Assembly (NCBI GenBank): GCA_965112155.1
Contig: OZ218102.1
Source: Podarcis liolepis
Lineage: Eukaryota
Length of the DNA stretch: 64,000 bases
Direction: 5' to 3' (one strand)
A program made the translations under genes and the position numbers. Shown piece after piece: positions 1 through 64,000 of this stretch; the first letter of the stretch is position 1; the number at the start of each line of letters is the position of its first letter. Below the pieces are notes generated by a model. The model saw only the letters and a program-made list of their open reading frames with translations, did not search any database and had not been told where the DNA came from.

Positions 1-1366
1 TGCACCTTTACTACTTCTGTGATACCTTTTGGAGATACTCACTTGCCAGTATGGTTTAACAGCTGCATAATGTCACTGGGTTGAGATGGTTAGACTATTG
101 GAAAGAGTTGCGTATGGATAACATCAAACTACATTTTTTCTTTATTTTGGATCCAGCAGCAGATGTCCTCATCCTGCATAAATACCTACTGACTATTTTG
201 GATAAGAATTAATCAACAGGGATTTAATGGAGACAGGGGGAAATTCCTGTTGAATGTAATCACACTCTTAAAGAACCTGGTTTGCTGCTTGGCAATATCT
301 TTTGAATCCAGGTTTCTTCTTGGAAAGGCCAGGTGGCAACCATGGCCAGGAGTGCTATCTACTGGTTGCATATGGAAAGTAGGAACTTTGTAACTGTTTC
401 CTGTATTAGTGATTTTACAGACAGCTGTGCTTGATGTGGGATTTCTTTTAAAGAGGTCTATTTCAGATGTAAAGTTCCCAGTTTCTTAAATAGGGGTAAG
501 AGTATTAAACTGAATTTCATTGTCTGCTGATGACTGGGTTCTCAGGCAGTCATTTTTTCATAAAATCTTGACTCTGGAGTTTTAAGTTCAACTTTGACAG
601 AAAATGGATAGGTTACCTACATGCCTAACTGGGCGTGTGATTTGACCTCAGTGTTGATCAGTTTCCTTAGCTACTTTGCATGTACTCTCCCTAAATATAG
701 TTTATGAGTAGTGTGGTAGAGATTTTGATGGAATGGGACTTTTAGATGGGTGGGAGGAGAAAAATGAAGTAGTTTTTTTGGAGGGCATGAAAAAGTGGTA
801 AAATTTTCAAGACTGGGGCGCAGAACTTAGTAGTAAAAGCAGCAGTAGCAACATAATCCCCCCACATATTTTCCTTGAACCAATTTTCCCCTGCCCCTTC
901 ACATAATGTAGAGTTGCAATCAGCAGCCAGGCAGGTTGCCATTCCTCCACCCCCCCCCCATGGCCTTGGTTGGAACAACCCTGTGTTTGATCAGTTTGGA
1001 GTGAAATTTTTGAGTACTTTTCCTTATATGGTAAATTTTATTAAATAATGAAAAGATGGTTCTGCCTTTCTTGTTTTGTATTTAATATTGTGACTTTGTA
1101 GTTGCATTCATCATTTAAGATGAATTAAGATCCTGAATATTTTTACTCAGATGTAGCTGCCACTGAGTTTAGTGGAAACTGCTCCTTAATAAATGTGCAG
1201 CCCTAAATGTTAAGCAGTGAGAGATGGCTGACAAATTCTGACATATATTCCAAATTGTATCAGATCAAATTGTATCACTGTCTTTACAGTGAGCAGTTTT
1301 TTTAAAGTCAGCATAAAAAAGAAGAGGTGTTTATATTTTTACATTTGTGTTAAATATTTTTCATAG

Positions 1367-1499
1367 GAACACTTAGTCAGTCTGGATGAGCCAGCTTTGG
1401 AAGTTGGGCACCAAGCTCTGCTTAGACAAGAGCAAGCGAAAATCATTCGGTTCGAGAGGCAAGCGGAAGAATTTATCCATGCAGTCTTTTATCGAAAAG
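1367..1499 (+). CDS. LCOR: LCOR upstream exon (133 nt); open in frame with the downstream CDS, encodes [44 protein letters not shown]; often treated as 5' UTR in mammals
   Basis: Acceptor tttttcatag|G at 1366/1367 and donor AAAG|gttggt at 1499/1500. No stop in the frame that joins exon 2906 and Met 2956. [18 protein letters not shown] resembles the LCORL segment [18 protein letters not shown] (recalled). Confidence 0.8.
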
Positions 1500-2905
1500 G
1501 TTGGTCATGATGAAAGAATGAAATCAATACTCTTAACTGGCTTGCATGCTTGGCTAACTGATCTTTTTAAAATACTTTTTTTGAGATAGCCATGTATTAT
1601 TTCCATAGAATCTCAAGGTTTTTTATCTGTACAAATAATCTATAAAAGGACACTGGCTGACACCTTTAAATATATATTGCACCCGACATGCTTCCCAAGC
1701 ACTTCCCAGAGGCCCAACAATTACCTGGTTTTCAGGCATTTTTGAAGAGCTGCATACAGGGAAGAACAAGACTTTTGAACTATCTCCTGAGTGCTCTGAC
1801 TCCTGTGGCCCAGTGTTGATGTATCAATCCGCCGGTGTTATTGTGATGTTAAATGATTGACATTTGGGCAATCCTACCCACCTGTTAGAAGTTGGCTCAC
1901 AGAGTTGAGGGAAGATAAAGTTCTGTCCCACTGGGCCCGAAAGGCTCACCACCCTCTGGGTAGTTTGTGCTCTAAATTTTGTCTCCATGCAGCGGTGCTA
2001 TGTGATTTTTTTTCTAGAAAAAGAGGTGCAATGAACACTTCTCTTTTTCTCTTATAATGGCAGTCACACCCACCTGGAACTGAGTTCTGGTGCGTTCTAG
2101 CTGAAAAAAGGCCCTGGTAGTGCCCAGCTGTACTGGTGGGAAGAGAAGAATTTTGGGGAGTTACTAATAATAGCATTTACACAACAGAGTTTGTGTTCAA
2201 AGTACCGCACATATATTATCTCAGAACCAGTAAATAGGCAAATATTATATCCATGTGGTTGTGGGGAAGGTAAGAGGAATTGTGGATTTAAGATGGTGTG
2301 TCTAATTCTACCTAGAGACTTTTGACTAAGATGAGATTCACATTGATAATTTATTAGTTCGTTCTCTTTAGCTCAGCTTATTTTGGTTGGCAGATTATTG
2401 TAGACCTAGAATTCTATCTGGGGACATACATAGGGTCTCTGTCTTATGTTGGCAAAGGGCTGTTATACTGGAGGTGATTCTTTAAACCTCTGTACAAAGA
2501 AATACATGCTTAATTTGCCTCGCTCTTCCCATTTCAGCATTGAAGAAATTATTTCATTCTTGTGAATGTATTATATCATTTTTAAATTCTCTGTGTTAAA
2601 AAATGGGCATTGTGATCTTAAGGAGCTGGTGCAGACATAGTGGCTCTTTTAAATGCAGTTAAGAGAGGGAGCTGTAGGGAATGGGTGCACAATTCTGTAA
2701 GTTGCTTCAGATTTTGAAGATGCAATTAAGAGAGCCCCTGATGTAAGATCTGTGCCTTTTTATTGTCTTGCACTTGCACGTTAAAATATTGTAGCTTTTT
2801 TAATTAAAAAAAAACCACAACCCTCAGTATCGGAAGTTGTCTTGCTTTAAAGTTGTTCTACATAAAACTTCCTTCTTATTTATTTTATTTTATTTTACCA
2901 TTTAG

Positions 2906-3193
2906 ACAGTCATAGGGTCTCTGACCCCAACATTCCCCTAGTGGCCCGTGAGATCATGCAGCGGATGATTCGACAGTTTGCTGCTGAATATACCTCAAAA
3001 ACTAGCTCTACTCAGGACTCCAGCTCGCCCAATAGCACAAAGAACCAAAGCCTGCTGAAAGCATCTCTGGTAGCCTCATCCCCTGTGGGTGCAACGGCTC
3101 AAAATCCTGTGCTCAGCAAACTTCTCATGGCTGACCAGGACTCGCCCTTGGACCTCACTGTCAGAAAGTCTCAGTTGGATCCTAGCGAACAAG
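2906..3193 (+). CDS. LCOR: LCOR shared exon with conventional start ATG at 2956 ([12 protein letters not shown]...), LXXLL nuclear-receptor box (LSKLL) and CtBP motif PLDLT
   Basis: T-rich tract ending tttag| at 2905 and donor CAAG|gtatgc at 3193/3194. Translation matches the LCoR N-terminus (NPVLSKLLMADQDSPLDLTVRK). Confidence 0.96.
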
Positions 3194-3707
3194 GTATGCC
3201 ACATTTCTGTTCATAGCCCCTTGCAACCATTTGCAATTTGCTGGCCATTAATGACTAAGTAAATCATAGAACGGAAAGAAGAGAGGCATGGATTGATTAG
3301 TAGTGCATAAGGGAATGGAGAAAAGCTGTGCTGAAAATGGTGCGAAAGTGCTAACAGCTATGTGCCCTCATTTTATTAAGCATATTCCAGATGGATGCTG
3401 GGTCTGCCAGAAAAGAAACTTACTCTCTGGGAAATTTACTTATGCTGAATTAATGGGTTTGATAGTGTACTTCCAGCCTCCATGTAGTGAATTGTGCCTG
3501 TAATCACACTTGGCAAGTATTTTGGCAATTTGCTCATAAGCAGAATGCCTGTAATTGGAGCTGAATACTCAGATTGTCTTACAGCAGCCACTTAGTAAAG
3601 GCTGTTTTATTTACTTAAAATATAGTCCTTCATGTCAATTGTAACTTTCTTTGTGTGTTTAGTTCTTTGTGTGTGACATCTTTTAAGTATGTGGTATCCT
3701 ACACATT

Positions 3708-4059
3708 GGGACGCGGGTGGCGCTATGGGTTAAACCACAGAGCCTAGGACTTGCCGATCAGAAAGTCGGCAGTTCGAATCCCCGCGACGGGGTGAGCTCC
3801 CGTTGCTCGGTCCCTGCTCCTGCCAACCTAGCAGTTCAAAAGCACGTCAAAGTGCAAGTAGATAATAGGTACTGCTCCGACGGGAAGGTAAACGGCATTT
3901 CCGTGCACTGCTCTGGTTCGCCAGAAGCGGCTTAGTCATGCTGGCCACATGACCCGTAAGCTGTACGCCGGCTCCCTTGGCCAATAAAGCGAGATGAGCA
4001 CCGCAACCCCAGAGTTGGTCACGACTGGGCCTAATGGTCAGGGGTCCCTTTACCTTTAC
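3708..4059 (+). mobile_element. Sauria SINE, full length (lacertid/POM-like), with 9-bp TSD cctacacat
   Basis: tRNA-like head with A box (ggtggcgctatgg) and B box (agttcgaatcc), and (accttt)n tail. TSD at 3698-3706 and 4060-4068. Highly similar to the copy at 52563. Confidence 0.93.
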
Positions 4060-4459
4060 CCTACACATAAGAGTGTGTCTTCTGGTGAAGGGCTTTAAAC
4101 AAGATCCACAGATTTTGACTGACCTTGGTAGCCAGGAACCAGTTGTGGTTATCACTGACCCCGTTCTCCACCTGTTCTTCTGGCATGCAAAGGAGATTTG
4201 GTGCAGGGTCAGGACCTTGTGGCTTGTGTCATTCTGAGCCCCAGAAGCATTAGCACTTCTCACTGGTTCCAGGTGATTCTGAAGTCTAGGGCAAAGTCAA
4301 ACAATAGACTTCACCTTTCCCCCAAGTTTCAGCCTTAGTTAAATTACTGCAACTGCCTCACCAGACTTTGGAAATACTGATGCTCCGTCCAGTGTCAGGT
4401 GAAATCAATGCTTTTTGGGTGTTCTAGAAGAAAGATGGAATTTTGTTCCTGACCTTCTG

Positions 4460-4592
4460 GAACACTTGGAAGCAGAGGAACTTCTCATTGATTCCAGGTG
4501 TAGGTTTCCCACAGGCATCAGATTAGCCACTGTGAGAACAGGATGCTTGACTTAATGGGTCATTGACCTGATCCAGGAGGCTCGTACATTCT
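4460..4592 (+). mobile_element. Degenerate 3' end of a squamate CR1-type LINE or CR1-tailed SINE
   Basis: gccactgtgagaacaggatgcttgacttaatgggtcattgacctgatccagg...ttctt resembles the squamate CR1 3' tail (recalled consensus). Confidence 0.55.
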
Positions 4593-6825
4593 TCCAAAGT
4601 CCCGAACATCATCAGAGATGAGCCCCACCTTTCTCATCTTATGCTGGAGGTAGCAGGTGGTTGCCAGCATCTTAAGATATGGTAACTGCATTTGTCAACC
4701 TCTGATTGTGGTGCTTATGTTAAAAGAAAACCTTGGTGTTGACCAAGTGCTTTTGAAAGAGCAAATGCAAGGTTGAAGCAGTTGAATATTTTGTTCTTTT
4801 CCCTTGGAAGTGAACATATACACAGTACTTTTAATGGACCTGAAGAATTTTGCCCTTCATCTTACATTATAATGTATGTTTATTTTAATGCATTCTAGAG
4901 ACAAGAGAAATCCATAAGCTATTGAAAGCAGTTGCCTGCCCTAAAGTTGGATTATTTTGTATGCCACTTGGACTTTGCTGAAAAGTCAATACATATGTGT
5001 TAGAAAATAAAGCACTTTAAAATATTATTTTCTAGCATTTTCTTTTTAGCTTTCTTAAAGACCTTAAGAAATTTTCACATACAGCTTAAGCAACTTGTCC
5101 ATTTTCTAAATCATTACAGTTAGGTAATCTACAGTGCAATCTGATACATGTTTACTAAATAAATCCCACTGTGTTCAATTGTGCTTTCTCCTAAGGGAGT
5201 GTGCATCAAATTCCCACTTTAAACCTGTAACTGCTTTGTTTTCATAGAAAGCTGAAAAAACCATTCATTCTTTCCATTCTGGTATTTCTTGAAAACATAA
5301 TTTGTTTGCCCACTTGCCTTTCTGGTCTCAAGGCTACATATACCTATTCCTGTAACATTTCCTCATATAATTTACCAGAGAGTGTTCCACATATATACAG
5401 AATCCACTAGCTTTTAAACACTTTCTTAAGATATTGAACCAAAAACTTGACCCACTAGAAATAATGTCTAACCGACAAATACTGTTATTACTTAAGTCTT
5501 AATGTAATGCAAATTAGAATTAATCTTTGTCACAGGTTGATGTTGTTGAGTCACACTTAATTTCGTTAGCTACTGTAAGCCTCAAATCCTTGTAAGCATG
5601 CATAGCTGGCTATTCTCCACTTCTGCATGTTATTTCATATGTGTAAAACTTCACCTACACCAGACACAGATGAAAAGTGATAGTGAAAAGGATTGTGAAT
5701 CTCTACCTTGGAAGTATAACATGGGTCTTCTAGTTGGTTTTCTCGCAGAACCAAAGAAGTATTTAATTGGACAAGGTGTAACGAAGTACTGCCCCATCTC
5801 TCTAATAATAAGTAGACTTTTTTCAGACCTTACTCTGGCCCCTTAAATTGCAAAAATACATGTTGAAAAACTAAATATTCTTTATTGTTAAGCAGTATAG
5901 ATGATCTTGAAATTTAGGTTTGCTTTAAATAACATTGCTTTGAATAATTATGAACTTTTTCATTTCTGTGAGCCAAATAGTACATTTTACCATATAAATG
6001 CATCGACAGCAAATATTAACAAACCTCCTTAACTGTACTAACAATGTAGTTACAAACAGACTTGAAACAGTTCCAAAACTGTTTTGATGGAGGAGAGAAC
6101 AGAAAGATTTAGATTCATAATAAAGTTCTGGATAAGAGTCTTAAAGGTGGTCTGTACAACCATAGCTTGTTACTTGTTTGCTAGAAAAGGAGACACTGTT
6201 TCACTGAGCTGCAGTTGCTAAAAAGTGAGTTCCTGTGTGCATTAGAAGTTGCTGTATACTCCATATGCTGGGAATGGAGCTGGATCCCTTGAGAGTTTAG
6301 GTGTTATATGAAACACAGCAATAATTCATTGAGAATCTACCCATCTTATTAAGAAAAAGAAGAGAGAATCTATCCTGCGTGTAGGATGCGGGCATCTGTA
6401 AATTTACACGTTGGCAAATTATCTGGTAACTACACTTGCCACCACTTACCCTTCCTCTTTCCCACTGGCTACCTCTTAAAAGTTGTTAGTAATAACAAGT
6501 AGCTTGTTACCTTCCAGAATTGTGCAGCTTTTAAGAATGTTTATACTTCAGCTTCATGGGAGATAGGCAGTAAGTAGTCTTTGTGTAGAAAAAATGGTTT
6601 CATCAAGCTTACTAGTTAGTCTTCCACTAATGGCTAACAATTATCTTATAAATGCAAAATATATTATTACATGACTTTTAAAAAATCCAGTCACATGACT
6701 TTCTAGCATCTTCTTTACTGCCTTGGAACATGCAAGGCTAGCCTTGCTGAACTAGTTATCTCTGTTCTAACTGAATAGCTCATGGACTGAATATCTGTAC
6801 TGCAGCACTTTTTAAAAAGCAAGAA

Positions 6826-6960
6826 TAGTGGTAGCCAAAGTGGTGCACTCCAGATATTGTGGGGTACAACTCTCATTACCCCAGCCAACATGGCCAGTGG
6901 TCAGGTATAATAGAAGTTGTAGTCTACAGCATCTGGAGAGTGCCCTGTAAGCTATCCCAT
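6826..6960. mobile_element. Degenerate palindromic hAT-type MITE (family of 9207-9342)
   Basis: Inverted arms ctccagat...tacaactc / gttgtag...atctggag. Confidence 0.55.
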
Positions 6961-7645
6961 TAAATTGTATTGTTTTTGCTAAATTTAAAGATGGAATATA
7001 AATATATTAAATAAAATGAAGTGTACCCAGAAAATACTTAATATGAAAGCTGCAGTTTGTTTGCAATAATAATTGTAAGGCAATAAATTCTCCACTCTTG
7101 CTCCTATTTGTAGTACCTGAATTAAACACTTGTTGAGTTTTCTTTTATGGGTACATGAACTTCGGTTCTGCTTGTTAAGATGTTTTTTTCTTTCCTGTTC
7201 TCCTTTGTGTCTTACTTGAAACTATCAATACATAGACTACATCTTAATGAATGTATGGTGGATAACAAGAAGTATACATGCTCAAAAAGAAGTAACTTGA
7301 TCCACTTTTCAGACATTATGAAGTATATGCAGAGAACTATGTTTTGAAATTAACTTGCATTCTATGCTCTCAGATATAATGTGTTCATACTGTTTAATCT
7401 ACCATTAATATTTTATTGAATGAAAGTCATAATATCGATATGTCCTTAACAAAACAAAATAAAGAAAATAAAATAATGGCTGATATGTCAAGAGACTTTG
7501 GTTGAGGTTCAGTAGGAAGTTCCAAAGCAACCCAAGATTAACTGAGACAGCGTTTCAGCCATAAAAACTTACCAAGTTGTATGTTTGTGTGTGTTTAGTT
7601 TTATTAATTTCTTCCTATTCTCAAGTAATTCTCATGTCTCTGCAG

Positions 7646-7739
7646 ACGGAGTACTTGATCTGTCCACTAAGAAAAGTCCATGTGCAGGCAGCGCCTCCTT
7701 GAGCCATTCACCTGGCTGCTCCGCTACTCCTGGGAATGG
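7646..7739 (+). CDS. LCOR: LCOR shared exon (94 nt), DGVLDLSTKKSPCAGSASLSHSPGCSATPGNG, second CtBP motif VLDLS; branch point for the alternative last exons
   Basis: Acceptor tctctgcag| at 7645 and donor AATGG|gtaagg at 7739/7740. Phase 1 in and phase 2 out, which fits both downstream terminal exons. Confidence 0.95.
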
Positions 7740-9206
7740 GTAAGGGAAATTATTAGTATTTTTTAACCTAAAACCCCCCTCAAGTTATTTGCATAACAAC
7801 AAACTGAGGGTCAAATTCTTCCTTATTGCTTCCACAGACAGGGTTGATTTAACCCTTCAGAGTATAATTACATCTTGTTAAAACACCTTCTTCCAATCCT
7901 TAAATATGAAGTCAACTGAAAAATTAATTCCATTTCAGGAATACTTTGGTTTTGTACCTGATATATGAAATGTAGAGCTATGATCTTTCAACCTTTTAAA
8001 ATTTGACTATTTTGACTTTGTTCACATGCTCAGCCACACCTGTGCATTTGACTATGGGAGCATTGGGCCTATGAGGGGGCTAACAACTTGGCAGGGGTTA
8101 TGTTGGGTGCCAGTTGTATGAACAACCATTTCCCCTTGAAGCTTATACAAATGACTACTGCAGTTTTCATGATTGTAGCGAGTCAAAAAGTTTTATCACG
8201 ATGCAGTTTCAGTGGCTTCATGTATGGGGGTATCAGGTCATACAACCAGTGGCTGCACATGATCTTTGTTGGGATGTGAACCTTTGGTAGTTCCATGCAC
8301 ATCCCACAGGTGATCACATGAGGCTTGATAAGTATCTGAACCCGATCTCAGCCTTTGATAGGATGGGATGATGGCTGCTTAGTTTGAATAGATCAGCAAA
8401 CCAAACAGTGTTTCCTTTAGTAGTCAGAATGTCTAGGCAAGGCCACTAAAGTAAAGATAGTGGTTGAGCAAGAATTGTAAAATATTTGTTAGGATTTTTT
8501 TTTGTATAACCTACTATTATAGTACAGTGCTATAATATTTGTTTTCTAATGGCTCATTAGATATATGACGGATTTGTAATTACTTACCTTGGAGCTGTTT
8601 CCAAGATGAATACTCAATAATTCAAACATTCCAAATATTATACTATTATTAGACTAGTAGACAGTTTCTGGGTGCAAATTTTTTTTGGTGAAGGTTATAC
8701 AATCCCATCAACTTTGTATTTTTTGTTGCATGTGCTGATAGGGAGAAGATACATGAAAATAAAGAAATTTGGGGTGATACTTTAAAATGCTGCAATAGAA
8801 TACATTTTTTGTATAATTTTAAAGCTAACCAGCCTTTAGAATATTAAGCGGCTGAATATAGATGTGGAATTACATAATCTTCAAGTTGCTGGACTTCTAG
8901 TGATATAAAAATAACCATTGTTGACAGTCACTGACTTATAACTGCAAAAGAGACATTTAAATTCCTCACAACATGGATATATTACTTAACCCTGTATGTC
9001 AGAACTCTAAATACTGTCTTGTGAAGGAGAATATCAATTTCTGTTCCCTTTCTGAATATTCTAACAGGTTCTGTGCATTTAAAACAAAAAAGTGTTCCTA
9101 CATGGCTGACTGAAAACATCTTCAAGAGATCAGCATGTGTTTCTGCTTTGTACTGTTAAGTTAAATGCCAGTTAACTATTGCCCTTTGTCTTTCAAAGTG
9201 CTAGTT

Positions 9207-9342
9207 CAGGCTTCCTCAAACTCTGCCCTCCAGATGTTTTTGGCCTACAACTCCCATGATCCCTAGCTAGCAGGACCAGTGTTCAGGGATGATAGGAATT
9301 GTAGTCTCAAAACATCTGGAGGGCCGAGTTTGAAGAAGCCTG
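9207..9342. mobile_element. Palindromic non-autonomous hAT MITE (136 bp) with 8-bp TSD
   Basis: TIRs CAGGCTTCCTCAAACTC / GAGTTTGAAGAAGCCTG; flanks tgctagtt (9199-9206) and cactagtt (9343-9350). Confidence 0.85.
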
Positions 9343-9611
9343 CACTAGTTAATCTTTATATCTGGACAGTGATTCACTGTTTTAGAACTAGCTGAAATAT
9401 TCAATGCATATTTAAAGTTCTGGTAGAAATTTATTATTTCCCTTGACACTGGGGTGGTTCTTGTTCAGAATTCATGTGGACTGTTCGTTACCAAATTAAG
9501 AATCTTCAAATTCTGATCAATGTTTAATAGGCATTTGCTAAAGAATTAGGAAGTCCAAACTTGAATGTAAGTTCTTCCTTCTGCCTTGCTATGCATCCAA
9601 ATCTTCTGTAC

Positions 9612-9650
9612 GTTGTTGTTGTCGTCGTCGTCGTCGTTATTGTTGTTGTT
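9612..9650. repeat. Compound (GTT)n/(GTC)n microsatellite, next to a probable - strand LINE tail remnant (~9650-9790)
   Basis: gttgttgttgtcgtcgtcgtcgtcgttattgttgttgtt. Confidence 0.85.
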
Positions 9651-10755
9651 GATTAGATTTCTTACCTGCCCTTCATCATGAGGTCCTAGGGCAGGTTACA
9701 AAAATGTAAAAATACAACATTGAAATACAAATTACAGTAAAGAGAGTAAGGTGGGTCCTAAAATACATATCTCAGATGGCTAGGTTAAAGGGGTCTGTGA
9801 ATATATAAAGGCTGTTTGCTAGATAGGATATACACAGTAATCATCTTAATGAGCAAAGTACCAAGAATGCATTGCATACTTTTTGTTCATATTATTTACA
9901 GGAATTGAAATAATTGTGTGCATAAAACAAGATTGATAGTTTGATTAGACTGTATATCATACTCTTTTTAAAAAATAGATTTAACCTGGATCTGTTTAAT
10001 CAGTAAAGTTGGAAAGAGCGTAATAAATAATACATATGTGGCAAGAAAATATCCTGCTTCTTTACCTAGGCATGTGAAAAACAGAATCAAATTGATATTT
10101 ATGTGACTTATGATTAATTTTAAAAGGAAATGGAGTCTGAATTTGTGCAACATTTTTATTTGAGAACCATTCCGTTTTTCTGTTCTAATGTTTAATGCAA
10201 AATAAGCAAACACCTTTGAGTTCTGCTGAGCGCTCTTGATGCTGAGCAGCAACTTTAGCATATATAGTGTTAATCCATGCCCTCCAGAGCTTTCAGCATT
10301 TTATAAAAAGTGCAGGTGGCTGGTGTGTGAGAGTATGCGTGTTGAATTTGCTGCATTTTGTCACTTGGCTTACTCTTTTATTACTGTACTTGTTTAGTGG
10401 TAACGTCACACTAGTAATACAGTCGTGAATAGACTCTAGCAAATGATTATTCCTTTCTAATCTATAATTAAGATGCTATTTTCAGAAACTTGCGCGAAGC
10501 CTTTTCTGCTCCAAGATTTTGTGAACCCAACCAAAGACCAGCTGACAGGTTTCGTTTTTCTTTGCCCAAAAAGCTTCTCTTTATTTTTGAACAATTTTTT
10601 AAAAAACTGACTGCTGAGACTTAAAAAAATAAAAATAAAAACCCACAAAAGTGATGTTACCCAAGCAAGGTCTTCTAATAAAGGAGTGGCCCCCTCACCC
10701 ATTCCTCCCTACCTGTGCAAGTCCTGCTCACATCAGTTTCCTTCCATCCAATTAG

Positions 10756-11725
10756 GCGACCTGGGAGACCCAGCCAGCACCATGCAGAGGGACTTCGGAG
10801 TGGTGATGGGGTGCCCCCGAGAAGTTGGCAGGATGGAACGAGGGAAGGGTCTGGCCACTCCACATCTCTCAAAGTTCCATTGGCTCGATCACTGCAGATA
10901 AGCGAAGAACTGCTGAGCAGAAACCAGCATGCTACAGCTGCCAGCCATGGGCCGTCTGGGCTGCAGAATCACGGACAGCACATGATACTATCCAGGGAGG
11001 CTTCTTGGGCAAAACCACACTACGAATTCAACTTCACCCGAATGAAATTCAGGGGAAACGGTGCACTCAGCAACATCAGTGACCTTCCTTTTCTTACAGA
11101 AAATTCAGCCTTTCAAAAAATGGCACTTCAAACTAAACAGGATGGGAAAAAGGACATGAGCCATTCAACTCCTGTGGATTTAAAGATACCACAAGTTCGA
11201 GGCATGGACCTTTCATGGGAGTCACGTTCTGGCGACCAGTATAGCTATAGCTCTTTGGTGATGGGTTCACAAACGGAGAGCGCGCTTAGTAAAAAGTTAA
11301 GGGCTATCCTTCCGAAACAAAACAGAAGGAGCTTGCTGGATCCCGGACCAGACTCCTGGGGCTCAGATGCTGAGCAATCTACCTCTGGACAGCCATATCC
11401 CACCTCTGATCAAGAGGGAGATCCTGGCTCTAAGCAACCTCGGAAGAAAAGAGGCAGATACAGACAGTACAACAGTGAGATATTGGAAGAAGCGATCTCT
11501 GTGGTGATGAGTGGGAAAATGAGCGTCTCCAAAGCTCAGAGTATTTATGGGATTCCCCATAGCACCCTGGAATATAAAGTGAAAGAGAGGCTGGGCACTT
11601 TGAAAAACCCTCCAAAGAAAAAAATGAAATTAATGCGGCCGGAGGGACAGGATGTCTCTGTAAAGCTTGAGATAGATCCCCAGGGAGAGGCAGCACAGAG
11701 TGCGAATGAGTCAAAGGATGATTAG
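10756..11725 (+). CDS. LCOR: LCOR proximal last exon (CDS part): LCoR isoform with C-terminal pipsqueak-type helix-turn-helix and basic NLS; spliced CDS 238+94+970 nt = 433 aa
   Basis: Acceptor ccaattag|G at 10755/10756. ORF 10715-11725 contains KQPRKKRGRYRQYNSEILEEAISVVMSGKMSVSKAQSIYGIPHSTLEYKVKER. Stop TAG at 11723-11725. Confidence 0.97.
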
Positions 11726-14700
11726 GGATGTTGTAGAGTGCCAATTACATTATAAACTGGGTGAGCACTATGGCATTGTTCAACTCCTGCTGTATGTACC
11801 CAACTCCTCTTCAGTCACTGGGTGCAGGACATGCTCCTTTGCAGTTCAGCAAAGACTTGTGTGGACACAGGGGGAAAAGGGTGCTCTGAATGTTGCATAT
11901 TTGTAAATTTTCTGGCCCGGAATGGCTTAGAGCCCTCTTTTGTGTTTTTGTTTTGTTTTGTTGTTGGGGGATATTTTTTTTTTGGCCTTTTGCATGTTTC
12001 TCTAATATTCTATAGAGAATTGAGTTACCTCACAAAGAATGCAGACATGGAAGTGGACTGTTTGCCTCTTGAGCCTGCATGGACTTTCAGTTATTTTATT
12101 GGGTTTGCTTTCTTCATATGGCCTTTTTAAAAAAATCACTTTCTTGAGCTCTAGTACCAGACTTGTGAAACAAAAACTGGATAATTGCTTATAATTAGGC
12201 TTTCACAGTTTTTTTCTTCTTTGATCCAGTTGGCTTGAAAGAGAGTTTAATCTTTTTAAGTATGGCTAGTCATTTTGAATTCAGTGATTAGTGATTGGAT
12301 TCCTAGTCAATTGGGTCTAATCGGAGCCATTTTGTTTTAAATTCAACTCCTCCTTTACTATTTGCAATCTGCTTAGTGCTCACCCGGCGGGGCGGGTGGG
12401 AGTGGGATGGGGGAACTTTACATACACTACCTTCAGAATGCTTTGGTTCATTCCTTTGGAACACTACCTTCACTGTAATTGTGTTTGCTCTTTTGCAAAG
12501 GCGAGAGAGTTCAGCTTGCCTGCTTGAGGATGTAGCCTTATCTCAACACTCCATTCAGGAGCATCAGGGTACATTGAATGATATACTAGGGTATTCCTCA
12601 CTTTAACAAAGAAATGGCTTTTTTGTGACCTACGTGCTTTTTAACAGACTGGATTCTGAGTTTGCTAAACTGTGCGTTTCCAACATCTCGTTTAAAGAAC
12701 TCTCTTCTGGGAGTCAGGAATACATATAACAGCTTACTGTAATCTTGGGCAAAAAACAAACAAAAATCCTCATCAAACCAACTGATCTCTAAACATACAA
12801 CCTCAATAGTCTGCCTAAATAGTCATGTAAATGAAGGATCTATGTTAATGTTCAGGGAAGAAATTTTTACAAATTTTAATAAAACCCATTATCAGATCAC
12901 TCTGGTCTGACTTAGGCTGAGCATCTTATCTAGTTGTAACACTGTCAGGGTTGAACACCCAATGGGTGTTTCCTTTTTAAATACTACAGTTGCCAGTAGC
13001 AGGAAATGTGCTTGCATATCCTGAATTTCTGTTTTTATTTCATCCACTATTGATTTTAATAGGGGACTAGCACACACTCGCATAGGCAGATCACCACTAG
13101 CACTCCTAAATCCACAGTTCAGTCTTGTTAGTTGCAGAGGCATCTGAACATTCTTACATGTTAAGCTTTAAATAAAGCTTTCTGGACTTGCAGCTTCACT
13201 GAATCAGACTTAATGGTTCTTTGGGTAGAGAAACAATTTAATCTTAGCTGTGCAAAAGATTGGTAAGACTCCACTCTACTGCTTTGCACAACCAAAAGAG
13301 GCAATGGAATTTGTATGTGAGACATCATTTGAGCACTGTTCTTAATTAGTTATCCTGTGTTAATGACTGAAAGTGGATGCTAAGATTCATAGGAAGAAGG
13401 CCTAGATAGCCCCAGGGCTGCTGCTTGAATTTGGGGGCAATTAATTGAGTTGGCCTTCTTGATTGGTTGATTGCTTCCCAGTAACCCACTGTATTCAAAG
13501 GTTAGGCACACCATTGCTGTCGTGTTAAATATGCACTTCTCATTCTTGAGAGAGACTGGGCTTTTGGCCCAGATATGCTTTGTACTACTGTTCTTAGACT
13601 TTTCTTTTTATTTTGGTAGCTTAATGTGTTTCCATACTCAAAAGCAGAGTTCCTTTAGCTATCTAGGTGTCATCTCAGTACAGAAACCTGTTTGAAGCTC
13701 TATAGTGGTGTAGAAACTCTGCAATATACTCCAGTTTTTCTGGAAATTGCAATAAAAATGCACTGTTTTAAATTTGTGGTTTCATCTGCTATTGAAAGTG
13801 TGGGAGAAGATTTGCTGCAAGCTAGAAGTGTAACACTTGCATAGAGTTTTACTGTCAGAGGTTTAACCTTTTGTGGCTGTTTTTATTTAAGTGATGTATG
13901 AGTTGAGTTCCGTAAAACCTTGTCATAGTGTATGTGGAGTGCTCATTTTACTTACCTAAATATTTTCTATGTGTATCATTAAGTGGATGACAATCGTGCA
14001 GCAGAAAAATGGTGTGCCTACCCTTTAATGCTGCAGTTTAGAAAGAGAACTACTTGTACGTCATTTCAGACCATAGGTTGAGAACTGTAAATAGATAGTG
14101 ATAGTTGCGTATTCTTATTGCTTTGGTTAGAAAATGAATTAAACAACCAAACACTTAATTTTCTCAGATAAAAGTCCTGGGACCTGACGATTGTAAGATT
14201 CCTATCTGCAAAGCTTTGAAATATAACACTTAATATCTGTGATCACTTCCTATTCAGGTAAAAAAAAAATCCCAGAAGCTTTGGAACAACCATATTTCCT
14301 CAAAAGGTCTCTGCTTAAAAAAAGAAAAGGAAAAAGTAGGTTATTTTTAAAGCACTAATTGCATTACTTTCGTAATTGCAATATAAAATAGCCATTATTG
14401 TTTTGTGAAGCATGGTTGAAATTAGTTAGTTGTCCCTTTCTAAAATTTCAGAAGCCTCTCAAAAATAAACAAAAAGCTGCTGAATATTCAAAAGATATAA
14501 ATATATCTATATTTTACCTTATTGTAGGTTTTGTAAACTTAGTCTGTAATATTCAGGTGCACCTTTTTAATGTTTAACTTTTGTTTAAGACTTCATCTTA
14601 CCTGTTTTTGCCCAGGTGGCTCATCCTGTGACTGTATCTCACTCTAGATCCTAAGTGATTCACTGAAGTAAGACTGCTCTGACAGACGCCTTTGGTGCAA

Positions 14701-16639
14701 CTTTGAGTAGCATTTGGGAGCATCTTTGCTGTTAGGAAAAAATGAAATCAGTGTTTATCCATTAGCATGCTTAATTTTCTGCTGAACAGAAGTTTGCATG
14801 GCCAAAATCCTCAACTGACCATAGTTTGATGTGGGAAGATGTGGTTCGCTGCTGTCTTTGTAAGAGAAGCCTTGTTTTCTCCTGTTTTCCAGTAAATGGA
14901 TGCTCATGTAACTTGCGCAAGACATAGGGCTTAGGCCTTGTTTTCCCTGTCGTTTTTGAGAGCATATTAAGGGGACAAGCCAAGTGCAATGCTCCAGAAA
15001 TGCTGAAGTCTTTGGGAGGAAGAACTGGACATTTTGATCACATGTGTGTTAGATCCAGAACCAAAATTTGGTGGAATTATTGTGTATCTGTTGATGGTGT
15101 CATGTGCACCTGGATGACAGAATGAAACTGTGAACAGTATTTGTGGCAGCCTCTGCTTATACAGACCAGGTATCATGAAGGATAGGTTCTCCCTCTACTC
15201 CCAGCCTAGAAGACTAATGTTAGAGTGTGTTTGTGTAACGTTTAAAATCGAGTTCACTATTGTACTGGAATTTAGATGTTGCTTGGTGACCTTTTGCTAC
15301 AGCAGGTTATACAGATGAGTAAGGCTTAGTGTTGTAGGGGTACAAGTGTGGAGTTAATTATTGTGCATTTCTGTGGAGCGAGCCCAGTGTGTAGAAAATG
15401 TATCAGTTTTTACTTGGATCTGTAAAATATAAAAGCTCTTTCCTGGCGATCTGATACACTATTACCTCTGTCAGCCATTCTAGAACCTCATTTTCTGTGC
15501 CCCAGGCCTTTTTGTTTTCACTACAGCTATAAAGAATGGAAGTTGTAGGGTTTGGACATATATATATATAATCTCCAAACTCCTGAGTTTATTAAAATAA
15601 TTGAAAGATAACTCCTCCAGGGGCACGAAGATCCTCTTCTCGCATTAGCCAAATGCCCCAAGAATATGCCCTTGCTTCTGTATGGCCCTAGGACTGCTCC
15701 ATACTGCCTGCTGCTCTGCCTCCAAAGGAAAGGCCTAGTCTGAATGTTTTCTTAAATATTTTCTAATGCAAATCTGGAATAAATTTTCATTATCCTTTAA
15801 GAATGAGATGTACCTTATAAACATGGTAGTAGTTCAGGTCTGCTTTGTTTCCTGTGGCTTATCCCAAAGCATATTGACAAATGATGAGGCAGTCTGAACT
15901 ATGATCTCAGATGACACCATGATTGCTCAGAAACTGTCAGGAATTATTTATGCATTTTTTAAAAAAAAAATGTTTTCCCATGAAAACCTCCACACATTGG
16001 CTGTATTTGTGATCTCATTGACATCATGCTATTGATGTCTCATGGTAAGCCAAAAAAATGGAAAGGGAGTCAAATTTCATTGTGGTGTTGACAGGGAAAA
16101 GCAGATTCCACCCTCCATGTATAATAAATTTAGGATGAAATCTTCCTAAAGTCTCTGAGTGTCTCAGAGGTGATAAAGAGGATAAAGGCATGGCACCTGA
16201 GTGGGTTGGGGAAGCATTCCTAGCATCCCCCTTTCTTATCCAAAAGCACTTTGCTAGAACTCTAAAACAGAAACTTTTAAAAGTCTAGCTTTCAGCCCCA
16301 TAGTGGGATGGTTCACATATTAGCCAAGGCTGCTTGAAGGACTTGGGCAGTCTTGAAAAGATAAACTTGACATAAAAATAATTTTTTCCATATGTTTCCA
16401 GGCAAAAAAATAGGTGCTTCTAGGAAGTTATAGGGTGTCCGTTCTTTGTGGATCAGGCATCTTTTGCATTTCTCCCTCGCAGTTTCAGAAATGTAATTAA
16501 AAAAATCAACTTCCCGGCTGTCTGCAAATTACACATTTTGCAGTTGGCTTTTATAACACATGGGTGTCTAATGGCTTTCATAGTTGAATTTTAAAACACT
16601 GTGATTTAGCACCATTTTAACAAGTCTAGTCTCCTTCTA

Positions 16640-16950
16640 AATTCACATGTTTTCTCCTCTCCACACTTTCTACAGAAGGAGCTCAGAAACATTTGCTTTT
16701 GGTTTTAGTTAACTGTGGTATGTTTCATTCAAGCTAGGGTTTGTGGTTCAACACAGACTGGTTAGTTTAAAAATAAGCCACTTTCAAACCATGAGTTAAG
16801 CACCTGGCTTCGTGACGTTAGCCAAAGTTAATGTTAGACAACAATCCCCAGTTAGGATGAAGCGGCACACCCTACTTAACTAAAAGCAAACCCAAGCTTT
16901 TAAATTCTTCCCTGCTGTGCAGCAGGAATGAGGAGAGGAAATACATGAGC
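16640..16950. mobile_element. Old palindromic DNA-transposon/MITE remnant in the LCOR 3' UTR
   Basis: Nested inverted arms catgttttctcctctcc / ggagaggaaatacatg and ttttagttaa / ttaactaaaa; a related arm occurs at ~32355-32370. Confidence 0.5.
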
Positions 16951-19900
16951 CCAACAGGAGGTGAGGCTCATTCGCATAATACTAAACCATAGTTTAACAT
17001 TATGCCCAAATGTGGTCATTATATCTGTGCTTTCCAAGTTTTTTTGATAAGTGAACAGTTTGTTAAATTGTCGTGATATATACCAGGGTTGGCCATATCT
17101 GGGCAGTTCAAGATTGTGAACAGAAAATCACTGATGGAGAATTTGGTGTACTAGAGATAGAGATTTTCTGTTCACTCCTTCCATCAAAAGCTTGCAGCTT
17201 CGCATTAGGTCCAAAGGAGACAAAGAGAAGAATGCAGTTGTAGATATTTGGGCCTCTGACATCGTGGGGTGATAGGCAGAAGGAAGGAGCTGCAGACTGA
17301 CCAGGGTCTGGGCCTGATCTAGGGCTTGGAAGAGAGGGAAGGATTTAGAGATGTGCGTCTTTTGGCCCTTTAGCCTTATGGAGTTCTCAAATGTAGAACT
17401 TGGCAACTTCCTTGGAAATACACCATAGAATATCTAGTCATAAACTGAAATTTTGCAAGTGAGCAAGCTTTTGTTGAAGTCTAAAATTATGCAGATGCAG
17501 TTTAATTGGATGTAACAAGTATTGTAATGTTACTTTTTGCAAATTTGTGGATGAATCTATGTAGGCACCTAAAATAATCCACAGATGCACTCAAAATTCC
17601 AGAGAAATAAAAACTCAAGTTGTTGGCCACTGCAGCATCTTTCTGACAGATATCTAGATTTGATTTAGTCAGTTTGTATAAGTCAGTAATATTTTCAAGC
17701 CTGCAAAATTACCTGCAATTAGGTAATGGCCTGAAAACATTCATTATAAAATTCTCAAATTATTAACCTGATTGCACAATCCGTTTTTATTAATACAAAG
17801 TTTTTTTTAAAAAAGATCCTTAGAAGATTAGATGTTCCATCTCTCTATACAATAAATACATTGCGTCTTTGGCCGCTAGTTTATAAAAATCTGACTTAAG
17901 TATTTCCTCTCCCACTCTAAAATTGTGGACATGCCACTTCAGCCTCTAATGTACCTCACATTTGGTGCTACACTCATCAGACCTTTACAGACTTGATAGA
18001 AAGATAGATAGACCATTAAAGCACTTGTCTGACCTGTTGTTGTTTTTTTTAAAAAAAGACAGAAAAGGGACCTTTCAGCACTTTTACTGTTACAACTAGA
18101 GTCTTAATTTATCTGGTCTTCAGAGTCTAAGGTACTGTAAAAGTTTCAGTCCAGGAATTTTATAATGTTCAGGCAGCTTCTGGGTGTACTCGCATGATAT
18201 TTTAATTAAACATTTCAGTAGACCATTTCAGGGCTTTAAGGTTTGGGATCTAAATGGGGGAGGCTAGGTAAAGTTTCCCAAATGAAGAATAGTTTTAGAC
18301 CATTGTGTAGTGCTCAGTTTGAAAGTATATCACTAGGAAAATGGGTAGGGATTCTCTCTCCCTTTTGTCTTCAGGGAATGAGCAGTATTTAGAATCTTTG
18401 GCTGAAATTCAAGCCTTTTTACCATGTAAATTTTTAATATAAATTCACTGACATGCTTTTTACATCAGAGGACTGAAAATGGATCTTAATGTTTAAGTTG
18501 TCGAATGGTATATTTCTTAAATGAAGGGGGAAATTAAAAAAAAACTAACTAGATTAGCATACCAGCATTAGTGATCTTAAGGGATTTTAGTATGTAATAG
18601 GAAAGTCTTTGATTAAAAATCTAATCTTGAATTGCTAGTCTGTAACTAGGTGCATTCTACATTAGCAGGTGAAATTTCTTTACTTGTTGAGAGAGGGTAG
18701 ATGGCGGCTGTCATATGCCCTAGCATCAGAAAAACAGATTACAGACTGCAGCCTCTCAGAGTCCCATTGGGTGGTTATATCCATGGGATTTTTGCTTACA
18801 GCAGCTTACTGCTGCTTAAACATGTATAAATATGTTTTGAGTGTTTGCTCATAACTCTTTCTAACCTCCACTTGTTAAATTGTCAAATGTTGGTATTTTA
18901 TCAGTCCGCAGTGTAAGTTATAAACTAACGTGCTTAGGATTCCAGCTTGTACACACACTGTTTGAAAACCCTCAGGGACAGTTTACACACTACCCTCACT
19001 CAATTCAGGTACTTGTACACTATTCTTAAACCTAGCAGTGACTTGTATTTTGTTTTTGCTTTTCTTTTGATGTGCTAATAGCACATCCTTGATGAATGTC
19101 AACTTAAACTCAGTTCAGGTATCCAGGTATAACTCAGCCAAACGGATTTTAAAGCTGCATATTACTCTCCAGCACGCAGTGCCTCAGACACGTAGTGGCA
19201 TTCTGTATATTCAGTTATTACTACTGAGCAAGATCGCATGGGGGTTCCTGATAATTATGTATTGTAAGAAATTTCTATATATAGTATGTGTATTATGTTA
19301 TATACATATATATTATATATGTAATCTTAAACGTATATATTTAAAAATGCCACTACCAAGCCAGCACAGCTAATGTCAAATACATTCCTGGCTGTCCCTG
19401 TAAATGGAACAGGGGCAGCTTCTCAGTACGGCTGTGGTTTCTCCTTCATCCCAGGTACTTCTAAACTTGAGCCCTGGCCCTTGGGTGTCTGACCTCTACA
19501 TTCTAGTTATGCAATGTCTCTAGGAATTCTGTGCACTGGCCACTGTGATGGAAGCCAATGGGCCAGATGGGCTTGAGTTTATTAGTAACCCTTCTGCCAA
19601 AGTTGGTGTTTTATGGCAAGAGTGTAAAACTTTCAAATAATCAGCAGCAGCACATAGATTGTGGGAGCACATGATTGCGCCTACCTTTATGCTCCTTGTC
19701 GGGCGTGTCACCTCTTGTGCCGCGCACTAATTGTGAGTGTGTTGGCATTTCACGCCTGTAGTGGTGGGTCTGTTTGCTGAGCATGTGTGTAACACATTAA
19801 AATAAAGCCTGCTGCTCGCACCAGCATTAATTTCACCGTAACTGTGCGTCAGCAATGCCTCTGCTTTATTATTTGATGCTTTACACCTTAGAAAGTTCTA

Positions 19901-19983
19901 TTTATGTAGAGTATGGAAAAATGGCATTTTTCACAGACCTCTAAAAGTACAAGTGTCATGGAAAAATAAAGCAGGAACCCCCT

Positions 19984-20123
19984 NNNNNNNNNNNNNNNNN
20001 NNNNNNNNNNNNNNNNNNNNNNNNNNNNNNNNNNNNNNNNNNNNNNNNNNNNNNNNNNNNNNNNNNNNNNNNNNNNNNNNNNNNNNNNNNNNNNNNNNNN
20101 NNNNNNNNNNNNNNNNNNNNNNN
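19984..20123. other. Assembly gap (140 N)
   Basis: Run of n characters. Confidence 1.
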
Positions 20124-20465
20124 ATGATCAACATTTTATGTAGTAGAGCACTTATGATCACAAATTAAGGTTTTGGTTTGATTGCACTACATTTAATTTT
20201 TAATGCAGTTCTGATTTTTTGACTGGACTAAATAAGCTGTGTCTTAATGTATGTGATAAGTACTTATAAATTTTTAATTCACGTGGTCCACTTTTTTTTT
20301 TTTTGCATTGTATGTCAAAAGCGCTGATTCTCTCGTTGTGCATGTGTAAGGGTTTAACAGCCCTGTTGTATTCTTTGGCCATGTCATTTTGAAAACACAT
20401 TCCCAGCTGTAACGTGTATGGTAGTTTTCACTGGATGCTAGACTTTTCAGAACCACTATTCTTCT

Positions 20466-20471
20466 AATAAA
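20466..20471 (+). terminator. Candidate poly(A) signal AATAAA for the LCoR isoform
   Basis: cttctAATAAAttttgttgtg followed by U/GU-rich sequence. Confidence 0.5.
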
Positions 20472-23400
20472 TTTTGTTGTGAAAACTTGAATGGTTCAAA
20501 GCGCTGGTTTCTAAAGTGTCTTTTTAAAATATCTATGGTTCTGTTTCCTTGTGATGCTTTCTTTCAGTGGAGTACCAGGGTGGGTCGATATATGTTTATA
20601 TATACAAATAAAGCTGTGTTTTGTATTTGAGTAGCAGAGCAGATGCTCATGAATGTAAAAATGTACTCTTGTCATGCAGTAACTACCTCTCAGCCACATT
20701 TTCAGTTCCCTCCTTTGGCCACCTTTTAATGATTAGCTGATGTGTAGGTTTATTATCTAGCAACATAGCACTATCCAATGACATACTCCACTATTATGGT
20801 TTTGATTCATCTAAACTGTTATTGTATCAGTTTTAGTAGTTGAGTTAACTTTTTACATGAATTGATTAAATTGAATTGTTTTATCTTTTTTATTCTTAGC
20901 TCTTTTGAAGCTCCTATATAGAACTGGGATGCAAGATTTAAAAATAAATTGTACCAAATGAGGAAATGTCACCACAAGGTGTCTTTTACCTTTCACTTCC
21001 TTGTGGTTCTTCCGAATGCTCTTTTCAGTGTAGTGAGGTATTATTACTAGATACAGTATGTTTTCATTTTATCCGAGGTATGCTAAATCTCAGGCCTGCC
21101 ACATGGGAGCATGTTCAGAAGAAATTAACACCATATGAAAATAATGTGTGAACTTGTGTTTGCTACATTCTTTCAAAAATGAATATCTGAATCTAACCTC
21201 ACACACTGTGAAATATTGTAATTGCTAAGAGCCTTTATATGGGCAAGACAAAAGTCTTGAGCAACACAGTACATGCCTGGATAAAAGGTTAATTCCTTTT
21301 GCATATGGCTTACGTGTAGCACAATGCTGCCACTAGGCATTGATTTGAAATCAGTGTTATAGGGCCTTTCTACATAGTCTGGTCTCCCCCAAGTCAGTCA
21401 AAGAAGTAGATCTATGGTTTTCGGCAGCTGCTGGTTAGAAGGCCATATTAGTGATGCCTGTACTTTTTATAAACAACCTTTCCACCATCCTATATTTCAC
21501 TCACAATGATTCATTTACAGCACTTTCCTTCTAATCTCATATTCCTATTAATATGTACTCTTAACTACCTCAGCTGTGTAGTTTGCTGAGTTCTCAAGTC
21601 ATTACATATGTGCAAGTTTTTGGGATCCTCCTTTGTCACACACTTTCCATCAGCAACAAACACAACCAAGGGCAAGGCTATGAGGACAGAAAAAGGCTTC
21701 ATTTTCAACAACTCTCTTTAAATTCTATGGGCCATCATAAGTGGACTTTTAATTGACTAGTCCATTGTGAGAGGAGGGGAATTGCTTCCTCTGAGAAACT
21801 AAGGCTGCAGTCCTAAGATTACTCCCTGAGAGTCAGCCCTGTTGAATTCAATAGGACCTACTCCTGATTAGACATGGTCAGTTGTACACTGTTATAGGGT
21901 CAAAAAGACTTGCCTCTGCCGGGTATCACATTTTCCATAGTGTAGCTGCATAGAGGCATAATGTTTCTGCATAACAATATTACTTATCCCAGCTTCCTAC
22001 AGTTTCATCTGTCTGTCCCTAATAGACACTTTGCAAATTATGAATTACTTGCAGAATGTTCATCATTATAGTGTGTTCTCTTGTACATAGGCAGCAGCTG
22101 TATATTGCAACCCAGTGTCACCCACAATTCTGTATCAGTAGACACTAGGTTATTATTGTCAGGGGTGAAATGTTTTGCCTGCACTGCAAAGCTGGCTAGA
22201 AGTCTTAATGTTTAATTTCCCTCCTTCTCAATGAACATCCAATATTTACTTATATAGGAGAAATTAAAGGGAACTACTTGGGGCCCCACAGTGGCATGAG
22301 AGCTAAGCCTGCTGTTGCCTATCTATTATTGACAGTGTTCCAGACTGTAGACCATTTAGTTTGTCTCACAAAATACAATGAAAGTCTTTTGAGAACTAAA
22401 GCTACCCCTCCTTCCCTTCGCCTGTCCCCATCCAGAGTTTTGTTCTCAATGTGACATTAGAATGCCACAGAATCTTGGGAATTGTGGTTTATATATAGGT
22501 GTTAAAGATCTGTCAAGTTGGAGTACAGTTCTTTCGCCGATATATTCCCCATATGCATTTACTACACACAGTCCTTTACTAATTCACCTCTCTCTCAAAC
22601 CTTCAGTCCGTCACAGATCCAAAGTGGCGGTGTAAGTTGCTTTTGAAATTGGGCGGTCTGCCCTATTGCCCTAACTAAACATGGTGGCACCCCATGATTT
22701 TTTTTTGGGGGGGGAGAGTAAGGACATTCTTCCTTTTACCTAAACATTGCACTTAACACCTTGAAGCATAGTATTCATTTCTTCCCTTCCCAAACTTTGT
22801 TTTAGGAGAGGGATTGGAAACCTATTGATTCCTCTCCCACAGCCTTAGACTCTTTTCAGGAGGGTTGTCTGGGCAGGTTGTTTCCCAGATGCACAAGAAC
22901 AAATGCACAAGAACTGGCAACAGCTCTACCTTTCAACTAAATATCATGGGGTGCACTTGCTTCCTGGGAAGTTCTGACCAATTAGTGTTCAAGTAAACTG
23001 ACCTACTTTGGCAACAATCTGTGCTCTCAATTGCTGGATGGAATTCTGATCTTCTACCCATCTTTACTGCAGGAATAGTCTGAATTTTGGAAGCAAAAAT
23101 ATGCCAGTATGTGCTTTTGTATACACATCTGGGGAATGCCTGGCTTTCCATGTATATGGGCATCCATATAGGTAAAAGCTACTACAGTACAATTAAAGCC
23201 TTGGTGGGCCAGGTGTAATTAATTATCTATACACTGTATTTTAGCTAAGTAATCCATACTAGGAATAGGCAAGTTTGTCTTTAACTTCTGTTGACAGAGA
23301 GACTGACTCAATCCATGGAAGGGTTTTGATTCAGCAGAGGGATCCTGCTGGTGGATGGGATGAACCAACTTTGCAGATTTCTCCATCACCTGGAGCTCCC

Positions 23401-25000
23401 AGTACCACTTCCCATGTTGTTCTGGAGTACCCACCAATACTCCGGCAGTGTAGGCAGTGGCACTGGGGGCTGCAGAGGGAGAGGGAATCTGCAGAAGTTA
23501 CTCTGCTAGAGAAAGTGTTCTCTGATGTGGGACTCTGCTCAGAGGATGTGCATGTCAACAGGAGTGAAGTCTGGATTCATCCCTGTGTTAATTAGGCTGT
23601 TTTCTTTCAAGCTTATCGAATCGGCAGTGAACCCAGTTAGGAAGTGCGACTGAACCAAGAGATGTGGTGTACAATTCATCCTTTCTGTTTTGGTCAGTAT
23701 AAGGAAGAAACATGTTTGCCTGCACAAACATCCTCCAACGTCCTTGGATCACCAAACAATTTATTCATTTAAAATTATTATTTGCAAATCAAATGGGATT
23801 TTGGAAAAATAATAATCTTTGCCCAGTGGATTTCTGTTTGAATGACAACCTTCCAGTCCTTTCAATGTGGCAGCCCTCACGATAGGTTTAGCTGGAGGCG
23901 CTGACGGTAGCAGCCTGAATCTAAACACCTTTACTGGGAAGGAAGTCTGACTGAGTTTAGTGGGGTTTCACTTCCCAATATGTGTGCTGTTATTAGTGAG
24001 TCATGCGTGGGAGCAGTTGATGCTGCTGGCTGCAGAACAAGCAGAGGAGCCATTTTCTTTAGTGATTCATATGCCACATAGGCTGAAGATTTGATGTTAG
24101 TATTAATAACTAGCCTGACAGCAGGCCTAGTACTACCTATGCCTGAAATGCCTGTATACGAGCCCAAATAATGTGATCTTGTTAAAAATGCTTATAGCTA
24201 CTTATTTCTGCATAACAAGAGTAACTGGCAGCACTTCATTCTGTTCACTGTATTGCTAAGCTCTGTGTTTGCCTGTAGACTCCAGATATTTGATTCAACT
24301 AATTGGAAATATTTTAAGACCCAACAACAGCTCATTTCACTAGCAAAGCTTCCTGTGCTGTGGGTGAGAAGAGGGGGAAGAGCAATATAGGCAGTAGAAA
24401 ATTCAGGTGGCTATTATTTCAGGTAGCAAAAAACAACTTCTATGCTCCCCCCCCCCCCCACCCTTCCATCTGCTGCAAGGAGCATAATTTGCATTCAATT
24501 CATCGCACAGCAGTAGAGAAACTCTATATACTTCTTTCAACATAACATAATACAGGTGGTAAGTCAAGGCTGGATTTCCCTTCCTCACTGCCCTGTCAAC
24601 TGAGGAGGGAGGGCTCTGCATGATTTTCATGCCGTGCTGTTACCTTTGGCTAAGGCACCTTGCTGTGACTTTTCCCTTTTATTATAACTTTGTCTTTAAT
24701 CCTTTAGTTTTACTCACATGCGCACACACACACAATCCTTTTGAAATAGCATTGTGAGGTTTCAGGCATGTAAATAAACTTTAACATCAAATTTACTCAG
24801 CAACACAACACTGAAAACGGTGCTAATTTCCTCGCTGAGATTTGAATAGTGCATTTTTCTCTGAGAGAATTCAGTCAACTCTAGCATAGTCCTAGTAATA
24901 AGGATTCCATTAGCCCCTATTGGCACTGGTTTCAATTTGTGAAAGAGAGCAGAACTCTGTCCTGTTTGGTTCTGCTGCAGTCATGTCTACTGGTACTCTC

Positions 25001-25800
25001 ATGGATGGATGGATGGATTCTTGCACTTCATCTAAGGTCCCAGGGTGAGTTAAAACATTTAAAACATATTAAAAACGGTTTAAGACAACTTAAAATGACA
25101 AAATATGGTCCATCTTAAGATATACACCTCAAGTGTCAAAGGTCAGGGTAAAGAGGTGCCAGACACACCTCTGTGGGGAAGAAGTACTTAGGGGCCACCA
25201 CAGAGAAGGTCCTCTCTGAGGCTGCTACACCGCCCACAAGTTGCTGCACCTGAGATGGTTTATAGCAGGGGTCAGCAAACTTTTTCAGCAGGGGGCCAGT
25301 CCACTGACCCTCAGACTTGATGGAGGAATGATGCAAGAGCACCACGAGCTGCTTACTTGTGTCTTGTGAGCGGCAGGGGCTGGCAGCGATGGGGGGACGA
25401 TGAGCAGCGCGCCAAAGGGCTCCGGAGAGGGGCTGCTTAAAATGGCGGCCGCTCAAGCGCTGCTGCTGCTGGCACCAACAAAGCCCAACCCCTTTTCTCC
25501 TCTAGGCAGGGTGGGGAGAAGCCAGGAGGAAGGAGGGAGGAGGCGCTGCCGGCGCTGCCCTGTGAGGGAGAGGGAAAGAACGCACGTGCTGGCAATCCAC
25601 GCGGCGATTCCCAGACCATCCGCGGGCCGGATCCAGAAGGCAGTTGGGCCTGATCTGGCCCGCAGGCTTTAGTTGGCCTACCCATGGTCTATAGGGAATG
25701 AGGCAGTCTTTCAGAAAATTGGGGCCTGTGTCATTTACAGTTTTAAACACTAACATGAACACATTGAATTGGGCCCAGAAATGAACTGGCAACCATGGTA
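25001..25800 (-). mobile_element. L2-clade LINE 3' fragment with (ATGG)n tail, interrupted by a hAT element
   Basis: The - strand translation PVHFWAQFNVFMLVFKTVNDTGPNFLKDCLIPY matches the L2 ORF2 C-terminal motif (LPVxxRxxFKxLxLxFKALxxLGPxYL). RTFSVVAPK lies on the other side of the insertion. Confidence 0.7.
25266..25686. mobile_element. Non-autonomous hAT DNA transposon (421 bp) with 8-bp TSD
   Basis: Ends CAGGGGTCAGCAAAC...GTTGGCCTACCCATG; TSD gtttatag (25258-25265) and gtctatag (25687-25694); GC/CpG-rich interior. Confidence 0.85.
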
Positions 25801-28800
25801 GTGGTCTTAAGATCCTATTCTATGCAGAAGTAAGTAGATACTGGTGTTGGGGGGGCTGTGGCTGTGTGTGTACAGTACAGGCAGCCCCCATTTACACATG
25901 TTCAATATGTGCACGACTGAGCATTGCGGCACACCCAGTAGTGACCCAGAAACACATATTTTTGCCACTTTGTCACCCCCTCAGTGATGACACTCAGGGC
26001 GGCCCACACCCACTGCACCCCCTTCCTGTGCTACTGCACTGATGGTGCCTTTTGTCTAGTGTGGGTAGCCTTAATCATGAGAGATAACTCAAGGCATTTG
26101 TAGGAGTCCTCAACTTTTATTTGTCAAAGGGCACATTTGGAAATTGTATAAACTGTTGTAGCCACTATAAAGTGCCAGTTTCACACAAGAAAAAACTGGA
26201 GATGCTGTGAACCCCCCTCCCAAAAACACAGACATAACACTGTACACCCCAAGCAAATAAAACACAGGAAAAAAACACAGTCAACATTCTCCAAGAAGCT
26301 AAAAACCTAAATTAAAAAAAATTAAGAGGGCAGGAGGATTGGGGGGCACCAAGTCAGGTGCCTGAGAGTGCTGTATTGCCCATTGTTTTGCACTGAGAAC
26401 CCCAGATTATACCCTTAGCTACTGTATAATTTTATTTATTTGTATTTCTTATCCACTTTGTTTGCCATAGTTCTAGGCTGGGTTATAATAAGTAATATGA
26501 GGCTAGCACATAAATCTATATAAATAACAAATGCTTTATTCACATAACAGCAATTAATTGTTATCCATATATTTATCTTCTCTTAAAAACTTCTGTTTGC
26601 ACAGGATACGGGCATCATGTGATGTTTTAAAGATGCTCATCCATTTTCTACTGATTGGTTGACATCCTCACCTGAAGTTTTTAAGATAACTCGTGGATTT
26701 GATGTATGAACTTGTGCTAAGCTAATGAATGGTATCTTCTGTTCATAGAGTGTAGTAAAATCGAGACTTATATAAACCTGTACAGTACTAACCTTTTAAT
26801 GTAGTAGAGGTGGCCTTGGGTCAGCTAGCCCTCTGTAGCTTGTGGCTTCTATTCCTAGCTACGGAGATCATTCTCAAAGCCCTGGAATTGTTAGATTAGA
26901 AGATTTTTGTTCTGGGCTTGAGTTTCATGTTTAAAGCCTTTCATCAGTTCATAAGTTTGCACGCTTTTATTTGTGTTTTTATTTTATAAAGGTGGTCGTG
27001 GTGGCTGCCACGACGCCCAGCTGTTAAGTGAGTGATGTTTGTACTATCAGCGGCAGGAACACCATGCATTCACCGGGGGGGGGGCGGAGAGGAAGAAAAG
27101 CTCCCCAATGTCCTTGATAATCAGAAAAATTAGCAAGGACCATTGTGAAAAGCCCTTGAAATGAAAGCAGTACGTGGGTTAATGTTTCAGCATGATAAAT
27201 CTCCCCTGGTTTAAAAGGGATGGACTGAATGATAACGTTTTTCAATTAGCCACAAGAAGGTTGTTAGATGCGTCACAGCTGGTGATTAAAATGTTGTATG
27301 GGGGAAAGTGGGTGGGTGAGGGTGGGTGGGTGGGAAGGAGAGCAGAACGCTCTGGAAAGAAATAAAATGCACAGATCAGGTACCCTTGATATAGGTTGCA
27401 GAGGCTTCCTTACCTAACTTGATTGGATTCAGTTAGTGAAGAAGGTTGCTTTTAAAAAATGTATAGTACTTCCAAACTTCCATACTCTGAAGGGCTAAAA
27501 TTCTGCCTTGCTCTCCCATATAAAGTATATTAATCCAAAAGACATAATCAAAAACAAAGAAAATCAAGGGACTTGTAGGTTTGATTGCCTATGTATTTGG
27601 CTTTTTTTAGAATTGTGTACAAAATCTACCCCTCCTCTTTACAGGCCCCTTAATTCATAAACTATTTTTTTCTGGCTCAGATTTCCCTGTGTGTTCAGAG
27701 TAGACTAATTTCTGCCAACCACCCTGCATTTGGGTGACAAATGGGGGGAAGCACGAGACTTGTTCCAGGTTATGGCCAATGCTTTTGTTGTTCTGATTCA
27801 TAAACTAGCCAGCCTGAAACAACACAGGCAACACAAACTGGCCTTAGTTTTGTTTGTTTGTTGCATTTTCTACATGAAAAAAACCACATTGATGGAAAAT
27901 TTTATTCAGTTTGAAGTGGGTCTCCCCCTTTTTAAAAAATCATCAGCAAGAGATTCATTCAGGAATAAAGGACATTATTGGTGTTCTGAAAATGCATTTA
28001 AGGGTGAAACTAGTGTGTTTTTCTTCTTCCTCAGCCCGTCCAGGTGTGGGCTGCAGTTTTTCAAACTAACCACCTGTGTTTTTTGGGTTGCTATGAGGAG
28101 GTCTGGACCACTGTTCATAAGGGGTGTTTCTGCACAGAGGCGATGTGTCACTTCTTCACTGACCTTTCTAAAGCCTCTGCAGCCCAAAACCATGTCCATC
28201 TTGTGACAAATTCAAACTCTGTTTCATGTTCTGACTGAGGTTTCTGTTGCCCTCTCAGTCTGAAGGGGAGAGGAAGTTCTGCTACAGCTGGGTGCTGGGA
28301 CTTCTGCTGCTGATAATCTGTTTTGTGAGTTGGCTGCTGAAAAGCCTAAGGGAGAGGGAGAGAACTGTCTCCCTCTTGATGTATAAAAAAAAAACACAGG
28401 GCTGGGTTTTATAAGTTTATAGCTATGTCTTGTTTTTTTTACAGAGCTATAATCGTGGTGCTTAGAGTGATCTGAAAGGAACAGAAACACTTAGCCTTGA
28501 ACTTTTGTTCTGCTGCTTCTTCTTGTGCCTCTGAGGTACAAAACATACCTGTAAACATATACTCTGTCAAACTGATTTACCAGGGGGCTAAATGGAGATG
28601 GAAAGGAAACTTGGGAGGCAGTGGGTGATTAATTGGGTCACACGCACCCCTCTTATTTGGCTATACAGCAGCTCAGATAGATGGATTCCAAACAGTCTGT
28701 TCTGTAGCTGGGGAAGATGCATCCGTTTTGGTCATATTAAGGAAGTGGGAAATAGGGGGGTGTTTTGTGTGTTAAGTTGAAGATTTTGGTGGTTATACAA

Positions 28801-30289
28801 ATAGGGGCCAAACTGAATGGCCTGAACTTCAAAAACTACATTTCTCAGGTAAACCCTCCAAATCCCTACAAACTGAAGATTACTGTTGTTTGCTATTGTA
28901 GCTAATCTCCTGCCCCCACCCTAAAAATCACCAGCATTGCTCAGAAATTTTAAAATGTTCTTTAGCAGCCTGTGCACATCCTTCAGAAGAAAACAAAACA
29001 ACAACAACAACAAAACAGACTGCATATGTGCATGTAGGGATTTGTGCACACATACTAATTGAGAACAGAACACCAGCCAGTGACAGCTCTGTGCAAATAG
29101 ACATGTTTCAGCATCCAGCTATGCAAATAGCTGCACTGCAGAGCAAAATCTGAAAAGCATTAATTGTGGCACTGTGACTGTTGCATGGCAACAGTTGTGT
29201 TTGAACAAATGACAGCTACTGCCCCTTGATTTCTCTCTCTCGTACTTAGTGACAAACTGGAATAAGAAGCAATGATGGCTGCCCTGGGGAAAGCTGTGGC
29301 AGGTGCTATAAGAGCCCCAAAGTCAGGAGGCAGAGAGGTGAAATCTGTTGCGGGTGACCTTTAGGCTCTTAAAATTATGTGCACAACAGAAGAGGAACAG
29401 AGCTCCTTGATGAATTGGGGGGAGGGGGCTTTATAGGGGCTAAGATGTGTCAGATCAACAAGGTAAAGTAATAGAAAAGGATAGCAAAAATAAACCACCC
29501 TCAATTTCCAATGAAAGATGTGTTTATACTGGGATTTTTAAAAGTTAGTATTTTTAAAAATGTGCAGGAAAATCTATGCAAGCTGGAGGCTCTCAAGTGT
29601 TTTGGAAAAGTGGATCCTGCAAAGAGTTACTGGTACTTTATCTGCAAACAAGCATATGCAACAACCACCATTTTGGATGTTCTTTTGTTCTTACACAAAT
29701 GGGAGTTCTTCTGCAGTGTGTGAGCTTAGCTGATCAAGATCCAGATTCGACATCCCTACATGCATCAAGGCTTGCCAGGCATCAACCATGTGAATCCTTT
29801 TGTTACTTTAATATTGCTGCAGCTCTGAAGGAGGATGCAGCTTCAGTTTCCACACTCACACTTCCCCCACCTGCTGCAGCCAGAGAAACTCTTGTTTTGA
29901 CACACAGCAGCTGGGGGTGGAGGGTGTGTAAGAGGCCCAGGAGGAGAAACAGGAAAAGCCACAGCTGAATCCTGTTTAATGGCTGTGGCTCTACCCAAGA
30001 GATGAGAAGGTTCTGCAGGTTGTGACCTAGCGGGGAACCCTACCTGTATCCTAATTGTTGCTAAGAAACCTTTTGACTGCAGTGTCTGGACCAGACTCAG
30101 TGAAATGTCATGAGTACATCCCTTGTTCATTTTAAAAACTAACTATTAAATGATCTTGAGGTGCTGTTAGACTGTTGCTATTTTCAGGTGGGGTTCAGTC
30201 ACATACTGCCAAATCAAGGAGCACAAATGTGGTTGATTTGATGCTCTTGTACATCAAATTACTTAATCTTGTTTTTAAGTTGTATTTTA

Positions 30290-30397
30290 ATCAATTGTTT
30301 TTACCTGGTGTTAACCACCCTGAATCCGGTCTTGGCTGGGGAGGGCAGGGTATAAATAAAATTTATTATTATTACTATTACTATTATTATTATTATT
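30290..30397 (+). mobile_element. LINE 3' tail remnant ending in an (ATT)n microsatellite
   Basis: accaccctgaatcc...gggcagggtataaataaaattt followed by (att)n at 30362-30397. Confidence 0.6.
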
Positions 30398-31815
30398 AAA
30401 TGTGTTTCCCATAAAACTAGACCTTTTGTGATGAGGAAAGTATTGTGAAAATGGGGGGTAACAATTGCTTGATGCAATATTGTGTAAACTCCCTTCAAAC
30501 AAATCAGAATGATGTTGTCTAACCTCCTTGCAAGCCTTTTGCTAACAAAAAATAGGATGAATGCTCAATAAACAGGTCTAAGAAGTGACCTTAATAAGCA
30601 CAGTTCACCTTTTATTTGGCCTCTTGAGACTGCAATCCTAAGCATACTTACTTGGAAGCAAGTTCCATTAAAATCAATGTGACTCAGTTAAATATGCTGG
30701 TGTGTTGGTCCTTTAAGTTTCCAGTATTCTTCTAGTTAATTTAACAAACGAAAGAAAGCCCAACAGTGATTGAACAGAACCCAGGGGAATGCTGTTGAGA
30801 AGCCATACTTTATCCAGGATCTTTATAGCCCAGTTTAAGTACTAAAATATGGCTGCTGTCCTGACAACTGCTCATGCTGGCTGAAGTTGATGGGAGTTAT
30901 AGTTCAACAATAGGTACCACGTTGGTTACCCCTGCTTTGGACTGTGACAGGGTTTCAGTTAGGCCAAGGTTCTATCATTTTAGGTTACTGACGATAGATG
31001 TTAAGTTTGCCCGACTTTCTCAAGGATAGTTCAAATAACCGAATGGAAAGCTTGGTTTACATCATTAGTTCGGTCACTTTTTCCATTGATTCTTTCTCCA
31101 GTTTCTGTGGAAATGCTTGATTGACATTGTAATTGAATGTTGATTTGACATCTCAGTATAATTAGTAAACTAGATTGAAAAAAACCTGTTTTCTAGGATG
31201 ATGTCCTATGCATGCATTTGAATATGTATTGGATTGAACAATTATATATTTACTTAAGATACTTCATACCATTCTGATTCAGAGATTGGCAAACACTGTT
31301 TATGAATGAGCTGGAAAGGAAGTTTCCGTGGATTATGTGGGCTTGCAAATATTCAGATATGAGGTTTATGTACCCAACAATTAGAGCTCAGGTAAAGAGA
31401 AGCTACAAAATAAGAGTATAAGTTTCCACTTCAGGCAATCTGAGCTCTAGTTGTCTCATGTGGCATACCTGTGTTTGGACTGTACCACTTCAGTAAATGG
31501 TTAGAGATTTAAAGTGATTGAATGTTCCTCCATTCAAAAGAAATACACATAGAAGACTAACATGTTAGAGAGAAAGGCAAGGATCCTTCTCCTAGCCATC
31601 TAGTTTTCTATGCATTTTTTTTAAATGGAAGAGCATTCAATCTTGTTGAGCCCCTAACAGAAATCTGCAATGGTACAGCTGAGAAACAGGAGTAGTCACT
31701 CATTTGTGAGAGATAGGCCTGAACAATCCTGATAAGAAACTAATGTGAATGCTTTTCCGTTGGAATCAATAGCCAGCTTCTAATAGTGGCTCCATTCAGA
31801 CATGGTTTGGTACTA

Positions 31816-32056
31816 TAGTCAAACCTCAGATCCTGAACACCTCCATTTTGGAACGTTTTGGCTCCTGAACACCGAAAACCCAGAGGTAAATGCTCTGGTT
31901 TTTGAACATTTTTCGGAAGCCAAACATCTGACGTGGCTTCCGCTTGAGTGCAGGAAGCTCCTGCAACCAATCGGAAGCTGTGCCTTGGTTGTCAAATATT
32001 TCAGAAGCCAAACGGGCTTCTGGAACGGATTACATTCGACAAATGGGGTTTGACTG
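31816..32056. mobile_element. Tc1/mariner (Tigger/pogo-like) MITE with TA TSD
   Basis: TA|TAGTCAAACC...GGTTTGACTG|TA; related to 33060-33310 in the opposite orientation. Confidence 0.75.
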
Positions 32057-33059
32057 TATTTGAACAAGCTTTGTGTTCACACACAACTCTATTCCCTCCC
32101 ATACTCAGGTTCAGTTAGTTTCCTTCTCTTTAGCACACACGATAGTCCATAGCTCTCCTCTGTTCAGATGCCATTTCATCAGAGCACAAACTATGGCTTC
32201 TGTGCTTGCTCTCCAAGATTGCACACTGTGGTTCAAAACTTGTTTGTATTCCTGCTTGGAGGATAGGTGTGAACCACAGTTTGCCAGATTAGATGTGATG
32301 GCAAACTGTGATTTGTCCTAAAGAGGAAGTAACTAACTGAAGTGGGGCACAAGGAGGAGGAAAACATGAGCACAAGGCCTTGCCATTAACATATGAACCA
32401 CTTCAGTAGTGCAGCTCCTGAGTTCAATAATGAGTGAGAGTGAATAATTTTTCATGCACTTCCCAAAGATGGAAAGGTTGATAGTTTTATTCAGTAGCTG
32501 TCAAGAGATAATGCTGCTCACTCTCTAGGATGATGCATCTTCTCTACCCGCAGCCTAGCCACTGGATTATATAAGTTATATATAAATCAGAACCTGGCTA
32601 CCTACTTTAGGGGCAGGAGGGAAAAGATTGATAGGGATGTTTATTGATGCTTTGCTGTTCTCAAACACTCCAGCTGCCATCCCCCAGCCCCTTGCTGTCC
32701 TCAGGGCTGCCACATCCTTCCACACCTGTTGAGTTAATTATTATTCAAAACAGCTCTTTCAAATCTTCATGTTTATGGAATTGTGGTGGCTGATGCGGAG
32801 AGGGCAAATGCTATTGTCTATAGGTTGGCTATTCAGTCTAAGTATGCTAAGGATCTCATGTATATAGTTGTTATAAAGACTATTTATTGTTGGGTGTCTG
32901 TGTCTTCCTAAACTCCTGCCCCTGTGAAGCTGTTGAGGACTTTGGGAAGAGAATATTTATTTTACTTAGAGAGATATTTGGCCTTCCCTTCAGCAGTGAT
33001 GGCAGTCTGTTCATTGCCTGAAATGGGGAAATCTCTGCAGGGAAATGGGGAATCTGCTT

Positions 33060-33310
33060 CAGTCGTACCTTGGAAGTCAAACGGAATCTCTTCTGGAAGT
33101 TTGTTCAACTTCCAAAACATTCGAAAACCAAAGTGTGGCTTCTGATTGGCTGCAGGAAGCTCCTGCAGCCAATCAGAAGCTGTGGAAGCCTCGTCGGACA
33201 TTCAGGTTCCAAAAATAGTTTGCAAACCAGAACAGTCACTTCTGGGTTTGCGACATTCGGGAGCCGAAAACGTTTGACTCACAAGACGTTTGAAAGCCAA
33301 GGTATGACTG
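33060..33310. mobile_element. Tc1/mariner (Tigger/pogo-like) MITE with an internal palindrome
   Basis: CAGTCGTACCTTGG...CCAAGGTATGACTG|TA; central hairpin ttctgattggctgcagga-agc-tcctgcagccaatcagaa. Confidence 0.8.
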
Positions 33311-33647
33311 TAGTTGTTTTCCAGCTAGTTCAGATTGGTTTCCCCTAGAACCAATCTTTCTAAGGGACAAATGTGAAGGGATAAAGCAAGGTTTGTCCCA
33401 ATAACTTTTCAGTGTTTAATGTACTGAGGACATAGGTGAGCCATGAGGAGGCAAGGGAGAAATGACAAACATAATCTTGAGCTTTTGCTTTAGTTGCCTG
33501 CTCATTTTAGGTAGACAATTGGAGCTGCCATCTTCGTAGAGCATGCAATGTAGGGGAGCAGAAAGGAGAGAGAGAGTTGTGAAGATTTGAAGTGTAAAGT
33601 GATTTGCTATCCAACTTTACTGATTCTTTCTCTCTCCCTCTCTCTAG

Positions 33648-36600
33648 TGAGGACGCTGCAGATTGTCTTGGCCAGCCGAAATCTCCATTGGAAAAATTTA
33701 TGGTCAGACTGTGCACGTACCATCAGAAGCACTTCGTCCGTGTCCTAAACGACATTTGCACTGAAGTACAGACAGGCTGTGAGGGACAGCAGTTACCTGG
33801 AGCAGAAAACATGGATGTGTCCACTTGTAGCTCTGGCTGCAGCCAGTATCGCACTGAGAACCAGGAGCTTGGAACTTCTTGCTCTGAATCAAAGCTCCCT
33901 TCTACCCTGGACACAGAGCAATCAGGGTCTCATGGCTCTCTGCGCAAACTTTGCCATGCCCTGAAGCAGGCTGTGGATCTGAAATCTACAGATAGAAGGG
34001 AAAACTGCAGCCCAGTTGTCCGAAGAGACTTCCCTGAGCTTCCTAGCGTTAGAACAAGTTCTGCAAGTCCCAGGGACAGTCCCTCTCAAGGATACCTCAC
34101 TGCCTCCAATTCCCATCACTCTGCTAAAAGTCTGGAAGGCCAAGCCCTTGGTAGTGACCAAGAGATGGGGGGTAGGAAAGGTGAGGATGACAAAGACCAG
34201 GTGCAAAATAGAGCTTTGCTGGGAGGCTACAATGCTGTGAAAGCAACAAACATACACATGAGTGAAGACGGTCTGGTGGGCTCCCAGAAGAACACTTTTA
34301 AAGCTTTCCCAGAGGAAACACGAGAGCCAGGCTTCACCACCAACTCCCCTAGGAGAGCAGACAAAGAGAATGCCTTGCAGTGCAGCTCCAAAGCCTCTTT
34401 GCACCCGGATACTGAAATGAATGACCAAGAAGCAAGACTGAAGGCAGAGAACCACCTCCAGGCTTCAGGGAAAAGCAAGGGGAGCTATAACATGCAACCT
34501 GTTGACAAGACCCATGTGGAGAATGCCAAGGACGGCTGGCTATCCAATAGCCCTGTGCCAGTGGTTCACCACAAAACCACCAATGGACACTCCAGGACCA
34601 AGAGTAACTCATCCTCCACCAAAAGCACACGTAAGAGCAAAAGGCCTTCAGGGTTGAGAATTAATGACTATGACAACCAATGCGATGTTGTTTATATCAG
34701 CCAGCCCATTACAGAGTGCCACTTTGAGAGCAAGAGGGTGGTCTCCTCTAGGAAGACGGCAAGGAAGAGCACTCGTGGATACTACTACAATGGTGAGTGC
34801 TGTGAGATTCCCACAGTTCGCACCTTGGCCAAGACTTCCCATGTACAGGAGAGTGGGAACACACTGGCGCCAAGGCCTGAGGTGCTGACAAGCCCTAGCC
34901 AGGGAGCTTCTCTTCCGAGTGATAGCTGCTTAGCAGCAGCCCAGGCCATGAGTGGCGATGGTGACAAAAGACCTGCTGTGGCCGTCCCTCAAGGAGATGC
35001 CTCCAACAACAGTACTCAGGAGAGAGATGAGATGCGTCCGGCTGAGAAGGCCACTCCTGAGGTAAGTTTTGTGAAGGAGAGAGAAGACAGTTCTGCTGAA
35101 GCATCCACAATTGCTCTCTCCCCGCCACCCGGCCTTGTTTTGCGTGTAGAGAAAGGCAGCCTGTCCAATTCTTCACTGCAGACCACTCTTGTCTCTCCCT
35201 GCCAACTGAGCAAAGGGGAGCCACAGGACGAAATGGACATGGACACTGTGCAGAAGGCTGGCAATGGCACAGACTCTTGTAAGAGTAGCAGACCCAATGA
35301 AGACAGTGGCAAAACAGGAGAATCTGTGGTGTTGTCTGCTTCAGAGGTTGCCAGTGGTGAGGAAAGTGCCATGTTCTCAGAGACCGAGGCTACCCCTGAG
35401 CCTTCCATTCTTCCAGACCAGGTGCCTCTTGACAGCATGGCCCTTCAGCCCCCTGAAGACCTTTCCCCCGGAATGGACTTGATGCCTCCACTGGAGGAGC
35501 CTGCCCCTGTTGAACACTTGCCACCATTTGTAGAACTACCTTCCGATGTGGAACCTCCACTTCTTTCCCCTATAGACCTGGCAGAACCTCCTGCCCTTGT
35601 CCGTCTGGAGCCTTCCATAGCCCTCCCTGGAGAACTCCCTCCTATCCCAGAGCGTATGTGTCCAGGGGAGCCTGTTGCCAGTTCAAGGGCAGTGTCTCCT
35701 GGCATGGTGGTGTCTGAGCCTCCTGCCCATATTGACCTAGAGGCTCCTTCAGGGGCTCCTTCTATAGAATCTCCAGTGGTGGGACCTGGCAAGTTAGATG
35801 TGGAGCTCTCACAGCCACTTTCTGACTTGGATGCTGCAGAGCTCCCTGGCAGCTTGCAGGGTGCAGATGCACATGAAAGTATTAATACTCAAAATAGCAT
35901 TGAAGGGATTCTGGACTCAGGTGGAATCCACTCTGGGGAAAGTGAGACTGTGTTGCCTGTTGCAGATAATGATGAAGATTGGGGAGAGGGAACAGTAAAA
36001 GATACAAGTGAAACAAGCAAGGTGGATGATGGAAAGGAACTTGATAGCGAAGCTCCAGCTGTGCCCCAAACATCAGAAGTGGACAACAAGGAGGGAGCCT
36101 TTTCCAAAACAAGCCCGGACAAAAAACGAAAGCGGGAGAAAAAACCTCAGGTTGTATCCGATCGCTGTCTTCGAAGCCAGCAATCCCTGTCATCTGCAGA
36201 GGATAGTCCTGAGCAATCAACTTCTTCCATGTCTCTACAGCTTCCTCAAGTTCAGATCAAGCTTTCTAAGAGCCCTGCTAAGCGTTTCAAGAGGGAGGTG
36301 CAACTTGACGGTGCAGCATCGCTGTGTTTCCCAAATGACGGGTTCCATGAAACACTGCTAAACAACATTGGGAATTCTTCTGAGCAGCAGCCAGGTGACA
36401 GAAATGACATCACAATGGGACAGGCCTCTCAGACACTGTTAGCGAAAAAGACCATAGTAGAGGAAGACCAGAATGGAGAAGGAAACAAGGACAAGGCAGG
36501 GGCAATGCTTGAAATTTGCTTAGAGGGTGATTCTGCTAGGAGAAGTGTTCGTGTCTCAGCAGAGACCTTTGACAGGGGTGAAAAGCAGTCAGATTTGACA

Positions 36601-38337
36601 TCAGGCACTCCAGATAACTTTGACAGTATAATGGAGGTTACAGAGGAGTTGCACACCCAGCATGGGCCCAGTTCTGTTAGCAGGAGTGAAAGCAAGCTTG
36701 TACCACCAGAGAGATCGGTAAAATCTAAGAAGCCAGCTCTCCAGTTCTACAACCTGAGGCACACCCCTGCCCCAACCCCTGTGGCCACTGCCTCCAAAAA
36801 CACTTCTGGAAAAGAAACCGTACAAGGAGATTCTAATGCTGTGACTATGCCAGCAGGCTCTAATGTCACAGACCAAGAAAATGCACAGAGTGAAGACACC
36901 GTTGGCTTCAGTAGCATGGAAGTGCTCTCTGACAACAAGCCCAGTTTTGTGGAATGGTGTGCTGAGGAAGAGAACCAAGAACTCATCACTAACTTTAACA
37001 CTCAGTACATGAAGGTCCAGAAAGGGTGGATTCAGCTGGAGAAAGAGGCTCAGCCAGCTCCAAAGGTCAAGAATAAATCCGACAAACTGAAAGAGATCTG
37101 GAAAAGCAAGAAGAGGACCCGCAAATTAAAAGGGCCCACGGAAGGCCAGAAGCTCTCCCCGGTTCAGATGCTGTTCATGAAGGGGTTTGACATGTCCAAC
37201 ATCTGCAAGTGGTTTATGGAGACCACTGAGACCAAGTCTCTGGTCATTGTGAAGAAGATGAACACCCGTCTCCCAGGGGACATCCCCCTCATCAAGCTTC
37301 CACTCCAGAAGGGCTGTTATTCCGCCAGCTACCCTAGCTCCCTTCAAGCTGAGCGCCTGAAGAAACACTTGAAGAAGTTTGCTGCTATGACCCCGGCCAA
37401 AAACACCATCAAGATTCAGAGGCTGTGGGCTAAGCTTCGAGAGGGCTCTGAGGACAAAGAGCCTGAGCAGGCTGCCAGTTCGAAGCAGACGCCTCCCTCC
37501 GAAGTAAGCGTGGAGCACAAAGCCGAAGCCAAGAGCGCCCAGCCTCCCAGCACGCCTGTGCAAACCAGCTCTCGCATCCTGAGGAAGTACTCCAACTTGC
37601 GAGGCAAACTCAACACCATACGCAAGGTGGCCAAGCAGGACAAGAACGACAGCGTGACCAAGCACCCCTCTGCTGAAAGCAAGCCGAGCGGCAAGAGCCT
37701 GTGCATTAAGCCCCTGGTGTCTCCGAAACTGGCCCAGCAGGTCCAAGCACCCCCACTTGCGACTAAGACAAGCCTGGTTGAAAGAGGAGGGAAGGGGCGA
37801 AAGGCAAAAGGCAAGGTACAGGAGGACACCTCATCCAAAGGCCACCTTCAGCAAACCAAGAAGAAGTCACCGACCGAGAGCAGCAGGTCACAGAGGCTGT
37901 TGAGCACCTCGAGCAAAGAAAGGCTTCCTCTTAAGAAAGCCAGTAAACCGAAGCCTGCAGGGCCTCCTGCTACCAGGAAGCAGGCGGCTGCCGACAAGAG
38001 TCATAAGCCTGTGTCTGGGAACGAGAAGGCAAAGAAGCTGAATGACTTGCGACCTGGGAAAAGGAAGCCCCCCGTCCAGAAGGGGAAAGCCAAGGCCGGT
38101 CAAAAGGCAAGTCTGCCTTCCAGGCAAGAAGGGCTTGCTAAGCCTCCCAAGCAGAAAGTGGTGCAAGACTCCAGCAGCCGGCCTCCCAAAGTGGCTGCCC
38201 AAAAGGCAAGCAGTGGCAAAGCCTTGACTAGGTCAATGAAGCGAATTCAGGAGAGCAGCACAGCCCAGGGCAAGAGGAAGCTGAGGGCAAGCAAAGACTC
38301 TTCACCCAGCAAACGCAGGTGTCTGGATGCAAAGTAA
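33648..38337 (+). CDS. LCOR: LCOR distal giant last exon (C10orf12 exon) encoding the PALI1 isoform (PRC2-associated LCOR isoform 1); spliced CDS 238+94+4690 nt = 1673 aa from Met 2956
   Basis: Polypyrimidine tract ending tctctctag|T at 33647/33648, in phase with donor 7739. The 1577-aa ORF has C10orf12 motifs: KSPLEKFMVRLC, GLRINDYDNQCDVVYISQPITEC, RKTARKSTRGY, the PIP domain (EWCAEEENQEL...KGWIQLEKE...CKWFMETTETKSLVIVKK...LQAERLKKHLKKF), and the C-terminus SKRRCLDAK. Confidence 0.96.
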
Positions 38338-41300
38338 CCGGCTGGGGTTGGGGGTGGGTCTTGGAAATACTTCCTAATGCATTAAACAGATCCACTTCTG
38401 AACGTTGTGGGGAGGGATGCAAGTGTTTAGCCGAAGGCCAACCCCCCGCTCTCAGATGATGAGGAGCCCCCTAGCTGTGTTGCAGCCAGAAGGGGAAGCT
38501 ATTATTCTCTGCCCTTGAGAAGGAAAGTTGCTGCTTCTGAAAGCTCCTGGAGTGGAACTAGGAGTTTGGCAGTTTTAGTTCGAAGTACAGTGCCTTATTT
38601 ATCCTTTTAGGAACTGAATAAATTAATCTGTGTGATTTAAAGGCTGGCAGTTTATAGTTAATGCACAAGCACTTGAACTGTAATGGAAAGAGAACCAGCT
38701 TTCATGCACATCCCATAGACCTTGGCAGCCCACCTGCTGGGGTTCACACAGGAGCATTTTCTTCCTTTTGTGCATTGTAGCATCCTGGCACTGTTTAAAC
38801 CAAGCAGGGCATTATAAAGCCAAAACCCAAAGCATTTGCATCCTTTAATCCTGTCAGTCAGTCAGTCAGAATGGTGTGTGTTGTTGTTAAGGTATGAACA
38901 GTTGGACTATCTTGTGTAACTGGGGCTTGGCTGTAATGTAGCCTTGCTCTCGTGTCAAAAAGATGCTGATTCCGAAGCGTCAGTGATTGGCAGCCATGCT
39001 GGGCCAACTTTGTACTTAGCCAAGAAAGGAACTGGACCGCTTGTTTGGATGGAGAGCCCTTCCCTATTAAGTACATGCACACTGCCTGCCACTTCTGACA
39101 TGGTTGGGCCTGTGTCCTCAAATGCAGCCTGGATGCATTTCAGAATGGTGGTATTCTTGTCCATTTTACTGTGAGGCCTGAACACCCCTGAAATATGGGT
39201 ACTTGAAAGCACATCTTAGCAGTGAAATAGACGGACAAAAAACCATTCCAAAGTGAAGCTTCCATGCATCTTGTGGGTCTGTAAAAAGTAATGTTGGAAA
39301 GCGCCCGTAGTCAGAGGTTCTTCTCTGCTGTAAACTTACATGATTTCTATGCAGTTGCTGCAAGTTCTTTTTTCATCTTTCCCTGTTTGCCGTAAGTCAA
39401 AAAGATTTTTAAAATTATTGTTATTAAAATAAGAAGGAGGCAATGCTGGCTGCAGACAAGGAAGCAACTAGAAATATCTGGTGCTTTTGCAAGTGTGGTT
39501 TGGTTCCAGCTTAAGAGTAAGCAAGCTTCTCTCTCCCTTGCAAGGCCTCACCTTGCAAGTTTAATCAATGCATTATGTAAAGGTCAAGAAGTATCTGTCT
39601 TCAGACAAGGTATTTCTACGAACACCTATTAGAAAGGCAAACAGTCCCCTTCTCAGTGCAAACATTTGTTTTGGATCTGACAGCATTTGGAAGCAGCCTT
39701 TTTCTCAGAGGAAACTCCCTGCCCCTTGTACTTTGTGCTACCCATCTGCTGGGTGACAGACAGTGGTTGCTGCTACTCTGGGCTTGGAGAGAAAAGCAGC
39801 CTTTTATTTATTTCCATAGTTTTCCTTTAAATCACAACAAAGGCAGAGGTATTTGCTTAGAAACTTGTGCAAACTTCCTCTCGCTTGCTGTGCGTGGCAC
39901 CCAGGAGCTTCCCGCGAAGGCCTTCGAATGGCTTGACCTTTCAGAATAGCTTTCCATGGATACCATCTGAGATCGACGTACTCAAACACATCTTTACACA
40001 TTATTATATTAACTGGCTGGAACCAGTCTTTCCAGTTGGTGAGGGATTTGTAGAATAAAAGGAAAGGCAAACTCTTTAGGGAGCAAGAACAAGGCTTAGG
40101 TGCAAGGAAATTGGTTTTATTTCGTTTTTTTAAAGGAGGGAGGGTGCGTTAGCATTGGCACTCCTATACCAAAGCTCATTACTGCAGGCAGAACACAAAT
40201 AACTAGCTGTATAATTTGTTCCATTGATCAAAGAGATTTGGGAGGCAGCGCCTGGAACTGCAAAGCCCTCCTGCTCACCTGCTTACCCAAGTCTGTGTCT
40301 TGAGAGGGTGCACTAAAGCTATAAGACACATCAGGGTGGACTCTTTTTGTATGAATACTTTTGAATCATTGATTTTTAACTTCTGTCTTTTGATGTAAAT
40401 CATGCTGTATAAAATGAATTGTTGTAAGCATTAAGTCAGGCCTAGCATTCTCTGTAAAGATTGATACGTATTTGTCTGATTGCTATTTGAACTGCACATA
40501 TAAAATGTGCTAGACATTCCACCAGGAGTATTAAAAGGTATTTAAGGAAGTGTGGTGCGTGAGTATGTATGTGTGAGTGAGAGGAAAGAGTGAGCGTGTC
40601 AGGTTTTTCACCTCTACTTTTCTCCAACTTCAAACGCCTCCATCCAGATAGGTGTAAAATCTTCCTGCTCCCTCAACCCAGGGCTGCTTCCTAACACACT
40701 GCTGGGTGGCCGAGCACCTTGTAGTACTTTTGGCTACTGATTCTGATCCCAACACTGCTAATAAAATATTTCTACACCTTTCTGCTTTCCCATTTCTTGT
40801 GTGGTCTGTAACTTAAGAGAATCCCTTTGTAAGCCCTGTGTAGCATTTGAGAGCTTCACAGTTGCCCCTCCCACCTTTTCTGCAAGGTTGCCTATGAGAA
40901 GTTGGAATACAGTGACCAGGCCTTGCAGTGTTTTGGTGAGGTCTGGAGAGAGTTTGGTCCAGTGGTTGATTTATCCCAGGTTCTAGCATCAGTGGCTTCT
41001 GGCAAGGCAAGGCAAGCCTTTGCCATGTAGACAATAGACTAGTGTAAGCTTGGGGGGGCGGGGGAGGAGAGAAGTGAGCAAAGTAGTTTAAAGCAATTTA
41101 GAGTTGTTGTTTTTTAAATAAATTCTGATGGTGATAGCTTAGTATGATTTATATTGAAGCAAAGCTACCTTCTGGTTGGGAGGCATTCTTCAGACTGTGC
41201 TCTGTGCATCAGTCCTTACGCCATGCAAGTGACACTATGTCACCAACATGCCAGGCTGATATGCTGTCCACTAAGTAAGTTGCAAAGAGGCCACTTCCTC

Positions 41301-42415
41301 TCCCTTTGATGCCCTGTAACCCACTTTTGTGATAGTGAGAACTTGACTCTTAATTCTTCCAGTAGATATAACTTTGGAAACCAGCCTTCTTGGGTTGGGC
41401 TCTTCTCTTTGCAGGGGCTTAATTCCTGCACACTGTTTCCCATCCATCCACTTCTTCAGCATTTGTCTTTCTTTTTCTTTTCTTTTTTTTCAAGGAGTGT
41501 GTGTCATCTGTTAAATGCAATCTTGCTTTGTTGGTTTCTGCAGCAAAAATAGGTGCTCTTTCCAGAATCAATGGTTATCTGCAGTAGTACAGTTGCTATG
41601 GCCTGGTGATGTTATAAACTTGGTCTAACCTGGTACTGCTCTCTAGCAAAAGAATTGCGAGAGTAAGGGGAGAAGCCTGGGGTTGTGACTGTAATAGGCT
41701 TACTCAGTATAGTGACAACCTCTAACTGTGGCTCTGTTTCTGCTCCTCTCTACATGCTTGGCAGGTTCTACTGCTTAAGCATCTTGGGCCCCATTGCCAA
41801 AATGGTCTACAGGCAGTGCTTTTTGTGGGGGTTAAAAATGAAGTATCATGTCTTGATAAAAGTGGGGTAGGTGTCAGCACAAGATGGCTGCCATGGGCAG
41901 CAAAAAAGAGGTGATACCAGTGAGTACTGTCGCAAAACCCCTGTTCACAAGTATAGTCAAACTGGGATGGTTTGCACCTTCTTGTTTCCATGCTACCTGG
42001 GCATTCCTAGAGAGAGTGGATGGCTTTGCTTATTGGATAAGACCAGCCTCTGTACTGTTTCTTTCCATCAGATGCAATGGACCATCATGAATCCTAGCCT
42101 CTCCTGTAGCACACACTGTCTTCCCCCCGATGGTATGGTGGAGAATTCCCCATAACTTGCCCTGTTGCTCATCTCTTTATATCTCATCTCCTTAAATCTG
42201 GCCCTTTGCCGTCCCTTCTTGTTGAGACAAACTAGACGTTCTTCACAAAAAGATCTTCCATTAGTTGTCTTCCATTTTCTCCCAACAGCCTTTTTCTTGG
42301 TCAAGTGTGCAGTGCTTTTCTTTCCCTGTGGTTGAGAGTATTACTACTTTCAGTAATTTTCAATGAAGGCTGTTATCTTGTATTTAAGGGAAAGCCCCGA
42401 CTTCTGTGCACATTA

Positions 42416-42752
42416 CAGTGGTGCCTCGCAAGACGAAAATAATCCGTTCCGCGAGTCTCTTCGTCTAGCGGTTTTTTCGTCTTGCGAAGCAACCCTATTA
42501 GCGGATTAGCGCTATTAGCGGATTAGTGGCTATTAAAGGCTTAGCGGCTTAGCAGCTAAAAGGCTATTAGCGGCTTAGCGGCTTAGAAAAAGGGGGGGAA
42601 GGCGAAAAAAATAGGAACACTCGCAAGACGTTTTCGTCTTGTGAAGCAAGCCCATAGGGAAATTCGTCTTGCGAAGCAGCTCAAAAACGGAAAACCCTTT
42701 CGTCTAGCGGGTTTTCCGTCTTGCGAGGCATTCGTCTTGCGGGGCACCACTG
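42416..42752 (+). mobile_element. Young Tc1/mariner (Tigger-like) MITE, 337 bp, TA TSD, internal (TTAGCGGC)n tandem repeats
   Basis: TA|CAGTGGTGCCTCGCAAGACG...CGTCTTGCGGGGCACCACTG|TA; CpG-rich. Confidence 0.92.
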
Positions 42753-43022
42753 TATTAAGGATTGATGGTGCAGGGCACACAATGCTTAGAGAAACTTTTG
42801 TAGCAACTTTAGCTCTGGACAGTTCCTCTGTCATAGCTTCTGGGTGGCTCCTGCAGGAATGCTATTTATGGCTCTTTCTTCCTGACATAATTACTGTCAC
42901 TATGCATAGGGTTTTGCTTTGTAGTAGTAAGAATAATGATGATATCTCCCTTTTCCCATTCTATGTCTGGGGAATATTTAAGCTGCACAAAACTGTTACT
43001 GAGGCTTATCACTAATCATTTA

Positions 43023-43355
43023 CAGTGGTGCCCCGCAAGACGAATGCCTCGCAAGACGGAAAACCCGCTAGACAAAAGGGTTTTCCGTTTTGGAGGTGCT
43101 TCGCAAAACAAATTTCCTATGGGCTTGCTTCGCAAGACGACAATGCCTTGCGAGTTCCTGCGGGTTTTCCCCCCTCCCCCCTTTTTCTAAGCCGCTAAGC
43201 CGCTTATCAGCTGATCCGATCAGCAGATAAGCCACTAAAAGCCGCTAATAGCGCTAATCCGCTAATCCGTCAATGGGCTTGCTTCGCAAGACGAAAAAAC
43301 CGCTAGACGAAGAGAATCACAGAAGAGATTCTTTTCGTCTTGCGAGGCACCACTG
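43023..43355 (-). mobile_element. Second copy of the same MITE family, inverted relative to 42416-42752
   Basis: TA|CAGTGGTGCCCCGCAAGACG...CGTCTTGCGAGGCACCACTG|TA. Its first ~105 bp are nearly the exact reverse complement of the last ~105 bp of copy 1. Confidence 0.92.
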
Positions 43356-46300
43356 TATTATTATTATGAGCTGCAACATCCTGGCCAATTATTCCTATTC
43401 ATCTTCCAGAAGCGCTGAAAAGATCTTTTTCTCTCCAGAGTCATTTCCTTGTTCCATTTGTAGCCTCATGTGATAAGGCAGCCTTTGCCAGCCTGCTGCC
43501 CACCCAATTTTTTGGACTGCAGCTCCCTATCTGCCCTAGCCAAAACATCTAGATGACACTAGCTTGGCAGAGGCTTTGATAGGACAGTCTTCTGCCTTTG
43601 TCCTCTTTAAAGGTGGTAGCCAGTACCTTGCTTCTCATTTTGTTGCAGAAATCAGTGTTGGTACCACTCTTCCTCATCACCAGGAAGCACAGCAGAGCAA
43701 TGGGGAATTACCGGTAACTTGCGCCAAAGGGAAATGTAAAGTATTGGGCTGGATTCAACTATTGAGTCCCACAGCAGGAGCCAGCACAAGGTCTTCTGTG
43801 AGTGCAACAGGGCTTTTAGCCCCTCTCCTCTCTGCCTCCCAAATTGGCTCAGGGCTGTGTGTCAGGGTAATTGACAGCAAGCGGAGGAGGGAGAAGGGAG
43901 ATTGTTCCTTCTGGAAAACTGAAATGCTTGTGTTGACAGAATAATCTCCTTAGTGCTACGTTGAATTCCTCCACAAATTGAAAAGGGACTTCATTAAATC
44001 TGTGAGTGCCTCTGAAAATGTTGCTATAAATATAACTCTCTTCACTCAGTTCCCACATGCCCACCAAATAGAAACAAATATGCAGATAAGAGATATTTGA
44101 TGATGCTATGCAATGGCCTACAAACCAGTGCCTCCCTAGTCTTTCACACATCCCACCTCTGTCCTTGCTTGGACTTCATCTGTCACTGCTCCCTTCCCTG
44201 CTACATGCACACCTGATCTAGCTCTGCCTAGCTCTTGAATTTCATGGAATGGCCCTATCTGGGCGAGGTCCCTGTGTTTCTGAAAGGTCCCATATATGAT
44301 CATAGGGGGTTTTGAGGGGTTAAACTGCCTCGGGCCACTTCATGCATGCTATTTTCCTGCACAGAGATAATCTCCATGCGGCATCTTCCTGGCACAGATA
44401 ATCTCAATGAAGAGACACTTGTATGTTCTTCCCTAAGCCTTCTTCTTGCTCTCCTGTTGCCAGTTAGTTTCTTTTGTATTTCCACACACACACACACCCC
44501 AGCATTTAGCTAGGTTGCTGAAAAATTTCCTATCTAGTCTAAGATGAACTCAGGAGCTTTGGTTTGCAGGTAGAGGAGACTCTGGCCTCTTCTTAAAAAC
44601 CCTTCCCTCTTGAAGTGTCGCCCTAAGAATTGTTTCTCACAGAAATAGTGGAAATGAGTGGAGTCTGAATGGGTTTTGTTACCCGTGTGTGACCTTTTAC
44701 CTAAGTGGGTCTTTTTACACTGTAATGCTTATCAAAGGTTTTTTAAGGATCTGCTTTTTGTGTGTGACTTTAAAATGCAATGTGAATATATACATATATG
44801 TATATGTGTGTTTATATATAAATATATATAGTAGGTGCTGTGTTAACATAGCATCCAGCTAGCGGTTGTAATGCTTTCCTAGGTGCAGGGTAATTGCTGC
44901 CTTTTCTTCCTGGGTGGTCACAAAAACTAGAGGAATACTGTAAATAGTTTTAAAATATTTATTTCCTGTACTTTGTGCTAATAAGTCTTGGGTGTGCTGT
45001 TGGTTTGCAATGTACCGGTAGTATGGTTTTTTGGGTGGGTGGGGGGTTCCTACTGCAAAAATAATTGGACATTGGGGGGCGGGGGAAAAGGACTGGCATC
45101 TGGCCTGGAGTTTATGCTGCAAAATCAAGGACTTAGTTCCCATTGAAGCTGCATTTGGGCTATACCCAGAATAGACAAATGAATATTAATGACACTTACA
45201 TAATTGAATACTCCATATTTAAAAGCCCTTTCACATAGAAAGCAAGCGATCGGAGTGAATTGTTTCAGCCTATCCTCCCCGATATGCTAGCTTTTGCATG
45301 TGGGAGAATGTTTTCATATGATAGAGTGTTCAATCATGTGAGCTCTCGCCTGCAGTCCGAAGTGAAGCAGCCCAGGCCCTGGCTTATAACATTACTTAGA
45401 ACTGGGCCTAAACCGAGTAAAAGCATTACATGGGTTATCTAAGATCTCATTTTCTGTGGAAGCGAGTCAAAGTACAGTTCTGGGCAGCCCGCCTTGTCAC
45501 GTGCATCTTTGGGGACAGTACATGTGAGCAATAAGAATTTTTAGTAATAATGTTTTCAGTGACAAATTAATATTTAAGTCCTTATGGGGATATTTGTGTA
45601 AATGTGTGTGCACATCTCATTGAAGACTGCCCTTCTTCACTGGCCTTGCCACATAGAGAAAGAGACATATTTTGCTTCAACATCTCTGCATGCTTATTCA
45701 CCTGGGCAGGTGGACTCAGGGATACTGAATTAAGGGGAGCTCTTGCTGGGGATAGGATGGGAGAAATGCCAGTGGCATACATGGAGGAAGTGATGGTGCC
45801 CTCTAAGCATCATTTATAGCTGACTCTTGTAATCTAACCAGCCCCTCTTGTGTTGTGTGTTTGATGTTTCCTGTGCTCACCCCCCTTTTTTTTAGATTAA
45901 GCCAATCATTCATCACTTCCCATGTTTCCAGCTGCTGTAAGAGTCCAGGGCCCCATTTTTTACTCTCTCTGTCTTCCTGAATTTATTTTATTTTATTACT
46001 TTGGACCATTAAGTATTTCTATGCTCTCTGCTCCCTCCTGTGTTGTATTAGTCTTATTTTGAATGTCTCTTTTGTGATTATCTCATATTTTTTAAAGTTA
46101 GGCTTGTGTGGAAGTTCCTAAGGGTTTGTTTCTTCTTGTTTGTCTTGGCCATTCAGAATTCCCACCCATCTCCCCTCTCCTCTTTCTATGGAAAACATGG
46201 CAATGCAGCTTCCTAATGTAGCTCCAGAAAACTTGTTGCTTTGCTTGCACCCTCCTTCTGCCATCTGAAAAGCTTCAGCCCTGCCTATATCCATTGTAAA

Positions 46301-47112
46301 AGTCCTCAATTCTCAGATGAAGTTGTTAAACGAGGTGAGGGGGGGGGGTAGACTTGCAACCTTTCCACAAGGGCATTCTTGAAGTTTAGGATAACCTCCT
46401 GCCCAGTTGAATGAACCTCTATCAGTGTGTTGCACAGCACTCAACAAGACTGCAGGTGTGTTCTGCACTTCCTGTGTTGATTTATAGTCAGTTCATTTTT
46501 CACTCTGTGTTGCACAGGTATTTTTACTTGCTGTGTCTAAGAGACTCCTACCTTCCCCATATAATGAACCAAATGTGTGTGTTGGGGGGGGTCTATTCTC
46601 TCTATTCCCCTTCCCTCAGGTCTGGTACTGTGCACATCACCCAAACCCAGTGTGTGATCATGAGTTGGGTATTTGAAGGCTTAAGTTGGAGCCTCATTCC
46701 CTTCAGGGCCCTTGGAAATGCTGTGACTTTAGAAGAAGAGCGTGTCTGCTGTGAATTGTTGGTAAAATGTGTCATTAGGTAATATTTATATACCTCACCT
46801 GAGTAACATTTGAAAATGTATATAAAAATAAAGGTTCTGTTCAGTGGCTTCCTACCCGTTTGGCACACCTACAACACTTAGGGCTACTTTACCATGGAAA
46901 TTGTATTAAATCTTTGCCATTACTTTTGTGACAGCTCCATGATTTTTCTGTGTGCTTTATTAACTCACCAGTGGAAGAGAACGCATTCTTGTTACAGACT
47001 GTGGGGCTGCAGGTGAGGCTTAGACCTCTGCCTCTTTCCATGTTTCTTCTTCCTCTTTATGCATTGTGTATGTACTCTGCGTGCCCTAAGGAGTCTTACT
47101 TTATTGCCGCTT

Positions 47113-47118
47113 ATTAAA
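47113..47118 (+). terminator. Candidate distal poly(A) signal ATTAAA (alternative AATAAA at 46827-46832) for the PALI1 transcript
   Basis: Hexamer followed about 17 nt later by a GU-rich downstream element. Confidence 0.5.
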
Positions 47119-48799
47119 CATTTCTTTTATATCAGTATTGGTGTGGTGTGATATAGTTTGATGTGCAAAGACAAGACATGTTGATGAGCCATCTTAATTG
47201 CTGCTTTTGGAGGTTATCAGGACATATACACAATTGTGAAGGATGTCACCAGACAATGAACTGTTGGAAGATGGAAAGATTGCCTTGTTAGCTACCACTC
47301 CCATGTGGGTGTTGTCTTTGACCTGGTCTACAGCAGGCTGGCTCTCCAAAAGAAACCAGAAAGTTTGGGTAGGAACTTCAGAGCCTGGTCATTGCCCCTA
47401 GCTTCAGCAGAGGTAGGCACTGCACTGCTTTTGTCACCAGTCCTCCTCTCCTAGTTGACCCATTTCTCTGTGCTTGGCTCTTCGTGCTTAGGCTGGGTTT
47501 GATACCACATTGTCGGTGTGTGTGAGGAGGCGCTATTTTGGCACTATTGCCAGCCAGGTGTGGTTGCACCTAATTGCCACATAGTGGCTCTACAAGAGCA
47601 AAGGTGTAGCTCAATGTGTCCCACTTCTCCTGAGCAAGCTACTACCCAGCCTCTCATTTGTGAGGTACGGGAGAATTTAGATAAAATCAGTTGGTGGCAG
47701 CAGCACCTAGAAGCTCAATTACAAGTCTGAAACAGGTCCAGCTACCTCAGAAATAGAATACCAATCCCATGTCAGTGCCACACTTCCTCTTACATGCCCA
47801 AGGTCCAAGGGTTGTTTAAGCCTGTCAGAAGTGGGGCTTTTAAAACCCAGTCCTAATTTTTGCAAGTTAGTGGTTTGTTTTATGTCCAAGTGCTGCTTAA
47901 GGAGCAAAATTTGGTGTGTTTAAGCTGTGGACCAAGTACTTTCCTCGAGTACAGAACTGAAGGAGATGACTGCCCCCTTCTCAAGTGTGATTGTTGAAAA
48001 AAAGGAAAGTGCCATGACCTGTATTGAAGTGACCCTCTAATTTTCTTTTCTGAGAAAACTGAATAATAGCAGGTTTAATCTGGGCCATTGTTCTGGGAGA
48101 GGGAGACAAGCCTATTATATTTTTCTATGGGGAAAGAAAAGACCAGCCACGTGGCTAAATTAATGTCATGTTCACATGGATGACAACACTGGTGGTTTTA
48201 AACAAAACCAACCAAATCAATTCTGCTGTTTTTGTCCTATAGGAGTGACAATTTTGAGTTCCCTCACTTGAGTCATCATAAACTCGGATCGTTAAAAGCG
48301 TGGCAAGAATCACAAACCTCAGTTACTAAAACCAATGATGCCGGTTTTCATCTGACAGAGAAGCACCTGCCAAGAACAGAGAAATGCTGTCTGACATCCT
48401 TACAGCATAGAAAAATACTATACCAAATACAAATATATTAATATATGTAAGAATCTAAGTATTATGTATAAAGACCTACTTCAGCTGTTAGCTTACAACA
48501 GGTGACAAAAGACATCATTTCACACAATTGCTGAGTACCCTTTCCATGAGCTGCCCCTGAAGGTTGCACCAATTGGGTTTTTGATGCTACCCTCCCTGTA
48601 GGCACCAAAACACTTTGTTCTGGTCACTGGGAGGTTCAAAGCCAGCAGTGAACAAGCAAAAGCTTGGTACAATCTTCATTCAAGTATGGTGATAAGTGGA
48701 AGGTGTTGCCACTTGGTTGAGATAACATTGCAAGTGTAAACGTACTTTGGTACATGACGGACAAAATGAACAGTGAACATCAAGCATTGCCCTCTGCAG

Positions 48800-51797
48800 C
48801 ATATGGCTACCAAACAATACCCAATATAATCTACTTTATTACCAAAGTATTGACTGCAGTGGCAGGCACAGTTTAAAAAAAAATCTGACATAAGATACTT
48901 TCCGTTTGATACGTGTAATGGCTATAATCGGAAATGTGAAGTCATAAGAAATTCCAAAAACCCTAATTAGTTTATTTCGTGTAATTGAACTTGTTTAGGA
49001 ACCTTACAAATGGAAGTTTAAAAGCTGCACATTCTCAGTGTGAAGAAAAATACATTTAACATTCTTGAGGTTTCTATAATAAATAGAAATGAAAAATACT
49101 TAAGATGGCAAAACCAGAATATGAAAGAATGGCTGCAGATTTAAATGGCCCCACAGATCCTGTTATGTTAACAGAGTTTCATGCTGTACCTGTCTGCAAA
49201 AGTCACCAGTCAAGGCTTTTAGTACTAGCAAGGCAACTTATGCCCTGCTGTCATGTAGTTTCTGTCTCTTAACCTGCAGCAATGGAAGAGTTAGCAGGTT
49301 CTGCATGACTAGCACACACAGAGATACAAGGTGGGAGCCCCTGTAGAAGCCCCTGCAACTAGCCATCCATTTGATTCTCTGCAGAAGCAAAGGATAGCCT
49401 CCTTGCTGCTGGTTTTACCCATAATATAGTGTATAGTTGAAAACCTGTGCTTCTAATAACCAATTGTTTTATACTAGGGGGTATCCCGAGATGCTACCCT
49501 TTTATTTCTCCCATATCCAATGTACCTCCTAGAAACCTGCAACCTTGAGATTACATATACCAGATGCTTCTAGGCAAGTAGCTCTACCTTTTAGGAGGGA
49601 AACTTCCCCCCACCATAGGAAACATGATCCATAAGTTTCAGGGAACAATCATCTGGCTGAGGTTGCCCTGGAAACAAGAACACATGTACAGCCAAGGCCT
49701 CCAGGCTTGTACCGGAGAGCACGTTGTTTCTCAGCAACTGGATTCTGGCATGACTACTGGGTGGAAATTCTGCATCCTGAGAATATCATCTCAAATTTTT
49801 TTTTGAACAAAGTTGTTTCAAGCCTTCAAGTGTCTCCTACACACTTTAAAGCCTCTGTCTGATGGAAATCTCAAAAACCCAGGCTGGGTAAGTAGCATTT
49901 CCAGTGGTTGGGACATGGCAGCTTCTGTGTGCTATTTCTTTTCTCCTCCCAACCAAGAGAAGCAGCGCAAACTCTGTAAATAATCTTCAGATTTGCTTAA
50001 TTAACATAGTGCATATAGATCAGAGATATTAACTTTTCATGTGCAGAATTTGAAGGAATCTGGCTTGGTGTTTCTCCCCCCATCCCACCCACCCCCCAAC
50101 TCTAATGGTTTTACTTCTAATTATTGGTCAGTAGCTAGTGGTGATAAGTGCAAACTACTTTTTCTCTGCAAGAATAAGTTAGATCAAAAGTGTCTTTGAC
50201 CAATTTGCAGCTCTATTGTCCAGGGTCTAGCATAAAAACTCTATCAAACAGGGATTTGGAAACATAGCAAGAGAAGGTACTGTCAGCTTAGTTTATTTTA
50301 ACTGCCTAGATCTTAAAGAGCCATCTTATTTCTTCTGATGCTGTGGCCCAGGCCTAACCCCACCTGAGCAAATAATCTATAGCACTTGCTTTGGAAGCCT
50401 GTGCTTCAGCTTTTATTGCAGGCGGTGGCTGATATACCCAACCCCACAACCCATTACAAGAGGGCAATGGTACTTTGTGGGTGGGCCTGGTGTATGAAGA
50501 GTAATGCTACAGTAAACTGAGTGCAAGAGACACATGCAATTCATTCCCCCCTCCCGTTCTAAAAGGCAGGTGAAAGTGAGCATGATGGGTATGAAAATGA
50601 TTATTCTCGAGTTCACAGACGTTGGGTTGCAGAACAGGCACCACTCTGAAAATATCTAGACTTTTCATTACAGCAAACCAGATGGCATTTGGGCAGAAGA
50701 CAGCTTTTGTGGTGTAGAAAGGCAGTGATATAGGCAGAATCAGAGAAAACTACGTCTGTCCCTGTTGCTGCCCTCAAATCATGGAGATGGCTGGCTTTAT
50801 AACTGGGGACATGAAAGTCTCCCTGTCCCATCCAGCAAAGGTACAACAGGAAGACTGCTAGCCAAGGTTTCTCCAGCCCTCATGCAACAAGATCCTACAC
50901 ATGCTTATTTGGCAGTTAAGTCTCATTGTGTTCAATGGTGCTTACTCCCAGCTAAGTGAGTATAGGATTTCAAAATTAGGGAAGTGGTGGTAAGTCCTGT
51001 TAATGCTGGTGGATCATTCAACGTGGAGCAAGTGTGGCTCCTTTCTGCTATTAGTTGAGACCAGACTGCAGCTCCAAGGTTAAGCTGTTTTTAAATACCA
51101 TTACCTTGCAACCATCCGGTATAGGAGGCAACTGTTCATACAAACGCTTCCCATTCACCTAAGGGATTTTATCTTTGCTAATTCTGCAGCACACAATCCT
51201 CCTGCCTTTGCCCCGGGTGCTGCCTCTGCATTACTTGCAATTTAGTCCTATAAGCAGAAGATGAGGTTGCAACGAGCAGCCAGTAGGAATAGGAAAGGTG
51301 GGTATTCAACAAGAGAAAAAAGCAAAACTGCCAAAAGAAAAAGGGGGGAAAGACAGACATGGTGCAGGATAGCAGGGTCTAACACCAGGTAAAATGACAA
51401 GATATGAAATGGCAGGATCCCGTGTCTAGGCATGAGCTGTGGACATGGCCTCTCAGGGCACCACACTGGGCAAAACAAACAGGCATGGCCAGGCTTGCTA
51501 AGAATCCGTATTGTGCACAAGTAGTGGCCCCAGATAGAGTCTGTGCTGGATATAAATACATCTGTTGGGCTGGATTTCCCAGCAAAAGTCTTCTATCTAC
51601 ACCTTTGTCTGGTCCATCCAGAAGAGCCATTGTCACCATGCCGAAGGAGATGCTCCGTTGCCAAACTGAGAGCCCTGCCCCACCCCTCTTCCAAGCAGCA
51701 ACAGGGGCAAGAGGAGATGGCAAGGGTGTTCCCAAGGCCTCTGTCAGGGCAGGCCTGGCCCACTTGTCTCTGGCTCCGGCCTGTCCCTTGCTGGAGG
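48800..51797 (-). other. SLIT1: Probable SLIT1 3' UTR (distal end uncertain)
   Basis: Follows the SLIT1 stop. Minus-strand AATAAA candidates (TTTATT on +) at 48835-48840 and 48971-48976. It may extend to ~48100-48300. Confidence 0.45.
50883..50972. repeat. ~90-bp palindromic squamate interspersed repeat; diverged copies at ~1128-1205, ~5130-5215, ~21803-21891, ~23910-23990 and ~30628-30690
   Basis: Shared pattern ..atccta..catg.ttact..g.agtaagtc.ca.tg.gttcaatgg.gcttactccc.g.taagtg..tataggatt.. Confidence 0.5.
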
Positions 51798-52036
51798 CTA
51801 CATGCACTGGGAACAGCCGCATTTGCTGGGTTTTTCCACCTCCTCCACAAAGGAAGAGCCATCGCTGCACTCAAAGGTGTATTTCCTGCGCTTGAGGCGC
51901 AGTCCTGCACAGCATCCTGGCCCTGGGCAAGATCCCCGGCACTCCACCCAGGAGACAGGCCGGGTTGTCTGGCAAATGGCATAGCCTCGCTGGACCTGGT
52001 GGAAGTCTCGCACGGCCTCACCCCGACACTCCGACT
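51798..52036 (-). CDS. SLIT1: SLIT1 last coding exon (239 nt CDS), C-terminal cystine knot: [37 protein letters not shown]...[31 protein letters not shown]
   Basis: ttttccctag| acceptor; stop TAG at 51800-51798. The 12 exons total 2023 nt in one open frame. Confidence 0.97.
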
Positions 52037-52562
52037 CTAGGGAAAACATCAGGAAGAGGGAAGTCAGGCAAGGAGGCTCCTCTGATAAAGCCTTCATTAC
52101 ACATTATGCTTGGGGTTCTGGTGAAGGTCAGCTCAAAAAGCTGGGCATTCTAGTATGTATAAGCATACTATGACGAATGATCTTGCCTTTTGAATGGTTA
52201 GCAACAGGTAGAAAAAATCTTATCTGTCCCTTATCTTGTTGGCTGGGGGTCCTGCAAAACTGGTCTTGCTTTTTGTCAATGGAAGGGGAGGACAGAGAGG
52301 CAGAACGGGGTGGGGGTGGGGAATCAAGAATTTGTGGCTCAGTTGCTCATGCTCCCTTACCAAAGTTGTGGCCATAGTGTCTGGAAGAAGAGTGCAATGG
52401 TACTGTACTGGGATGTACAACACTGGCTGTTCTGTGGAACCACGGAATTCCAAATTCCCATTTATAGCCGGTGCAACAGAAGGGATGGGGGTCTACAGTT
52501 GCTAGAAAACTTACTAGGGGAAGAGGCTAGGCAAGAAATAGCATCTAAGTACGCCCTGGCTG

Positions 52563-52911
52563 CGATGCGGGTGGTGCTGTGGGTTAAACCACAGAGCCTA
52601 GGACTTGCCGATCAGAAGGTCAGCAGTTCGAATTCCTGCGACGGGGTGAGCTCCCATTGCTCAGTCCCTGCTCCTGCCAACCTAGCAGTTCGAAAGCACG
52701 TCAAAGTGCAAGTAGATAAATAGGTACCGCTCTGGCGGGAAGGTAAATGGCGTTTCCGTGCACTGCTCTGGTTCGCCAGAAGCGGCTTAGTCATGCTGGT
52801 CACATGACCTGGAACCTGTACACTGGCTCCCTCGGCCAATAAAGCGAGATGAGTGCCGCAACCCCAGAGTCGGTCACGACTGGACCTAATGGTCAGGGGT
52901 CCCTTTACCTT
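52563..52911 (+). mobile_element. Sauria SINE, full length, in the last SLIT1 intron, with 13-bp TSD tacgccctggctg
   Basis: Same family as 3708-4059. Perfect TSD at 52550-52562 and 52912-52924. Confidence 0.94.
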
Positions 52912-53075
52912 TACGCCCTGGCTGGGGTTTCCTCTGCCCACGGTGGGCATACCTGGCTTAACACAATACTGGCAGCTTAGGTAGAGGCCCAAGCGTCTTA
53001 TCAGGCGAGGGCCCTCAGGGGTCCTTAGCTATGGAGCACGTGGGAATGTAAGGAAGAAAGGGAGCTGTGCCTGAC

Positions 53076-53287
53076 CTTGGTCACAGAGGTCACCATCAAA
53101 TCCCCCGTTGCATTCACAGAAGGCCTCGCCTGTGTCTGAGATCTGGCACTGACCATGAACACACTGCAAGCTCTTGCATGGGTTGTGGAGTTCCCCTTGC
53201 TGGTTGCACAAGGCTCCCTTGTAGCCATCCTGACACTGGCAACTATAGGAAAGGGCATCAAGGGGCATGCAGATTCCATGGATGCAC
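53076..53287 (-). CDS. SLIT1: SLIT1 exon (212 nt), EGF-like 8-9: [29 protein letters not shown]...[14 protein letters not shown]
   Basis: ctacag| acceptor and |gtcagg donor. Confidence 0.96.
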
Positions 53288-53746
53288 CTGTAGAATGAGT
53301 GAAACATAAAGCTAAATATAGGTGAATTCAAAAGGTTGCAGTTAGGCCACCATCTACTAGAAGCATCATTTAACATAGGAAGGACCTGCAAGATTCTCTG
53401 TGCACCTTGGCTTCTCCAACGTCATCTTAGGAATACAAAGAAGTGAGAGGGGAGGAGCGTTCTCACTGACTCCCCAACTTCCCTTATCCTCCAAATATAC
53501 AAATACAACTTTATTGATGCTCCTTTAAAGGTGAAGGAGGAGTTGGTATATGGTATGTGCTGTTGTTCTTGAACGCTGTTCCCAAACCTATGCCCCTGTG
53601 CTGGGCTTTAGAGGCAACTAATTTCTGCTTTTGTTGCTACAATCATAAATGCCCTGCCTGCCCCGCCTCATCAGAGATGAGTAAACAGGAGAGGCAAAAT
53701 ACTGCCCATCAGAGCCCACAAGATATGGATGCAATTCCAGTCACAC

Positions 53747-53948
53747 TTAGGAACACAGGTCAGACTATGGGTGCATCTAGCCCAAAATTGTCTGCTCTGA
53801 CAGGCAGTGGCTCTGTAGGGTCTCAGGCAGAGGTCGTTCCTGATCCTTTCAAAGTGGAAATGCTAGGGATTACTGTATGTGTGAAATGCTAGGGATTCTG
53901 TGTGCTTCTGTGTGAAAAGCACATGCTCCACCACTGAGCTGCAATCCC
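53747..53948 (-). mobile_element. Degenerate tRNA-derived squamate SINE (Squam3-like)
   Basis: The reverse complement begins gggattgcagctcagtggtggagcatgtgctttt (A-box region) and ends ctagatgcacccatagtctgacc...gttcct; internal duplication of gaaatgctagggatt. Confidence 0.6.
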
Positions 53949-54042
53949 TCCCCACACGTTCTCCATCTTGCACACAGCACTGCAGTGAGAGAAGCAGCCC
54001 ACAAGGAAAGGGTGGAGGGGGATTCTGCTGCTGTGTACTCAC

Positions 54043-54331
54043 TTGTGGCCCTGGCAGGGGTTGCTAACGGGCTGGTCACAATGGGGCCCGACCCAGCCTG
54101 GATCACAGTGGCAAATGGGGCCATGAGGGGTGTTGGGTTGGCAAATGCCATGCAGGCAGTAGAGCTTGCGGCAAGGCTCACAGCCGGGCACCACCCCCGG
54201 CTTCATCTGCGTCTTAGTGAAGTCCTGCAGCTCGTTGTTGATGTAGAGGTTGCGGATGCAGCCATGGAAGCTGGAGCCATTCAGGATCTGCCAGAGGCGG
54301 AAGGCGGCAGAGTTCACATCCACGGGCATCC
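54043..54331 (-). CDS. SLIT1: SLIT1 exon (289 nt), end of laminin-G and EGF-like 7: [64 protein letters not shown]...NPCQGHK
   Basis: ccgcag| acceptor and |gtgagt donor. Confidence 0.97.
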
Positions 54332-54756
54332 CTGCGGAGGGGAGAGCCAGAACAGCAAGGTAAGGGGCAGGAAGAGGAGGGAAGAGCAAGGTCCTGGGGG
54401 AAAGAGAGATGGTGCTGGTGGAAGGAAAAGAGCATTCCTTATTCTGGAATGCTGTGTGGAATGTTAAGAGCCACCTTCTTCCATTTCTCTCCCCTCTCCC
54501 ACAGCGCCCGTCACTCCTCCTCAGTTTGGCACTTGGCTCTTAGTGCCCTGCAGTATCAGCTCAGACACCCCACCCTGGAGAGGAGAACAGAAACGTTCCT
54601 CTTGCATCATTACTATCCAATGGACGTGAGCTAAGAAGAGTGAAGGAGCTCTCCATTCAGTTAGTGCCCTCCAGGTGCAAGCATGTAGGTGGCAGAGATA
54701 CCAGCCTCTCTCACCCCCTTCTCCCCAACTGGAATGGGCCCAAGTCACAGTCCTAC

Positions 54757-54911
54757 CCCCAACATAGAGTGGAGCCTCAGAGTTCAGCGTGTGGGCCTTG
54801 CCAAAGCCGTCCATGGTCATGGGGTCTCCTCCATCGATGGAGAGGTTTACCATCCGCTCAAAGGTCACCAGCTCTACAGTGTGGAACTGCCCGTCATTGA
54901 TGGTCTCTGCA
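54757..54911 (-). CDS. SLIT1: SLIT1 exon (155 nt), laminin-G: [51 protein letters not shown]
   Basis: ccctag| acceptor and |gtagga donor. Confidence 0.96.
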
Positions 54912-55181
54912 CTAGGGAGAGAAGGGAGGTGTGGGATGGGAAAGGCTGATGGCACCCAACCTTTGGCCTGATATCTGGCATCCACAGCCATCTGCACCCA
55001 TCCAGCATGGAAGTGCAGCACCCGCATCCGCTTTGCCTCGTGTTCCCTGTCACTTCTGCACTAACTCCCCATGATCCAGACCCCCAAACCCTTCCTTTTG
55101 CCTTCATGGTCAATGTGCAGCTTTGCTCAATGACTGAGGGTCACTCTGAGCTGGAAGGAGAAGCCAAAGGCAGAGGGCTAC

Positions 55182-55312
55182 CTGTAAATGGCAGAGCTGG
55201 GGTAGGTGCCTGGATCATAGCTGACGCGCACATGGCCTTGGTACAGCTCCACCGCCATGTGGTCAGTGTCTCCATTATATAAGAGGATCCCATTGTCTTC
55301 AGCCGTGGAGAC
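55182..55312 (-). CDS. SLIT1: SLIT1 exon (131 nt), laminin-G: [44 protein letters not shown]
   Basis: ctgcag| acceptor and |gtagcc donor. Confidence 0.95.
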
Positions 55313-55459
55313 CTGCAGAGAACGAGGGAATGAACAAGCAAGGGGCAGAAGCATTAATTCTACAATCCAACCAGTCCCACAAATGGCACGGATGAAGAGT
55401 GTGGGCAGATGCCCGCTCTTGGGGTGGCGGAGGAGGCAGCCTTGCTAATCAACACTTAC

Positions 55460-55697
55460 CTGCAAAGTGATGTTGGCGCTGGGCCAGTTTTGCAGGTCAG
55501 TGAACTGGAGGTACGTGTCCCTGTCCACAAAGTTGACACTCAGCAGCTTCTCGCATTTGGGCCCCCCAAAGCCAGGAAGGCACTGGCATAAGGCACGACT
55601 GCCTAGCTCCACACAGTTGGCACCATTCTGGCATTCTGCCCTCTCGCATGGGCTGGGTTGGAGGGAGCCATGGGGTGGAATCTCACAGAGCTGGCCA
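55460..55697 (-). CDS. SLIT1: SLIT1 exon (238 nt), EGF-like 6 and start of laminin-G: [28 protein letters not shown]...[32 protein letters not shown]
   Basis: tcatag| acceptor and |gtaagt donor; [22 protein letters not shown] is characteristic of SLIT1. Confidence 0.96.
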
Positions 55698-56130
55698 CTA
55701 TGATAAGAGTGAGAACACAACAAGGCACAAATTGCAGGATGCAACTTGGAGACAACAGCACAGGGTCTTAGCAGGACCACAGCTGGACCCTGTGGCACTC
55801 ATACAGTTTTAAGGCAGTGTGCCCTCTCCTCTGATTTTCCTCTTCCCAGAGGGTGAGTAAAATGTGCCTGGAATCACATGCATGTGTGTTGAGCCATGAT
55901 CTTTCCTGGTCCCTGTTTGTGCCTGCAGTAAAAGCACTCCAGTTCACTGCACTGGGGCATCAAGTGAATGGGCAAGGCAAGTACTCAAGTGACATACAAG
56001 TCATCACACCGCCCTGAATCCTAAGAGAAGACTGACACACTTTACTCAGTTTGCTTCTTCTGCTTCTTCATCAATAAAGACAACCAGAATATCTTTGGCC
56101 AGGGGTGTCGTTATGGGGTGGTCCAGGAGA

Positions 56131-56520
56131 CAGGGCCAGCCCAATACATTTTAGCATCTGAGGTGAACCACAAAATGGTGTGCTCCCCCCGCAACCAGGG
56201 AAGAAAGGGTGAGTGAAGATCTACATCAGGAACATAGAGTCAACCTTACTGGACGGCTGAAGTGGGAATCAAAGGCCTTGGGGGGGGGCTCACTCTGAAT
56301 CATGCCCAGAGGGCAGCCCCCACCCCCACCATTTTCTCCCTAGTCACTGTAGAGGTGGCATGGGGGGGGGCTGTTGAGGAGGTGGCAGATCTGCCCTCCA
56401 AGGAGTACACCACAGCTGTTGCTGCCACCATAGCATCCCTTTGAGGCTGAATCCACTGCCCTGTGGATCCTGCCACCTGAGGCATTTGCCTCACTTTGTC
56501 TCATGGGCAAGCTGGCCCTG
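56131..56520. mobile_element. Degenerate DNA-transposon element with short TIRs
   Basis: CAGGGCCAGC...GCTGGCCCTG terminal inverted repeats; no clear TSD. Confidence 0.45.
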
Positions 56521-56839
56521 CCACCCTCTTAATTTGCCCAGAGGCATTCTACATTTATGCAGGTTTATGTCAAGGGCATGTGCCCCAAGTCTTTTAAGCT
56601 GACCTCAGCTGCAGGACACAGCTATGTTGCATATCTCTGTACATTACTTCCCTGTATGCAGGAACTACTTTTGCCAGGATGTTCAGAACAACTTGTCTCA
56701 ACTCCTTGGTGGGCAGAGCAATTCACACTAGGCATGTAACTCCTTGTGTGGTACAAAGTCCCAGCAAATGTGAGATGCATTCTTTTAATCTCATAAGCAC
56801 AGTCAAACAACTCTGGAAACAGCCAGGCTCTTAAAACTA

Positions 56840-57337
56840 CCGTATTTTTTGCCCTATAGGGCGCACCGGCCCATAGGGTGCACTTATTTTGGGGGGGGGA
56901 ATAAAGGGGGGGGAATTATTCCCCCCCCGAGCCCCAAAGAGCAAAGAAGCTATGACAGCGAGCGGGATGGATCCCACTAGCTGTCCTGGCTTTATTTTTA
57001 GCCTCGGGGCTGGGGGTCCGGGAGCAAAGGCGAGGTTGCGCAACCTCGCCATCGCTCCTGGAGCTTGCCGGGCTGGGGGTGGGGGAAGCCCGAGCTTCCC
57101 CCAACCCCAGCCCCCAGAACGGGTCCGGGAGTGACGGCGAGGTTGTCATCCTTGCCATCACTCCCGGAGCTTGCGGATAGTTTCCTGAAGCCTGGAGAGT
57201 GAGAGGGGTCAGTGCGCACCGACCCCTCTCACGCTCCAGGCTTCAGCGAAAGCCTGCATTCGCCCCATAGGACGCACACACATTTCCTCTTCATTTTTGG
57301 AGGGGGAAAAGTGCATCCTATAGGGCGAAAAATACGG
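56840..57337. mobile_element. Young Tc1/mariner-superfamily MITE (498 bp), TA TSD, in a SLIT1 intron
   Basis: TA|CCGTATTTTTTGCCCTATAGGGCGCAC...GTGCATCCTATAGGGCGAAAAATACGG|TA; GC/CpG-rich interior with internal inverted repeats. Confidence 0.9.
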
Positions 57338-57510
57338 TAATCACTGTTTGACACTTCTGGTAACAACTGATCACTCTTTTTGTTGTACCTCTTTCTCCCA
57401 GCCACCCTTGTGGAACTCTTCCAGTAGAGGGCAATCCTAGGTGTTGAGGTTTGCAGGTAGCTTAGAATGAGTTGAACTGGTATATACTCCTGCCCATCTC
57501 ACAACCTTAC

Positions 57511-57648
57511 CTGTAGCCTCCAGTACAAAGGCAGGAATATCCATTTGGCTCATCAAAGCACTTGGCGTTGTTCTGGCAGCGATGGTCTAGGCAGTCGTCA
57601 TAGTCTACACTGCAATTATCTCCCACAAAGCCGGGCATGCATTCACAC
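57511..57648 (-). CDS. SLIT1: SLIT1 exon (138 nt), EGF-like 5: [46 protein letters not shown]
   Basis: cctacag| acceptor and |gtaagg donor. Confidence 0.95.
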
Positions 57649-57793
57649 CTGTAGGCAGGGACAGGAAGAAGCCACACACTGGATGTAGCGGCATCCCTTT
57701 CCTATCCACTTTAGAAGTCTGTTGCAATTCCCCTGGTTTTAAACATCTTCTGCTTCCCCCCATGCCACCAATGGTAGCTGCTAAATCACTCAC

Positions 57794-57887
57794 TTGGGCC
57801 CATCAGGGGTAACCCTGCACACGGCATCATGCTGGCAGGGGCTAAGCTCCAGGGAGCAGACATCCATTAGCTGCTCACAGTAAGTCC
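57794..57887 (-). CDS. SLIT1: SLIT1 exon (94 nt), EGF-like 4: GTYCEQLMDVCSLELSPCQHDAVCRVTPDGPK
   Basis: cctgcag| acceptor and |gtgagt donor; phases consistent. Confidence 0.94.
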
Positions 57888-58062
57888 CTGCAGGAAGGAG
57901 AGAAAAGTAGAGAGAAGCAGGCTCAGGCCTCATGTCCCCCAGGCCCAGTCTGCATTTGGCTGAACCAGCTCTCCCAAGGAAAGGGCAGGGAAGGGAATGA
58001 GGAAGAACAACCTTTGCTGTCCCATCACTTGCATCCGTGCAACAGAACCAACAACTTATGGG

Positions 58063-58267
58063 AGGGTTTCCATATCTGGACCCACAAAGTTATTGAGCTT
58101 TTCTTAGTTTGCCCAAGTTGTTGAGCTTTTTGGGCAGATTCACATGACGTTTTTAAGTTAGTTTTTAAGAAAATCAGCAAAAACGTCCAGATTTTCCCAG
58201 ACATCTTAGAAGGATGTACTACAATATTCCGGATATGTCCAGAAAATTCCAGACGTATGGCAACCCT
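58063..58267. mobile_element. Short MITE with AGGGTTGCCATA-type TIRs
   Basis: agggtttccatatctgga...tccagacgtatggcaaccct. Confidence 0.6.
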
Positions 58268-58799
58268 ATCTCATGGGCAGCCCACTCGAAGCACTGTGAG
58301 ATAAGGTATGGCAACCTTCCATTCATACAATAGATGCCAAACTACTTTGAGGGGTGGTTTTTCTTTTAACAATAAATTTTATGAAATAATTTAAAATAAA
58401 ATATTTATAGTCTCATGCTTCAGCCCAGAATGCTGTTATTTGTATCTAACTCCCAAACCCATGACTCAATATTCAACCAGGGTATAGGTGGATCTCCTTC
58501 TGTTGTTCAGGGAAAGACACTATTGTTCACAGGCTAGATACTAACCTGGCAGGGAAGGGGAAACTACTACTTGGGAAGCTAGAGTTAGTTTAAAAAAAAT
58601 GCATTGGGTTATCTTCAGGTATTGGTGGAGGAGAGGTGCTACCACTAAACTAAAAAAAGTAAATGTTGGGCACTGGAGTCAGATCCTTAGGATAAACCTG
58701 CCTCTGGCACTGACCAGCTTAGAAGTTTGTGCTTTGCTACCTTAGCTCTCTTCTGCTTCTCTTCAAGTGCATCCGCTTCCATTACAAGCCTGGCCCTAC

Positions 58800-58939
58800 C
58801 TGTGAACAACGGAAGGCATAAGCATGTGTAATTGCTGGATCCATTAATGCATGTGGCACCGTTCTTGCAATTGTTATTGTTGCAGTTGTTGGTCCTTAGA
58901 CTGCAGGTTGGACCTTCAAATCCATCCACGCAGGAACAC
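58800..58939 (-). CDS. SLIT1: SLIT1 exon (140 nt), EGF-like 2/3: CSCVDGFEGPTCSLRTNNCNNNNCKNGATCINGSSNYTCLCLPLFT
   Basis: gacag| acceptor and |gtaggg donor; EGF cysteine spacing. Confidence 0.94.
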
Positions 58940-61495
58940 CTGTCAAAAGGGAAATGAGGGTTGTTTAACAAACGGAGAGGTTAGAAGCTGCTCACTTTGG
59001 GGCATTTCAGGGGTTTTGTGGGTGGTTTTTCTTTATCATTCTCGAAAAGAGCTCAAAGAAGAGTGAAAGGAAGTCAGGGCTTTGCCAGAAGAACATTCAA
59101 TGCTCCACCAATGGTTCTGAATATTGCACTGGCTTGAACCTGAGGCACTTTCATCTCTGGTTGGTAGGATGTAGATGGATCCACTTTGGAGGCCACTCGG
59201 CATAGAAGGGGTTAAAGAGATTATTGTTTCCAGGAGAGTTCTGGGGCAGACACCATTGGAGCATAGCTGTCAATGTTTCCCTTTTCTAAAGGGAAATTCC
59301 ATTATTCCGAATAGGATTCCTTGCAAGAAAAGGGAAAAGTTGACAGCTATGACTTGGAGGGGCTTTAAGTTGAGTAGTGGAACAGGCAGGGGAAGGGAGG
59401 GGTTAAAGAAGAAGAAGAAAAGAGGACCCTTGGGATGGGCAAGAAAAAGACACAGATGTGAGAAGTCAGAGGATATGACACTCAACATTAAATGTGCCTA
59501 AATGTTTAAGTATTGTCACTTAACTCAGCAGTGGTTTCGGGTGTGTTTACTGTATTTTTCTCTGGTTGTTGAATTTTTTTATATAAACCACCCTGAAATC
59601 CATTTTCATGAAGGGCAGTATACAACTATCTTAAATAAAAACGTAAACCAGCAAACAGGCAAATAAAATCAATTTTCAAAGCTATACCTATGGCTGCATT
59701 TGCATGCCCAAGCTAGATCAGTGTGTGTGCTGTATCTACAGTTCTGTGTACATAATGCATGTGGTGCTGTGCATGCATGCATGTGCCTGGTTGTGTACTG
59801 CGTGGGTCTGAACTTGAGATTCATTTACGTGCACCATGTCACATCTGTGCACACATCAGGAAAGGGACGCATTGCATTCACATATATTTGCGTGTTGGGA
59901 GGGGGGTCTGTTGTACTAAAAGCACAGGTGAGTGTGTGCTGCATATGCTGTCATTTCCATTTATACTGCCTGTAGCCTATTTAGCTGGAAGAGGAAGCAG
60001 AGGTGGAAGAACTGATGACCTTTCGTCTCTGGCATATTGAATGGCTCTGCAGGCTGAGGGTCTTGATATCCTTTCCTAGAGGGCTCATCTCCCTGCCTAC
60101 TACCTTTCCCCAAAGGCAGAATCTAGTCTGGCATGTGCAGGCAAACAGCTTTGTCAACCCCCAAAGGACATTATGTGCTGGCTTTGAAGATGCTGGGTTG
60201 TTATGGTGACGGGATGAGAGGCCATTTAGCATCTTGGCAATTTGGGTACACAGAAAGGGCTAGGGCCCCATTCTCTCTCTACTGCCTGTGGTTTATTTTC
60301 AGCCACTAATTATGGTCTGTTTCCCAGAAAGCCACCCACACTGTACTCTGGAGAGTGAAGTGGGGAGGAGCCCCGTGCATTGAGGTCCAACTGCAAACCA
60401 GAGCTACAGCTCCCCAAGAGGCTGTATACGTCTTAAAAGATTCCCCCTGCCGGGTCCCAACCCATTTTTACAGAAAGAAACTGACTACGGCTTCCAGGAT
60501 TAGTGATTGTGGTGGTGGACAATCTTGGTGGAGGGTAAAGAGTGCCTTTTTGCACAGTATCAACAGAATGCTTCCCAAATCTTTCCCCCAAATCTGTTAC
60601 AAAGCACCCCTAAAAACATCCAGCTTTTGTTATGATGGCCTGCACCTCAGAAGGACGTTGGTTTTAGTCTGGAGAGGCCTCAAGAGAGTCTCCATTACAG
60701 AAAGCCAAGCTCACATGTTCCAAGCAAGCTGAGCTGCAAAAGCCCCTGGCAAATTCATTGTCTCCTTTCACTGTAAATCTCTGCCATTCCTCCCTTATAA
60801 TTTGTAAATTTAGAAGTAAACGAAAGAGCACCATAAACAAGGATATGGCCACCAAAATATCACTCTCACGATTACTAATCAAGAAGTTTTTATCGCCTGA
60901 GGCTCTTGTCTGCAGAGTCCAAAAGACACGTTAATCTCTTTTCTCCAACTCACATAAACAGCAGATTAAGATGCATTTGTAAGAAGCCATTTTGCAAACA
61001 TCTTAGACACCATTTTAATTTCTTTACACTCATTCACTGCCAGGAAGACAGGTTTTGCCTTCTTTGCTTTTATGCTAATTTTTAAGCCCAAGGTAAGCAT
61101 AAAAGGTGATGCTTTTTGCCTTACCAATTAGGAATCCTTTGGATATCAAAGAGACCTCATCTCTCTCTGCCCAGTAACATCCCTGTGGACTCCCACTTCT
61201 CCTCCTCGCCCCTTTTTTTACTGCTGAAGTGGTGCTCTCATCTCCACCAGAACAAGGTATGAAACTCTCTCAAGCCCATCACCCGGCCAACCCCCACTCC
61301 CCTTCCCCCTATTTTCTCCTTTCAAGCCCCATCAGGTTCCTCTTTCTTAGGGAGACTTGCTGTCTTTATTCTCCTTGTCATGCCCCAAACTCTTCCTTTT
61401 GCTTTCTTCTAATTCTTGCCCTAAACTCTTCCCCAAAGTCGCTACCGAAATCTCTACCATTTCCCCCCCATTTGAGAACCTGAGCAGCCACTCAC

Positions 61496-61593
61496 GTGAA
61501 GCTGGCTTCACTGCCCTCGTGAGACAGGCAGGTCCCACCATTCTCACAGGGCCTGCTGGAGCAGCCATCCACAGAGAGTTCACAGTTTTGGCC
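61496..61593 (-). CDS. SLIT1: SLIT1 exon (98 nt), EGF-like 2: [33 protein letters not shown]
   Basis: ttccag| acceptor and |gtgagt donor. Confidence 0.95.
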
Positions 61594-62228
61594 CTGGAAT
61601 AAGGCAAGGAGAAGTAGCAGCCACAATACAAAGAACAAATGATAAAGCTCTGGCCAGGACGTGAGGTTTCTCAGTCTCAGGTCCTTGCTCATCAGCCATA
61701 AAAGAACAACAAAATAATAATAATAGGATTTTCTGCCTATAAATAATGCAGGCTGTCCTTTTTGGGATTGCTTGTTTTTGCCACCAGGATTTCCTTTATA
61801 GCTATTAGTCAAGAGTTGCCTTCCCAAGCAAGCGTTCTCTGTAAGTTTTGAAGTTCAGTTTCCATCATGATCAGGGACAATGGATGCTCTAGATCAAAAC
61901 ATCTGGCGAACATTCAGATGAAACAGCCAGTTCCACATTCTCCACTCCCACCCCCAGAAATAGTGGCAGCTCTAGGTCCAATCAGTAGGGACTGAGAGTG
62001 TATCTCGCCCATTCCTGATGGCAGTGATAAACTAGGCTGGTTGTCAAACTGGAGAATGGGTTCCTTCCACCATGTCTTGGTCCTTCTCTGAGCCTTTTTC
62101 TTTTGGTCGACACAAGCTGTCAGAGGCTATGGTCCCCAAAGCAGGGAGAAAGCCCAATCCTTCCCTTTGTCAATGATCCCTACACCCTCCCTAGTCACCC
62201 CTCTCCTCCCCTCCATCCCTCTTCTCAC

Positions 62229-62353
62229 CTTGTAGCCACTGGGGCAGATACAGCGGTAGGAGTCCAAAGGGTCTGGTTGACATGTGCCCCTATTTTGACA
62301 GGGACTGGAGAGGCAGGGGTTACACTTGGCCTGGATGATGAGGGGAGGAGGCC
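62229..62353 (-). CDS. SLIT1: SLIT1 exon (125 nt), EGF-like 1: PPPLIIQAKCNPCLSSPCQNRGTCQPDPLDSYRCICPSGYK
   Basis: tatgcag| acceptor and |gtgaga donor; in frame with neighbouring exons. Confidence 0.95.
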
Positions 62354-62639
62354 CTGCATAGATGAAAGAAACCAGACAACTAGGAATTGGGGTCAGAGCC
62401 AAAGAATCACTGAACGGGAGGGAGGGAGGATTTCCACACATCCTCCTGTGAAGACTGTCCCCCTTCTTGGCCAGAATCTTTTGCAAGGCACTTGCCAGAA
62501 ACATAGAGGAGATCGCAAACGGATTAATGGTGGAGCTGAATATATATTAACAGATGGAGGAGTTCTGAAAGGAGAGCCTGCCCACCCCACTCCATGGCAC
62601 AAAGCCAGGTTGGGCTTACTTGTTTTTCTTCTTTAAATA

Positions 62640-62760
62640 GGAGGCCCTGTAGCTCAGTGCTGGGACACATGCGTTGCATGCAGAATTTCCTAGGTTCAAT
62701 CCCTGGCTCCTCCAGTTTTTAAAAAAAGGGGGGGCTGGGTGGCAACTGATGGGAAAGACC
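62640..62760 (+). mobile_element. tRNA-derived SINE head (Squam3-like), degenerate
   Basis: gtagctcagtg (A box)...ggttcaatccc (B box)...gggaaagacc. Confidence 0.6.
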
Positions 62761-63394
62761 TTTGGACGATGAACAAACAGCCCAATGGGGTTTGCCATAT
62801 AGAGAGGCCCGGAACAGGCTGGAAGATGCGAATAGTTGGAGTGTTCCTATATAGACACTCTTACCACGTCAGCTAGGCTGGATTTGTCTCTAGTGACTTA
62901 GCTGGATGAGAAGGCTATGGAAGGAGGAGGCAACATAGCCTCCAGCCTGTGTCCTTCCTCCAGGTCTTCCTTCACCAAGACACCCATCTTACCTTCTCAA
63001 CACTATGGACCAAACATGATAGGAGTAGCACATGTGTGGGCCAATGTGGTGAGACACAGAAGTTGCACAAGCTTCGCCACAGTTCCAATTACTAGCATAA
63101 AACCCTTCCTTTCATCTCCCCCCTCCTCACACATTAACAGCCCTCATGCTCCCTCACTATGTGCCTCATGCTCAACCAACAGGCCCAAGCCCTATAGTAC
63201 TTGGAGTTACCCAAACTGTTTACCTGACCTGCCTTGGAGCTAAGGTGCCCCAGCCTCGGTCCCAGTTTGGTTGGGAAAGGGAAGAGGGCCAAAGAGCAAC
63301 CGGGCAGGGTAGGGTGGACCAGAAAGAGCCATTGTTTGGACAAAGCTGCTCTACAAAATGAATAAAGTATCCTATAAAGTATTTATTCACTTAC

Positions 63395-63558
63395 CTAGGC
63401 ACTCAAACTTCTTGGCAGGAGTGGTGAGCAGCAGTTTGCCCTCCATATCCGCAGGGCCAGCACAGCGGGCAATGCCAGGCTCCTTGTAGCCAGTTTTGAC
63501 CCAGCCTGAGAGCCAGCGCATGTGGCAGTCACAGTGCAGTGGGTTGGCACCGATGGCT
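63395..63558 (-). CDS. SLIT1: SLIT1 exon (164 nt), LRR C-terminal cap: [54 protein letters not shown]
   Basis: cacag| acceptor and |gtaagt donor on the - strand; Slit LRRCT motif NPLxCDC...YKEPGIARC. Confidence 0.95.
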
Positions 63559-64000
63559 CTGTGAAGCAGGGAGAACCAGAATATCTACATAACGCCTTAA
63601 GGTCTGGAGGGGGGCTGTCCATTCATTGCATTTGATCTCTCTGGCTGCCTCTAGTGGCCGTGGAACTGATTAATAAGTAAGGTTTCTATTTTCAGACTCT
63701 GAAACTGCCCTCATAGAGCAACATAGCTGCAATCTGAGGTAGTCTCTCCCTTTCTTCATACTGTTCTTAAAGGTATGATTCACACATGCTGGCTTGCAAC
63801 TTGCTATCTCAGTTCCTGACAACATCACTCAATAAGATGCAGCTAAATGTGCAAATTGCGGCCACCGTAATGCATGGTGTTGGTACCACTCATCACTTCA
63901 GGGTGCGGGTGCTGAGTGATGAACACACATAGAGACTGTAGTCCCTAGGGTTGCCGCCTTGCCTAGAGGTGCTGCTTATTAGCATATCTACAATCTTTTC

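Follow-up and report, generated by a model that had tools for sequence, protein, structure and literature searches.

In the genome of the lizard Podarcis liolepis, five exons of the LCOR gene join into one open reading frame that runs from an ATG far upstream into MQRM, the start from which the proteins LCoR and PALI1 are conventionally numbered. The extension encoded in this way is a real and ancient coding region, which databases model without naming a domain and which is missing from the constructs in the accessible literature. Its exon layout, splice sites and open frame, the homologous exons and intron phases of the paralogue LCORL, and the conservation of residues 1-85 across deuterostomes were all observed. 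Judged from the sequence, translation almost certainly begins in the first of these exons (exon A), and LCOR transcripts that start there are likely to yield LCoR and PALI1 with an extra N-terminal domain, which would be helical, zinc-binding and probably protein-binding. The stretch of DNA analysed, referred to here as the window, comprises 64,000 nucleotides (G000:C5:61008001-61072000) of a 1.57-Gb genome, and positions without a contig name are counted from its first letter.

LCoR has been numbered 1-433 with the LSKLL motif at residue 53 (PMC5562849; PMC4066800, both in their accessible parts), while 'full-length' PALI1 has been defined as residues 1-1557, and spectra have been searched against Q96JN0-3 (PMC8319299, accessible part). 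A preliminary description of this DNA held that both proteins are described as starting at MQRM, and the residue numbering in the accessible text of PMC5562849 and PMC8319299 agrees. The canonical proteins, LCoR with 433 aa and PALI1 with 1557 aa (Q96JN0-3), share with the long forms the same gene, the nuclear-receptor (NR) box, the CtBP motifs and the Psq or C10orf12 last exon, but their first residue corresponds to long-form residue 143, midway along a predicted helix, and the cysteine module described below is missing from them. No published description of the extension or of a domain within it was found in the literature searched, which also covered the accessible parts of PMC11121065, PMC12223765 and PMC13670883; figures and supplements of subscription papers may show long forms. 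The accessible text of a PhyloCSF study mentions LCOR only for the merge with C10orf12 (PMC6886504). The extension has been overlooked in the accessible functional literature and is not hidden from databases.

Exons and reading frame of the extension

Two of the five exons lie within the window. Exon D (1367..1499, plus strand, 133 nt, preceded by AG and followed by GT) holds codons 82-125 of the extension. Exon E (2906..3193, plus strand, 288 nt, likewise AG/GT, phase 1 at both ends) contributes codons 126-142 in its 5' part (2906..2955, plus strand), and its remainder (2956..3193, plus strand) carries the canonical start MQRM (long-form residue 143), the NR box and the first CtBP motif. When joined, the two exons read through 61 sense codons with no stop before the ATG at 2956. 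The preliminary description had claimed just such a stop-free splice of 1367-1499 to 2906, and its coordinates, splice sites and peptide were all reproduced; it had also reported no in-frame ATG within these codons, where we counted zero in frame and two out of frame. A given frame stays open over this length in 3.5% of 20,000 shuffles, and the 61-codon frame taken alone is weak evidence for coding. It goes beyond chance because the exon D peptide matches LCOR proteins and because the frame continues upstream to an ATG. The peptide (44 codons) showed 72-98% identity to LCOR proteins (126 matches among 163 candidates), the nearest named relatives among the matches listed being lizards and an amphisbaenian (91-98% identity), and a search of the lizard's own genome with these 44 residues alone returned nothing beyond exon D itself.

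Initiation had been expected upstream, outside the window, and a search there for N-terminal exons had been proposed. We searched the 150 kb upstream with the annotated LCOR protein of a relative, and recovered three further exons in the same frame on the same contig, 10-34 kb before the window. These are exon A (G000:C5:60974178-60974274; codons 1-32), which supplies the start ATG, 33.8 kb before the window and in frame, together with cysteines C5 and C10; exon B (G000:C5:60997378-60997443; codons 33-54); and exon C (G000:C5:60997855-60997934; codons 55-81), which encodes W64, C70 and C73. Exons A-E joined give 142 stop-free codons before MQRM with AG/GT at every junction, and 139 of the 142 residues are identical to those of the annotated Elgaria LCOR (XP_062988592.1), with three differences. 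The ATG of exon A has a strong context (A at -3, G at +4), is situated within a CpG island (GC 0.76, CpG observed/expected 0.91) and marks the start of the frame, since an in-frame stop stands 24 codons upstream of it. Exons C and D together hold three out-of-frame ATGs. The mammal-type first exons seen in annotated models and a 16-residue cassette exon of Elgaria found no credible match in this genome, the matches being of low complexity or short.

Several features were noted around the first exons. What we take to be two CRE-like sites are located 55-75 bases ahead of the ATG of LCOR exon A (G000:C5:60974105-60974125), and two sites that we take to be octamer-like precede the first exon of LCORL (G000:C10:1130200-1130310). 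More CpG-rich stretches occur upstream of exon A (G000:C5:60925001-60938500 and 60971250-60971750) and may represent further promoters of LCOR or belong to an adjacent gene.

RNA data gave weak support for B and C as exons. Two raw RNA runs, of each of which about 12% was covered, yielded one and four reads against the exon B/C stretch. All five fall within the exon B and exon C bins, with first mates on the minus strand; four of the five are only partly aligned, no splice joint is listed for them, and the only variant within the exons is a synonymous change at a third codon position. As for assembled RNA contig sets over this stretch, one gave an intronic piece only and another nothing, and 14 presumed-RNA contig sets share 0.21-0.27 of the words of window positions 1200-3300.

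The gene itself is LCOR, as the MQRM exon carries the LSKLL NR box and CtBP motifs and is followed by two alternative last exons. LSKLL falls at canonical residue 53, in exon E (motif positions after the accessible part of PMC5562849). Exon F (7646..7739, plus strand, 94 nt) holds the second CtBP motif and is common to the LCoR and PALI1 forms. The LCoR-type last coding exon (10756..11725, plus strand) encodes the Psq helix-turn-helix (PF05225 at 10757-11722), and the PALI1-type last coding exon (33648..38337, plus strand) corresponds to C10orf12 with DUF4553 (PF15090 at 33655-38334). By arithmetic on the exon boundaries, the Psq form measures 433 aa from MQRM and 575 aa from exon A, and the PALI1 form 1,815 aa from exon A; these are the LCoR and PALI1 that transcripts of the exon A promoter would produce if translated from the exon A ATG. 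Elsewhere in the window, the minus strand at 52000-62600 carries exons for laminin G and EGF domains that belong to a convergent gene. This gene is likely SLIT1, which in human lies next to LCOR on its downstream side. A short interspersed repeat also occurs on the minus strand in two similar copies (3850-4296 and 52615-53028), whose translations are alike.

The LCORL paralogue and conservation among deuterostomes

The LCORL gene of the same genome has five homologous exons, with intron phases identical to those of LCOR exons A-E; exons B (66 nt) and C (80 nt) have the same lengths as in LCOR, and exon D measures 130 nt. The two N-termini share 71 of 141 aligned residues and the same four cysteines, with the lowest likeness in exon D (11 of 43 identical). 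The preliminary description had cited a stretch of LCORL, which is indeed present at the N-terminus of this gene, and the region is annotated as coding in LCORL/PALI2 (e.g. P0212). Mismatches between LCOR and LCORL number 52, 47 and 76 at the three codon positions. Over codons 1-81, dN is 0.31 and dS 1.31, a dN/dS of about 0.24 for a single paralogue pair, whereas in the shifted-frame controls dN roughly equals dS (dN 0.42 and dS 0.44 in one, dN 0.41 and dS 0.38 in the other); over codons 111-142, pN is 0.29 and pS 0.74, near saturation. The synonymous bias that had been proposed as a check is thus found in frame, for one paralogue pair and not for an alignment of species. PALI1 and PALI2 have been said, in the accessible text of PMC8864842, to share little beyond their PRC2, EED and CtBP motifs, a comparison that missed the N-terminal likeness. 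LCORL occurs twice in the assembly (G000:C10:1130342-1156860 and G000:C235:205864-235601), with 97-99% identity over the exon-flanking loci; the second copy is likely the second haplotype and possibly a recent duplication.

Conservation reaches well beyond amniotes. When residues 1-154 of the Elgaria protein were compared with 1.84 billion cluster representatives, 212 matches were obtained, and the best 150, which were listed, include named frog, teleost, shark and lamprey proteins. Residues 2-85 were matched in amphioxus, acorn worm, starfish and sea cucumber (hhalign 99.2%), and sea urchin and crinoid proteins were further recovered with a profile of four sequences (13 matches among 7,218 candidates). 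In a 69-row alignment, C5 is kept in 66 of 68 rows, C10 in 67 of 69, and C70 and C73 each in 69 of 69, while G33 and W64 are invariant; 16 of 17 invertebrate proteins have the four-cysteine pattern. Four residues separate the cysteines of the first pair (CxxxxC), which is variable in teleost LCORL. The canonical Met is less constant, as its column holds Met in 46 of the 69 rows and Leu in 13, the named killifish, molly and catfish proteins being among the latter. The next Met, three residues further on at residue 146, is retained in 59 of the 69 rows, and fish could still start there. The preliminary description had suggested that the native proteins may carry a conserved, probably helical N-terminal domain that MQRM constructs lack. 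This idea is borne out by the LCORL homology, the synonymous bias and predicted helices, with one correction: the most conserved part is encoded by the upstream exons A-C, which hold the four-cysteine module, and not by the window's exons D and E.

The invertebrate deuterostome members of the Mblk-1/E93/MBR-1 Psq family begin with this N-terminal module and continue with Psq domains, and most of these proteins have a CtBP motif between the module and Psq. LCOR shares with this family the Psq helix-turn-helix and the CtBP motif, and the family link is found in the accessible parts of PMC8864842 and PMC5343783. The Mblk-1/E93 literature, as far as the accessible text of PMC5343783 and PMC12897451 goes, names only the Psq domains, the NR box and the CtBP motif. 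Searches for the module in protostome E93 returned, among the matches listed, only deuterostome or unnamed proteins. The N-terminus of protostome and insect E93 may resemble the module as well.

Amphioxus also has long LCORL-like isoforms (about 2,000 aa), one of which (P0306) has no Psq match. Three of its proteins (P0306 1630-1651, P0335 1630-1651 and P0346 1509-1530) contain a stretch resembling the EED-binding Lys1241-Phe1242 motif of PALI1, with 65-73% identity over 20-22 residues and a pairwise E of 1.7e-4 against Elgaria PALI1; this motif received no score from a profile built on the long C-termini of vertebrates. PALI isoforms have been called vertebrate-specific (PMC8864842, PMC8319299, accessible parts), and the putative PALI1-like EED motif of amphioxus is a lead only.

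Annotated isoforms and the choice of start

The gene model of the extension is not new, since NCBI automated models from across the amniotes and two human-labelled entries already include an extension. These public models (XP_062988592.1 of Elgaria, XP_050658792.1 of macaque and the human-labelled KAI2556796.1 and KAI2556795.1) use the same exons and frame and give the region neither a domain name nor a function. Among 120 listed models of the 126 exon D matches, all of them proteins already annotated as coding, a set in which frameshifted orthologues could not appear, exon A is present in 58, exon B in 78, exon C in 93, exon D in all 120 by construction, and the pre-Met part of exon E in 105, with median exon identities of 0.77-0.95. 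The complete A-E layout, with 141-142 residues before MQRM, is found in 28 of the 120. Seventeen models splice A to D and five A to C, and the cysteine module is often incomplete in annotated isoforms. First exons fall into exon A (58 models), two mammal-type classes (22 and 15) and otherwise or mixed (25). Models starting at exon A were seen in siamang, orangutan, macaque, capuchin and marmoset, and in human in none among the 15 members listed per cluster. The human-labelled KAI2556796.1 has 593 aa (160 + 433 residues) and holds exons B-E; this record and another of 661 aa (partial) are extended through a different first exon, which lacks C5 and C10 and has its own in-frame ATG.

Exon E, with the canonical start, the NR box and the first CtBP motif, is skipped in frame in 11 of the 120 listed models, from birds and mammals, and these models are therefore without the MQRM start. 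Such skipping would yield PALI1 or LCoR without the NR box.

These observations bear on which start is used. Ancestrally, the proteins of this family are likely to have started at exon A, and MQRM is likely an internal methionine, which serves as a start only where there is no upstream in-frame ATG or by leaky scanning. The alternative first exons of mammals and the in-frame skips would give rise to proteins that retain half of the cysteine set or lack it entirely. A bolder reading, which we advance tentatively and with less than even confidence, is that the main vertebrate LCoR and PALI1, the human proteins included, start about 140-160 residues earlier than described, with an ancestral zinc-binding, partner-setting domain that is toggled by the choice of first exon and by exon skipping.

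It is also conceivable, although on the whole unlikely, that the extension is coding and ancestral and belongs to minor isoforms in mammals, above all in human, with most protein made from MQRM. The first exons of the main promoter would then lack an in-frame ATG, or their ATG would be scanned past, and the published constructs would be the main form. The several first exons in the listed models (the 22 and 15 of mammal type and the 25 mixed) speak for this, as do the 433-aa models of many mammals and the models of about 1,555 aa, which are also common, and the function reported in accessible published work with the 433- and 1557-residue forms. On the other hand, exons B-E keep their frame and 70-95% identity across amniotes, the mammal-type first exon of the human-labelled entries does contain an in-frame ATG, and scanning to MQRM would probably be hindered by the out-of-frame ATGs of exons C and D.

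Predicted fold and biological meaning

The extension very likely forms a folded domain. AlphaFold2 predicts six helices in Elgaria residues 1-154 (8-32, 34-42, 44-51, 71-87, 96-123 and 135-153) with a mean pLDDT of 76.9 and a pTM of 0.52. The long helix 96-123 lies within exon D, and helix 135-153 starts in the pre-Met part of exon E and runs through the canonical Met 143. A model of starfish residues 1-100 has a similar helix pattern (pTM 0.37), and the predicted packing of both models is uncertain. Pfam placed no family on the extension in four proteins, in an 82-aa fragment or on the starfish N-terminus; sequence searches of the PDB gave best E values of 0.13 and 1.8; and Foldseek gave no match under E 0.001. 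The best VIA-align hits (Z 5.2, rmsd 4.2, 80 aligned; Z 4.5, rmsd 6.9, 64 aligned) are ordinary for helices, and the ESM Atlas returned only LCORL-like clusters under 0.9. The fold searches on these models thus point to neither a known nor a new fold.

Residues 1-85 would fold as a zinc-clamped helical module, to which vertebrates would add two helices ending just past the canonical Met. The four conserved cysteines are present in two pairs, and we lean towards zinc binding by C5, C10, C70 and C73 because of this cysteine pattern alone; a homodimer-with-zinc model, computed without an alignment, scored 0.00 and speaks neither for nor against this. The module, placed ahead of the NR box and the CtBP motifs, may bind a partner. 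This would be its most likely role because it has no recognised catalytic or DNA-binding signature and because of that position, and we rate the chances of a partner-binding role as about even.

Another account, which we regard as doubtful, accepts the domain and denies the zinc: its helices would become folded upon contact with a partner, or with the NR box or CtBP motifs of the same chain, which would amount to auto-inhibition. It would explain helices of high pLDDT alongside a low pTM and a CxxxxC first pair that varies in teleost LCORL, and AEBP2, another PRC2 subunit, offers a parallel in its inhibiting long isoform (PMC12669776, accessible part). Against it, few residues are as well conserved between starfish and mammals as the two cysteine pairs, and the protein is nuclear. 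Disulfides are unlikely in such a protein. The remaining view, that the exons are a conserved 5' UTR whose open frame and gene models are by-products of DNA conservation, could appeal to the 61-codon frame seen in a few shuffles and to the published numbering from MQRM in its accessible sources, but it is close to refuted and highly improbable in the face of the frame-specific synonymous bias against LCORL, the identical intron phases, the protein-level homology to invertebrates and the Leu at the canonical Met in fish.

The long start, if common in cells, would matter for both proteins. LCoR is a nuclear-receptor corepressor, recently listed, according to the accessible part of the source, as an mRNA therapeutic for tumour immunity, and PALI1 is an allosteric activator of PRC2. 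'Full-length' constructs would then lack the oldest N-terminal module of the family and cut a predicted helix in half, searches of spectra based on Q96JN0-3 would miss peptides of the extension, and variants in the extension exons would be classed as UTR. The protein of LCORL/PALI2, a body-size locus, begins with the same unnamed domain. If the main vertebrate proteins do start at the earlier site, two decades of LCoR and PALI1 biochemistry used N-terminally cut proteins.
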